From NCBI GenBank assembly GCA_965644295.1, contig CBFFRP010000079.1, forward strand, positions 124,170 through 188,169: a stretch of DNA of 64,000 nt, read 5' to 3'. Positions within the stretch are counted from its first letter, which is position 1, and each line of letters begins with the position of its first letter. The notes below the pieces were generated by a model. The model saw only the letters and a list, made by a program, of their open reading frames with translations. It had not been told where the DNA came from and ran no database searches. Both the position numbers and the translations under genes were made by a program. Source of the stretch: Paraphysomonas bandaiensis (lineage: Eukaryota; Protista; Chrysophyceae). Shown here piece by piece: positions 1 through 64,000 of this stretch.

Positions 1-240
1 GCTGCATCATCAGCACAACTATATTTTACAAATCCATATGTTAAACTTTCTCCTGTTTCTTTATTTCTTGCAACTTTAGCTTGTATAATCTCTCCATGTT
101 CAGCAAACATATTCTATTATATACATACATATACATCTATTAAACTAGTATTCATAACAGTATATATGGACCCTTACCCTTAAGCCTGCATCATCAATGT
201 ATCTTGGTAGATAATTAATAATAAGATTACATTGATCCAT
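1..240 (-). CDS. ELAV/Hu-like RRM RNA-binding protein, 5' part (continues off the window)
   Basis: Manual translation: exon 240-178 MDQCNLIINYLPRYIDDAGLR (RNP2 'NLIINYLP'), GT-AG intron 177-114, exon 113-1 NMFAEHGEIIQAKVARNKETGESLTYGFVKYSCADDAA (RNP1 'YGFVKY'). Not in the ORF track. Confidence 0.85.
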
Positions 241-891
241 GATGATAATCTACAGATATATATATATATAGAGGTGTGTGTGTGTGTATGGAGTTATCTA
301 TAGGATTATATGATAGAATAGATAGTTTAAACACCTTCCCTCTTATTCAGTTATATCCTAATAAACTTTGTATAGGATGATAATGAATGAAGTGTTCCTT
401 CTATTATTAAAGGAGTTGTAAGGTATGTGATTACATGAGATGGTGTGTATATATCAACAACAATGAATACTAAGAAGGGGTCCGTATGTATATATGTACT
501 GCTGGATATTAATGAGAGATGTTGTTAGGTACGATCATTGAAGGTATATGATTGGTTTAAAAATCATGGATTTCTTGAAGAAATTAATTAAGATGAAATT
601 ATCGAACATTCTTTTATTGCAGTTACAAATTACGTACGATGTAATATCTTCAAATGAATTTTATAACGTTTTTTCTTATAGAAAATCTAGTTTTTAGGAA
701 TTATCATGCCTACTTCTTGTGAAGAGTATGTATAATAAGTGTCGAAAAGAGAAAAAATCCGGCGTTTTCAGTTATATTCCGTTTTTGATAATCAATAGAA
801 CGAAAAAAGGGTGATTTTACACCAATCTATATTGTAGTCATTAAACCCCTTATTTGTATACATGTACATCTATGCTGTACTGTGGGTAGAG

Positions 892-1142
892 GTATGTATG
901 TATGTATGTATGTATGTATGTATGTATGTATGTATGTATGTATGTATGTATGTATGTATGTATGTATGTATGTATGTATGTATGTATGTATGTATGTATG
1001 TATGTATGTATGTAGGTATGTATGTATGTATGTATGTATGTATGTATGTATGTATGTATGTATGTAGGTATGTATGTATGTATGTATGTATGTATGTATG
1101 TAGGTATGTATGTATGTATGTATGTATGTATGTATGTATGTA
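892..1142. repeat. (TATG)n microsatellite, about 250 bp
   Basis: Direct; lies between the divergent RRM and inhibitor genes. Confidence 0.98.
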
Positions 1143-1291
1143 CGTACGTTTGATAGGAACATATTCTTGCCTCTCTGTGTATGTATGATATGAGTATCTG
1201 TTCTATTGTATGATGTGTATGGGTATTCCTAGTGCCATATATCTGTATCTTAAAGGCATAATTCACTTCCAATCATAACATTATCAACACA

Positions 1292-1870
1292 ATGACATTC
1301 ATATCAATAATCACTCTATCTCCCCATGGAGATGATAATGAATCTGAGATCCTTACATACTTGCAAGCAGACTATACACGTGAATTACTCGCATCTAATT
1401 TAGGTGTCACTGCAGTGGAAATATCAAAAATCACTATTAATACAAATAAAAAAATTGAAATCAGACAGTATATAGATAATCATGAGAAGTACAATGTATT
1501 TATATCCAATACATTAACTCTTTTAAGTAATGCATTAGAAGAGCGATTTGTTGATACAAATAAAGCACATGAGATTGAAACATATACAGGAGAACGAATC
1601 CTTCGACAAGGAAATGAACAGACTCATATGGAATCTCATTCTTCTCATGCTCATGGGCATGGTCATGGTATTCAAAGGGATAAATCGAAATGGCCGGAAT
1701 TAAAAAATAAACCACTTGATGAGGTTGTGACAATTATTAAATCCGAACGGCCAGATTTGAAAGTTCTGGAAGTTCCTCAAGGTGCCATGGTGACGATGGA
1801 TGTACGGATGGACAGGGTCCGTGTGTACCATAGAGACGGTAAAGTCACGACTGTACCTAAAATTGGATAG
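1292..1870 (+). CDS. Potato inhibitor I (I13) family serine protease inhibitor domain with N-terminal extension
   Basis: C-terminal KSKWPEL...VTMDVRMDRVRVY...VTTVPKIG matches the CI-2/eglin-c pattern (WPEL; reactive-site M-D; DRVR; P-x-x-G). Preceded by a His-rich linker. Confidence 0.85.
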   Translation: MTFISIITLSPHGDDNESEILTYLQADYTRELLASNLGVTAVEISKITINTNKKIEIRQYIDNHEKYNVFISNTLTLLSNALEERFVDTNKAHEIETYTGERILRQGNEQTHMESHSSHAHGHGHGIQRDKSKWPELKNKPLDEVVTIIKSERPDLKVLEVPQGAMVTMDVRMDRVRVYHRDGKVTTVPKIG

Positions 1871-2843
1871 TGCCGTATGCTAGTGGCGGAGGAAAGATTT
1901 ACCCTTTCGTTATACATGCTGTGATTAAAGTAGTATTTCGATCTTGTCTATTTCATAATGTCTGATAATATAATGCATGCTTTAAGTCGTCTCGTGAGAA
2001 TCTTTTGTCTCCACCACTGTACAGTGTTGATGGATGATCAAATATTCATAGGTGACTATGTCCTGAAGGTGAAGAATATGTTTTCTACTAGTAAGGCTAG
2101 GGTTTATATAATATATAATACTTAAAACTCACATTCCAAGTGTATTTGGGGGGTTGTTTATTGCGGGTCCTATAAATTACGGTTAAATTTAAACAAGATA
2201 CAACTTTCTACTTCTAAATGTCTATTATTTCTTTTTGTTAGTACCTCAAGAGTATCCATCATTTAAAATAATTCATGTAGCTATTTCACCCAAAAATCCG
2301 CAGTGTGATTGTAATTTCAATGAAACTTTTACAACTACCACTCATAAATATAGAAATATTATTGTATCTTTCTTGAGACTTGATTAATATTTGCCACCCA
2401 CTGTAACTTATATAAATTGAAGATCACCAGTATAAGTGAATTAGATTAACGGAATGGATAACTGTATATTTGCTACACACAAGCATTTTAAAACTACGAA
2501 AGCTTGCAGAGCATGGTCAACTCGCTAGCAACCTGTACCTGTTCAAAGAGATATATATATACTATATACATAAGTATAAGTGGTTATTTAAGACTGACAT
2601 CATTATACTTCTGTATTCTCAGCTCGTAATAGCTATTTGTGAAGAATAGCGGCAACTAAGCCACTTAGTGGCTTCAGTGCTCTCGTATCCAATCCATAAC
2701 ATTTATGTGCAAAAGAGCTAGAACAGTGAATTATACGGAGTTAAAAAGACTTATTTTGAAGTGAACATAACGTTATATCCGCGCTCAGACTGACATTAAC
2801 TGAATATGAACTACATATGCAATTACTAACGAGCATGTAGATA

Positions 2844-3304
2844 TTACGGATTTGCTTTCTGCATGAGCGTTATACAGTCCCCTTTCAGTAATATCCGGCC
2901 TGCAAAGGAAATCAATATAAACTTTTCTTATTCATGGTCGCATTACCTATAGCAGTGCTCTCTTGAGTCTTCACATTAACCTCAGAAGCTTCGTCTAAAA
3001 CAATGTTCATATACTCATCAAACCCCTAAAAAACAAATACATCGTCATCATATATATACACACACGCATAACCATAATAATACTTACAATAATAATGCCT
3101 TCAATTCTCATTGATGTATTCTCATAAAGCCATATTTGTACACGATCACGCTGTAATTAAATCAAGTAAAATAAGTTAATATACACGTATGTCTATATAT
3201 ATATGTATATATATTACCTTCTGCAAGTGCTCGTATATGACATTAATGGCCTGGGTCATAACCTTCTTGACCCTTGGGGCCCCTCCTTGTCCACGATATG
3301 ACAT
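2844..3304 (-). CDS. SNRPE: Small nuclear ribonucleoprotein E (Sm-E), 4 exons
   Basis: Spliced manual translation MSYRGQGGAPRVKKVMTQAINVIYEHLQK|RDRVQIWLYENTSMRIEGIII|GFDEYMNIVLDEASEVNVKTQESTAI|GRILLKGDCITLMQKANP*; Sm1/Sm2 motifs; three GT-AG introns. Missed by the ORF track. Confidence 0.95.
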
Positions 3305-3371
3305 CCTAATCGAATTGAAGGTGATGCTGCAAACTCAAACTGACTTTAATGAGGCAGTAAAACCCAGAGCC

Positions 3372-4508
3372 CATACATACATACATACATACATACATAC
3401 ATACATACATACATACATACATACATACATACATACATACATACATACATACATACATACATACATACATACATACATACATACATACATACATACATAC
3501 ATACATACATACATACATACATACATACATACATACATACATACATACATACATACATACATACATACATACATACATACATACATACATACATACATAC
3601 ATACATACATACATACATACATACATACATACATACATACATACATACATACATACATACATACATACATACATACATACATACATACATACATACATAC
3701 ATACATACATACATACATACATACATACATACATACATACATACATACATACATACATACATACATACATACATACATACATACATACATACATACATAC
3801 ATACATACATACATACATACATACATACATACATACATACATACATACATACATACATACATACATACATACATACATACATACATACATACATACATAC
3901 ATACATACATACATACATACATACATACATACATACATACATACATACATACATACATACATACATACATACATACATACATACATACATACATACATAC
4001 ATACATACATACATACATACATACATACATACATACATACATACATACATACATACATACATACATACATACATACATACATACATACATACATACATAC
4101 ATACATACATACATACATACATACATACATACATACATACATACATACATACATACATACATACATACATACATACATACATACATACATACATACATAC
4201 ATACATACATACATACATACACATACATACATACATACATACATACATACATACATACATACATACATACATACATACATACATACATACATACATACAT
4301 ACATACATACATACATACATACATACATACATACATACATACATACATACATACATACATACATACATACATACATACATACATACATACATACATACAT
4401 ACATACATACATACATACATACATACATACATACATACATACATACATACATACATACATACATACATACATACATACATACATACATACATACATACAT
4501 ACATACAT
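3372..4508. repeat. (CATA)n microsatellite, about 1.14 kb, nearly perfect
   Basis: Direct; fills almost the whole space between the divergent SmE and GH3 start codons. Confidence 0.98.
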
Positions 4509-4560
4509 TCATCTCATTACTTTTCAATATCTATTCACGTCATAACAATCAATCTCTATC

Positions 4561-6885
4561 ATGATCCCTCTCTACCCTCTTCTCCTCTCACTTCCTCTGA
4601 TCTCCTCCCTCTCTTCTCATGATCCTATCTCTCTCTTATCTCAAATGAATCTCACTGAGAAGATCAGTATGCTACATGGTCATAAGGGTCTATATATCGG
4701 TAATATATATGGGAATGAACGACTTGGTATACCATCAATAAACATGCATGATGGTCCACAAGGATTTCGTGTTACTGCAACTACAGGACCTGAAGGATCA
4801 ACTACAGCATGGCCCTCTGCATTATCATCAGCTGCTTCATGGGACACTCAACTCATATATAAGTGGAGTGCTGCAATGGCATATGAATTTAAAATGAAAG
4901 GTGCTAATGTTCAATTAGCACCTGGAATTGGAATTGCACGTGTACCGACTGCTGGACGGAATTTTGAGTATCTTTGTGGGGAAGATCCTTATCTAGGTAG
5001 ACAATAGCAGCTGTTTATGTTGCAGTTTATGTATTTGGATTCATTTCGGTTTCTTGACAGGGGTTATCTTGGTTAAGCCTGCTGTGGAAGGTATTCAATC
5101 TCAGGGCATTATAGCTAACGCCAAGCATTGGGTTAACAATGAGATTGAAGATCATAGAGTGCTGGTATCAGCTAATGTTGATGAACGCACAAGGTATTAG
5201 CGCTTTCAAATATATTTGATTGCTACAATGATTGTCACTTCTGGATTTGTGCTTAGTTTTTTTGTTATTCGCACAGATTTGAACTATATTATCCTCCGTT
5301 TGACGCGGCAGTTCGAGCCGGTGTGCATTCTGTAATGTGCAGTTACAACCGTGTGAATGATGTTCATGCCTGTGAGAATCCCGACACGCTTTCTCACCTA
5401 CGAGATACTATGGGATTCAAAGGTACTCAATAGTATTGTGTATGATGTATTGTCTTATTTTATTTTGTTCGGGTAGGTTGGGTTTTATCTGACTGGACTG
5501 CGACTCATAGCACCGTGGAGTCATTAAATGCTGGTATGAATCAAGAGATGCCTTTAGGAATTTACTACAGGTAAATCAGACCTAGTGTTGCAGTTTATTA
5601 TATGTCATCCGAAATAAATACTATCAGAGAGGATGCAGTATTGGCAGCGCTAGATGCTGGTGAGGTGTCAATGGATGTCATCGACGATAGCGTACTACGT
5701 ATTTTGACCGCTATGTTTGACATCGGACTCTTCGACCATCCTCCCACAGGAGATCGCAACGCTGTGGTGACCAGTGACGAGCATAATGCTTTGGCGCGAG
5801 AAGTTGCTGCAAAATCAACTGTGTTATTGAAAAACGATGCTGTCGATGGAACACCACTTCTCCCACTCAATCCACAAGGCATGTCATGTATAGCAGTTAT
5901 TGGTGACAACGAGACAGTCAGTGGTAAGGGGTCAGGTCGGGTCGTACCTGCCTACACAGTCACACCTGCCCAAGGAGTAGCAAATGCTCTACAGACCATG
6001 GGATACGAAGATGTCAAAGTTGAATACAGTGACGGAAAAGATCCCGCTGTCGTTGAATCTCTTGCGAAATCATGTGATGCAGTCATTGTAAATGTGGCAA
6101 CGTCATCAGGAGAGGGAAATGATAGAGAGACGCTAGCTTTAGATGGTGATCAAGATGACTTGGTGAAGACAGTGGTAGCTCTTAATTCTCATACTATCGT
6201 TTCTGTTGTAACCCCGGGTGCTGTTCTAATGCCATGGGCAGTTGAAGTCCCCTCGTTGTTGATCAGTTGGCTGCCAGGACAGGAAGCTGGAAACGCTTTG
6301 GCTGATGTACTCTTCGGTGTCGTGAACCCATCGGCTCGGCTTCATGTGACCATGCCCAATAAAGACAATGAAGTGGGATTTTCCCGCAGCCAGTATCCTG
6401 GAGTAGGTTTTCCTCCCGAGGCAACTTACTCGGAGGAACTTTTGATTGGGTATAGGTACTATGAAGCTACCGGTATTGTCCCGAAGTTTTGTTTTGGTCA
6501 CGGACTGTCTTACACATCGTTTGAATATTCGGATCTGAAACAGATCACAAGCAACACACAGTCTATGAGCTTAGATGATGTTGTTGCTAGTTTTGAGGTA
6601 TCTGTGACGAACAATGGAGTAACTGACGGAAGTGAAGTGGTACAGCTGTACGTGACTTTTCCAGAGTCTACCATGGAGCCACCCAAAATGCTGAGAACTT
6701 TTAAGAAGCTAGCTATTGGTGCGTCGCTGACGAATCGTGTCGACCTTGAGCTTACCAAGCGTGAACTGTCCATTTGGAACTCTAACATACATGCATGGGA
6801 AATGATACCTGGAAAGTATACGGTTCACGTGGGGGCATCATCATGTGATATCCGTCAGGTCATTGAATTTGATGTCGAGGCTTAA
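4561..6885 (+). CDS. Secreted glycoside hydrolase family 3 beta-glucosidase (multi-exon)
   Basis: Signal-like N-terminus; DGPQG, GRNFEY..GEDP, KHW, MCSYNRVN, GWVLSDW (nucleophile), GEGNDR, YSEELLIGYRY, FGHGLSYT, and a C-terminal Fn3-like domain; short GT-AG introns between 4997 and about 5627. Confidence 0.93.
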
Positions 6886-7896
6886 GAAATGTATCTGTGA
6901 ATTCGAATGAGTAAAATGAAATATACGGACCTTGCGTTTCCTAATTCTGTATGAAGCGATTTTGTAACCAGATTGATATGTGCCACAAACAAAGGTAATT
7001 GCACGTAGCATTAAATATCCATATGCAGATGCACTGCGTGCATGAGTGAAGTGATATATATTGACACCGTCCATGCTAATATCACCCCTGCGTCATGTGT
7101 TGGAATCATTCTTACTAAATAATGTCAATTTCTACTGAAACCTAGCATCTATTCTCGACACTACGTGTCATCCGATAAACTCCAACATGCAAAACCTTAT
7201 TCAGCAGTAATTGTGGGAGCTCCAAGTAGTGGTAATTAATTGTCCTCGTTTCGTGTGATCTTCTCTGGTGCCAACACATACACAATTCTTTCATTATCCA
7301 TTCCGCTACGCTTCATATCTTCATATATCGCACTCTGTAAACAGTAAACAGGACCCTAATGCACTGCTGCACCAAGACATAGATTTAATCAATATTCCTA
7401 GCATACAATGTGATGTTACAACATTGCAGACTCAAGGCAGTGCGCTACAAAACAATATTGATGTGAAGTCCTTATTTTATTTCGATTATTTTGAATCTTG
7501 TTTACAGAGGGCAATACGAAGCGTAGCAAAATGGAGTGTAACTTGTATGCCCTGTTTACAGATTTCGCCAGGAGTGTGGAATACACTCTGCGTATTATCC
7601 ATATACTCCAGGATCGATAATGTGAAGTGTAGCGGAATGGATGATGAAAAAAATTGGAAAATATTATAATTGCTGTGAATATGTATCTAGAAAAAAATCA
7701 TTTCTACTATATGTTCCGCCATATATCATATTATTATTAAGTAGTGGAAGGTCATATTAATTCTGTAATAGAAAACATCTTCTCGTGAAGCAACTATGTA
7801 AAAGGGGTGCATAATGCTATCAACTACATTCAGTTTGATATTGTGTCCCATTTACAGCAACACAATTAACACCCGTCATATTATAATAACAGGTAA

Positions 7897-9208
7897 CTAA
7901 GTTTCGCCAGTGTGGAATACATTCTGCGTATTATCCATATACTCCATGATCGATAACTGAATCCCTTCCTCCACTGTAAAAACGGGAGAGTATCCAAGCA
8001 CATCCTTTGCTCTGGTGGAGTTGACCCGCATATCCATATCCATTATGCGCAATGCAGTCGGGGTAAGATACGAGAGTGGTGGGTCCAGCTTGGGAAAGCG
8101 ATGCGTAAAAATGCGCTGCAATGCCTCAATTATGTAGGCAAGTACCCATATTAACCTAGGTGGTCCAGCAATTGCCTTTATACTTGGACAGTAATGAATT
8201 ATCATAGATCGAAAGTCATTGTTATACATAGCCTTGTTATCTGTAAGAAGAAACGCCTTGCCATCCACTCGTAAAGATTCATCCACAACAGGTTCCCGTA
8301 ATTTCGCTTCAGCTAATAGATGAGCATATGCCACATTATCCACATATTCCCAATCTAATAACATACTAAATCCAAGAAACATATATTGCATATTTTGTAA
8401 CATATCTTGCAAGACAAGACTGTCATATGCACCAAATATACCAAATGGTCGTATAGATACAGTCTTCATAGATGACTGATTGGCTGATAATACAATCTGC
8501 TCAGCTAATGCTTTCGTTATCCCATAATGAGATGTCGCTGTTTGATAAGATACATATGGATCAGTTTCATTGATCTCAATGATCGTATTCTGTGTGGTAG
8601 TAGGTACAGTCACATGTGCTGTACTTGTTTGTATGATATACTTTACACCTGCTTCTTTACATGCTTTAATGATGTTATATGTCCCTATTCATATGAAGAT
8701 AATCAATTGATTGATAAGAATGTTTATAATGATGATTACCTGTGACGTTAATATCATATGAATGACTGTATTGATATACTAACTTATCCATGAATCGTAT
8801 AGAGGCTGCTGTACAATATACAGTATCAATCCCTATACATACTTTACGTATCTTTTCATAGTTTATAATATTGCCATATACGTATATAACTCTATGATCA
8901 TTTCTCCACTTCGACTTCATATTATTGTCATATATTGTAATATTTTTTTCCCCACGTTGTAATAAACTTTCAATTATACGTGTACCTAAAAAACCACATC
9001 CTATTATAAGATACCGTTCCCCGGTAAATGGACAATTTTGTAATGATTGATACCATTTTCTTTTACATTCATTTAATGTTAGATGAATACGTGAAGATGT
9101 GGGATCAGGAGCAGCAGTGTTGATTTGGGATGGAATTTGTGCAGGTTGTAATAGCCATGCAATGAGGGCTAGTAAGGCACCAACAGATATTAGAATAATA
9201 ATGAACAT
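7897..9208 (-). CDS. 3-beta-hydroxysteroid dehydrogenase/NSDHL-like extended SDR, 2 exons
   Basis: N-terminal TM; IIGCGFLG Rossmann motif; INVTG|TYNIIKACK across an intron (about 8686-8739); YGITK catalytic YxxxK; RPFGIFG; YVDNVAYAHLLA. Confidence 0.88.
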
Positions 9209-9701
9209 TGATGGGGTAGAGAATGTGGTTTAATAGTGCAATGCTATGCCAAGATGATAGATGTGTGTAGATAGATACATATGCGCACATACGTGTATAT
9301 ATAAGCTTTGGCATCCGCATATACTGCTGCCTGTACAAGATACGGTAGAATACCGTAGAATACATTACTGTATAATTAGGATGTAACTGTACATTATACA
9401 GAGACGTATACAGTTGTATACACTCTACATGCAGATGGACACGTACAGCAGTAGTGTACTTATATACATCTACTCCAGTACACACATGCACATATATATA
9501 TATGTAATGTCTGTCTACACATACAGTACAGCAGTACAAACACCTGTACATACATACATATTTACACACATCTCTATATATACACACACATCTCTATATA
9601 CATATATATATAGCTACTGGAAGGTTCTTAAAGATAAATAGTCTAATAGACGAAGGGAGGATCAGCCTCAACTATAAGTTCTTCTTGAAGCTATTGATCA
9701 T

Positions 9702-12700
9702 ATGGAGAATAAAGCAGATCAAAGTCAGCTTCCGACCATATACATACAGGTACATCACAGTCACATGGTTATGTATGTATATATATGTATATATACACAT
9801 ACATGAGAGTCATATAGTTATAGTATTATATGTATGTTTTATGTATGTGAAGGCACTTATACATGTGATGTTTTACATGTTTCTTATACAGCCGATGGAC
9901 GGTGACTGGAGTATGGGTGAGGAGTATCCTCTACAAGTCTCAATAGATATCACTGTAGTAGCGCTAATGAAGCTTATCGAAAAAATGAAAGGAATCCCTG
10001 CTTACAGGCAACAAGTAAAGCTTAGTGGTGGTAAACTTGTACCTAAATCAAGAGAGATATGGGCATTACGTCGCCATGGAATACAGAACAACTCCAGAAT
10101 AAAAGTTGAACCCACAAGACCTGGCGCCTGGCTATGGAACGATATCGAGTATTACGTGAACAAACTCTTGGGTGAAGTAGTCGATATTCTGGCTATTAGA
10201 GATGGTCCAATGCTCCTGACTGAACTGAGTTCTCTGATTAAATACCCTCCTTGCTTCAACTACTCACTCAGAGTATTCCTGCGCAAGTACCCAGACCAAA
10301 TTAGACTTCGAACCGATGTCTCGAGCGACAAGATATGGGTCAGTCTTGCACAAGGAATCCAGTTACCTACTTTTGAAAATGCTCCTATTAACTTAGGCCG
10401 GGTTCCCGAGTATGATGTAGATAGACTGGATTGGGAAGACTACAGCGATGTTGACTCAGTGAAACCCATTGAAAGCTCTGTTACACTCCCCGACGTGTTC
10501 TATGATATCGCAGTTTTCAGTGGAAAAGCACTGGCAAGTAACGGTGATATTCTGGTTACTAATCCTTTTGTGGTTGTATTGCTGGATGGTAAATACATTG
10601 GCCACTCTACCGTGCGACCTGCCAGTCGATCACCAGAGTGGGACTCGGCTCGCTTTCGAGTGGGGTTACCTTTTGGTTGTAATATGGGTGATTATACGCT
10701 CTCGTTTGAAGTCTGGAACGTTGAGCGGGCTCCTATTCCTAAAGGAGGTATGCTACTGGAGAAGAAAGTTATACTTCAGAGGCTCCAGTACGTTGATATA
10801 TCGCGGTCGCGCTTGGCTGACTTCTTGCAGCCGTATGGAGTGGACATCTTTCATGACTTCGCATTGACAAGTGTAGCTCACGAGGCTAGACAGGCTGAAC
10901 TGCGACGGCAGGAACTTGAACAGGCAACAACAGAACAGAATGAGAATGGTGAAGAGCAAGGTGAAACCGAAGATGAGGTAGAGCGAGAAGCCGATGATTC
11001 CCAGCCTGCAGCTAAGAAAAGTGAAGATGAGGAAGAGGAGGAAGAAGAAGAGCTTGCATATAGCTTCCTAAATAAAAAGGAAGAAAAACCCGTGGAGATT
11101 CCAGTTTGTTCCCCGGAGGAACTTTTGCAGACTTCTATGCATGGGTCACTCAGACTGATGGGATGCCGATCTATATATCAGCTTAAAGTACGAGCGGCTT
11201 TCGAACTTTATAGCCACGAAACCGAATTGTCAGAGGAGATGCAGCCCTTCATCATCGTACACTGGAATGGTGTAGATATTGGCCAAACAGATTTCAGGAA
11301 AAACACGCGATGGGCTTCATGGGATAATGCTATATACAATATTCCAGTTCCTGGAAACATGGAACCTGGTCAATGTACTCTGAAATTGGAGGTCTGGAAT
11401 ATGGGTGTCATGGGAGGAAATAAGACCCTAATGAGTAGTGTGACCCTCAACGGGCGATTGTTGCGGGAATTTTTAACTAAAAAGAAACCGTTTGCTACTC
11501 GGCAGCAATTCGATCTAAACTTGCGCCCGTTACAAGGTGAATCAAAAGAAGATAATAAGCCGAATAAAAAAAAGGATAAGGGAAAGAAAAATAATAAAGC
11601 ATCTCATAGCGGTGGTGGTTATGTATCTTTATTGGGTGGCCCTGTGGGACTACAGGAAAAAGATTTGCGCATGTATGAAGTGAAGTTTCTAGTGGGAAGT
11701 TCGCTTGCCCGTGACGAGGTCTATTGTATTCTATATTGGAACTCTGTTGAAGTCGGACGAACCAACTCTGCACCGAGTACTACAGAGAAGCTTAACTCTA
11801 AAATGAATACAGTGAAGTGGTACTGGAAGAGAAATAAATTTGTCTTTGGTATTCCAGCGAACGAAGTTATTAAGAATTGCGAGCTCAAGATAGATTGCTA
11901 TGATCCAACTACCAAAGGAGTCAACAGCTACCTTGGAATGGCCTCTCTGGCAGGAGAGGAGCTTGAAGCATTTCTATGTCAAGAATTTGCTATGCAACAA
12001 CAGGTTACGCTCAAAAAGGACCCGAAGAAAGACGATAAACTTAGGATTCAGAAAGGTACCCTTAGTATACGAGGAGGATCCCTAGGTTGTAGGATGGAGT
12101 CGGAGCGCATCATAGATATTCGAGGTTGTACTGGCTTGTCAATGCTGACTTCAGGAGAGACACCGCCTGTACCTTGCTACTGCATCGCCTACTGGGATGC
12201 CAACTGCATTGGTAAAACGCGATCTGTAGGGAATGATGGCAACCCATCATGGGAGTGGCGTGACGACCGTTGGATATTTGCTGTTGATGTAGTTGGCTCT
12301 GCAATGTATTATTCAAACTCTAACCTTGTAATTGAAGTCTGGGAAGGTGAGAGTGAAGATGAGGACAGGTCTACCCATGTGTTTATAGGGTCATGTGTGC
12401 TGACTGGCAACCCTTTGCATGATGTGCTTGAAAATTTAAAGCCGAACACTATTCAGGTCCCCCTGAGCAGTGTGACTTGGGAGAGCACCCAGATATCGAA
12501 GAAAAATAAGCGCAAGACGAAATCGAAGAAAGGAGAGGCTGACGTGCCTCCGAACCCCAGAGTGCAGGGCTATATGACCGTAGGAAGTCCTGGTGTAAAA
12601 GATAAAACCCCGCTTGAGGAGTATGGAAGAGTGGAGGAAACTCTCACGCATATGTTGAACAATGAAGTAGAAAGATCAGGACCACAGCTATTTGAGCGAG

Positions 12701-12714
12701 TAGTTGGTGGATGA
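9702..12714 (+). CDS. Ubiquitin-like + winged-helix-like + multiple C2 domain protein
   Basis: Probable first exon from ATG 9702 (MENKADQSQLPTIYIQ), intron, then the long ORF. UBL-like GIPAYRQQVKLSGGKL; four C2-like units (NPFVVVLLDGKYIGHS..PEW; QPFIIVHWNGVDIGQT; VYCILYWNSVEVGRT; YCIAYWDANCIGKT..NPSW). Confidence 0.75.
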
Positions 12715-13104
12715 AGGGATGTTAACTCCCATCCAAGTTATAGAATGTTAGTTGTCGATTTCGAAGTGGTATTGTATGTAGTAGTGTGACCAGTGCATGA
12801 CTAAATAGTATCTGGTGCTATCAGATAGATGAAAAGTATAATGCATGATAGATCAGATTCGTTGATTAGAAGTAGCGGATTGATTATTATCTATGTTTGT
12901 TAGTTTCATATGTGTTTCAAGACTAAGTCAACATTACTCTTATCTATTACAACTGAATATTTGCTGAATATTGACACGAAACATAAATGAAAAAACAATT
13001 TATTAGAAGGAAAGTAGAATTGTAAGGATATTAAAGAACTTATGTTAACAGTAAATCGCTTAAACGGCAAGGCATATGGTAGAGGTATGTAAATCACAAG
13101 TCGC

Positions 13105-13290
13105 AGTGAATGCCTTATTATTAGCAACAGGGGTTTAAGAGTCAGAACTAATTTAGCATTGCAATTTAACTAACTTGTGCTAAACTCTGATATCTACCAT
13201 TTGACACTACGACGAAAGCTGCTTGCGTGTCACCGCAAGCACCAAGGTACAACCACTTTCGCTCTATCAATCAAAGCAAGCGCATTGAGA
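13105..13290 (+). repeat. Dispersed repeat copy (MITE/TE-end-like family)
   Basis: Reverse-complement similarity to about 27165-27360 (AAGAGTCAGAACTAAT...CTACCATTTG...CGAAAGCTGCTTG...AACCACTTTCGCTCTA). Confidence 0.75.
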
Positions 13291-13879
13291 CAGTGGAACG
13301 TTGATATACCTGAAGAACAGAGTTAGTTTTTCCGAAGAGACTCTCCGGTATTTATCCCCCACAACACCACGAAAAGGGGCGAGTCCGAATTAGTTGAGGA
13401 AATCATAATAGCAATGCTGAATGTGGATGCAGGCTTGATGACGTTATACAACTGTGTATATTGGTAAGCTCTTATATCGGAGATAAACAGATACTTCATA
13501 CTCTGATATACATATCATGTTGACTGTCCCTAATGGGGAGCAAAGGCTACAGATACACAAAAAACCTTCGTGTGTATATATATCTTTGAGTGAGTACATA
13601 CATACTGTATTGACTTATATGCGATAACTTTTCACAGAATAATATTTCTAATATATTAGATAATAGAAAGATTGTGCTGTGTATAACAATATAAAATGTT
13701 TGCGGAGATATGTCAGAAAAATTGAGAAAACCCAGTGCATCAACATTAATAGCCTAGTACTCATAGAGTCCAATCTTTACCCTTCACATCCGTTCTCTGT
13801 ATCTCTTGTAATAACGCTTCAAACTCCAACAGCAAAGACGAAGCGATACCCCAAGAATCCACTGGATTGAGTACAATTA

Positions 13880-14263
13880 GTTCCACTGCGAGAAAAGGGA
13901 CCGGCTTTCAAGAAATTACGTGCAAGAATAGGCCTAAACAAATATAATTTTTTAGGGCAGCACAAGCGAGTTATTCAAACTGATAATTACGACCGTACTC
14001 AAGGCTCAGGAAGGAAACGAAAAATTGCACCCAGAGAAGATCATACGGTCAACAGAGAGGTTAACGAGGCTCGACAGATATCTGGAATAGAAATTAAGAA
14101 AGGTTTGCCGCAGATACCTGTTTCAGAGCGCAAGCACAGATTATCGTTCATAGTGGATTTCAAGGAAGCCGTTCATAAGGAGAAGTATCGAAGGAGGTGT
14201 GTGGAGTGGACTAAAGCACACAATGAGAACTACAAATCATACTGTATAAATGCAAAAGTATGA
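13880..14263 (+). pseudogene. Tc1-like transposase N-terminal relic
   Basis: Translation GSGRKRKIAPREDHTVNREV...ISGIEI...VSERK, frameshifted RKPFI, and YRRRCVEWTKAH resemble the Tc1 GRPR/HTH and KP..../RL.WA..H motifs; no DDE domain. Confidence 0.65.
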
Positions 14264-14833
14264 GTAGATTCATTATATCATATGCAAGATATAGTGAACA
14301 ACATCTCTTATGACTCGTAACACACTGCAATGCAGGTTCAACACGACAACTGTAGGCTATAGTCTAGTACATATGCATGGACTAACCCATACAGTCACAG
14401 TAATGAAGTAAAAAATATACTCAAAGAAGTTTGGAACTCCCTACTAGTGGAGATAGTTGACTGCATTGATTGAATCCATGCAAACATATAGACGTTAAGC
14501 TGTCCATAGATACATACGTATCGGCATCCTTCGTATATTTTTGTTCCAAGATGCCTCTAATATTGAGACAACAATCATGTGTATTCCAGCCGTAGTTGTA
14601 CTGCAGTAATGGAGAGTATTTATGCTTCAATTTATTTCCGAAAAATAAGATGCTGACTGCCGATACGTACATAAGCAAGATATGCAACTCAATTTCGCTC
14701 ATTTCTTGTACAAGGGTGGGGTTTTTAGCAACCACAACAACCGGAAAACCCCCATATTAAAAGCTATAATCTTAAAATTACCACTATTGTTCGAAAGCTG
14801 TGGAAAACTACACATTTCGTACACTACGTAATT

Positions 14834-15166
14834 ATACATACATACATACATACATACATACATACATACATACATACATACATACATACATACATACATA
14901 CATACATACATACATACATACATACATACATACATACATACATACATACATACATACATACATACATACATACATACATACATACATACATACATACATA
15001 CATACATACATACATACATACATACATACATACATACATACATACATACATACATACATACATACATACATACATACATACATACATACATACATACATA
15101 CATACATACATACATACATACATGCATACATACATACATACATACATACATACATACATACATACA
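14834..15166. repeat. (CATA)n microsatellite, about 330 bp
   Basis: Direct; upstream of the DOCK gene. Confidence 0.98.
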
Positions 15167-15420
15167 GCAGTAGCAGTGTACACTGCTGTAGATGTCTGGG
15201 TGGTCTTACATATAGAAATACACGTAGGATGGTCATATCCTGCTGTCTATATCCTCCTACATATACATATATACACACTCAGGATGTCTCATATATAGAT
15301 GCATACATACATATAACACCTCACAGCATCTACCCCCATCAACATCCTTCCATCAATCACTCATCTACCTCCTTCTTATCCCTTCTAATTACTCACATAT
15401 ATACATAAGCCTCTCTAATC

Positions 15421-18400
15421 ATGTCTGACGATATTAAATGTAAGTCATCTATCCACATACATACACATCCTCTAATCTCTCCTCTATTAGCATTACGTAC
15501 AAGTTTAGGGGGTGTTTCCATGGGATCAGATGAAGCTTTATTACGTGAGATTGATTCATGTATAGTAGAATGGAGTAAGAAGTGTGGTAAAGCTTTATGT
15601 CATGGTGAAATTGAGGATTATAATCTACAAAAAAATCAAGTATGTATATATATATATATCGATATTGTTGTATTTTTATGTGTGTGTGTTTATGTGGGGA
15701 TAGATTTCCACTATTCAGGAATGGAGACGTCAGATTATTGTGGATAAGAATATGGCGAATATGGCTGCGCGTGAATGTGCTATTAAGCTTATTGAAGCTC
15801 AACGACAATTAGATGAATCGTTCTCTATTCCTCGCACAGATGATGGAGAAGTAGTCACTCACCAGATGGGTTTCTCTGTACACCATCTACTCCGCCTTCA
15901 TAGATTTATGCAACATAGACTTGTTGAAGGTGCGTTTCTTCCTTCCACTGTCGCAGAACAATACGAAGCCGAACAGAAATTGGGCATTCGTGCCGTTTCT
16001 AATAAAATAGAAAAAATTGATGAGCCTTTACATCTATTTATGGACATGAAAATGGCGATATTCAAGGTATATTGCAACTTGATAACCACTGTGGCTGTAT
16101 GTCTGCGTGGCTGCAGACGTATAGACAACTTCATGTGTTTTTGTACTAATAATTGACCACAGATATCTGAGCCGTTCAGAATGTACTTCAGTGTCTGGCG
16201 GAAGGACTTAGGGTTCGTCACGGACGAATTTGTAGTTTCTCTGACGGCAAAGGTAATTGTTGATGTTATCTGCAGATATGTGTTTTATTTCTTGTGCTCA
16301 GGGTATGCCCCCGGATAATGCTCTCATTGACAGATTGTACACGATATTTTCTAATATGGATGGGTATTTGACATGTGTAGTATGATATACTGTCTCATGC
16401 TATATGAACAGGGATGACCTCCTTCAGAATGCCTACTTGGTGTGTAAGATATACAGGTGCTGACTTATGAATGCCTAATATAGGAATTACATTAATGGTT
16501 ACCTCTTGTCTACATTAGGTTCGGCGGACTTCTGAATGATGAAATGAATCCAAATTCACCTGCAAAGTCTCCTGCAAAGAGTGGGTTTGATCCATTTGCA
16601 GCCACCTACCAGCGTCCATTTGGGTGCGGTGTGAAGTCATTCGCCGAACTTAATCTACTGGGCCGAGAGCTTGGTACTTGCTCACCAGCATCGAATCTCA
16701 AAGTATATCGACCAACTCGCGATATCGAGAAGAACTTTGAGAACATCCATGAGGTTATTATATCTGGCAGCGAGGCTGAGAGGGAAGAGGTACCCACTTC
16801 GATGGGCATTATGCTCGAGTATTGCGTTATCAGTGGAAATCTCCATGCCCTAAGAGAAAATGGATTTAAGAAGTGTACCGAATCAGAAAGTCTGCGGAGT
16901 AAGTTTTTGGACGCTTCAATTACCAGTCACATTGCATCTGACGATATTACTGATCCTCGAGATCAGAGAGAAGAGCTCTTTATCACTTTGGTTGGTGGCG
17001 AATTTTCCCAAGGAAGCAAATCGACTGCAAAGAATATCGAGATAACTGTGCGATGTGTAGGTCCCGATGGTGCGTTCATTCCGAAATGCATTGGGCGGGG
17101 ACTAGGAAAACAAGCCATGCTGGAAGACAGTTACTCTACGACTGTGTATTATCACGTAAACAACCCCACATACAACGAAACTGTTCGTATACACCTACCT
17201 GCTGTGCCTGACCTTCTTGGAAGCCATTTGCTTCTAACGGTAGCCCACTGCTCAACTGGGCAGTCAGGTACTACTGTAGGAAGCTTTCGGTCGAGCATGA
17301 TAGGGGGATCCAAAGAAAAGAAATCACGAGATTATTTTGCCTTTGCGTTCATGCCCTTTGTAGATAAGGATGGTGGTGGGGTAGTGCTGGGCGATGGACC
17401 TCATTACTTACAGTGTTACAACCCACCCGCTGATATGAATATGAACCCTGCAGTTTCTGAGCCGTCTTCTGGGCCGACATACATAATGCCCGGTGGGGCA
17501 CCGTATGTGTCAGACCAGTCCCAATTGAAAATCCGCACTTTGAAATCTGGATACACAACTTCTTCTCAAGAGTACATATACTTGCATACCTATGTATCAT
17601 CAGTTAAATTTACCCACGAGCGGGCAGTTCATGAGTTTATTAGGTGGACTAACTGCGAGACCGATGAAAAACTACTTGATGTAATCCATGCGTGCACATC
17701 CCTCCCAGATGATTCGACGCTGCATTGCGTAAGAGAAATTATTGAGAGCACTATACAGATTTTATCACGAAAACCGGGACTAGCGGATGCAGCTTTTAAG
17801 CTATGTGTCAATATGCTGGTACTTTTCAGTAGAAAAGCTGGTGCCATTAATTCTCCGACTACAACAGACAAAAAGGTAGTTTCTGAGAAAGCGAAGCAGG
17901 TGATTGATGACCTCTGGAGTACATGCGTTGAAGAAGCATTCAATAGCTCCCACAAAACTATACACATTGAGTTGGTTCGTTGTCTAAATACTTTGTTGCG
18001 GAGAATGCAAGGAGTGAATACTATGACTGCTGAAATGATGATTTTCCATCGCAACACTGTGTTAGCTGTTCCCATCGTATTGGGACTAGCCATGAAACAG
18101 CACATGAAGGGAAATGATGACAGTGCGGCCTACGAAATGCTCCAGCAAGAGATGGGTAACGTTGCGCACAATCTCAACGAACTGCTACAACAGAGTTATG
18201 AAAATGAAAGCATCCGATCTCTGCGAATCATCTTCTTTGATGTGTTTTCTATTGTGGAGTCTTTTTACGACGTTGAGGAAATGGCTCATATTGCAGTGAC
18301 GTATTTGAGGAATTTACATACTCGGCCGGACGCCCCTTCACGACAAGTAAAGAAAGATAAGTTAGCCTTCCTGAACAGCATACTTCTCTCAAATATTTTT

Positions 18401-21098
18401 GCCATTGAAGAGAGCCGTGAGATTGTACTAGGGTGTGCTCTTGATATTTTGTCATTTCATTTCAGTGATTCGAATGGGACTGGAGAGGATAGGGCGACAT
18501 CTCTAGTTGTTCTACAGGTTCTGCTGGAAAAGATGGAGGTGTTTGACCCTGAAGATTGCGATGCCTTGTCTCAGGTGCTGGGACCACTTGTAGACGTGAC
18601 GCACAAGCTAATGCAAGGGGTGCGTGCGAAGAGACACAGTATCGAGAAATTGGAGGCCTCGGATGGGTCACGAAATCGGCCGCATTCAACACGTAGTCGT
18701 CGTGGTAGTTGCGTTGGAAACACAGCCCAGATAACAACATCTTTGCTTATGATATCACTTGAAAATGCTGCATGCTGCCTGTGCAGTACGATAAATTTGC
18801 TTGGTAGGGATCGTGTGCTTGCATTAATGGAGGACAAAGACGGCAAGCATAATGGTAAACAATTTTTGTTGTCCCTCGTCGCTGCCATAACACTTATTAT
18901 TCGGCGAGTAATTATTCCTCAGCCGTGGCTGCTGCTGAACATGTTATTTCTTAGCGCTGTGAGGGATTTGATAGTATGGACTGCAGAATATATGGAGAAA
19001 AATTCTGTCCGCTTTCTGAGTAGTTTGGATGAGAAGTGGACTTCTCCGTGCGCAATAACAAGCGAAGCTTTAGGTAAATCAAACCCCAGTAGTTCTAATC
19101 GCGATTCGCTTAGACTGTCTGTGGTTCGTCACCAGAAAGTTGATAATCTGATTCTGTGGTCGGAGATTTTTAATTTGACTTTGTCGATTCTGCTAGACCC
19201 CAGTCTTGCTACTGAGTCAGCATCGATGAATGAAGCTAAACAAGCTTATCTCACTCGACATTACAAGGACTTTCGCCTTGCTATAATTGATTCCCTTTCA
19301 AGAGTATGGTCTGCGCTCTCCGATACTACTCATCAGATAAAGTTTGCGGACGTGTATACTGTCCCCTTCATTGCGGTAGCATGTTCTAATTATGAACCCT
19401 TGGCTAATACTGGAAAGGCAATGGTATTAGACTTACTTCGGTCTGATTTTCAGCTACACGACGGGTTCTACTCCACCGCTCCGCATATATATGACATAGT
19501 AAATGTAACTATACTAAACAATAACAACATGAATATCGACTCGTTGTATATCCCCCCACGAGAAACACTTGCGGCATTCATGGAAGGCGGACTTATGGCC
19601 ATGTTTAAGGCAGATGCTGTACTGAACTGCACTAAGGCACATATGTTTGCATCTGAAATGACAACACTTCTGAACCTTCTAAGAGACTTGTCCGAATGTC
19701 GCAAGACTCTTGAATTCGAAGAAGAAAGGTCCTTTGCTTACGCCAAGCTTATGGATTTCTTTATGGATATGGGACGTAGAGACGCCTATATCAAAGCTGC
19801 CCATAGTCTATCGAAAGAAATGGCTAGTTTAGAGCACTATACGGAGGCAGGAAACGCTATTTTGCTGCACTATAATCTTCTTGATTGGTCCTGTGATATG
19901 TTGGAGTCAGTAGACCTTGGAGATGATTGTGGTGTACTCGACGTAGAGCCTTCTTGGCAGCGAAAGAAGAATCTCATGGAGCAGGCAATCGACCTCCTAG
20001 ACAAAGGTAAAGCATGGGAAGTATGCGTCAAGCTGCTGGATGAAATGGCTGAAGTATATAAAACTGTGCGACCTGATTATCTTGAACTTGTGGGTGTGCT
20101 TGAGCGCCAGGTAGTATTCTATCGTTCTATCGCTACAGAGGACCGGTACTTCCCCACTATGTTCCGTGTTGGATATTATGGTCAAGGTTATACCAATGAA
20201 TCTATTCGGAATAAGGAGTTTATATATCGTGGCATCCCACTGGAGAGTATCCTCGATTTCAGTACTCGGATTAAGAAGAAGCATCCGAATAGTGAAGTAT
20301 TGCCTCCGAAAGTTACCCCCAATCGTGAGGAGCATTTTAACTCTCCACATCAATTTATTCAAATATCCAAGGTGACATCAGCGAATCCTTGCGAAGCGGA
20401 AGGTACTCCAGGACCAGATATATCTACATTACCTTCTTATATGAAAGCTGATTTGATAAGCAACAATGTCAACTGTTTTTTTTATCAGAGACCTTTTAGG
20501 AAGCGTGCGGATAAATCTGCAAACGAATTTTTAGATCTATGGGTCGAAAGAAAATTCCTTCATACTTCAATTGTATTTCCCAGTCACACAAGACGCGCAG
20601 AAGTTACGAAAGAGTCTACCGTTGTCCTCAACCCCATAGAAATGGCAGTGCAAGGATTGATAGAGAAAAATGCCGAATTGAAGGAAAAGAATGTCCAAAT
20701 GGCTGCAATCGCAGATGGTCAAGCTGGGCAATCGTTTACGATGTCACTCAGGTATGCTTTGTGCTGAGTTGATTTGTTTATTTTAATTGTATCTGCACAG
20801 CGGAACTGTGGATGCAGCTGTCAATGGCGGGATAAAGAACTACGAGTCGTTTATTACTGGTTCGTATCGCAGCGACAACCCTGAAATAGCGGAAGACATT
20901 GATAGGTGCGCGCAGAAGCACGGAATTGTCCAGCTATTAAAAGACACTCTACGGGATCAACTTACTATCCTTGATCGTGGGATACAGTTGCACCGCAAGA
21001 AGTGTTTGGAATCCATGCAGCCACTACATGTTCACATCGAAAACCTCTTTGTGAAGATGCGAGGTGAGCTGGAAGTCCTTCTCAGTGATAACATTTAA
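15421..21098 (+). CDS. DOCK-family Rho GEF (DHR-1 C2 + DHR-2), multi-exon
   Basis: DHR-1 VYYHVNNPTYNETVRIHLP; YTEAGNAILLH; GKAWE; FRVGYYGQG..NKEFIYRG; LNPIEMA; catalytic loop GTVDAAVNGG in the last exon; several short 5' exons from ATG 15421. Confidence 0.92.
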
Positions 21099-21978
21099 CG
21101 TATGGAACAATCAAATGCATGTTGCGTGAGGAATGTATCAATGATGCCGCAATTGTTTTAGTACAGTGCACATAAACGGGCGACATGTTCTTCCAAAAAT
21201 GAATTACTGTCGGTGATGCCGAGTGAACATTTTCTGATATCAGCAGTATCATTTGTGGATGTCATATGTCTTGAGTTTGTAGTCGTTTTAATATATAAAA
21301 AGAACGCTGTTGTGAACATCCTTGTAGTGTTGTGTATCTTAGCACTATAATGGAAATGTGCATCTTTGAGGTAGTGACTCTAGTATTACACACTGATCAC
21401 ACACGAAGTTATTATAAAAGGTACCAATGGATGATGTCGTGAGTAATGCAGAGTAAACAGATAACATTTGGTCATTACATTAGTATAAGGATGAAATATG
21501 TTTAATTTGACAATTACAATAGAAGTTATTTAGGAAGCGCGTATCGAGTATCTGCTAAGTACGCTAGCTTTTGTAGCGTTAAGCACTGACTCTTGAACTA
21601 ATAATAAGACATTCACTACTAACTACTACTGACTCTTACACGCCTATTGTTAGTAATTAGTAATAGCACATTTACTACTCTATACTCTATATAGTTACAC
21701 ATGATGATCATTTCAACCAGTAATGAAGAGTTGTATCGCGGTTTGACAAAATCAGAAATAAATAAGTGACTATTTGCTGGAGTGCAAGGTGGGGCAACTA
21801 TTACTTATATTCTACTAATGGAATAATGTAGAAACCACACAGCTTAATTTAAGCGTACACATGTACACTACGATACAACCCTTTCATATCAATAGTGGCA
21901 ACTACAGATTTCGTTACATGATGTTCGATTTCATTTCATATTCTCAATGAAACAAGCCCGCTAGAATACAATAAAAGT

Positions 21979-23283
21979 CTACGAGCGGAAGCTACGTAAG
22001 GCCTCGGGCGTGGGTTGTGGGGTAAGCTTGGAGGCCGCCAACGAATTAATTGCGTCAGAAACACCACTGGAACAAGTCGGCATAACTCTGTACACATAAG
22101 CATCAGATGGCAATATTAAGATATATCAAAATACATACTAGTAATGCAGGTAACATGTGCTGCGGAATATGACGTTTACTCACCTCATTATGTTAGCGGA
22201 ATTTCCCGGAAAGTACCACATAGGGGGATTCTTATCTGTGATAGCTTCTACAATTACATCTACCACCTTCATTGGGTCCTGCATCAAAAACACCAATTAT
22301 GCACACTAAACAAGCTATGAATTATGCAATAGGGTTGCGTAACGGACCTCTGCAGATTGATTCATCATGCTGACGTGGTGATCAATAAAACTGGGATCGT
22401 ATTGCGATGTAATCTCAGCGGGGGCACTTTCAAATGACTTCTTCGCAGCTGCTAATCCAGCTGATAGAATTGGAGTTCTGCGCAATTAGTATTATACACA
22501 CCCTCTGTAGTGATACGAAATAGTGCATACAGTTTTTCTGTGCATATACAGGATGTCGACAAATACCTCATAAACCCAGGGTTTATATTGGACACGTGAA
22601 TATTCCACGGCTTCATCTCTTCCCTTAGACATTTGGCCATACCCTCTACAGCATGCTTTGATGCAAAATAGGGACCAATAGCAGCACCTGAAAGCAGTCC
22701 CGCAAGAGAAGATAAGTTAATAATCCTGTTATTGCAATTAGTCAATGAGGTGCATGCAACATGAAGTATACCGGCTGCCAGGGTTCTTCTTCAATAGAGG
22801 TAACATGGCTTTAGTTACTGCAACAACACCAAAGAAGTTAACTTCCATAACACGTCGCCAGATGTCCATATCAGTCCAGTCCAATGCACCCCCATCAGCA
22901 ATCCCTGCATTGTTGACAACAGCCCACACCTTACAGTCTTTCTCATTAGCCAATTTCTCTGTTTCCATTGCAAGTTTTTCAATATCATCAGCAATACATA
23001 CATTACATTTCACTGTTTTTGATACAATACTCTGTAATTTTAGTATTCCTTCATCTGTTAAACAACCAGACACCACATGAAACCCCATACTAGACAAATG
23101 CCTAGATAGCATCTCACCAAATCCTGAATCACATCCAGTGATTACAATAATTTGCTTCTTATAATTCAATTGAATTTTATTTTTATTAATTTTTTCATAT
23201 AAAAAATTAAAGAAATTCAAGATGAGAATGAAATACGAGAGTAAGCCTGAGATGATATGAATGAATGGTGAGGGGGAGGACAT
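21979..23283 (-). CDS. Classical SDR (retinol/17beta-HSD/BDH1-like), multi-exon
   Basis: ITGCDSGFG, NNAG, YFASK (YxxxK), INPGFM; further short exons ending PEALRSFRS* at 21979. Confidence 0.9.
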
Positions 23284-23468
23284 CTGAGAGATAGAGAGAG
23301 ATAGAGAGATACAGAGAGGGGGGGGGAGAGAGAGGAAGGTGTAGTTAGGTAGAGATATAAATTTGATTGAAGTTTTGGGATGTGTTTGATAGATTGAGAG
23401 ATATGTATATATATATACACCCCCCGGCATACACACACACACAGAGCACTGAAGATCTCCAGGGATCT

Positions 23469-23784
23469 TATGTACGTATGTATGTATGTATGTATGTATG
23501 TATGTATGTATGTATGTATGTATGTATGTATGTATGTATGTATGTATGTATGTATGTATGTATGTATGTATATGTGTATGTATGTATGTACGTATGTATG
23601 TATGTATGTATGTATGTATGTATGTATGTACGTATGTATGTATGTATGTATGTATGTATGTATGTATGTATGTATGTATGTATGTATGTATGTATGTATG
23701 TATGTATGTATGTATGTGTGTATGTATGTATGTATGTATGTATGTATGTATGTATGTATGTATGTATGTATGTATGTATGTATG
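23469..23784. repeat. (TATG)n microsatellite
   Basis: Direct; upstream of the SDR gene. Confidence 0.98.
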
Positions 23785-23897
23785 ACTCTACCGTATACTG
23801 TATACAGTATATGTGTGCAAGTATGACCGCTATATGTGTACGTACGTGTCTGTGTATGCATGTCTATCGCAGTAGCTAGTCTGACTATTCAAATATA

Positions 23898-25745
23898 CAG
23901 CGCATTCTCGATATATCGCGGAAAGTGTCCTGGAGAGGAAATCGCGATATATCGCAATATCGCGATATACAATTTAATAGTAAAATACAGCACTGTATTC
24001 CGCAAAGTCATAGAGAACAAGTTTAAGGAGCTTAAGACTGTGCAATATATCCACAATGTCGTGTCTGTATAGCATAGTACTCCTTGTACTGAATGGCACA
24101 TGCAAAGAATTTGTGAAATAAGTTATATATCATTATTTATGGAATTTATGGTATTCAATTTCTTAACACACTTACTACATTCCTAGCTAACAATAAGATA
24201 AAATTATTAAATTTCATGGACTTCAGAACCTTTAGTACGTGCTGAAAAAAACTGATGCAGAGAAGTTTGTACCTTAGAATGATTCTTGTGCCTTTCTGTA
24301 TGAATATTATTCTGCACTTTTCTGAGGAGCTCAATATGCGCTGTTGAATGCCCCTCCTGGGTAGCATAATCGAGTAACATTAAAACAGCATTGTCGGCTT
24401 GCACAGCAGTAATAGCACTATCATTTCCATTGGTGTTAATACAATCATCCTCGTCATCGTCATCGCCTTCGTCCTCTAAAGACATTGACTGCTGAAGTGC
24501 AGTGATACTGCTCTTATTTGTTCTTCATTATGTGTCATTATAATAAAGAATTGATCTTTATAATAGTAAAACAATGTTGTGATTATTAGAGTGTTAGTAA
24601 TGAACACGATAGAGTGAAAATTATGAATAACAATATAGAACATAGCAATATTCAACCTATGTTGTACAGATGGTATGTACAAACTTAAGCATATACAATA
24701 GAGAGCTCATATAGCATAAAATAACCTGATAGCTGGTTCTTACACGCATTAAGGTTTCCGTAAATTGAATTATTAGTACTTGTCTTATAATGTCACTTGA
24801 TAATGAAACCCTACTGCTTAACCAATTAAAAGTTTTCTCATACTCATCCTCTGTATCAAAGTTTGACATTATATGAGAAGTATTAACTTAACAACAGAAG
24901 GTAAACTTATACTCAATGCTTCAATTCAGCTTTCAATTGCCTGCACTTCGATGTTCACTCCAAAGTCATATTACGCATTTGTTTGAGGTAAATATCCCCC
25001 AGTGCATTTTCCTTAGTGTACTCTTCAGTAAGTGCCAAACATGTCTCCGCCTTTTTCGGCTTTTGCCCAAGTTTCAATCAGGTGTCCAAGTGTTGCTATT
25101 TGTGAACTCCATGCATTCTCAGGGAATGACTCCAGAATGGTCTCATGAGCCTCCTGTTATTGAGGGTATGTAACGAAGAAATTTCTCAATAACAGGTATT
25201 CGAAGTTCTTGCAGCACGCGACATTGAATATCATGAGACATATATCCTTCTTATGAGCAGACGTCCTTCGATGAGAGAAAAAGACTCTTGCGCTTCATTA
25301 CATTTCATCCTCAGGTTCGCATTCAACGAGAGTGTCGTCGACAGGATCTTATATTGACTCACTATCACTCATGTTATCAATAAATGTGATTAATATACTA
25401 TGGATATATGTTCATCTAGAGGTTTTTATGCTCCCCAAAATCCTTACCCCGACAAAAAATCTACATGGTAAGGATTCCAAATTTTACCCCCCCACTCTCT
25501 CTCCAGGGTAAGCATTTTGGTAAGCATTTTCAAAAACTTACCCCGAAAATGCTTACCAGGGTAAACAGAAATTGATTTTCGGCGTTTTTTGGTAAGGAAT
25601 GCTTACCAAAAAAATGCTTACCCTTGTAACAGAAAATGACCTCAGTTTTCCATTATAATTATGTGTGATGAAGTGTCCTGGACCAAAATCCGCGATATAA
25701 AAGGGTATCGCGATATACATACCGCGATATATCGAGAATGCGCTG
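23898..25745 (-). mobile_element. Non-autonomous pogo/Tigger-like DNA transposon (Tc1/mariner superfamily)
   Basis: 24-bp TIR CAGCGCATTCTCGATATATCGCGG at both ends, TA duplication at 23896-97 and 25746-47, subterminal ATCGCGATATA repeats; transposase C-terminal relic at 24207-24485 with an acidic stretch and the PIP box QTSLHQFF. Confidence 0.88.
24545..25650 (-). mobile_element. Decayed MULE-like insert nested in the pogo element
   Basis: 9-bp direct repeat CATTATAAT at 24536-44 and 25651-59; GGTAAGCATTTT/AAAATGCTTACC cluster at 25440-25625; broken minus-strand peptides RHVWHLLKS and NFDTEDEYEKTFNWL. Confidence 0.45.
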
Positions 25746-25806
25746 TACATCAAACCATAATTAACCTACACACACACTCCTCAACACTCTCCATAAAATA
25801 ACAACA

Positions 25807-26403
25807 ATGAGTGATATGAATGATAGTAATGAAACAATAGAAACAAATGAATTGAATGAAACTATTAATCTACCAAATGATTTTACGGATGAGAATTTTC
25901 AAGATATGATACTTAGTTGGGTTGAATTGAAAGGTGCGATACCACCATATTATGATCGTTTTAAATCATGGAATGAAATGAAACCATTTCAAAAAAAGAA
26001 AGTTATACGTTTATGGAATGCTACATCGGATCAAATGAAACAAGAGATTAAAGAGATGGCGTTACAGTATCGTAGAGGATTAAAAAAACGTTCAAGACCA
26101 TCTAAAAAGAGTAAAAAAACAACAGGATCTAGTATGAATACAATGAATACAGTTGTTGCTACACAAAATTCACGTGGGATTGTATCGGATGAAGACAGGC
26201 AGTTAGAGAAGAAATTAAGAGTTGATGCTGCAAAGTTTCTCTGCACTCACAGTAATCCTGAACTGAAAGCACTGAGCGAAACTTTTCTAGGCAATATTGT
26301 GCGTGGAGTACCGAACGTATTTGAAACTAACCCTCCGCCCCCACCAGCACCGGCACCAGCAGCATCTTCGAACAACGCTGATATTAATCATATTTTACTG
26401 TGA
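25807..26403 (+). CDS. Hypothetical protein (basic NLS-like stretch, Pro-rich tail)
   Basis: 198-aa single ORF with a strong start context (acaaca ATG) and coding-like composition. Confidence 0.65.
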   Translation: MSDMNDSNETIETNELNETINLPNDFTDENFQDMILSWVELKGAIPPYYDRFKSWNEMKPFQKKKVIRLWNATSDQMKQEIKEMALQYRRGLKKRSRPSKKSKKTTGSSMNTMNTVVATQNSRGIVSDEDRQLEKKLRVDAAKFLCTHSNPELKALSETFLGNIVRGVPNVFETNPPPPPAPAPAASSNNADINHILL

Positions 26404-26483
26404 TGCTGCCCTGGTCGATATTCTGTGTCGTAGGTAGTTGAATGATGATTTGCGTATCAATATAGTTGTAAATTTACCTTAAA

Positions 26484-27141
26484 ATGGAAGCATTTGAAGT
26501 CGATGCTACTTGTTTCAGTTGATAATAGGGAATTTTTCTGATATTACGGTTTTGCATATACTATCTCAGTGATGAGGTGATGTGCACAATACATAGTCGA
26601 GGAAACCATACAGGGGATATGAAGCTACTGAAACTTTAGAATTTGCATTATATTTTAGTGTATGTAATTTAGCGTAAATTAAAGTCAAAATATGTATGAT
26701 TACATCGAAAGCACTCAAGTAGTTGTTCAGATTCTAGAGATTTTCGAGAGCATAAAGAACACAAGGGTGTTTAAGGAACAAAAAAAAATAACATACCTTC
26801 ATTTTAGCTGCACAATGAGATTAATTTAACGTATGTCATCTGCTATGCTTTATTAATAGCAGACATCTTCTCTTACAAACTGCGCAGAGGGTTTAAAGAG
26901 AACACTCAACAACTAGTCAATTACAGTTTTGTCTTGTGCTGTATGTAGCTTAGAAAAGGATTATAAGTGACGGAAGTTACAGTGTGAATTGTGAATACTA
27001 GAAGCTATAATTACTGTTCTATAATATCTAGGGATTTACCTTAGAATGGAAACATTTGAAGTCGATGCTACTTGTTTCAGTTGATAATAGGGAATTTTTC
27101 TGATATTACGGTTTTGCATATACTATCTCAGTGATGAGGTG
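26484..27141. repeat. About 95-bp near-identical direct repeat pair (about 26484-26579 and 27045-27141)
   Basis: ATGGAAxCATTTGAAGTCGATGCTAC...CTCAGTGATGAGGTG occurs twice. Confidence 0.9.
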
Positions 27142-27164
27142 TCAGGTATATCGGCATTTTGCTT

Positions 27165-27360
27165 GCTCATTGCGTTTGCTTAGAGCCTTGAGCGGTAGAG
27201 CGAAAGTGGTTTCACCTTGGTGACGCACAAGCAGCTTTCGTAACACCAAATGGTAGATGTTAGAGTTAAGCACTAGTTGGTTAAATTGTGTAGCTACATT
27301 AGTTCTGACTCTTACACCTTACACACCTACTTCTAACTGCAAATAATCAGTCATTCACTA
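27165..27360 (-). repeat. Dispersed repeat copy (same family as 13105-13290)
   Basis: Reverse-complement match; shorter copies at about 21580-21645 and 46568-46640. Confidence 0.75.
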
Positions 27361-27523
27361 CTGTTACCTTGTTGATACATCAGCGTAGCAAGTAGCAATG
27401 ATTGGGCCAACGATTAGTACTTTGCATGAATACAAACCAAACATTTAGTAGCAGTAGTTGGCCTTACGAACACTAACAAGGTGGTAAAACTGAACACTAC
27501 TTATTACAATGAAATTGCGATTA

Positions 27524-29058
27524 TTATTTCTGATTGCGTCGATGCTCTTCCTGTCCTAGCTTAACTGCCTTCTTTAAAATAGATTTTAGATCCTGATTGT
27601 CATCATCAAGTTGACATCCTTCGTATGCTGCCACTGCTGCATCCTCAAACATATTGAGCGCTAGTCTTGCTGTAGCGAGACGATAACAACCTTTAGGCCA
27701 GTCAGGTTTAAGACGTCTACACACTTCCGCGTCACGAAGAGCATTGGACTTGTGTGAGAGTGAGATAGCTGAGTCAGTGGTAGATGAAGCCAATGAGAGG
27801 TAGCATGCACTACGGTTGCTCCATAGCACATGGTTGCGAGGGTTAAGTTCTATTGCCTGAGAATACACATCCGCGGCCTGCTTGTAATCTCCGGCCAAAA
27901 ATGCTGAGTTTCCTGATGTCTTCAGTTCATCAGACCGTTTCACATCTTCCTCTGATACATTCTCCGGTAATGCCGCTAAAGGATCCTCCGCTGGTGGGGG
28001 AGGAGGTGCATCAGCACTCTGCTGTTGTTTATGTGCTTCCTGCCACGCAGCAAGGCGTCGCTTCCCGTCCTCCAAGACGGCCTCCATGCATACCTCACTT
28101 CTGGAAGAATCGGTAAAAAATTCATTTGGAAGATTAGAGGAATGTGCCGCAAGGGCGCGGATAATATCTTCGTGTCCACCCATGGCTGCTAAATGGATGG
28201 GCTGATTACCATCGCTGTTCTCCACGGACGCCGTCTTCCGGCCTGTCTCAGAGGATAATATTGCTAACACCGCGGCATGCATGCCGTGTTCGGCACAGAT
28301 ATGTAACACGGTGAGATTACCAGTAACAATTAGCCCAACGTCCGCCCCAGCCTCAACCAGTGTAACCACTGACTCTTCAGAGGGAGCAACTGCCGCCATA
28401 AATAAGGCTGGAATGCCACTGGATCCAACGGAATCGGCATTGCAACCTTTGTCGAGCAAGTACCTGGGACGACATATGGTAAGTGAAAGCGGCTTGAGTG
28501 CAAATAATATTACCTTATCGCCTCAACACGACCGCTACCAGCTGCCCAAGCCAGAGGTGATCCAGCCTGACTATTGACATTCACATCCGCTCCTGCTTCA
28601 CAGAGAATGGACATGCGCTCAACAGAGCCGTCAGCTGCAGCGAAATGGAGAGCTGTGCCACCATCATTGTTTCTGGCATTACTATCCGCACCACGACTTA
28701 AAAATAAGCGCATCAATTCTGTACTTTCCGCTACAGTAGCATTGATTAAAGGAGTAAATCCATTTGCATCTTTTAAGTTGACAAGATTAGAGGGATTGGA
28801 ACACTCTGATAGTGCATATTGCACTACATCAACATTCTTCGTACTAGCTGCAACATGAAGTAATGTTTTTCCTTCACTTTGATATTTTTCAAATACATCT
28901 TGTAATGTTGCATGTGGTGTCTCTTGTAAATAACTTTTAATACGTTGTAATACTTGTTGACCGTTACTTTCCGTTAAGAGATTCATTGCATCAGAATACA
29001 ACTTCTGAGCACTCTGAGCATCTTTGTATTCAGCTTTTGAGACCTTTGAAGATTTCAT
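27524..29058 (-). CDS. Ankyrin-repeat + C-terminal TPR protein, 2 exons
   Basis: GKTLLHVAA, GFTPLINA, GGTALHFAA, GNQPIHLAA ankyrin units; carboxylate-clamp-type TPR LKTSGNSAF..Y..A...NRSACY..PDWPKGCYR; intron about 28466-28513. Confidence 0.9.
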
Positions 29059-31078
29059 TGCAACAAATGATTCGTGATTATGTATGATAATTGTTTGTTG
29101 GATGAATAGAATGCAATTGTGATAGCAGTCTATAGAGATATGTGTGTATATGCATGTATGGGTGTATATACCATACATACATACATATATACAGACCTAC
29201 AGGCATATACCATACATGTATGTATGTATGTATGTGTATGTATGTGTATGTGTGTGATGGAAAAATAGAATACTGAACTGATGGCTGTCGAGACTATGTA
29301 TGGTGTACTATGGTATATCGTACTTAGAGATGGGATGGGGATGTACAGCCGTACACCACTGCTATACTCTATGTGGAGACCGTACCTATGGATGATGTGC
29401 AACCTGCTGGACGTCCACTGCTGTGTGTTTGTATAGATACCGTACCTATGGATGATAATGCACACGTACATTGCTACTATGTACCTATTGTTCTATATAT
29501 GCAACTCTGCATATGCTGCTGTGTATGTATGATTACCAGTATACCGTACCTATGGATAATGATGTAGTACACTGCAACTGTACATATTGGTCTATATACA
29601 GTGGTACATATATGTATATATGCCTGTATATCTACACATATCAATCCAATCTTTTGCATGATATGATCATATCCATATCCATACAGAGAGATATAAGCAT
29701 ATAGATGGATATACTAGATAATGATCATCAAACATGCAACTACAACAATGAATAGGATATAGAGGAGCTCATTATCTTCGTCTCTTTACTCTCAAGTCAC
29801 AGCTGGTTCTCTATACGTTATATATGTTATATAAGTGATGCTGTTATGTGTTATATATGCCTATAAGTTACATAGGTTATATTCTTGTAATACAATACAT
29901 ACAGTTCGTACAGTATGTTATGTTAAACTGTTATCCCCATTTTTTGTCTCATATCAGCACTGGATATAAATACAGACATTCAACTTCAATACTCGGTTCA
30001 ACTGAAGCTCACTTCTATCTTATTAACGATATTAACTGTCTTTTATATGTGATTTTATTATATTACACAATTAGTGAGTAACACAATCATGAGTGAACTA
30101 TCAAATGAAGATCATCAAACATCTATCACTCCAAGTCATCTTCCATCTTTCGTCTGCTGCAGAAGACCATAATGATGACAATGCAAGCAATCTATCTCAA
30201 TATTCATAACCTGAACTCGAAACAATACTTCAAAAATATTACAGGAGAGTTAAAATTCCGCATCTGATGCCTTTTAGGTGATTTGGAGCGATGGCACCCA
30301 GTCCCTTCAGAGTTTCGGTCATGTCGTGATTTTCAGGAATATGTGCCTCATATTATACACACACCATTCGAGTCAGTTGCAGCATCAGGGCTTAAGGGTG
30401 TTGTACATAAATGTAAGATGCCTATGAAAACAAGAATCCTCGTTCGACTACAATTCCAATTCATGTACGAATTTCAATTCCTTTGATATTCCCTCAACAT
30501 CCTTCTGTGGTGTGTGGTGAGGGTACATTTGTTGTAACCATTATTGAATTTGAGGATTCATTGCTTGAGTTAATCTAGGACAATTCTCATTTCCTAAGTT
30601 TATGTATAACCTTTTGATATGAAATAATACTATTATTTTTCATTTTTACTTAATGATAATCGGAGAGTACCTACTTCCTTTGCATCAAGTACGTTCTGTA
30701 TATATTAGATTTTTAGCATCACGAGAATATGCTACAAGGGATAAGGTATATCGTCCCTTGTCCAAAATATTAAAATTCAGGCTTTTCGCCCTCGCTTCAT
30801 GTGACAGAGCATGTCAACTAGATAAATATATTCTTGTAACTTAAGTGACCTCAGCAATATATATATGCTCTTTATCAAAACAGGAGTTCTCTCTTAGTTT
30901 ACAAGGTGTAAGATAAGTAAGAAAAAACATTTCTGGCTCACATGCAGCATTGATTACGCTACTCACCTTAACCTCATTCTATTTTAACAATCCAGTAATA
31001 TTATAATCTAATTTATCAAAAAGTGTAGAACGAAATGATAAGTCATCGCCTCTTACAAAAAGAGAAAACAATTCTCGC

Positions 31079-34000
31079 TCATTTTTTTAGAGAGAATCTT
31101 TTTAGCATAGTTTTTTTCAGCCATCCCTGTCCTTGACATTTTTTTATCAATTCTTTTGCGCGCTCACACAAATACCCTGTTTCATGATGAGTCAAGTGCT
31201 TCAGCTGGTGAATAATATCTTTCTGTACAAGCTTTTCACGAGCAGTCTCTGATGCGCATAGAACAGATAACAGCTCTACAGAGAGCAGTTTTACATCATG
31301 AGGAATGTCATTAGTATCCAAGGGATTGCCATGCTCGTGATGAATGAGGCCAAGCAATACCTCAGGAAGGCCACTGTTAAATACCTCTTCGTGCATGTCC
31401 ATATCCTTTCCCATGATTCCAAGTACACGTCCTACTGCAATTTTCAGATCAACTGGTGCATCCCTTACGAGCAAAACTAGCAATTCAAGTCCACTTCGCA
31501 GTATATCTCGTCGCAATGATGACTCCTTCGCCAACACTCGTAACACTTTGGCTGCAGTAAGCTGCGACCCCAATCGATTCGTTGGCTGCAACGTATCTAA
31601 CAATATCGTTATTGCACCAGACTCAGCGAAAGAGTACTTGAGGTGATCGTGTGATGCCCCTTTGGCAAGAACCAATAAAATTTCGCCGGCATGCTTTACA
31701 TCTTCAGCACTTCCAGACCGAATCTTACGAATCAGGCATGATAAAACAGTTATCTGGGTGATGCTTCCTTCCCCATCCAATGCGGGATCATGCTTTAAAC
31801 TGTCCAATACCTGAAGTGCGGCAGGCGAACTAAAAAACTCTCCCTGCTTCAGAAATGTGACTAATGCAGGAATCGCGCCAGCAGCAAAAATTTCGTTCCT
31901 TAAGGTAAGGTCTTTGCACATAATTTCAAGATTCCAAAATGCAGCATACTTTTCGACTTCATCTCCATTTTCGAACAAGTTGACCATCAATAAAATTGCA
32001 TTTGTTGCTAGAAATTTATGTGAGAGTGTAACTACAAACGAGACAACTAACAAACCTAAAATGATGTCACGCAGCTCAGGCTTTTCACAAAATATTGCTA
32101 ATATCCACATCGCCTCTTCACGTTGAGCATTTGATCCATCATCAAGAAGATCAACCAATTCATTTATCATTCTGCATTAGCACCAGTCATAACAGAATGA
32201 AAAGTAAGTTATATATTCTTCTACGCTTACACATAATGTCACATCATATACATACACCAGACTAACCCTGATTGAACAATTGCTTCTAATTGAGCAGGGG
32301 TGCAATGGCGGGCCATCTTACGTAGTATGACGCCTATTCGAAAGTTACATTACGCAAATAGATCGCAATGTTACAATAATACACACCAGAACTAAATCGA
32401 ACTTTCTCGTTGCCCTCTCGAATATTTTCCAAAAACTCGTGAATAGCCTCTGCATCAAGTCTATCCTTATCGGTCTCGGAGTGACTTGCTAGCATTCCCA
32501 AAAACTGACTCGCAACAAAGTGCAATTCAGTCCCTTTTCTTAGGAGAGACACGAACTCTGGTATTGCACCTGCATCACAAAAAGCTCCTGCAGTAGTCGG
32601 GCTATCCTTCGAAAGTTCCACTACCATACGTTCAACCTGAAGCTTCAGTTTGCTATTCTCATTTTCTTTCAGCAAGTTAACCAGGTCCCTTGTCAGGTTT
32701 GAAGCTCGCAGTGCTGCTCTCGACGCCTCGTTTTTGCCAGATATTATAGCCATTATGTGAAGTGACTGTATTTTTTGTTCGTCAGTTCCTTCTCGGAAGA
32801 AAGCAATTAATTTAGGTAGTAGCTCATTTTTCACAACATCATCCTCTAAGGAAGGGTCCTGAATGACCACACGAACCGCTTTCAAGATCTGGTCACGCTG
32901 AGAAAACGAATCGGTGCGATTCACAACTAACGTATCAAATACGACTTGTCTCTGGATGGGGTCCTTAGCAAGAGCCACGAGCTTATTGGTAGCGGCGATC
33001 CTTGTGTCAGATGAGCCCCTCTTGACATTGTCCACTAACTGAGGGACAACTGATATCTACACCATAGTCAGTGCTACATATATAGATATATAGATATATA
33101 GATATATAACTTGCAAGAGCGCTAGATATATACATACATATAGGTACTTAGAAGGGCGACAGATGCATATATACACATACACAGAAAAAGATAAATAGTT
33201 ACATATACTTATATATAGAGATACTGATGTCTATAGATATACATTTACCAGGCCACTACATACATACACATATAAAGGTCTCTCTTTCTCTCTATATATA
33301 TATGTGCGTGTATATGCCTACCAGGCCACTACATACATATACATATACATATACAGGTCTGTCTCTCTATATATATGCCTACCAGGCCACTACATACATG
33401 CACATATACCGGTCTCTCTCTTTCTCTTCCTCTCTCTCTATACATGTGTATGTAAGCCTACCAGGCCACCACATACATGCACATATACCGGTCTCTCTCT
33501 TTCTCTATATGTGTGTATATGCCTACCAGGACACCATACACATACACATATACAGGTCTGCATCTACATATGTGTATATGCAGGTCTCTATGTATATACG
33601 TATATCGTTACCAGGCCACTACATACATGCACATATACAGGCCTCTCTCTCTCCCTATACATATATATATATGTATGTGTATATGCCTACCAGGCTACTA
33701 CATACATACACATATACAGGTCTCTCTCTCTCTCTCGATGCATGTGTGTATGCTTACCAGGCCACTACATACATACACATATACAGGTCTCTCTCTCTCT
33801 CTATGTATGTGTATATGCCTACCAGGCTACTACATACATACACATATACAGGTCTCTCTATGTATGTGTGTGTATATGCCTACCAGGCTACTACATACAT
33901 ACACATATACAGGTCTCTCTCTCTCTCTCTATGCATGTGTGTATGCTTACCAGGCCACTACATACATACACATATACAGGTCTCTCTCTCTATGTATGTG

Positions 34001-34413
34001 TGTGTATATGCCTACCAGGCTACTACATACATACACATATACAGGTCTCTCTCTCTCTCTATGTATGTGTGTATGCTTACCAGGCCACTACATACATACA
34101 CATATACAGGTCTCTCTCTCTCTCTATGTATGTGTGTATGCTTACCAGGCCACTACATACATACACATATACAGGTCTCTCTCTCTCTCTATGTATGTGT
34201 GTGTATATGCCTACCAGGCTACTACATACATACACATATACAGGTCTCTCTCTCTATGTGTGTGTGTATGCTTACCAGGCCCCTGGAAGAGTTTCTCTCC
34301 ACAGCTTTAATAATATCAAGATCCGACTCACATCGAACACCATTGATAGTCTTCGCCTCATATTCGACTAATGAAGGTATCTCCTCATTATCTTCTTCAA
34401 TGAAATCAGACAT
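31079..34413 (-). CDS. Armadillo-repeat protein, multi-exon
   Basis: Repeated AGAIP.LV.LL ARM motifs; exon 1 34413-34276, 1219-nt intron 34275-33057, exon 2 begins ISVVPQLVDNV in phase 0. Confidence 0.85.
33240..34281. repeat. Intronic minisatellite, about 16 units of 60-80 bp
   Basis: Unit GC(C/T)TACCAGGC(C/T)ACTACATACATACACATATACAGGTCTCTCTC..TATGTATGTGTGTAT. Confidence 0.95.
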
Positions 34414-34479
34414 CTTTCCTTCTTAATGTATAGTACGACTGCTCTTAAGGCTTATATAGAGATATGTGTGTATCTATGT

Positions 34480-34710
34480 GTATGTATGTATGTATGTATG
34501 TATGTATGTATCTATGTGTATGTATGTATGTATGTATGTATGTATGTATGTATGTATGTATGTATGTATGTATGTATGTATGTATGTATGTATGTATGTA
34601 TGTATGTATGTATGTATGTATGTATGTATGTATGTATGTATGTATGTATGTATGTATGTATGTATGTATGTATGTATGTCTAGATGTATGTATGTATGTA
34701 TGTATGTATG
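34480..34710. repeat. (TATG)n microsatellite, left flank of the Crypton-like element
   Basis: Direct. Confidence 0.98.
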
Positions 34711-36949
34711 GACTGCATATGTGAAACTCTGTGGGTTTTTTCCTCATCTAGAAACCCCACCTGTGAAAGGAAATGTTTCACATATGCCTCGAATACGGAT
34801 GAATATATAGTAGATAATCATATTCCATCCATATGTGAAATATTTCCTTTCACAGAAAAATCGGCACTTTTTTATGAGGAAACTACAACTTTATAGGGAA
34901 ATAGCCACTTTATTAGTTGTAAAACACTGTTAGAATACTCTACTATTCTCCTTGAACGTCACAGCCGTTAGTGGCATATATCAATATTCGACCATACTTA
35001 CTGCAAACATGAGTGAGACAGATTCAGACAGGGAGGAAGCGTTGCTTCAATAGTGAAGAGGAAGTGGCCGTGTACGCCGACAGCCGGTTGTGTCTGTTGA
35101 CTCCAATGCTGATAATGTATCTGACTATAAGAATTAACGAACAAAAGGAGGAATGAAAGCAGCATACAAGAAAAAGGTTGGCCATATTGTAGCGTGGTGT
35201 ATAAAAGCGTACCCTGAAGCTCTGATGATGATGAAAATTTGAAGATTCTATTCCCGAAAGACATCTGTCTTGAGTACTTCGGCCATCTGTTCACACCGGC
35301 TCACGTAGGAGCGAAAGAGGGAAGCTAAGGGCCCCAGATGACATTCCAGAAAGTGAATCTGACCCCCCTAGTAGATCCCACATTAAGGGATATAGAAGCC
35401 CTATAGTCTACTTATATACCTTAAGAAATATGAAGCTGGACGTGGATGTAATCTTAGACTTAGAACTAAGCCAGGCGATAGATGGCTATGAGAAAGACAT
35501 GAGAACTCATGAAACCAGAAGTGGGTAAAAGTCCGTTTAAAATGAATGGCTATAAAATTTTAGCGACGAATATGATGTTGATGGTTCCCTGTGCTATTGC
35601 AGGCAGTTGGTCCTATATCTTGTTCATGTGGGCATATTTTGTACTGATGTGGAATATAATGAGTAGATCTGATTCAGTAGCTTGATTGATGTTTGAATAT
35701 TTTGACTGGAGAGGTGATGCAATGCTTGTTCAAGAGCAAGGAGACACAAACTGGACAAAAAGACTAGTAATGAAACATTCTCTAGTGCGCTGGATATAAT
35801 TTTGAATCATATCGTAAGTGTTCATAAGTTAAAGCAGATGGATAGAGTTTCGTACGGTAGCTTGTACAATGCAATCTGCAAGTTGAAATGTGTATGGAAT
35901 GATATATGTCACTTATTTAAATTTAAGCAGTAGAAATCAAAGAACTCTTGACAAACAGCTCTATAAGGCTGACAAATATGTATATATGTTGTCAGTGGAT
36001 ATGTTATGACATTATGTGATATACGATATACTTACATCTACATCGGCACCTTCATCTTGATGAAGGATTAGTAGACAGCTCTACATTACAGTGTCTGATA
36101 AACACTGATGCTAATATATGATATAAGTTGTAAGTAAGTGGTAAGTGGATACGTATGCTATAGCATTATGTAATATACGATATACATCCATCTCTTATCT
36201 ACGACAGCACCTTCATCTTGATGAATGATATATGTAAACCTCAGTCATATTTACAGGACACAACAGATCATTACGAATGATACAGCATTAGGAGTCATAT
36301 GGTCGACAGGCTCTTCACTGGTTGGGTCGTAAGAGGCGTCCCTATACCACATACATACACTCCCACCACCCCCACAACTCATCCACACTCTCATATTACT
36401 CATATGCCATCCTTATAGAGGAAGCCCTCATATGGATGATCACCACCAGCTGCACTAACAACAGCGTCACAGTCTTCTAACGGATACTATGCTTCCACAG
36501 CACCATTAATGCAGATACACCATATAAAATAACATACTCAGAAGCGCATTAGTGGCGAAGGCTTCTGGTACAGTTATATGACTATTCAGGGTGCTCCATG
36601 CGGTCTATGCATGTATATGTGTGTGGGTGTTCTGTATGTATGTGTGTGTATCTGCTGCGGTATTATTCATATGATCATACGAGTCTCTCTCCTCATGAGG
36701 AGCACACACCACTAAACACCCCTATGACTACACACTGTTGATAGTCCTCACTCGTGTCTGTGAGTAGAGGCAGCAGCAGAGCCTCTGAATCATGTACTCA
36801 TATATGCATATATCCATATCACATTCACTTCGAAGTCACCCAGAGATATACACTCATATACGCACACGTATACCTATGTATACCATATACACAGTATACA
36901 GAGAATACGTTGATTCACAGTTGTAGTAAAAAGTTTCACATATGCACTC
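34711..36949 (+). mobile_element. Decayed CryptonS-like tyrosine-recombinase DNA transposon
   Basis: Broken frames IKGYRSPIVYLY...GKSPFKMNGYKILA...FMWAYFVLMWNIMSRSDSVA*LMFEYFDWRGDAMLV (about 35380-35750); 18-bp inverted arms (17/18 identical) at 34711-28 and 36932-49; TATGG at the left junction. Confidence 0.7.
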
Positions 36950-36951
36950 AT

Positions 36952-36953
<2 letters not shown>

Positions 36954-36983
<30 letters not shown>

Positions 36984-37481
36984 TGTATGTATGTATGTAT
37001 GTATGTATGTATGTATGTATGTATGTATGTATGTATGTATGTATGTATGTATGTATGTATGTATTTATGTATGTATGTATGTATGTATGTATGTATGTAT
37101 GTATGTATGTATGTATGTATGTATGTATGTATGTATGTATGTATGTATGTATGTATGTATGTATGTATGTATGTATGTATGTATGTATGTATGTATGTAT
37201 GTATGTATGTATGTATGTATGTATGTATGTATGTGTGTATGTATGTATGTATGTGTGTATGTATGTATGTATGTATGTATGTATGTATGTATGTATGTAT
37301 GTATGTATGTATGTATGTATGTATGTATGTATGTATGTATGTATGTATGTATGTATGTATGTATGTATGTATGTATGTATGTATGTATGTATGTATGTAT
37401 GTATGTATGTATGTATGTATGTATGTATGTATGTATGTATGTATGTATGTATGTATGTATGTATGTATGTATGTATGTATG
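36954..37481. repeat. (TATG)n microsatellite, right flank of the Crypton-like element
   Basis: Direct; same orientation as the left tract. Confidence 0.98.
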
Positions 37482-37949
37482 GGGAGATCACCAACCCATT
37501 TATGGCAGATAGAGAGTTTCTAAGACCAAAAAATAGTGGAATATTGTACTCTAAATTTCAAAAACTTCATATTTTTACAGAAAATTGGGAATATTTTGAT
37601 GAATAAAATTTTGTAGAAATTTTTTCTTATTTGAAGAAAAGAAGAATGAGAACAAACTCATATCTGACGAATCAAATCTATATTATGAACTATATCATTA
37701 TTCTATTGGCTTATAATTTCATGTTGTAAACAATGGGGAAATACAGCGAATCAAAGCACTTATATGAAATATATTCATGTATGATTGGATATAAAATAGC
37801 TGGCATGGAGATGGTTAGAGCCTCATATATATACACACACAGCAGAGCTAACTATATATACACATACACACATACATACACACATAGCACTCTAGTAATC
37901 ACACTATCCAGTAGGTATCATAATACCCTATACAAAACACTCTTTAATC

Positions 37950-39433
37950 ATGCCAAAACGATCTCAATTACCTTCCTCTAACCCTCCAGATATCCCTGTA
38001 ACGGTCTTATCAGGGTTCTTAGGCGCAGGTATGATATATACACATATATATACACATATCACATATACTCTATAGGGAAAACTACAATACTAAATAATGT
38101 ATTAAATAATATGGAAGGAAAACGTGTTGCTGTAATTGTTAATGATATGAGTGAGATTAATATTGATGCCATGCTAGTGACACGAACAACAGAGAAGATG
38201 ATTGAGTTATCGAATGGTTGTATATGTTGTACACTACGTGAAGATTTATTGAATCAATTAATGGATCTTGGTGAGAAAGCAACATGTGATTATATTATGA
38301 TAGAGAGTACTGGTATTGCAGAACCATTACATATTGCTGAAACATTTGCATATGCAGATGAAACTAAAAAGAGTTCAGCTGGTAGTAGAGTGGTTCGACT
38401 TGATACCATGGTAACTGTTGTAGACTTGCAAACTTTTTTCCTTCACTTTAATGACACGGATAAAAACTACAATATGCCTGGTGCTGATGGTAGTGTTCCT
38501 TGTGATGTCCCCTCTGATGAAGACCGCACTCTCTCGCACCTCCTCATTGACCAAGTTCAGTTTGCTGACATCGTTATCCTTAACAAATGCGATCTAGTTA
38601 GTTCTCAGGAAGCAATGGATGTAGAGGGCGTTGTGAAGGACCTTAACCCTCATGCCCGCATTATTCGGTCATCGTATGGAAGCAATATACCCACATCTGA
38701 CGTTGTGGCCACTGGGCTCTTCTCTTTTGAGAAGGCGGAACGTAATGCTCAGTGGCTACAGGAGGAATGGGGTTCGGGTGCAGTTGTACCAGAGACAGAG
38801 GAATATGGCATTTCTAGTCGTTCGTTTCAGTCGTACGACAGACCGTTTCACCCTGAGAGACTGTACAATTTTTATGCGTCTCGTGTACTGTCTCGATCCA
38901 AAGCGTCCACTCTCACCAAGTCTACCAAAGGTACTTCGAGTTGTCGTCTTCTCCGCTCTAAAGGTTTCCTTTGGTTGGCCACTAGTCATAATAGATTCTG
39001 CACCCTGCATCATACTGGCGGCTCATTTGCACTGAAGCACGGTAACAAATGGTGGGCCGAAGTGGCCCCAAGCGAAAGGCCAAACAGCGAGGAGTTTGAA
39101 GCAGAGGTTGGCGTGCGAATCAAATCCTCAAAGTACGGCGACAGAGGTAGTACCGTGGTGCTTATTGGCCAGCACATGATGGAGGCGGACTGGAAGAAAT
39201 GTTTAGCTGACTTGGATGCTTGCCTTCTGTCCGACAAAGAGATGGTTCTAGGGCCTTCTAAGTGGAAGTCCTTCACGGACCCGTTTGCAGCAAACAACGC
39301 TGGAGCTGAAGAACAACAGCAGAAAAAGAGTGGTAAGAAGAGAAAATCAGAAGCAGAGTTGCTCTGTGAGGACAGTCAAAGCATGGGGTTGACATCTGCC
39401 CATGGGAGAAAGTTACGAGCTCGTCAATCGTGA
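37950..39433 (+). CDS. CobW/COG0523 G3E GTPase (zinc metallochaperone, ZNG1/YciC-like), 2 exons
   Basis: Exon 1 PVTVLSGFLGAG|KTT Walker A; NGCICCTLR; ESTG; NKCD; PETEEYGISS; RPFHPERL; RSKGFLWLA; YGDR..VLIG. Confidence 0.95.
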
Positions 39434-39847
39434 AGTTCCGTTAGGAAATGATGTTTATTTATAGCGTGCTTGTAGAAACTAGTAATTAAGATATTAACAG
39501 CAATATACGTTTAACGTGCGAAGTGAGCGAAGGTATTTTACCGAAAATCAGAAAGGTTGTATACATTTTAGTCTTAGTTCACAGGTTACACAGAAATGTG
39601 GTGCCACAGCATCTATGTGGAATTATATACCCCTCATACCAGCCCTCTCTAAGTGTTTGAGCGGCTGATTGATTGCTGTGCAAACTTTGGACTGATTCGT
39701 GGTAACTTTATCATTCATCACTATTTTTCCATAAAATGTTGGTGTTATCCACCTTGGTAGTTGAGACTAAATTATTCATTATTCACGATGCACAATAAAC
39801 ACCTCGTCTACAAAAGTACAAACATTTAACAGTAGCCACACACGCAC

Positions 39848-42800
39848 TCAATCACCCAAAAGCATCAAATTTCTTCGACTAGATTTCTGTGTGACCATAG
39901 GAGCCGGTCGTGTGACGGGAGGAGGAGGGGACACTGACTTTGCCTCACTGATGCCGTCTCCATCTTCTTCCTCCTCATAGTCTTCTTCCGCATCGCCATC
40001 TTGAGAGTTGTTCATCTCGTCTTCACGGCGGTTCCACTCTTCAATCGCTGTGTGGGTGTCACGAAGAAGTGGCATACGTGATATCAAAAGGCACATCCTA
40101 GCAAGATTCGTTGCAACTGAATCCTCTTCATCTAGTGTATTCCCACCTTCTCCATCCACACCCGCAGCTTTCAGGAACTTCAAATAATTATCCGCAAATA
40201 TCTGCGCAAGATTTCAATAAAATATGGGTATAAAACAACAATCACGCAGCTTATTATACGTTGTGCTTCCTAGATAAACTACGATAAAAAAAATAAACTA
40301 TTGAGCACTTGTGTGGTACAAATCACAAATGCTAATACTAGTACCTCTTTCATTTCTCGTCTCCACCCGCTCGACTTGCCCCCTCCATCTCCAACACCCA
40401 GTAAAGGGTCGTGGAAGTCGTTTCCACACTGATCTAAGATAGTGATTACGTCCCCATCATCGCTCATGATACTTCCATCCGATGCAGACGTGAGTAATTT
40501 ACGCTGAAGATAAATTGCAAACTCCATTGAGAGAGTCTGTCACAAAGAAAAATTATTTTTCAGGCAAAACTGTCAATCGTGCAACGAAAATGTATACAAG
40601 AACTCGCAAAGCAGTTGTAGAGCACGAATTGTGCCATAAAAGCATGAAGTATCCATATGGGAACATGCTACAGACAAAGACAATGTAGCATGCGTAATAA
40701 AAATACAAAGGCCAACCTGTGTATCTTCCAGCTCCGCCAGCGACCTCTTTATATAGCTGTAGGCGGCAGATGTTTCATCCACAGCTTGTGCACTTAGAGT
40801 TCTCGCTCGTTCTGCCACCGTCATCGCGGTCTGACGGCAAGCTTAGTGTACGAGGACATTTAACCACCACACACACAAGAGTACACACATCAAAATATAT
40901 ACACAACGGCACTACAATTGCATGTGACAACTACATCGTAGCCATCATTCGGTTGCATGGGCAATAGCAAGATGATTTGCGGAAACACCGTCAACGCACC
41001 TTGAGCTTCGTGTGCACTAAGTATTCAGGCTTCCCAGCACTTAGTACCCCCCTCATCTTGGACACTGACTCCGACTTCCCCACTAACTTCTTCAGTTCGA
41101 GTGTGTTCTTTGCCGCTAACGTTTGTTCCTGGGCTGCCCCAGTTACATGTCCCGCCCCTTCCTCCACAATTACCCGGCATTCCGCAACCAGTTTTCTGAT
41201 TGTTGTTACATCCTGCTTCAGTTCCGTAATCTTTGCTTTTGATGGAGATAAAGTAAAATCATCTTTCCATCTGGATGTCCCAAACCCCTTCGGAATCTTC
41301 GCCATTATTGTTTTCGCGTGCTTGCGATGTTTAACGCATTGTTCCTTCAGATCGAGAATACATTTACAGTGATGCTCTGCTCTCGCCTCTGCTTCCAGAG
41401 CCTTTACCACATGTTTAGCTCTTCTTTCCAGCTCTGCATTCAGCTCAAGTGATTCCCATAGTTCATAGTGATCACTTTCAACTACATCGTATAGGCGTGT
41501 CCCTAAGATGAATAGAGCATGTTGTTTCTCTTCCTCCTGATCTATGACATCCATAATGGATATCATTTGCTCTGTTGTTATGCGAATCTTTTGAAAACTA
41601 GCGTCTAGTTTCTGCATTCGTTCCATTCGCACGACACGGTCAGACTTACGAGATAGCCTCGAACGAGCACGAACGGCCAGCCAACGGGCAAGGGCTGAAG
41701 CCGATAGTGCTTCATATCCCGCCAATTGGGATGGAAAGGGTTTACTGAGCTCATCAGCGGTGCTGACGTACTCGCAGTGCTGTATCTTTGCTTCGTCAGA
41801 CTGTGGGGCAGCGGAAGGTCTGTTGTTACCTTCTCTAGCATCCTGTTCGCGTTGTTTTTCTTCCATCCGACGTCGTTCCCATGCTTGAGACAGAGCATTG
41901 ATCTTGTCATTAAGACCTAGTATGGCGTCAGAGCCAGTGTCATAAAAAGACGAGATACGAGATGAATTTGGTCTGCTCATAGAGCCCGACATAGACATCG
42001 AGTTTTCTAAGTTGCTGGCTGAATTATCAGCTGAGCCTTTCCGTATGGCAGCCACAAGTGAAGCAAGAGAAAACTGAGCAAAAGCATTCAGACCAGTACG
42101 TGCCTCCCTTTTATCTTTGAGTATGTCAGATATAGATGATAGTGCGTCCTTAATCCTCGTCATTGATGCATCAATAGAGGCACGTACAGAATCTCCAGGA
42201 TCGCCTTCCTTTTCACTTGACGATTTGGGGGAATTGGTCGCTAAATTCCAATGCAATCGCTTTCGAGGTTTTTCTGCTATCTGACTGAGCCTGGCGTGTA
42301 TGGAGCCATCTAGAACAAAAGTACACGAGTCATTAAACCTTTTGATCATGCTTGCCATACAAAAAATTCACCGCACTCACTCATCTACGCAGTTCAAAAT
42401 ATGACCCCACAATGTAACAGGAATAGTATATCGCGTGGAACACATCAACTTCTACATGCATGACGTGAAAGTACCTGATCCCAGTGCTGTGACTGAGGCT
42501 CTTGCTGCTCTGACAGGATACATAGAACACCTCTGTCGCTGCTCGAAAAATCCATATGCACTATCATCTTCCCTGTCCTCATCACTATCTGTCTCCTCAT
42601 CTAACGTCTCTTGGGAAGCGGCCTCAGTGTCGAAGCCACTGTAGGCACTTTGAACTTCACCCTACGTATATAATCAGCAGGCATGAATTATAGTGTAGAA
42701 GTATACCGGATGATGGTCTTCAGTGTTATCTGCGCTGGTTACTGACCAAATCCGAAGAAGGGATCCAATGGGAGTAAACGGCGACACTGAGAACTCTCCG

Positions 42801-44650
42801 CGCTTGACTGACAAAAGAAAACAATTAATTCCATCAGATGTTCTTTTTCGTTCACGACATACCGGCATCAGCAATTTCATCGTCGGAGGGCTCTTTGTCT
42901 TCCTCCACCTGAATATCGGGGAACACAGGGCATACGCGGGGTTCTGTAGTCTCGCCACGCCTATACAGATAGTCCGCCTCCAACAATGGAGTGGGTGGGA
43001 ATGGTTCCACCACAGACCCATTCACCACCACGCTCCACGCAGGCTTTGCTGAAGTAGATTCCTCGCAAGAGTCACTCGGCCCTAAATTTTCATTGACATT
43101 TTCAGAATTTGTATCTGGGTCCGTTGCGTTGCACAGGATAGGGGTTGAGACATTGTGTTGACTGGTGGTTGGTGACACATCTATTTTCACTTTATCAGTC
43201 CGGAGGAAAAAAATTAAAGGTGCCAAGGCATCCAAAAGAGTAGTTGTTTGTGTATTACCGCCACTGAAGCCCTTATCGCCAACATCAATGCCCATCCCAC
43301 CCCCTACGAAGTCACCCATATCACTACCACCGAACATTCCTTCAAAAGAAAACTCCATATTATCCGCACTTGAGCTACGCGCAGAATGGGTAGGATACGA
43401 TACGTCCCCAGCCAAATTCACACCAGCAGAATGTGCTCCGTGCATGTACATGTCATCCCGAGAGAAACCGGTTGTAGGAGCGTTCGATATGGGAAGGCAA
43501 AGGCCCCGACGAGGATCACGTAAGCCCGACATGAAATCCTTTAGAGCATTAAAGCGGTATTCTAACCACCTGAGAGGAATATTAAATAGTAGTATTTGTG
43601 AGCAATATTCTGTCGATAGAGTATAACAATAACGGGACGCGGTAATATTTCAAAACAGCAGGGATCTGCATATGATTTATCAAAAATTGATCACCTTTCT
43701 ATGGTCCATCCCGGTGGCCGACTATTGGAAATATCCGGTACTGCAGGGACACCACCAACCCCGACATACCGTTCAAGCGACTGTTGGAGTTTCATAAAGC
43801 ATTTCTACGTACAGTCACAGATATTAGACATACGGCTATGACAGTGTACTGAATATAGTCTGTGAATAATGGCAGCAGTGCATACACAAAAAGAATACCT
43901 GTGTCTTGGCCACTATCCAGCACTCATCAGACTCACTAGTTACAAGTGGATTAACATGAGGTGATGTCGCCTTCACCTAACATAGTATACAAGTGCCATT
44001 ACATCACAACAAGTCCCAATACCAAAAATAACAGCCACCACAAAATGATGAAAACAGTTTAGTTTTAACTGATAAAATTTAAGACAGTTATCACTTTGAT
44101 TTCAGTCAAAAACTCAGAACACTCAAGGGTATCATTGATAGCAAATCACAAAAACTACCTGTATGAAATATACAGTCACCATTTTATTCGCATGTTCAAA
44201 GGCTTTAAACCCAATAATATCAAAGGTGTGAGGCATGGGGCCAAGTTTCTGTGCATTGCGATCATAAATTTTCAAGTTCACTGAGATTCAACTTACTGAT
44301 TCAATATGATGTTGAGCCGAATAATTTCTTTCTTGACGCTTTGAGTTTATATAATTAGCTGTAAGTCCACCTTTGTCTATAGGTCGTAGAATGATACTAT
44401 TGACCTTTCCTATGCATCCATCTTTCCGCACCACCCAAAAGATGTGATGTGAATTGTCCAATACAGTTACAACATCTGTGTGGTATGTGAGTGTAAATGT
44501 TAACTTGAGATTATCATCTCCATACCTCCAGAGTGCAATTTCAAATACTTGTCACAGAAGTTATCTGTGACAACATAGAGATGTTGTATGGGGTAGTGTA
44601 TAGCCTTCCTCCTTGATTTCATGTACTTTGGATCCATTAATGCACTCATC
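39848..44650 (-). CDS. SH3-like + PX-like + coiled-coil (possibly BAR) sorting-nexin-like protein, many exons; start not resolved
   Basis: Manual splicing: LKLHSG|DVVTVLDNSHHIFWVVRKDGCIGK (SH3-like); TVYFIQ|VK...WIVAKTQ|KCFMKLQQSL...VPAVP...R|WLEYRFNALKDFM (PX-like); joins the track ORFs at 43532, 42358, 40527 and 40183. Confidence 0.6.
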
Positions 44651-45237
44651 CTACGGATACTTATACTATACGGGTGTTAATACACAGGGGGGTATATAGG
44701 GAGGTGTATAGGGGGGCGTACAGTGTATATATAGGGGTAACTGACCTCTGGTGGAAACTATATAATAACTAGCCCACTGATAGGAGATGAAGACAGTGGA
44801 CAGGTTACTTCCTACTGTGAAGTGACCAGAGATATGAATGCAAATACACAGAGTGAACAGATCCCCACAAAGCTAGTAGTTATGATGTTAAGATGATATG
44901 ATGTGAGTGTATAGACATATACATACATACATGTATATGTATACAGTATGTATATGTATAGTAAACAACCTAAACTCATCCCATTTTACAGTATATTTCT
45001 AAAATACCTTAATTTATATACTTCGAATGAGCAGAATTTTATGAAATTGGGTATTTATAAGAAAAACCTTTCATCAAACTGAATAAAATATGGGTTTTAA
45101 GACCACTCTATATATAAATCCTATCCACAGTATATGCGAGTATCTAGATATGGGAATGCATACTGCTGTGTACCTGCACTGCAAGTCAGTTGTATGCTAC
45201 ATGCATACATACATCATACATACACATACATACATAT

Positions 45238-48200
45238 CTAGCCGGCGTCAAAAGTCCGAACAATTCAAAAGTCCGAACAACCGTTTTTTGATGAAAAGTC
45301 CAAAAATGTCGTTCTAAACTCTCATTTTTATCTCGCTTCAGTGACATTGAAATACTATTAACACAACACTTGAACTGACCCGACACTAGAGACTTATCAT
45401 TCTATGGCAATCATGGACCACTGGACACGAATATGCAATCAGATTTTCATTTCATTCACTGCTTCTTTCAATATCGCAAGGTTTCCTATATCGTTCCAAT
45501 TCATCGAGTACCCCTCACATCCGGCACCATTGCTCGAAATCCCTACATTGAATTTTCATCATGAAGATCTTAAAAGGTTTGTATACAGATGGACTCTCAC
45601 ATATATGAGTGCTGTGCAATTCCTACGACTTGTTTTTGAATAATGTCTGATTTGTGTTCTTTCAGTGACTTCTTTGCATGACTTCAAAAGCATACGAGAA
45701 GAGAACCGACGAGACGCCATAGACAAGCTCCAGGCAGCTAAATTTGCAAAAGCACAGTCGAAAGACAGTTATGGATCTGATGTTGACCTCAATAATGGTT
45801 TTAATTGGTGCAAGGTTGCGCAGTTATGCAGTGTGAACCTGCACTGCTGAGAGCAAAATATATCTCGAAGAATGCTCCTCAGGAAGCTACTTTTGTATAT
45901 CTATGCGTTTATACAGATTTATGAGGAACAATCTATTTTATAAGAATTAGACGAATGGTAATTTTAGCAATTCGGGTCACAAGAATTGGAAGAACGGAGC
46001 GGGTGTGTTCATTCTTGCTGGTTAGGCGAATGAGGAATCTGTTTCTGTTTTGTTGTCTACTTCTGTGCCTGACGGAGATTGCATAGAGACACCAATGAGT
46101 GTAAGTAGTGTCAACATTCAAGTGTGCAATTTTTTAAGCACATGGGCCCTCTCGCTGATGGTAACCCTAAGAATATACTTGTTTGTGGTGTGATTCTCTG
46201 TAGACCGCAGTATTGATACTAAATTATAATTGTAAATAACTATGCAATTCTAGATTATAGGCATCATGAAGTAGTATAATGTGTTCTTGCTGTCCATACA
46301 GTGGCTACTACCTGCTAGCAGAGCAGTGCCTCATGGAGCACGAAGGCAATATGCAAGTAATACACTTACTAATAGAAGCTACGGTACAATACTAATATTA
46401 TGCTCGCATGTATTTCAGTTGTGCATACTAGAAATTAATAAAGTAACGATACTAATTTGAAATTATTACTATGGATTGTGGGATTGTTTTTGATCGTATA
46501 ATGTCACTGTACACTGTACCTCTGAACCTTTGCCATGGCATCATTCTGCATTCAGCACACAAGCATCAGTAGTGAATGTCTTACTATTAGCAATAATAGC
46601 GGAAGAGTCAGAGCAACATTAGTTCTGACTCTTAACCCCACACACACAATCACTAGCTAGTACTACCTACATAATTGTAGTTGACTTCTGAATGCATGCA
46701 TTCTCATTACTTCTGGAAGGAAACCTAATAATTGAGCTGCTTTATTCCTCAACTTTTGTTTCTGTAAGCTCCACTCTCTTGAGTTTGTAGCTGTAGCTAG
46801 CCAGGCTGTAGGCTGTTGTATCATGATAGCAAACGGTGGTTAGATAAAATTGTTTGATAGTAGTACCAGCTTTGCGATTTGTATTATACATCGCAAAATA
46901 ATTAGTTAGTGGCGTATAGTTATTAGTGTTTATACGTTTATACTACCAAAAGAAAAACAATCATAAATTAGCGGTAATAAAACAACATAATCCCGCTACC
47001 TATGATTTTTATCTGCGGTACTCTTCACGGTATCGGCGCATTATCTCTGAGCATTCTGATGACGTATAACAGCACCAAGATTCACAACGCACACACACGC
47101 TACCGTCGTCAGGGTCATCCGCTTGGGTTTGATTTTTCCCCATCGCCACTTTTATATTCCTTTAAAATCTTGAACCATTTCTTACTCCTCATCACTACCT
47201 ACGACTTCCTTCAAACCCTGCATAGCTCTTCATCACTCTCCTCCATATGCATGTCCTCCCAGATTGTATCGTCATCTGTAGTTTTGCTCTCAGTATGCTG
47301 TTTCTTCCTGTGTGCAGGACGGAAAATAATACTCTGCACCCATCCATTCATGTCAAAGTTGAAGCACTTCAAATCCTTGTATTAGCGTCCCTGGATTACT
47401 ACAATATGACTAAGTAGGGCAGACTCTGCACTCATGGTGGCTGTATACCTTACGGAACGTGTCTTCTCCTTGACAATCGCGACAGAGAGGACGCTTCTTT
47501 TCATTAATTTCTTCATATTCTGTGATAAAATTCTGTAAATAAAGTAACCACAAATCGCTCCTGAAACCCTAGCATAATGTTGTGAGTGTCCGAATTGGAC
47601 TTGTTCCAGGGCAAAAATCGGTTGTCTTGAGGATTTTCGGATGATACCCCTAAGACGGCGCCTACTACGGCTACGCTGGATACGAAATTGAAGGCCTCAC
47701 GGATGCCCTCCTGCCTTCGCGCATTGATTGTGGAAGGCTTTGGCTCGATACGATGGGACACCATATTCAAATACTTGTATAGGGCTCCTTGGGATCCTTA
47801 AGGAAGTTGCCCTCTCCTGATTGTTGACAGCCCCTACACTGGTCAGTGTCTTAACAAAATCCCGCCGGACGCAGAAGTGAACGAGTTCCCAGTTGCAGTG
47901 GCATCATAGCTCACGTCAGACATGATGGCCGCACCGCTTTCGTCCGTCCACGAGGTATGGCCAGTATAGCTACGACTGGGGTCTAACCCTCTTTCTCACT
48001 TGTCCTTGGCTCTAAAAGACAGACATTTCATCATAAATACATATGCTCTGACAGAAAAGAGTTACCTGAAGAACACTCCTCGACAGAAATCTGTATAAAC
48101 GCATAGATATACAAAAGTAGCTTCCTGAGGAGCATTCTTCGAGATATATTTTGCTCTCAGCAGTGCAGGTTCACACTGCATAACTGCGCAACCTTGCACC

Positions 48201-48769
48201 AATTAAAACCATTATTGAGGTCAACATCAGATCCATAACTGTCTTTCGACTGTGCTTTTGCAAATTTAGCTGCCTGGAGCTTGTCTATGGCGTCTCGTCG
48301 GTTCTCTTCTCGTATGCTTTTGAAGTCATGCAAAGAAGTCACTGAAAGAACACAAATCAGACATTATTCAAAAACAAGTCGTAGGAATTGCACAGCACTC
48401 ATATATGTGAGAGTCCATCTGTATACAAACCTTTTAAGATCTTCATGATGAAAATTCAATGTAGGGATTTCGAGCAATGGTGCCGGATGTGAGGGGTACT
48501 CGATGAATTGGAACGATATAGGAAACCTTGCGATATTGAAAGAAGCAGTGAATGAAATGAAAATCTGATTGCATATTCGTGTCCAGTGGTCCATGATTGC
48601 CATAGAATGATAAGTCTCTAGTGTCGGGTCAGTTCAAGTGTTGTGTTAATAGTATTTCAATGTCACTGAAGCGAGATAAAAATGAGAGTTTAGAACGACA
48701 TTTTTGGACTTTTCATCAAAAAACGGTTGTTCGGACTTTTGAATTGTTCGGACTTTTGACGCCGGCTGG
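45238..48769. mobile_element. Non-autonomous DNA transposon with about 683-bp terminal inverted repeats
   Basis: 45238-45920 is the near-perfect reverse complement of 48087-48769 (mirror ORFs in the track are identical); ATAT flanks both ends (45234-37, 48770-73); subterminal AAAAGTCC(GAACAA) repeats. Confidence 0.92.
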
Positions 48770-48869
48770 ATATATACACTGTACGTATATGCATATATAT
48801 AATCCATTGAGTTTCATATGAATACTATCACAACTCTTCATATCATTCTCAATATAACAAATTACAGTA

Positions 48870-49454
48870 ATGACATCATATCTTAACGAACCAGATACAG
48901 ATAGTGATCATGAAGTGGAATGTTCATTAAGTGAAGAAGAAATTAATGAATTAAAGATACGTTTTGAAACATTAAAAGCAGAAGGAAATGCATTATTTTC
49001 CAGTCAAGATTTAGAAGGGGCTCTTGAGAAGTATACTGAAATAATCAGACTTAGAAAGAGCTCTAATTTGCCCCCGGATGATGTTATATTAGCCAATAGA
49101 AGCGCCACGTATATGGGTCTTAAGCGATATGTACCAGCAAGCCACGATGCGCTTCAAGCGGCTAAAGCCAACCCCAACAACTGGAAAGCCCACTGGAGAC
49201 ACGCTCTTTCTTTAATGGAAATGGCCCCTAAGCGTTTCCGAACCAACCAGGCCATCGCTTCATTGGAAACGTGTAAAACCTGTGCTACTCTCCCCGACTC
49301 GAAGCGGAGTGATGTGGAGGCACAGCTGCAGAAGGCACGGGCTAGATTAGCCAAACAAGATGCTGAGGTAAAATTTCTCTATGATATTAACCCTGTAGCT
49401 GATATGCTATTGTAGACCCCAATGCCGGATATGAGTAATTGCGCACCCAGCTAA
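48870..49454 (+). CDS. Small TPR co-chaperone-like protein, 2 exons
   Basis: LKAEGNALF..A..KY, NRSATY, A...NP.NWKAHWR; intron 49368-49415; ends TPMPDMSNCAPS*. Confidence 0.85.
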
Positions 49455-51406
49455 ACGTCTGCGAGGAAAAGTTTACGGCAGTAGACCCTTCAGAATCATT
49501 AGTAACTGCGTTCGTTCTTAGTGCACCTGCGCTGATTATGGAGTTGTGTAATTGATTATAAAAATAGTTTAATCAAACTACTCTACCAATTAAATGCTAT
49601 CTTCTGTATAGAAATCTACGTACAAGTACAAAGAGTACTCAAAGCAGTCGTCGATTTATTTTAGTGCATTGTGTAGCTATGTCCACAATAAAAAATATAT
49701 TGAATATTGCATTGACTGGTCTAACTAGTTGATATTATATAGACATATGATGTATGAAGATAGCATATACTATACATGAGTAGTGTCGAAACATATATGC
49801 AAGGACAAGTACTAATTCTGATGATTTGATTTTCTATGGCCACTATCTAGGTTCAATATTCAATAGTTAGATCAAATAAAATCATTTTAATAATAAAATT
49901 ATGCTAAAGTAGTTGAACCAGTCAACGAATATAACTTCAATGGCTACTAATAACGGTCATGATAATATAATCACACTGAAGACTATTCATGTTTGTCCAA
50001 TTGGTCTACAAAACTATTACAAACAGAAATAGTGGTGGTATACCCCTAAAGGGTATATTGCCCCAACACGTACCCTTCAACAATTCAAATGGGGAAAGGC
50101 GAAGTGATGAGTGAACGAAGAGATATAATTCTCTCTCTCATGTATTATTCCTTTCCCTTTTTATCTCCTGTCTCTGAGAACGAACTACCGCAAGCATAAA
50201 CAAAGCAAATTGTAGTATCTGTTGAATATCGTTGCAATATATCAATCACACTCGACACAGATGTTGCATTGCAAGTAGGTTGTGATGATACCCAGTTCAT
50301 AGAGTCAAACGTTGTGGTTATTATGTCTTTGAAATCGAGTTTCCTCTTTTCATATTTTGTTTCATCAAATATGATATTTTGGCAATTTCCAATGCTTCTA
50401 GTTTCTACAAAAAAGAAATGACGTACACCTGTACTTGCATAAATTACCCTGATGATAGAATCCCATTGTACTTCACTCGCCCCTTTTCAACATTCAAAAG
50501 AGCAACTTTGTCATATCCTCATTCCGTTTAAAGTTATTCTCTGAATTTCAACCCACCGAATACTCCATTTCTCTGGTGGTACTTTCTGCATTGGAAACGA
50601 GTCGTGTGGAAGCTTCAGTTAATTTTCTAATATCTTCATTTAATTTGTCAACACCTGCACTAAGAAAGGAAATTGCTCTTCCAAAGGACAACTTCGTTCT
50701 AATAATTCTACTCCGACGTGAAGATTCATATATTTTAGCAATTTGGGCTCCCCTTTAATACTGATTTCTCTTTTTCAATAACTAACGAATTTCTTCAATT
50801 GTGAGGTGCGGGATAATGTTATTTTTGGCAGATGACATTATGTCATCATTCACAGTCAGTTGTATTAGTGTTGTTAATTTATATTCGATAATATTCAGTA
50901 CTTATTGAGAATAGATAATGGTCGTTGGTAAAACTCCCCAATTCTGATGAATTTATCATTTCACAAGTCATTTCTTGAAAGTATGGGAAAATATTCTCAT
51001 CCGGTCTGTCTGCATCTCCTACTAAAGATCACTGGCGTTGCGTTCTTGCATAAAGAACTGTTTTCCCTTGGTAAGTTATATCATACGCATCAGACCAATA
51101 CAACACAAAGAACTGTAATCCAAGATGTGGATTAACCACAACATGATTTGAGATATCATTTATAACAAACCCAATAGGAATTGATATTTCAGCACTGGCA
51201 TCATCAATAAAATACACCTTTACAATTTCTGGTCCAATAGCTTCTATACTAAAGAATGCTCCATTATCGATACGTGCTTGTTGAATGCTGTTGTTTCGAA
51301 AAGAGAATGACCCCTTTTAAAGCTCATCATATTGTTCTATTCAATTATCTGATCACCCAAAAGTGTGTTCAATATTATCCAGTTGTGTTGTGGAATGTGG
51401 AATGCT

Positions 51407-51515
<109 letters not shown>

Positions 51516-52133
51516 GTGCACTGCTGTGTGTGTGTATGGTATGGTACGTAGCATCGACTGGCATTGTGTACCTCATATCTACTGCCTCATACAAACCAAC
51601 TATTTTCCATGCAATCCCTGAAAAAAACTTAAATCTATATGCTAAAAAGCTGTAAAAAGTTATATAGAAAGGGGCAAAAAAAAAGAAATTGTATACTCGA
51701 AACTGTATTTTATTGCACAACAACGTGCACAACGTGACGGGTGTACCAAATATGTACAATTATAGTTTAGAGTTTGGTGGCATCGTTACCAATCATCTCC
51801 AAATCGCTACCAGTGATTGGATCTCATACACCATCCCGTCGCATACACTCTTTTCTACTCCACACATCTGTATTCTATACGTTCCCAAAGAATGACTGGT
51901 ACAAATATACAGTGTGGCTGGAGTGTGTATAATCACAACGAAGTGCGAAGAAGAAGTTCAGTGAAGTGAGACGACAGCTTCCACACACTCCAAAGTGACT
52001 ATGCGGAGATATGTATACATAACAAGAGTGAGTGTGATGGTTAAACACAACTAACAAACACACATATACACACTCTCATCAGATCAGACACTCTTCAGCC
52101 TCTTCAGTCCCAGTGCTCTGCTCATCCACTGAT

Positions 52134-55100
52134 ATGCTGCATGAGTTGTGTCTGTTCCTCTGCGTGGCTGTTATGGGATATCAACCATCTCAAGGTAATG
52201 GTTCGTGTTATCAAACTAACATAATGATCATATGATTGATTAGGCCATAATATATCGGAGTTACATCGTCACTTATCTCATCAACAACAACTCTATTCGC
52301 TCACTTATATAGCTGGAAACGGTGAAGAGGGACACTATGATGCGATTGGGACAAACTCAAAGTTTATCCGACCCGGAGCCGTGAAGTTATACTCCTCGGA
52401 TCAATATGCATTGATTGGTGAATATACCCGCATACGTAAGATCGATATGGCTACAATGACAGCATCCACTGTGGCTGGAAATGGATTCAATGGTAACACT
52501 GATGGTGTTGGAACCCTTGCACAGTTTGTGTCACCATATGGATTAGCGATATCTTCGGACAATAGCTTCGCAGTGGTGGCTGACTTTAGCAGTCATTACA
52601 TACGACTATTGCTGTTATCATCTCGACAAGTTGTTACTCTTCATCCTGACGGTTCTGGGGGTGGATCGCAGGACGGTGGATCAGCATCTAGTTTCAATAG
52701 CCCACGTGATATTGTGCTATCAGCAGATGACTCGTATGCCCTCATTGCCGATAGAAATAATAATCGAATTCAGAAATTAGTTCTGACAAACAAGGTGGTT
52801 ACTACTGTTGCAGGAGGCTCCAATGGAAATGCCGATGGTATTGGTACAAATGCTCAATTTAATAATCCTTTTGGTATGTGCATGTCCTCTGACAAATCTT
52901 TTGTGTTGATAACAGAACTCGCGGGTTATCGTGTACGTAAGTTGGTATTATCGACATCTATGGTTACTACCATTGCAGGATCTGGTTCGCTTGGTATGTT
53001 GGATGGTGTAGGAACTTCAGCTACTTTTTCGTCCCCATCATCGGTGGTCCTTTCCCAATCGGATACTGTGGCATATGTGTCTGACCTAGGTGGACATGCC
53101 ATTCGACACATTGATATGGTTACCCTGCAGGTGACAAGGGTCGTTGGAACCATGGCCGATGAGAATGTGGAAGGTGTAGGTACAAATGCTTCAATTTTAG
53201 GCCCATTTTCCCTTGACATTTCTGATGACGAGTCATTCATATTAGTTTGTAGTATGTTTGGCCATCGTATTGCCAAGGTCAGTGTACTTCCCACTTTTCC
53301 CACTACTTTACCTACAAGTGCTCCCACGATTTCACCGTATACTGCTACTGAAAGGAACGTGTTATGCCAAATGGTATCTTCCACGAATATTGGGAGTATA
53401 TTCTCAGAATGGGTATGTGGGGCCCCTGACTGGTGCATGTGGACAGGAATTACATGTGAGGAGTCGTCTATTGCTCAAATTTTGTTGGCATCAAGTTCTT
53501 TGACGGGTACTATCCCGTCATCTGTTGGGCTTTTGACTAAGCTCGTGATTCTCAACATGGGCTTTAATAGTTTGACCGGATCCTTGCCCAGTTCTTTATC
53601 AAATATGTCGAAGTTATCCTATCTAGATTTATCCAGAAACTTACTTTCTGGCTCCATACCATCCAATATTGATTTGATGACCAGTTTAGAGACGATGGAT
53701 TTGAGTAGAAATATGCTTCATGGCGAGATCCCTCATTTTAGTGGACAAATGAGCGCATTGTTGGTGTTGAAGTTGAATCATAACTCTTTATCTGGAATGA
53801 TACCATCAAGCTTGTCATACATCAGCTCTTTGTCCGATATATCTTTGTCACAAAATAGACTCACTGGAGCTATTCCATCCGAACTGGGTGATCTGAATTC
53901 GATTTATCGTATTCGTGCCTGGAACAACAGACTATCTGGAACACTTCCCTCCTCACTTGGAAAGCTTCATCGTTTGAATGTACTGCGCCTCGATAATAAT
54001 ACACTGACTGGAACAATTCCAAGCTCATATACAAGTTTGATATCAATGAGGGTTTTTACCGTGAACGATAATAAAATTCGTTCGATTTTTCCATATGAAA
54101 TGTGCGACATGAAGAATTTATCTTATTTTTACCTTTCTCAGACAGGCGCGCATGAATGCAGTATTCCAACTGCTATACCAACCCCACAACCAACGAGTAT
54201 CCCCTCAGGTAATCCGTCATTTCAACCTACCGCACAACCCACAGTACGGCCCAGTGAAGCTCCGTCGAATGAGCCCACTGGTGAGCCTTCAATGTATCCC
54301 ACTGGCGAGCCGTCAGGAAAACCTACTGGAACACCTTCAGGTATTCCCACTAGATTACCATCTGGTGAGCCTACCGGCATACCATCAGTACAGCCAAGTG
54401 GTGCACCCTCTGGTCAACCTACTTCGATACCATCAGGGCTGCCTACTGGGACACCGTCAGGACAGCCTACTGCGGTTCCAACAGGTCAACCCTCCTGTCA
54501 GCCAACTGGAATACCGTCAGAACAGCCAAGTGGTGCACCGTCAGTACAGCCTACTGGTCAACCAACTGGGACACCGTCAGGACAGCCTACTGCGCTACCG
54601 ACAGGTCAACCCTCTGGTCAGCCAACTGGAATACCGTCAGAACAGCCAAGTGGTGCACCGTCAGTACAGCCAAGTGGTGCACCCACTGGTCAACCAACTG
54701 GGACACCGTCAGGACAGCCCACTGCGCCACCGACAGGTCAACCCTCTGGTCAGCCTACTTGGATACCATCTGGGCTGCCTACTGGACAGCCTTCTGGAAT
54801 ACCGTCAGAACAGCCAAGTGGTGCACCGTCAGTACAGCCTACTGGATGGCCTACTGGGACACCGTCAGGTCAACCCTCTGGTCAGCCTACTTCGACACCA
54901 TCAGGGCTGCCTACTGGTCAACCTACAGGGACACCGTCAGTACAGCCTACTACGGTACCGACAGGTCAACCCACTGGGCAGCCTTCTGGAATGCCGTCAG
55001 GACAGCCAAGTGGTGCACCTACTGGTCAACCAACTGGGACACCGTCAGGACAGCCTACTGCGCTACCGACAGGTCAACCCTCTGGTCAGCCCACTTGGAT

Positions 55101-58100
55101 ACCATCAGGGCTGCCTACTGGACAGCCTTCTGGAATACCGTCAGAACAGCCAAGTGGTGCACCGTCAGTACAGCCTACTGGACAACCATCACGACAGCCA
55201 AGTGGTGTGCCGTCAGGACAACCTACTGGGATACCATCAGGACAGCCAAGTGATGTGCCGTCAGGGCAACCTACTGGGATGCCGTCAGGACAGCCTACTA
55301 CGGTACCGACAGGTCAACCTTCTGGTCAGCCTACTTGGATACCATCAGGGCTGCCTACTGGACAGCCTTCTGGAATACCGTCAGAACAGCCAAGTGGTGC
55401 ACCGTCAGTACAGCCTACTGGACAACCATCACGACAGCCAAGTGGTGTGCCGTCAGGACAACCTACTGGGATACCATCAGGACAGCCAAGTGATGTGCCG
55501 TCAGGGCAACCTACTGGGATGCCGTCAGGACAGCCTACTACGGTACCGACAGGTCAACCTTCTGGTCAGCCTACTGGATGGCCGACTGGGACACCATCAG
55601 GACAGCCTACTGGACAACCGTCAGGACAGCCAAGTGATGTGCCGTCAGGACAACCTACTGAGATACCATCAGGTCAGCCTACCAGTGTACCTTCTACATA
55701 TCCTTCGTGTTCTCCAACTGTTGAGCCGTCATCAATGCCTAGTAACCTACCCAGTTCTCTACCTTCAGTGGTGCCAAGTGGTCTACCAAGCTACCAACCC
55801 ACCACTCAACCATCGTCAACTCCATCATCGGTGCCTACTTCATCTCCTTCACATGTTCCAAGCTGCGTTCCTACTGTGGTTCCGTCAGAGAATCCAACTT
55901 GCGTACCGACTGGCCACCCTAGCAGCACTCCAACTCCCTCCCCATCTCACAATCCCACTATTACCCCAACCTTACGACCAACACAGAATCCTACTCTTCT
56001 CGGCGACACGATTCCACCAACTCAATTTCCCACATTCTCTCCTACATTCAGTCCCACTGTCGTACCCGTGGTGCCTCCGAATGTACAGACCTGTACTCTT
56101 TCTAATGATGGAAGCTATGTGATTCTTGTGCTTGATGCTGCTTCAGACATGGGTGGACTTGGTAGTCAGTTTCAATGCTCACAACTTTTTGATTTTAGTA
56201 GATCTGCTAGCTTTGTATGTCGCTGGAAGGAAAGTGCATCGAGAGTGTGGCTTCATTCAGCTTCATCTATTCTAGATGTTGGCGATTCTGTCACTATGAA
56301 AGGAGGCATACTGCGTGCGATGTGTCCTTCAGGAGCCAGTAAAGTCGAGTGCTCAAGATGGGCAACAGCTAGTTCCCAGTCATGCGTCGTACTGCCTCCT
56401 CCAAACCCCATATCTCCAGTGGTGTCCATATCCGCGCCATCTACTCTCGGGCAGTGCGATGATTTTGTTGTGGATATTTCGGGGTCAAGTGGTTCGGGTG
56501 GACGTGGCTGGTACGATTTTTCCGTGGATGTATTCAGTTCTTCCAATTCCTCGTATTCTCTTCAGAATGCTTCTGACATCAGGCGCTTCTATCGTAGTGT
56601 ATACAAATATACACCTCCCACACCCCTTCCTGGTTCGTACCTCAAAGCCAATGAGGTATACGCTTTCGAGATTAGACTGTGCAACTTTCTTCAGAAATGC
56701 AGTTCCGCAATCCACAATGTTGCTGTCAAGGCCACAAGCGTCCCTGTTGCGACTATAGTCGGTCAGGCTCAAAGAAATGTGTATCGTCGATATCCGCTTG
56801 TGTTATCATCACATGCGTATACGGCGAGCTGTGGGGCTGATAAAACCCAAAGGGGACTATCTTATTCATGGTTTGTTGAAAAGAACGGTACTATACAGGA
56901 CGATCTTATTAACACCAACTCCGATTCGTCCAAGTTCAAATTATTGCCATATTCTCTCGATGTGGGAGAAGTGTATACTATAGTCCTGAATGTCATGCAT
57001 GATGCGTCGAAGATTAGTACCTCATCATCCGTTAAAGTAAGCGTTCTGCCGTCATCTGTAGTCGCTGTTATTGAAGGGGGTTCGGTACAGACTATGCGAT
57101 ATGGGGAATCCCTGGTTCTGGATGGCTCTGGAAGTTATGACAATGATATGTATGATGTCGCTGGTGTGGCAGCTGGCCTTTCATTGTCGTGGAGCTGCAC
57201 AGACTCTGTCAACAGTAGCAGGGCTGGGTGTGGATTAACTTTGACTCCCAGTGAAAGTCTCGACACTGTGACCGTTACTGCTAATTCAGAGTCTCTGGTG
57301 AACACAGAAACCGTTGTGACCTTGACAGTATCTGGTTCCTATGACCGCTCTGATGCTGCTGTTGTGACTGTCAGAATCGCCCCACCACTCTCTCCCAAAG
57401 TTTCCTTGTCATTGTCGTCGAGAAAAGTGAAGTACGCAGAAAAGATTAAAGTACAGGCTCTTGTTGAAGTATTCTCCTTAACCACAGCTGAGTGGTCCAT
57501 TAACGATGACAGCATCGATTTGGTGTCATCAGCGTTGACACCGGTTAGCAGAGTAGTTACACCAGGTAGATTGACTGCGTTCAATCTTGTATTGGGAGGT
57601 AGTACGCTCTATATGGGAGCTTCTTTTACTTTTACCTGCTCTGTGGGGAGTGCTTCATCATCCGTGACTGTGGATGTTGTGGGTCCCCCTTCACCTGGCA
57701 GCTTCGTGGTTGACCCCACAAGTGGCTATGAACTGCAAGACAAGTTCATGATGATGGCATCACAGTGGACAGATTCAGAGCTGCCACTGACGTATTCATT
57801 TGGCTACTTTTCTGCCAGTGGTGATCTGTTGACGCTGCACGCGAGGTCGGAGTTGACATACATCAGCAGCACTCTTCCCGCAGGCTCTCCCAGTGTGAAT
57901 CATAGTGTGAGTTGTCAAGTTACCGTGTACAATTTATTGGATGCCAATGCTGTGGAGTTTTACACTGTAACTGTTGAGCCAGTTACTTCGACCCCGGAAG
58001 ACCTGTCGTCTATTGTTGTCGATCTTTTAATGGAAAGTGAAAGTAGTATAGATACGACGAAACAGACTATAGCTGTACTGACAGGCGTCATCAACACAGT

Positions 58101-61100
58101 AAACTGCTCTCTAGCTCCTGATTGCGCTTCCCTGCATCGGTATGATTGTGGTTCTACGTCCCATTCCTGTGGCAAATGCTGGACTGGATACTTTGGAGCA
58201 GAAGGAGATGCGAATTCTGTGTGTTACTCGGGCTCTTTAAATATTGAAACGCTGGGGTTGTTATGTGGTACTGATAATGACTGTGGAATGTATCAGAGCT
58301 GTACAGAGCAAGTTTGCGAGTACATGTTGAAGCAATGTCCTCGCAATTGTACGGGAAGGGGAATATGTCAAATGGAAGATATTTCGACTGGAAATGTCGT
58401 TGGTCTTTGTCGAGCTGATGATGTTTCTTGTCGAGCTGTCTGTGTTTGTGATAATGGTTTTTCTGGTGACGCTTGTGATACATCAACTGAGGTGCTTGAA
58501 ATCAAGCAGCAATCGAGGTGGCAATTGATTGACTCTGCATCGACAACTGTGGTGTACAGTGATGCCACCTCGGATAACATCGTAAGTGCTGTTGCGACAG
58601 TATCTCAGTTGTCTGCTAATCCAGCTGAGCTGACACCCGATGCGTGTGCCATATTGTATGATCTTGTGTACTTCTTGCTTGATAGTGCCGATGTTCTCGA
58701 ATTGGCATATGAGGAGGTTAGCGTATACAAAGCGATTGATACGTGCTCCTCAATTGTTACTAACCCCTCATCTCGACGACGGTTAACTGCCTTCAGCAAC
58801 TGGACATCGTCCGCCGAATTGATCGACAAGTACTCTGATTTAATTTCTTCACAGATGGTGGCTGGTCAGAAAGATGTAGCATATGTTCAATCATTATCAC
58901 GGGTTGTATCTGCCGTGCGATCATTGGATAGTAGTGGGTTTGCGGTCACATTGCCACGAACAGGTGAAGAGGAGGCTCTTGATATTCAGAAGTCTGTGGT
59001 TATGATCAATGGGAGTAAGGCAGAGAGTGTATCTTCTGTCGCTGTGAGTGTTATTGAAAGCGCAGCTAAGCTATATCAAAACAGTTCTAATTTTACCTCC
59101 AATCCGATAAATATTCGAATTACTACCCCCAGCAGTGGAAAAGCTTTCGAGGAAGTTATGGTGGTACTGAGAAATCACCAACCCTTACATGGCAGCTTAT
59201 TTAACACCACAAATACGTCATTCATGACGAGCTGTTTAGATTACGAGCACAGCGTACACAACTATACCTGTCCGGGATCAAATTTTATTGTATCCCACGA
59301 GTGCACCGGAACTTTAAGAGTGCTGAAGACCACTTGTCCTTTCTTTCAGACAATACCAGAGTGTCGTATCATTGTTGGTGGAGTTATGATTTCTGACAGC
59401 AAGACCTGCGAAGTGGTTGGCTTCACCGAGACCAATACAACATGTCGGTGCGTGATCAACTATGCGCAATCGAAACGACTGCTGTCGTCAACTAGCGATA
59501 ACGCCCTACGCTCATCTGGGTCATTGGAAGTTGTTGCTATAATGGAAAATACATATACTGATTTCGTTGAAACCATTTTAGAGTCGGATAATATCACAGC
59601 TGCTGGCATTAGGTACTTTACTTATGTATGCAATGCACTGGTAGTTTAACACACCATTTATAGGGACGTATTGCTCGTGATCATAATGTTTTTTTCTATG
59701 TGGGCAGTGGGTTTGGCATCTATGCTAGAATTAACTCGTGTTTCGTTCGCACATAAACAAAACAAAATTCGACACAAATCGGTAGTTGGAAATCGAACTA
59801 CGAAGAGTGGCTTAGAGGAGAGCGACACGAGTGTACAGAAAAAATATTTGTTGAATTACATCAGGTATTGTGTGTTAGGTTGTATTTAAGTACCACTTGA
59901 TCAATACAACGTAGGGAACTTGTGCCTTCCGTGTTTCAGTCCCATGGCTCTTCATGGCAGTGTCTAGTTTCCGAAGTGGCAAAACACCACAGGTAGACGT
60001 TCGCTCTATATACCACTCTATTTTAATTACGAACTGGATAGATATGTTGTTATGATTTTGGCCAATGGACCGGATGCTGAAGAAAGACGGTTACAAGCTG
60101 GACTGCATGTGTTAACTGTGCAAACAATGCTTATGTTTTTAATTGCAATTTTTTATGATGTGGAGTACCCCACTGATGATGGCACATGTGGTACATACGT
60201 AGACGAGAAATCATGTTTGTCGGAACGGTCCATGTTCGATACGAGTACGACCACGTGTGAGTGGAATCTTAGCGACGATGGCGGTGGCTCATGTATGTGG
60301 GTGGAGCCGACGATATCGTATAAGGTGCAGTATGATGCGCACGAAGTATGTTTTCTATTAACGGACTAGATAGGTCATTGTTATAATATCAGTCCTGATA
60401 GCTGTTCTCACGGCGCCCATCAACCTGGTTGTTGATTTTCTCTTCGAGGTTTGAAATAAAGTATTGCATCCTAATATTTAAATAATGTATGCGATACGAC
60501 AGGACATATTGAGTGCCCCCACTGCAGATGAGAATAAAGTAGATTCTATGGTTCAGAGTGTGGGACGCCGAATGAGCCAGGTAGCACGAAGAGCATCCAA
60601 TGTCGTTACGACTTCCGTGCATGCGGCTGTTAATAGTATGGGTAAAGCGAAAACGAAAAAGGCTTGGGGATTAACTCGACTCAAGAGCTCATTTGTTCTT
60701 GACGATACTACTCGCACACTACCTCCCGCGGTAATAAGTAGCCATGCGTTAGCCAGGGGTGCACTAGGAAGCTCTTTAAAGCGTCTTTCGAGTGTGGGTA
60801 TCATTGAAGATACTGAAAGGGGAGAATCTAAAGTACTGAGTCAGTCCAGCACAATTAGTCTCGATGCTATTGTCTGTAGTAGCAAGGCGCGTAGAAGAAA
60901 AGCCAAACTGGCGAGACGCTACGGCACGATGCCATCGCATGAGATTCGATCGACGTCCTCAGTTGGGCCTGATGTAGTTGCAAACGAGAAGTTGGATTTA
61001 GTCACATTTGACCAATTCTTAGAAGATTTCCATGATCAACGTGCCAAGCTAACTGGAAAATATCTTCGAGATTTTGATGATCGCTGGGGGTAGGACTACT

Positions 61101-63153
61101 TAATTTATATCTGTATATAAGTAACTGTTGTTTAAAGTTGGGACGCTGAAGCCGGTCGTTTTAGGGCTGATCGGGCGTGGGCATTGCCATGTACACAATC
61201 AATTGAAAGTTTGATTGGCTTGGAGATTCAGAATGTGTCTTCTATATGTAGCGAAAAAATTAATAAACTACGTATCGCTACAGATGTGCATACAGGTGCA
61301 ATGTAGTTGACAGTGTGACGAATATGTTGTTGTTATGTTGTACGTGTTTAGGATTGGAACTGCTTCACCTGTTTGTTATTGATCTCCTCGGACGAAATAG
61401 TCCAGCTGGAAGAATATTTCAAACAAAAACTGAAGAGGAGTAAGTAGATTTTAGTATACCATAACGTTGTTATGTAAGTTTTCCGATTTGCAGTTTCAAG
61501 CACGCATTTGTAGTCACCAAGACAGCAAAGATTCTGGCATGGATTTGTGTTGTCTTTTTGAACTTATTTTTTGCCTATTTTTCCATCCTTCGTGGTATGT
61601 CAAGAACCTACGGTTGGCAGAAAGGGTATTGCATAGCATGCGCTATACAATTTATCATTGAAGTTTTATTTTATGAGACCTCTGAATGTATATGGATAAA
61701 TTATGGTATCCCGCAAGTAAGTGATTGTATAATATCTGTAGCGTGTTAATATCTCTGCTAGCTTGTCAGTGCTGATGTGGAGCGTACGATTACGGCCCTG
61801 ACGGGCACCATTGATTATGCATTTTCGCCAGTGAAGAGGAAATTACCCCTTCTAGACACACCTTCATATTTCTTCGTGAGCACGAGAGTGGCCGAAAACT
61901 TCAATGATTTATTTGAGAGCTCTATCGTGCTGGCGTTTCACTCTTACTATCCACCGTCACGTATGGGCCGCGATTGGCGAGAAAATACCAGTGATAATGT
62001 GTTGGGGTTGAAGCGATCTAAGAATCGTACACGAGGGGGTGTAATGGGATTCTTGGGGCGTGTAAGTGTTGTTGCAATGTTAGTTACTCTGCTCAAGTAT
62101 ATTGGGACCATAAATATCCGCCTTCAGCGAGTCATTCTTCATAGCATACAGCCAATAATTATTGCATTTGTATTTGTACTGCTATCCAACCTTCAGTCCA
62201 ACCCATGGTATGGCTACGTATTGCTTGGTATCATCTTATTCGAAGTTTTAAGGAGAATGATATCGAATCGTACAGTTACCAAGTCAATACCTGATGGTGT
62301 GTCTCCATTAGTTGGAGTGCCATTGGAAGTTGAATCATCTGAAAATGGATCATGCCAAGTGAATAGCGGTGAGGAAATGCCGCGGAGAGTTATATCAAAT
62401 TCCAGTGATGAAAACTTGTCTCAACATAGGTCGAGGTTGGTGTCGACTGACTCTTCGGCTGACATTGTGAGACAACGCAGTTGGTCATTTGGATTGGACA
62501 GTGCAATATTTAGACACCGTGCCGGGAGCTATGTATCGGACAGTGGTGATATCAGTGTGAGTGATGAGGAATACAATAGCAAGCGCCGCACGGGCTTGTC
62601 AACAGCACGTGAAGAGCTCTCAGCGAGAATTAGGGCCGGCAGTTTTGCTTCCTCAACTGGGGATGAATATGACGATGTCGGTGTAAGAGTCCCCGTAGAA
62701 AACGAGGGAACCCGAATGAGGCTGACCAGCATCACTGAGCTGGATGAGCTGTATTACCCACACTCTGACAGCGAGTATGCGGCGAAAGCCAGGGGCGATA
62801 CGTTGGACTCAGAAGATATAAGTGAAGAGCGTGAACAATTTTCATTTGATTTTTCTTCTTCGAGTAGTGGTGTGTCATTCCTTGGCGAAGTTTACTCCAT
62901 CACATCATCTTCCGAGTCGTCGAAAGGAGTTGTTCATGATGTGATGCCTCATTCACTAGACTGTGATAGTGGTGATAATCACAACGACAGCTCTCACAAT
63001 GGAAGTATTCGATCTCGTGATCAGTACTCGATTTCCAGTTCGTCGACTAACGATGATCGATACATGAGTTCATCTGATAGCTCAGTCAATTATCTGTCGA
63101 TGTGTGAGAGTTCATCGAGTGAAACTAACAAGGTGGATGCATTGCCCACTTGA
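52134..63153 (+). CDS. Giant cell-surface protein: signal peptide, NHL repeats, LRRs, P/S/T/Q mucin-like stalk, REJ/PKD-like domain, EGF-like, GPS-like site, multiple TM segments, Ser-rich tail
   Basis: Exon 1 MLHELCLFLCVAVMG; repeated AG..G..DG.G..A.F..P (NHL); LxxNxLxGxIP LRRs; PSGQPT repeats; LVLDGSGSYD, P.PG.F.V.P..G and LPLTYSF (REJ); CVCDNGFSGDAC; CEVVGFTETNTTCRC; downstream short hydrophobic exons joined by GT-AG introns. Confidence 0.85.
54165..56090 (+). repeat. Coding tetrapeptide repeat (PSGQ/PTGQ) including a 240-bp near-exact tandem duplication
   Basis: Sequence lines starting 55141/55381, 55201/55441 and 55261/55501 are identical. Confidence 0.95.
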
Positions 63154-64000
63154 GAGGCAGTTTCATTAACACAAGCCACAGGAAAGAATTCCTGTAACTA
63201 TATCTGCACAATCGACTTGTGAGAGATAATTGAGAGTATTAGTTACATTTTTAGTGTTTTGTTAGTACTATTAATTTTAGAGGATAGTACATTTCTTGAT
63301 CATCTAGTAGAAGTATATGATCGTATTACTGAGAAGCTCTTTGCTGTATAGCCATTCTAAGTTAACTTACATATAAAATCGTATCTATGACTTCAGGAAC
63401 ATGTATTCCTTGATTAAAAAGGAATAGAGTGTGTTGCCTAAGACTTAGAGTTGCAGTACAACTGACATCATACATGCAGAAGTCGCGACTTCGGTATTGC
63501 ACAGCTAACTGCAGTGACAGAGTCGATTGTCAACTGTTCTGAATCTTGTATGCTGCCTAGATTATATTGATTTGTGTGTTTGCATGCTTTATAGCTCTCT
63601 ATCTATCTAACTATCTATCATACAAGTGAATGACCTAATGGTAAATGCTTTGTGTTTTCAGTTAAATGAAGTAATTCGTTCCGCTTGGACAGCTAGGAAA
63701 AAGTATTTTATCGCATCCGTTATAATTCAGTACTGGCACTGTCATGTAACCCATTGTAATCTATTCGAACACTCAAAGCTCTGTTTCATGTCAAATTTTT
63801 GTTTGACGTTTTATTCTTTAAACTTTAAAGAATGTTGTATGTTGTCGTTTTCTCGCATTCTCTTCAGTTGGAAGAACTGTTGGCCTTCTTATATTGGCTT
63901 CTAATAAGACTTTTTTCCCGCAGTTCGTCCTAGTAGAAGGAAGCAGTGTTGTGATGTATGCTTGTAACTAATCACCATAACCTAGATGTGGTCTTCAGCT

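Follow-up and report, generated by a model that had tools for sequence, protein, structure and literature searches.

Tandem copies of an exon end and its 5' splice site in intron 1 of a marine protist's armadillo-repeat gene

About 85% of the first intron of an armadillo-repeat (ARM-repeat) gene, located on the minus strand of a marine protist genome, consists of a tandem array of about 15 units with a 65-nt period, whose units carry copies of the end of exon 1 together with the 5' splice site. The intron is precisely absent from the only RNA-derived record of the gene. The array is best explained, with good probability, as a minisatellite confined to this locus and prone to form hairpins, which took in the 5' splice site together with the final 6 nt of exon 1; the intron would be removed whole in a single splice and the internal donors would act as decoys. 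The repeat expansion explains why intron 1 exceeds the usual local length more than tenfold, and its repeated donors should not be mistaken for exons by gene-finders or readers.

Structure and growth of the array

The window is the whole stretch of 64,000 nt that was analysed, and the features of the gene and its array are given in its coordinates in Table 1. Tandem Repeats Finder (TRF) places the array at 33246-34281, with scores of 829-1032. One of its rows spans the whole array (33246-34255, period 65, 14.7 copies, 75% matches), another the younger part (33670-34281, 9.4 copies, 88% matches), and a higher-order period of 193 nt, equal to three units, is also reported (93% matches). A scripted search of the minus strand for CCTG|GTA finds 16 sites, namely the exon-1 donor (34276|34275) and 15 internal ones, of the types GTAAGC (five, the real donor included), GTAGGC (nine), GTAACG (one) and GTAAAT (one).

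Table 1. Positions of the gene, its introns and the parts of the array in the window
Feature	Positions	Strand	Description	Basis
Exon 1, coding part	34276..34413	-	46 codons, ATG at 34413, end ...AGG GGC CTG, phase 0	ORF
Authentic junction GGCCTG|GTAAGC	34270..34281	-	Exon end and 5' splice site; first, partial member of the repeat	Used in P0002
Intron 1	33057..34275	-	1,219 nt, phase 0, GTAAGC...GTGTAG	P0002 mapping
Young homogeneous domain	33691..34275	-	Units 1-9, 61-69 nt; subtype A GTAAGCATACAC, subtype B GTAGGCATATAC	
Two adjoining 193-nt three-unit blocks	33666..34051	-	33666-33858 and 33859-34051, 97% identical	Repeat search, TRF
Older decayed domain	33249..33690	-	Units 10-15, 61-85 nt; AG lost in two	
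3' tail of intron 1	33057..33248	-	Last donor copy GGCCTG|GTAAAT, barely recognisable unit remnants, CTGAC at 33067-33071, acceptor GTGTAG|ATA	
Exon 2, ARM-repeat region	32387..33056	-		Pfam, P0002 mapping
Rest of gene	31079..32386	-	Introns 2-4, exons 3-4, last exon, stop at 31079	P0002 mapping, intron ends
Intron 2	32334-32386	-	53 nt	
Intron 3	32172-32266	-	95 nt, between exons 3 and 4	
Intron 4	32008-32055	-	48 nt, in frame, followed by the last exon	

The preliminary description of this DNA had proposed units that each hold a donor, an intron-sized spacer, an AG and a copy of the exon end, and the 15 units (61-85 nt) follow this plan closely. The internal donors are preceded by the 7-mer TGGCCTG in nine cases, TAGCCTG in five and TGTCCTG in one, the copy of the exon end (GGCCTG) being 6 nt long in nine units and 4 nt long in five. 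An AG stands directly before the 7-mer in 13 of the 15 units, at 54-72 nt from the donor of its unit, and has been lost in units 11 and 12. A 14-nt junction motif is matched 14 times across the window, whereas shuffles give an expectation of 0.03.

From -6 to +15 (21 nt) the real junction is identical to four internal GTAAGC copies, from which it differs at -7, and these four donors match the real one over the whole region that pairs with U1. This identity argues that the junction itself was tandem-duplicated, as had been suggested. The decay of homogeneity away from exon 1 was likewise correctly described: units 1-9 share 73-98% pairwise identity, units 10-15 are mostly 42-78% identical to any other unit, with unit 12 as the exception, and unit 16, in the 3' tail, reaches 25-44%. 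The 193-nt blocks appear to be the most recent duplication, located within the array, away from the exon edge.

Each unit is an imperfect palindrome composed of CATA/CACA repeats, a GA-repeat loop and TATG/TGTG repeats. The self-complementary stem noted earlier is real but modest, with z-scores of -2.3 to -3.3 for single-unit RNA folds and of -0.9 to -3.2 for the corresponding DNA folds. An intronic tandem array of snoRNAs was considered and rejected, as an Rfam scan of 32900-34500 (E<=1) detected no snoRNA and the units have no TGATGA/CTGA box pair. A miRNA or mirtron hairpin was rejected as well, the matches to the microsatellite-like families mir-297, mir-466, mir-3149 and mir-1277 scoring 20-32 bits against gathering scores of 81-119.

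The array could have arisen by tandem duplication of a segment of approximately 65 bp, the left end of which lay 6 nt inside exon 1, so that it would have included the exon end GGCCTG together with the 5' splice site and the first part of the intron. Slippage or unequal exchange, multi-unit steps included (as the 97% identical 193-nt blocks suggest), may then have extended it to 15 units, a growth that the palindrome in every unit may have helped. The nine exon-proximal units would still be homogenising and the distal ones would have decayed, and the array as a whole is probably neutral.

The host gene and the removal of intron 1

The coding region downstream of the array belongs to the ARM-repeat family. 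With the exons searched one by one, exon 2 has Pfam matches to ARM_ARMC5, ARM_PUB and Arm, with scores below or near the cut-off, and in the remaining part of the gene ARM_PUB scores above it. The sequence of exon 1 is unique in the genome, and its last nine codons encode the first nine residues of P0002, an intronless protein of 602 aa encoded by a single JGI/IMG contig. At 2,086 nt, this contig is too short to hold the introns. P0002 differs from the translation of the window in a single residue and lacks all four introns.

The start of P0002 lies in exon 1, and the protein reads ...VERNSSRGL|ISVVPQLV..., with RGL joined straight to ISVV: positions 34302-34276 encode its residues 1-9, and positions 33056-32382 its residues 10-234. 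The clean GL|IS junction provides independent support for an exact splice from 34276 to 33056 that removes all 1,219 nt, and the exon 1 to exon 2 splice of the earlier gene model agrees with this mapping. P0002 is the sole RNA-derived record across the junction and starts 27 nt upstream of it, and minor isoforms, or products removed by nonsense-mediated decay, would be invisible in it. The preliminary description had set exclusive use of the 34276-to-33056 junction against splicing inside the array; this is indeed the only junction seen, yet in one RNA-derived record, and minor intermediates may exist.

No alternative junction forms of the gene were found, only one RNA-derived record being available, and a search of a collection of 5.8 billion proteins for ORFs reading through from exon 1 returned no short exon-1-containing proteins. 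With residues 1-100 of P0002 as query, no further version of this N-terminal part was recovered. In metagenome contigs, from which the genome's own records may be omitted, neither relatives of the locus nor matches to a spliced-junction pattern allowing 0-30 inserted bases were found. The residues around the junction of exon 1 and intron 1 are not conserved in four relatives, and the end of exon 1 may be under weak constraint.

Splice signals and the fate of the internal sites

Expectation-maximisation splice models, applied to ORF-joining GT...AG candidates in 184 kb of the contig with and without a codon-usage filter, gave no clean signal, and the four introns supported by P0002 were therefore used alone, as a small reference set. 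The enrichment of branch motifs in the predicted intron set is weak (TRAY, p=0.02; CTRAY and YTNAY, not significant). In all four reference introns, which belong to this same gene, a CTRAY, TRAY or YTNAY motif lies 8-19 nt before the AG; in intron 1 it is the only branch-like CTGAC, which lies in the 3' tail, 15 nt before the intron end. According to the preferred reading, the pre-mRNA would be spliced once, from the 34276|34275 donor to this sole acceptor with a branch-like motif, taking out 1,219 nt. The 15 internal donors would act as decoys, the 13 internal AGs would probably be unusable as acceptors, and transcripts made from internal sites would bear an early stop and be non-productive.

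Some of the units might instead leave first, as mini-introns of 54-72 nt that run between an internal donor and an internal AG, with the outer splice following later. Such nested splicing would reduce the length of a 1.2-kb intron where introns of 50-100 nt are usual; its leftovers would stay inside the outer intron and the mRNA would be unchanged. It fits the clean P0002 junction, the internal GTAAGC donors equal the working one, and the 13 GT...AG units fall within the range of the supported introns (48-95 nt). It is nevertheless improbable, since none of the three branch-like motifs is present within 42 nt of 12 of the 13 internal AGs, while every supported intron has one, and since it is superfluous for explaining the product.

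Another proposal, also unlikely, is that the array acts as a regulator. Its donors would bind U1 snRNP and divert a tunable share of the transcripts to nonsense-mediated decay, or affect transcription or processing at the first intron, and copy number would then set the expression of the gene. The fifteen extra donors, including the four that equal the real one over 21 nt, the location of the array in the first intron, near the promoter, and the reading frame speak for it, as the products from every internal donor stop at codon 64 (script). On the other hand, the distal units decay and two have lost their AG, as expected without selection, and arrays of three strong donors are not in excess over the control in the genome as a whole (GGTAAG at intron-size spacing, 11 matches against 10 in the reversed control).

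Stepwise splicing was among the explanations that the preliminary description had offered, along with combinatorial isoforms and intron gain. Recursive splice sites are known as ratchet points in Drosophila and as recursive-splicing exons in vertebrates, and their hallmark is a juxtaposed AG|GTRAGT. Intron 1 resembles such introns in being long and in having regular internal donor-like and acceptor-like signals, and each unit does offer a donor and an AG, separated by a 7-nt segment that could serve as a microexon and give rise to frame-shifted isoforms or isoforms with seven additional residues. However, AGGT[AG] does not occur in its 1,219 nt. The internal AG is followed by the T(G/A)GCCTG segment and not by a donor, and because of this 7-nt gap the upstream exon end cannot rejoin a regenerated donor without an insert; each step would leave 7 nt, and P0002 contains none. 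Products with one or two microexons are all frame-shifted or stopped, TAGCCTG creating an immediate in-frame TAG, and only when three 7-nt microexons follow one another is the reading frame kept open, as happens for 142 of the 286 combinations. Considering also the internal AGs that have no branch-like motif and the outcome of the protein searches, recursive splicing is very unlikely, and combinatorial isoforms are likewise not supported.

Equally remote is an origin of the array, or of its length, in mis-assembly: tandem repeats that are 88-98% identical are hard to assemble, but the units vary in length and in subtype order, decay along a gradient and are bounded by unique flanks, and exons 1 and 2 occur in one mRNA, so that an intron must occupy the position of the array.

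If use of the first donor holds in deep RNA data, the locus could probe 5' splice-site choice in a eukaryote with short introns. It offers a natural experiment of modest value, with five donors identical over 21 nt and ten near-identical ones, the first of which is used in the only transcript record. Candidate causes are the cap-proximal position of this donor, the exon context upstream of -6 and the decay of wrong products. RNA structure was rejected as a cause, the unpaired probability of donor 1 in a partition-function fold of the pre-mRNA being 0.29, no better than the range of 0.27-0.40 of the remaining GTAAGC donors; the GTAGGC donors are somewhat more paired (0.11-0.36). That neither U1 pairing nor predicted accessibility favours donor 1 over those four weighs against the preferred reading.

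Comparison with known systems and genomic setting

The array looks like an ordinary intronic repeat expansion and not like a new mode of splicing. Its head-to-tail units of approximately 65 nt, confined to one locus, lie within the range of minisatellites (about 10-100 bp). Minisatellites are known from introns, such as the 25-bp repeat in intron 18 of ABCA7 (PMC13747324), and those in C. elegans introns have been linked to splicing decisions (PMC4039745). These arrays share with the present one a locus-specific, head-to-tail arrangement of units of tens of bases, excised with the intron, as well as internal subtypes, higher-order periods and decayed ends. The protist array is distinct in that its unit incorporates the exon end and the 5' splice site of the host gene itself, and in filling most of an intron in a genome whose supported introns measure 48-95 nt.

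Zhuo, Madden, Elela and Chabot, in PNAS in 2007, are said to have described human introns that arose from tandem arrays in which splice sites recur, cases that were reportedly defined by the alternative use of these sites in cDNA. The protist intron is similar in that every tandem unit bears a 5' splice site, and it therefore has many equivalent donors: 16 look usable, the first forms the 5' end of the intron and, from -6 to +15, four of the internal donors do not differ from it. In contrast to those arrays, use is seen here for the outermost donor alone, and the well-preserved units do not include the acceptor.

In the Rogers model, an intron is gained by tandem genomic duplication of an exon segment containing AGGT, as discussed for a potato RdRp gene (PMC4974935) and for Drosophila (PMC2891723); the new intron is made from exon sequence and exon copies stand at both of its ends. 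In both cases a splice signal forms part of a tandem duplication, which is tolerated since splicing restores the original mRNA. Here, however, an existing intron was lengthened and its 3' end bears no likeness to the end of exon 1: no copy of the exon end precedes the acceptor, the intron ending in ...CACTGACTATGGTGTAG and exon 1 in ...TCCAGGGGCCTG. The suggestion that an intron gain had been caught in progress is thus not sustained, as the array enlarges an intron that was already there, without adding one at a new position.

In the 62.6-Mb genome the 20-nt junction motif has at least 11 occurrences (the DNA search skips very common words, which makes the count a lower bound), every one of them at the array locus. 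The motif and a 131-nt probe both match only G000:C79:157414-158453, and this confinement to a single locus led to the rejection of a dispersed or mobile element as the source of the array.

It is doubtful that arrays of exon ends and donors are a recurrent, mechanistically specific feature of first introns, with an origin anchored at the 5' splice site or kept as decoy-donor regulators tunable by copy number. If they were, the cell would have to select the first donor dependably from among many identical ones spread over more than 1 kb, and the loci would be natural test cases for 5' splice-site choice in a genome with introns of about 50-100 nt. Triple TGGTARG has 70 matches genome-wide against 49 in the control, most of them in a dispersed element or in coding-like repeats, and only two places among these matches, the array locus and C444:3845-4141, have the appearance of intronic arrays with donors, the latter being one more candidate. 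The BART-domain loci of the genome that were retrieved contained no such array.

Tandem repeats make up approximately 10% of 184 kb of the contig, and a second intron-like gap filled by a minisatellite lies 45 kb from the array, which together suggest that swollen introns are habitual in the source genome.

Host gene and supported splice

The open reading frames downstream of the array encode armadillo repeats, with ARM_PUB above the cut-off and weaker matches to ARM_ARMC5 and Arm. The exons were searched individually, and exon 2, used as query in a full HMMER scan, recovered P0002, a 602-aa protein whose sole source is one 2,086-nt JGI/IMG contig. Its N-terminus, VERNSSRGL, is directly followed by ISVVPQLV...; residues 1-9 correspond to 34302-34276 and residues 10-234 to 33056-32382, and three more introns of the ARM gene, of 53, 95 and 48 nt, are absent from it. 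Because the contig is too short for a 1,219-nt intron, and one residue differs between P0002 and the window translation, P0002 is an independent RNA-derived record from the same species. It supports the 34276-to-33056 junction exactly. Intron 1, a phase-0 intron, is the first to interrupt the coding region. Four relatives (27-42% identity) show no conservation of the residues flanking the junction, and therefore the final two exon-1 codons are under little constraint. Further downstream, a 363-aa ORF spanning intron 4 carries 16 residues that are missing from the RNA-derived P0002.

Features of the ARM gene and repeat loci elsewhere in the 62.6-Mb assembly (G000; C79 is the contig with the window, C444 another contig, L036 a locus)
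Feature	Position	Strand	Length	Description
Short ORF (exon 1)	34413-34276	-		ends ...AGG GGC CTG, then GTAAGC
Intron 1, 3' tail		-	192 nt	entered from last donor copy (GTAAAT); barely recognisable unit remnants
ARM-gene intron 4	32008-32055	-	48 nt	in frame, stop-free; plain ORF scan reads through
Tandem array	G000:C444:3845-4141	+		71-77-nt unit, ...TATAG-TG-GTAAGTTATCG...: AG, 2 nt, strong donor
Intron-like gap (L036)	G000:C79:113052-113345, outside window	+	~290 nt	after ...GCAAGAAT|GTAAGTAT, ends ...CTGATACTATCACAG

Structure and growth of the array

On the minus strand, the array extends from the end of exon 1 to about 33249; TRF gives it 14.7 copies at period 65, and also reports 88% matches in the exon-proximal part (33670-34281) and a 193-nt, three-unit higher-order period at 93%. 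Splitting at CCTG|GTA yields 16 donors, the authentic one and 15 internal ones, and units of 61-85 nt belonging to two subtypes, TGGCCTG|GTAAGCATACAC and TAGCCTG|GTAGGCATATAC, which alternate irregularly. Thirteen units finish with ...GTATGTAG immediately 5' of the 7-mer, the AG ahead of which is lost in units 11 and 12 (numbered from exon 1). A 14-nt junction motif has 14 matches in the window, against 0.03 expected. Pairwise identity is 73-98% among units 1-9, and for units 10-15 it is mostly 42-78% against any other unit. The preliminary description, which had reported these donors, the AG and 7-mer of the units and their decay away from exon 1, was accurate.

Across the whole 62.6-Mb genome, a 20-nt junction motif (11 matches) and a 131-nt probe (9 matches) find solely this locus, which marks the array as a locus-specific minisatellite and rules out a mobile or dispersed element. 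Rfam detects no snoRNA in the region, and a miRNA reading was dismissed, as its Rfam matches are far sub-threshold and to microsatellite-like miRNA families.

From -6 to +15, the authentic junction is identical to four internal GTAAGC copies, and position -7 distinguishes it (exonic G versus T in the units); the repeat therefore reaches 6 nt into exon 1 at its left edge. Such an edge fits a left breakpoint in the exon and a right one in the intron, in keeping with the earlier proposal that the junction was amplified by tandem duplication. The latest visible event, the duplication of a three-unit block (33666-33858 versus 33859-34051, 97% identical), sits in the interior, away from the exon edge, which argues for growth by ordinary out-of-register exchange or slippage and contradicts strictly exon-anchored growth. 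Each unit is an imperfect palindrome, composed of a CATA/CACA run, a GA-repeat loop and a TATG/TGTG run, and, compared with shuffles, folds more stably as RNA (z -2.3 to -3.3) and mostly also as DNA (z -0.9 to -3.2), which bears out the self-complementary stem noted before. These palindromes may favour slippage. A nearby (TATG)63 microsatellite (34463-34710) stops some 10 nt short of a TATA-like TCTATATAAG, which precedes the exon-1 ATG by about 45 nt; the unit of the intron array likewise consists of CATA/TATG runs.

Splicing of intron 1

The array is an intronic minisatellite carrying repeated 5' splice sites, a kind that is already known. Human tandem-array introns reportedly have repeated 5' splice sites as well. 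These introns (Zhuo et al. 2007) are the nearest known system.

A likely explanation is that a neutral or nearly neutral minisatellite captured the end of the exon together with its 5' splice site, expanded, and is spliced out whole. Splicing would pair the first donor with the sole acceptor that has a branch-like motif, and the 15 internal donors would be left as decoys. CTRAY, TRAY or YTNAY lies 8-19 nt before the AG in all four introns supported by P0002 and is lacking within 42 nt for 12 of the 13 internal AGs, the reference set being these four introns only. Candidate reasons for the use of the first among five identical donors are its proximity to the cap, exon sequence upstream of -6, or wrong products that are degraded unseen; RNA structure was rejected, since the predicted structure does not favour donor 1.

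Combinatorial isoforms, suggested earlier, fare poorly in the reading-frame computation. Every internal donor joined to the authentic acceptor leads to a stop at codon 64, donor 1 joined to internal AGs gives stops at codons 47-93, and a TAGCCTG microexon introduces an immediate in-frame TAG. Including one or two microexons never yields a frame that stays open across exon 2; the only open products are chains of three 7-nt microexons, which add seven residues. Searches of the public protein collection found no short proteins containing exon 1 and no other proteins with the first 100 residues of P0002, and no metagenome contigs were found in which the junction carries 0-30 inserted bases, an absence that is weak evidence given a single RNA-derived record and collections that may omit records of this genome.

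Recursive splicing requires an internal AG|GT. A scan of the whole intron found no AGGT[AG]; the internal AG precedes T(G/A)GCCTG, so 7 nt would stay behind in the mRNA at every step, and no insert is present in P0002. The recursive reading of the preliminary description is thus not supported, and intron 1 differs from recursive splice sites in their defining feature, for which this class was rejected. An origin from a duplicated AGGT exon segment was likewise discarded, the test that separates such introns from intron 1 having come out negative.

Other arrays and repeats in the genome

Of the 184 kb read from the window's contig, about 10% consists of tandem repeats. A genome-wide pattern count gave 11 triple strong-donor arrays versus 10 in the reversed control; two such counts revealed no excess, and the C444 array is the only other one of the same architecture that they brought up, so arrays with repeated donors exist but are few. 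This fits chance capture of splice junctions: the genome abounds in minisatellites and short introns, and a unit of some 65 nt that overlaps a 50-100-nt intron will often include a splice site. No array was present at the BART-domain loci that were inspected. The L036 gap, 45 kb from the array, is a second repeat-swollen intron or intron-like segment on the window's contig; the minisatellite that fills it is, unlike the ARM-gene array, of the TATGAGTG type and has periods of 22, 31 and 42 nt.

A dispersed element copy of about 130 nt, starting TGGTAAGGATTCCAAATTTTACCCCCCC, lies at 25466-25596 (+) and has at least 10 near-identical copies on other contigs. Long, very homogeneous tandem arrays containing TGGTAGG, with units of 54 and 69 nt, occur at G000:C363:476868-478602 and G000:C379:86254-86881; both units are multiples of three, and the arrays are probably coding repeats.

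Follow-up and report, generated by a model that had tools for sequence, protein, structure and literature searches.

The 2.24-kb segment inside a (TATG)n array of Paraphysomonas bandaiensis is very probably (we put the probability at about 0.85) a decayed, non-autonomous deletion derivative of a CryptonS-type transposon, whose recombinase would have been supplied in trans and would have exchanged strands within an 8-bp core, TATGTATG. The family to which it belongs inserts almost only at this word. The copy in the window (the whole stretch of 64,000 nt that was analysed, GCA_965644295.1 CBFFRP010000079.1:124170-188169) is in itself an ordinary, dead transposon copy in an intergenic repeat.

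The element in the window and its genomic copies

Repeat detection in the window identified two (TATG)n arrays that flank the element and share strand and register. The left array (34463-34710, + strand) contains about 62-63 units with 91% matches and few interruptions, and the right array (36954-37481, + strand) contains 132 units with 98% matches. The last 8 bases of the left array (34703-34710) form the left copy of the putative crossover core TATGTATG, and the first 8 bases of the right array form the right copy. The DNA between the arrays is non-repetitive and 2,240 bp long (34711-36950). The initial annotation, which had described a co-oriented array split by a 2.24-kb segment with TATGG at its left junction, was thus correct on both points; the junction reads TATG followed directly by GACTGC. 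The non-autonomous CryptonS-type element itself (34711-36953, + strand) was delimited at 2,243 bp, from GACTGC... to ...GCACTCATTA, the same ends being present in copies elsewhere. This span equals the 2,240-bp interval plus TTA, which is also part of the head-to-tail junction described below. The 3′ part of the element (35800-36932, + strand) is non-coding, and from about position 36182 it is common to a 2.29-kb subfamily, 1b, at 95%. Besides the recombinase relic, ORF and Pfam searches of the window element detected no other ORF with a family match. The window copy has more stops than its sister copies and is an older, dead one.

The insertion site is a 5-kb divergent spacer, with an ARM-repeat gene (31079-33035, - strand) on one side and a CobW-family GTPase gene (38111-39433, + strand) on the other. 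A promoter location of the array, as the initial annotation had it, is plausible from the gene geometry alone. The same spacer also holds a 65-bp satellite (33246-34281). The flanking gene region was found in marine metatranscriptomes as well as in runs carrying the labels of several organisms.

The genome (62.6 Mb, 669 contigs) was searched for further copies. The exact 15-nt left arm of the element occurred 39 times, while the reversed control occurred 0 times, so the pattern cannot be put down to chance. Full-length copies numbered at least 10, with 92-96% identity, and were found on different contigs with identical termini, together with many partial copies. Full-length copies start with GACTGC... 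and finish with ...GCACTCA, after which TTATATGTATG follows. All right ends that were inspected read ...CACTCA and then TTATATGTATG, with more TATG or unique DNA beyond; the inspection covered right ends other than the right flanks of contigs C186 and C440 and copies with a missing or diverged right arm. Subfamily 1b shares element positions 1-580, 751-1047 and 1472-2240 with the window type. TATGTATG, or at least TATG, is present at both ends of every copy as a short terminal direct repeat, a defining trait of Cryptons (4-6 bp, in common with the target), and once per tandem junction, and no target-site duplication beyond this shared core was observed. A TIR transposon was rejected as a candidate, given these short direct repeats in common with the target and the lack of any duplication beyond the core.

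Several copies are arranged head to tail. Such arrays were found on contigs C357 (at least 3 units), C432 and C482, and, for subfamily 1b, on C53, C71, C290 and C342. The tandem units are separated by exactly TTATATGTATG, and the junctions are identical across arrays, reading ...TATGTATGG.... The joined form therein consists of the right arm, ATTA, TATGTATG and the left arm, and resembles an attP site. These arrays, containing many of the copies, would fit a 2.25-kb macrosatellite or segmental duplication that is not mobile and is bordered by the microsatellite by chance; L008 and L010 also share their right flank, and may be haplotigs or a duplication. Against such an origin, the unique flanks differ among more than 20 loci whose termini are identical, the segment holds a recombinase relic with intact relatives, and the family also occurs in runs that bear the labels of other organisms, being multi-copy in four sequencing runs labelled as three organisms (contigs of 100-350 nt). 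An immobile repeat is hence scarcely credible as an explanation of the segment.

The recombinase relic and its intact relative

The gene remnant of the transposon is a recombinase relic (35138-35796, + strand), which runs through three frames with stops and matches residues ~81-261 of a 644-aa relative. In translation, the motifs GYRSPIVYLY, GKSP, WNIMSRSDSV and W.GDA were scattered over the three frames with stops between them. The initial annotation had reported a frameshifted ORF with these motifs; motifs, frameshifts and stops are all present, and in addition the catalytic domain beyond the first Arg is deleted. The relic covers the N-terminal core-binding (DNA-binding) half and reaches the first catalytic Arg (WNIMSRSDSV); it does not include the part with K, H-x-x-R, H/W and Y, so that the catalytic R...H-x-x-R...Y set expected of a Crypton is incomplete in the window copy. 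Because the catalytic domain past the first Arg is gone, the window copy is a non-autonomous deletion derivative. No Pfam family was detected in the five ORF pieces of the relic.

A 60-aa piece of the relic was used in a six-frame search of the genome. It found the sister copies and also, at 45% identity, a 644-aa open frame (L043:4389-6323, contig C645). By tblastn, the window element matched residues 81-261 of this relative with E 4e-18, and a less decayed sister copy matched it with 46% identity over 153 aa and E 8.5e-41. In all family copies that were examined, the match breaks off at about residue 261-275. In subfamily 1b (L022) the match resumes at residues 591-644, a fragment of the conserved C-terminal block. 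The end of the copies at ~261-275, with 1b then jumping to 591-644, indicates that the catalytic domain is deleted throughout the family.

The 644-aa protein was characterized further. The element around its ORF is ~3.27 kb long and contains this single ORF only, as in a Crypton. The protein has 104 homologues, of which the named ones are nearly all from stramenopiles (Phytophthora, Aphanomyces, Achlya, Lagenidium, Thraustotheca and Ectocarpus); one of them carries the UniRef name 'Ndc10 domain-containing'. In an alignment of 29 sequences, little or no variation was seen at R236, K263, H348, R351 and Y385, which belong to the blocks WNLM.RS, KGDQ.G, THS.RKG, RAGWSLG and KDRYI. The intact relative keeps the R-K-H-R-(H/W)-Y residues, and a C-terminal block, W..G...H.VP..W.FP...WDLW..G...IRPYR, is conserved in the same alignment. 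An AlphaFold (AF2) model of the protein had a pLDDT of 80.3, and a fold search with this model matched only tyrosine recombinases and their kin, namely Cre, XerH, Flp, lambda Int and yeast Ndc10; the Cre match had a probability of 1.00 and a TM by target of 0.57-0.64. A PDB sequence search with the intact protein, as single sequence and as profile, gave sub-threshold matches only (QRICH1, E 0.18; Ndc10/CBF3A, E 0.24). No Pfam domain was found in two intact relatives, and neither gave a match to RT, GCR1_C or DUF3504. By its predicted fold and its conserved catalytic residues, the intact relative is a tyrosine recombinase.

A DIRS-like retroelement and a Helitron were considered as candidates and rejected, since an RT or a Rep gene was absent. 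The TATGG terminus, the absence of GCR1_C and the conserved C-terminal region agree with CryptonS, and membership in this group is suggested by these published defining features together with the host range of the homologues. The initial annotation had likened the peptide motifs to CryptonS recombinases and had given TATGG termini for the group. The first holds in that the peptide matches an intact tyrosine recombinase of the same genome, and the second in that TATGG termini are reported for most CryptonS (PMC3212892). The Crypton reading thus holds for the most part, and the wider interpretation in the initial annotation holds in part.

We were also interested in an autonomous master of the window-element family. 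None was found by searches of the genome with N-terminal and catalytic-half protein queries, by tblastn on the copy loci or by pairing of the arms. Exact left and right arms paired on each contig into units of 2.2-2.43 kb; a single unit measured 1.2 kb and two others just 85 bp, and the longest paired-arm unit was ~2.43 kb. Contigs with unpaired arms were absent among the catalytic-half matches, and the exact arms and the peptide had no match in metagenome contigs. Intact Crypton-like recombinase genes are numerous elsewhere in the genome; they encode 560-790 aa and fall into several lineages.

Terminal sites and target choice

The ends of the element, GACTGCATATGTGAAACT (34711-34728) and AGTTTCACATATGCACTC (36933-36950), are complementary at 17 of 18 positions, as expected from the 18-bp inverted arms first described for it, and the inverted pair can be extended to 25 nt at 84%. 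Within the arms lies a 13-mer, GCATATGTGAAAC, which has three exact copies in the element and one with 2 mismatches; no exact copy was found elsewhere in the window. The left terminal arm (34711-34728, + strand) contains the first of these sites, L1 (34715-34727). The sub-terminal site L2 (34775-34787, - strand) is an exact inverted copy of L1, 60 nt from it start to start, and the sub-terminal L3 (34829-34841, + strand), CCATATGTGAAAT, is the one with 2 mismatches; L2 and L3 are enclosed by a 35-nt inverted repeat pair (34761-34795 and 34821-34855). In the right terminal arm (36933-36953, - strand), the site R1 (36933-36945) is inverted with respect to L1 and is followed by ACTCATTA. The positions of the 13-mers are identical in all copies. 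In subfamily 1b each of the four sites reads GCATATGTGAAGC, with unchanged spacing, and this concerted change between subfamilies speaks for a functional role or for a common process that homogenises the sites. R1, L1, L2 and L3 are candidate recombinase binding sites.

The C645 family, which has the intact enzyme, shows the same four-site layout (CCGTAGGTGAAAT, GTTTCACCTACGC, CCGTACGTGAAAT and ATTTCACGTAC), built on ..GTGAAAT. Its tandem junction reads ...CGCATTG-TATATATATG-CACCG..., with a core, TATATATATG, that differs from TATGTATG, and its flanks are short TA runs with TG at the end. Paired short inverted motifs near the ends were also seen in two metagenomic relatives.

A lox/FRT-type site consists of two inverted 11-13-bp arms and a 6-8-bp overlap. 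When the ends of the window element are joined, the inverted arms stand 12 bp apart and the repeated 13-mers 20 bp apart, and 8 bp between them are identical to the target. The arm-core-arm geometry proposed for the joined ends does exist, as the junction of the head-to-tail arrays; its 12-bp spacing differs from the 6-8 bp of lox.

The target of the family was read from the sequence next to the arms. Exact TATGTATG directly preceded the left arm in 37 of the 39 occurrences, and the other two were off by one base. With the window counted and tandem junctions removed, about 23 left ends were independent, and ~19 of them adjoin long (TATG)n. It had been stated beforehand that arms lying in non-microsatellite flanks at background frequency would speak against a link with the arrays, and these counts do not refute it. 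Four independent left ends (on C360, C440, C186 and C290) adjoin only 2-6 units beside unique DNA, setting the minimal target at about two units. Right ends are followed either by long arrays or by 3-8 units and then unique DNA. The orientation of the element relative to the TATG strand was always the same.

In the window, on both strands, 663 of the 709 TATGTATG words (94%) are located in arrays, indicating that arrays are targeted because the 8-bp core word lives mostly there. The proposal of a microsatellite-targeting Crypton is accordingly right in that insertions are mostly in (TATG)n; what explains them is the 8-bp core, and not recognition of the microsatellite as such. Since the joined site and (TATG)n share only the 8-mer, an exchange between them must lie within it.

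The initial annotation had further suggested that the element may seed or expand the arrays. On such a reading, the Crypton would have left TATGTATG at both ends, and slippage would then have enlarged it into a microsatellite. Some insertions with only 2-6 flanking units beside others with more than 100 would be consistent with such growth, as would asymmetric flanks, e.g., on C149 and C432, where at least 37 units lie on the left and 3-8 on the right. However, random integration within an array also yields asymmetric flanks, and the ~83% of insertions in arrays is what the 94% of target words in arrays (in the window) predicts. Moreover, most of the many arrays lack an insertion: in the window, four further long (TATG)n/(CATA)n arrays (893-1140, 3372-4505, 14837-15164 and 23477-23784), the longest of 1.1 kb, are without the element, and the genome has 826 starts of perfect TATG runs of at least 8 units for roughly 25 family loci. 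Nothing requires the element to have created the arrays, and we regard seeding as unlikely.

Insertion of a trans-mobilised CryptonS derivative by site-specific recombination, the reading that we prefer, can be placed in the frame of the Goodwin/Kojima Crypton model. A circular form of the element would carry the right arm-ATTA-TATGTATG-left arm junction. A recombinase supplied in trans would bind the 13-mers, with R1 and L1 flanking the core and L2 and L3 as accessory sites. Strand exchange would take place inside the 8-bp TATGTATG against the identical chromosomal 8-mer, so any register of (TATG)n could serve as a target, and each insertion would have one orientation and leave (TATG)n on both sides. 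Most insertions would then land in arrays because every register is a target and arrays hold >90% of the TATGTATG words. The head-to-tail arrays would be built by integration into the junction of a resident copy; these genomic junctions are not proof of free circles.

A crossover in 8 bp of identity gives the same product whether or not a recombinase is involved. Circles bearing TATGTATG could therefore also have entered through microhomology-mediated repair or template switching, with the recombinase relic being incidental, and that the family's own enzyme was not found in the assembly would fit this route. On the other hand, 37 of 39 junctions are base-precise and all are in one orientation, the four 13-mer sites have been kept and, from one subfamily to the other, have changed together, and a second family with an intact recombinase has the same end architecture with a core of its own. 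Published active Cryptons are also site-specific (PMC9977147). Taken together, these observations make entry without a recombinase very improbable.

Relation to known systems

CryptonS elements, DNA transposons whose sole product is a tyrosine recombinase, were described in oomycetes and the diatom Phaeodactylum by Kojima and Jurka (2011; PMC3212892). Their terminal direct repeats are 5-6 bp long and the termini mostly TATGG; the protein lacks GCR1_C and has a C-terminal region that is conserved. The elements described here resemble them in their short terminal direct repeats and TATGG terminus, and the intact relatives in having the recombinase as sole gene, no GCR1_C, a conserved C-terminal region and stramenopile kin. 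They differ in that the window copy, like all of its family, is non-autonomous owing to internal deletion, in the 8-bp shared word TATGTATG, in inserting mainly into (TATG)n, and in forming head-to-tail arrays. Moreover, the window element has 17/18 inverted terminal arms and two extra sub-terminal 13-mers. In the same survey, non-autonomous Cryptons were reported for CryptonI only, Cryptons were described as without TIRs, and no conserved nucleotide features were found; its main text does not mention microsatellites (PMC3212892).

Crypton activity was first seen only in Chlamydomonas, where the active CryptonF-1_cRei has the terminal word CACCG matched to the target CAYCG and is excised cleanly (PMC9977147). 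The short terminal word matched to the target is shared with the present family and supports the site-specific recombination model. In contrast to the present family, CryptonF-1_cRei belongs to another Crypton group, is autonomous and active, and uses a 5-bp target in unique DNA and not in a simple repeat. Chlamys Penelope-like elements, mentioned in the same paper (PMC9977147), have (C)n as target and are similar in using simple repeats as abundant, probably low-cost landing sites. They are retroelements that use target-primed reverse transcription, whereas a DNA element and conservative site-specific recombination are proposed here.

As to Cre/loxP, the intact relative is predicted from its model to have a Cre-like two-domain fold, along with the catalytic residues, and the joined site has inverted arms round an asymmetric core, this asymmetry fixing the orientation of the site. 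In contrast to loxP, the arms are separated by 12 bp instead of 8, and the chromosomal partner is (TATG)n without matching arms. By analogy, the additional sub-terminal sites are reminiscent of arm-type or accessory sites in the lambda Int attP.

A full-text literature search found no paper joining a TATG microsatellite with a tyrosine recombinase, and no link of Cryptons to microsatellite targets was found in the Crypton literature examined. The 8-bp core, the fixed orientation, the tandem multimers and the four co-varying 13-mers are thus details of a known transposon class that are apparently undescribed. A wider possibility, which we put forward tentatively and hold as somewhat less than an even chance, is a guild of CryptonS families with cores matched to simple-sequence words, TATGTATG here and TATATATATG in the family of the 644-aa enzyme. 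The abundant microsatellites of the host would in that case be multi-register, low-cost landing pads, and head-to-tail multimers would arise from repeated integration.

To our knowledge, little is known about the target choice of Cryptons and the DNA bound by their recombinases. The family is a clean natural data set in this respect, with dozens of base-precise junctions, the joined (circle-type) site surviving where copies stand in tandem, and a minimal target of 8 bp. Its four candidate binding sites vary together from one subfamily to the other and are found again in the intact-enzyme family. If the guild reading is true, no attP-like site would have been defined for a eukaryotic Crypton before the R1-core-L1-L2-L3 layout, and the recombinase and its site would be a natural pair targeting a microsatellite. 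The family makes Crypton target choice directly testable, and explains the pile-up of insertions in one kind of microsatellite.

Tetranucleotide arrays and the satellite beside the element

The element, a 2.24-kb non-autonomous CryptonS-type copy at 34711-36953, is flanked on both sides by (TATG)n. The window holds four more long (TATG)n/(CATA)n arrays (893-1140, 3372-4505, 14837-15164 and 23477-23784), none of which contains a Crypton; the largest comprises ~283 units (1.1 kb). Together with the two arrays flanking the element, long (TATG)n/(CATA)n arrays occupy ~4.4% of the window. This greatly exceeds the average for the genome that follows from its 826 perfect runs (≥8 units). A different tetranucleotide repeat forms a perfect (ATAG)26 array at 51411-51514. 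On its left side, the microsatellite around the element is directly adjoined by a 65-bp satellite (33246-34281; ~15 copies, 75-88% matches), the unit of which includes TATGTATGTG, (CT)n and CATACATACACATATACA.

Other copies of the element

Two copies of the element's family, L008 (contig C279) and L010 (C149), were compared. The right flank beyond the element is common to both, while the left flanks differ, and the copies themselves diverge by several percent. L008 and L010 probably represent haplotigs or a locus that has been duplicated, differing in the length of the microsatellite. Two 85-bp mini-copies were located on contig C290 of the same assembly (49225-49309 and 52550-52634). Their coordinates suggest that the right-end tail is joined to the first ~77 nt of the element. 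A deletion between L2 and R1, directly repeated candidate 13-mer sites near the left and right ends that are alike over 17 nt, would yield such a structure.

Other recombinase families

The genome carries a second Crypton family. Its apparently intact member on contig C645 (L043:4126-7398, ~3.27 kb) has one ORF, encoding a 644-aa recombinase; the crossover word is TATATATATG, and the candidate 13-mer sites are built on ..GTGAAAT. Non-autonomous 1.95-kb derivatives form head-to-tail arrays on C67 and C111.

On contig C437 (L045, 78000-87106), three units of 2,915 bp each are arranged head to tail. Every unit holds a long recombinase ORF, of 740 aa in units 1 and 2 and 563 aa in unit 3, where it is cut by the contig end. 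Compared with the C645 protein, these recombinases show 31% identity. Paired TGTGTAATT/AATTACACA motifs in the spacer mark L045 as a third family, with a tandem array made up of autonomous-size units. Three adjacent copies of another recombinase gene were found on contig C26 (L044, 58000-67999). Their ORFs of 773, 413 and 308 aa have identical N-termini, and one apparently intact copy lies beside truncated ones.

A recombinase homologue was also found on L082, a marine metagenome scaffold from ENA (6,261 bp). The spacer of this scaffold contains paired TGTGATA../..TATCACA motifs. The 741-aa homologue occurs twice, as identical copies 3,563 bp apart, indicating a tandem or circularly assembled Crypton.
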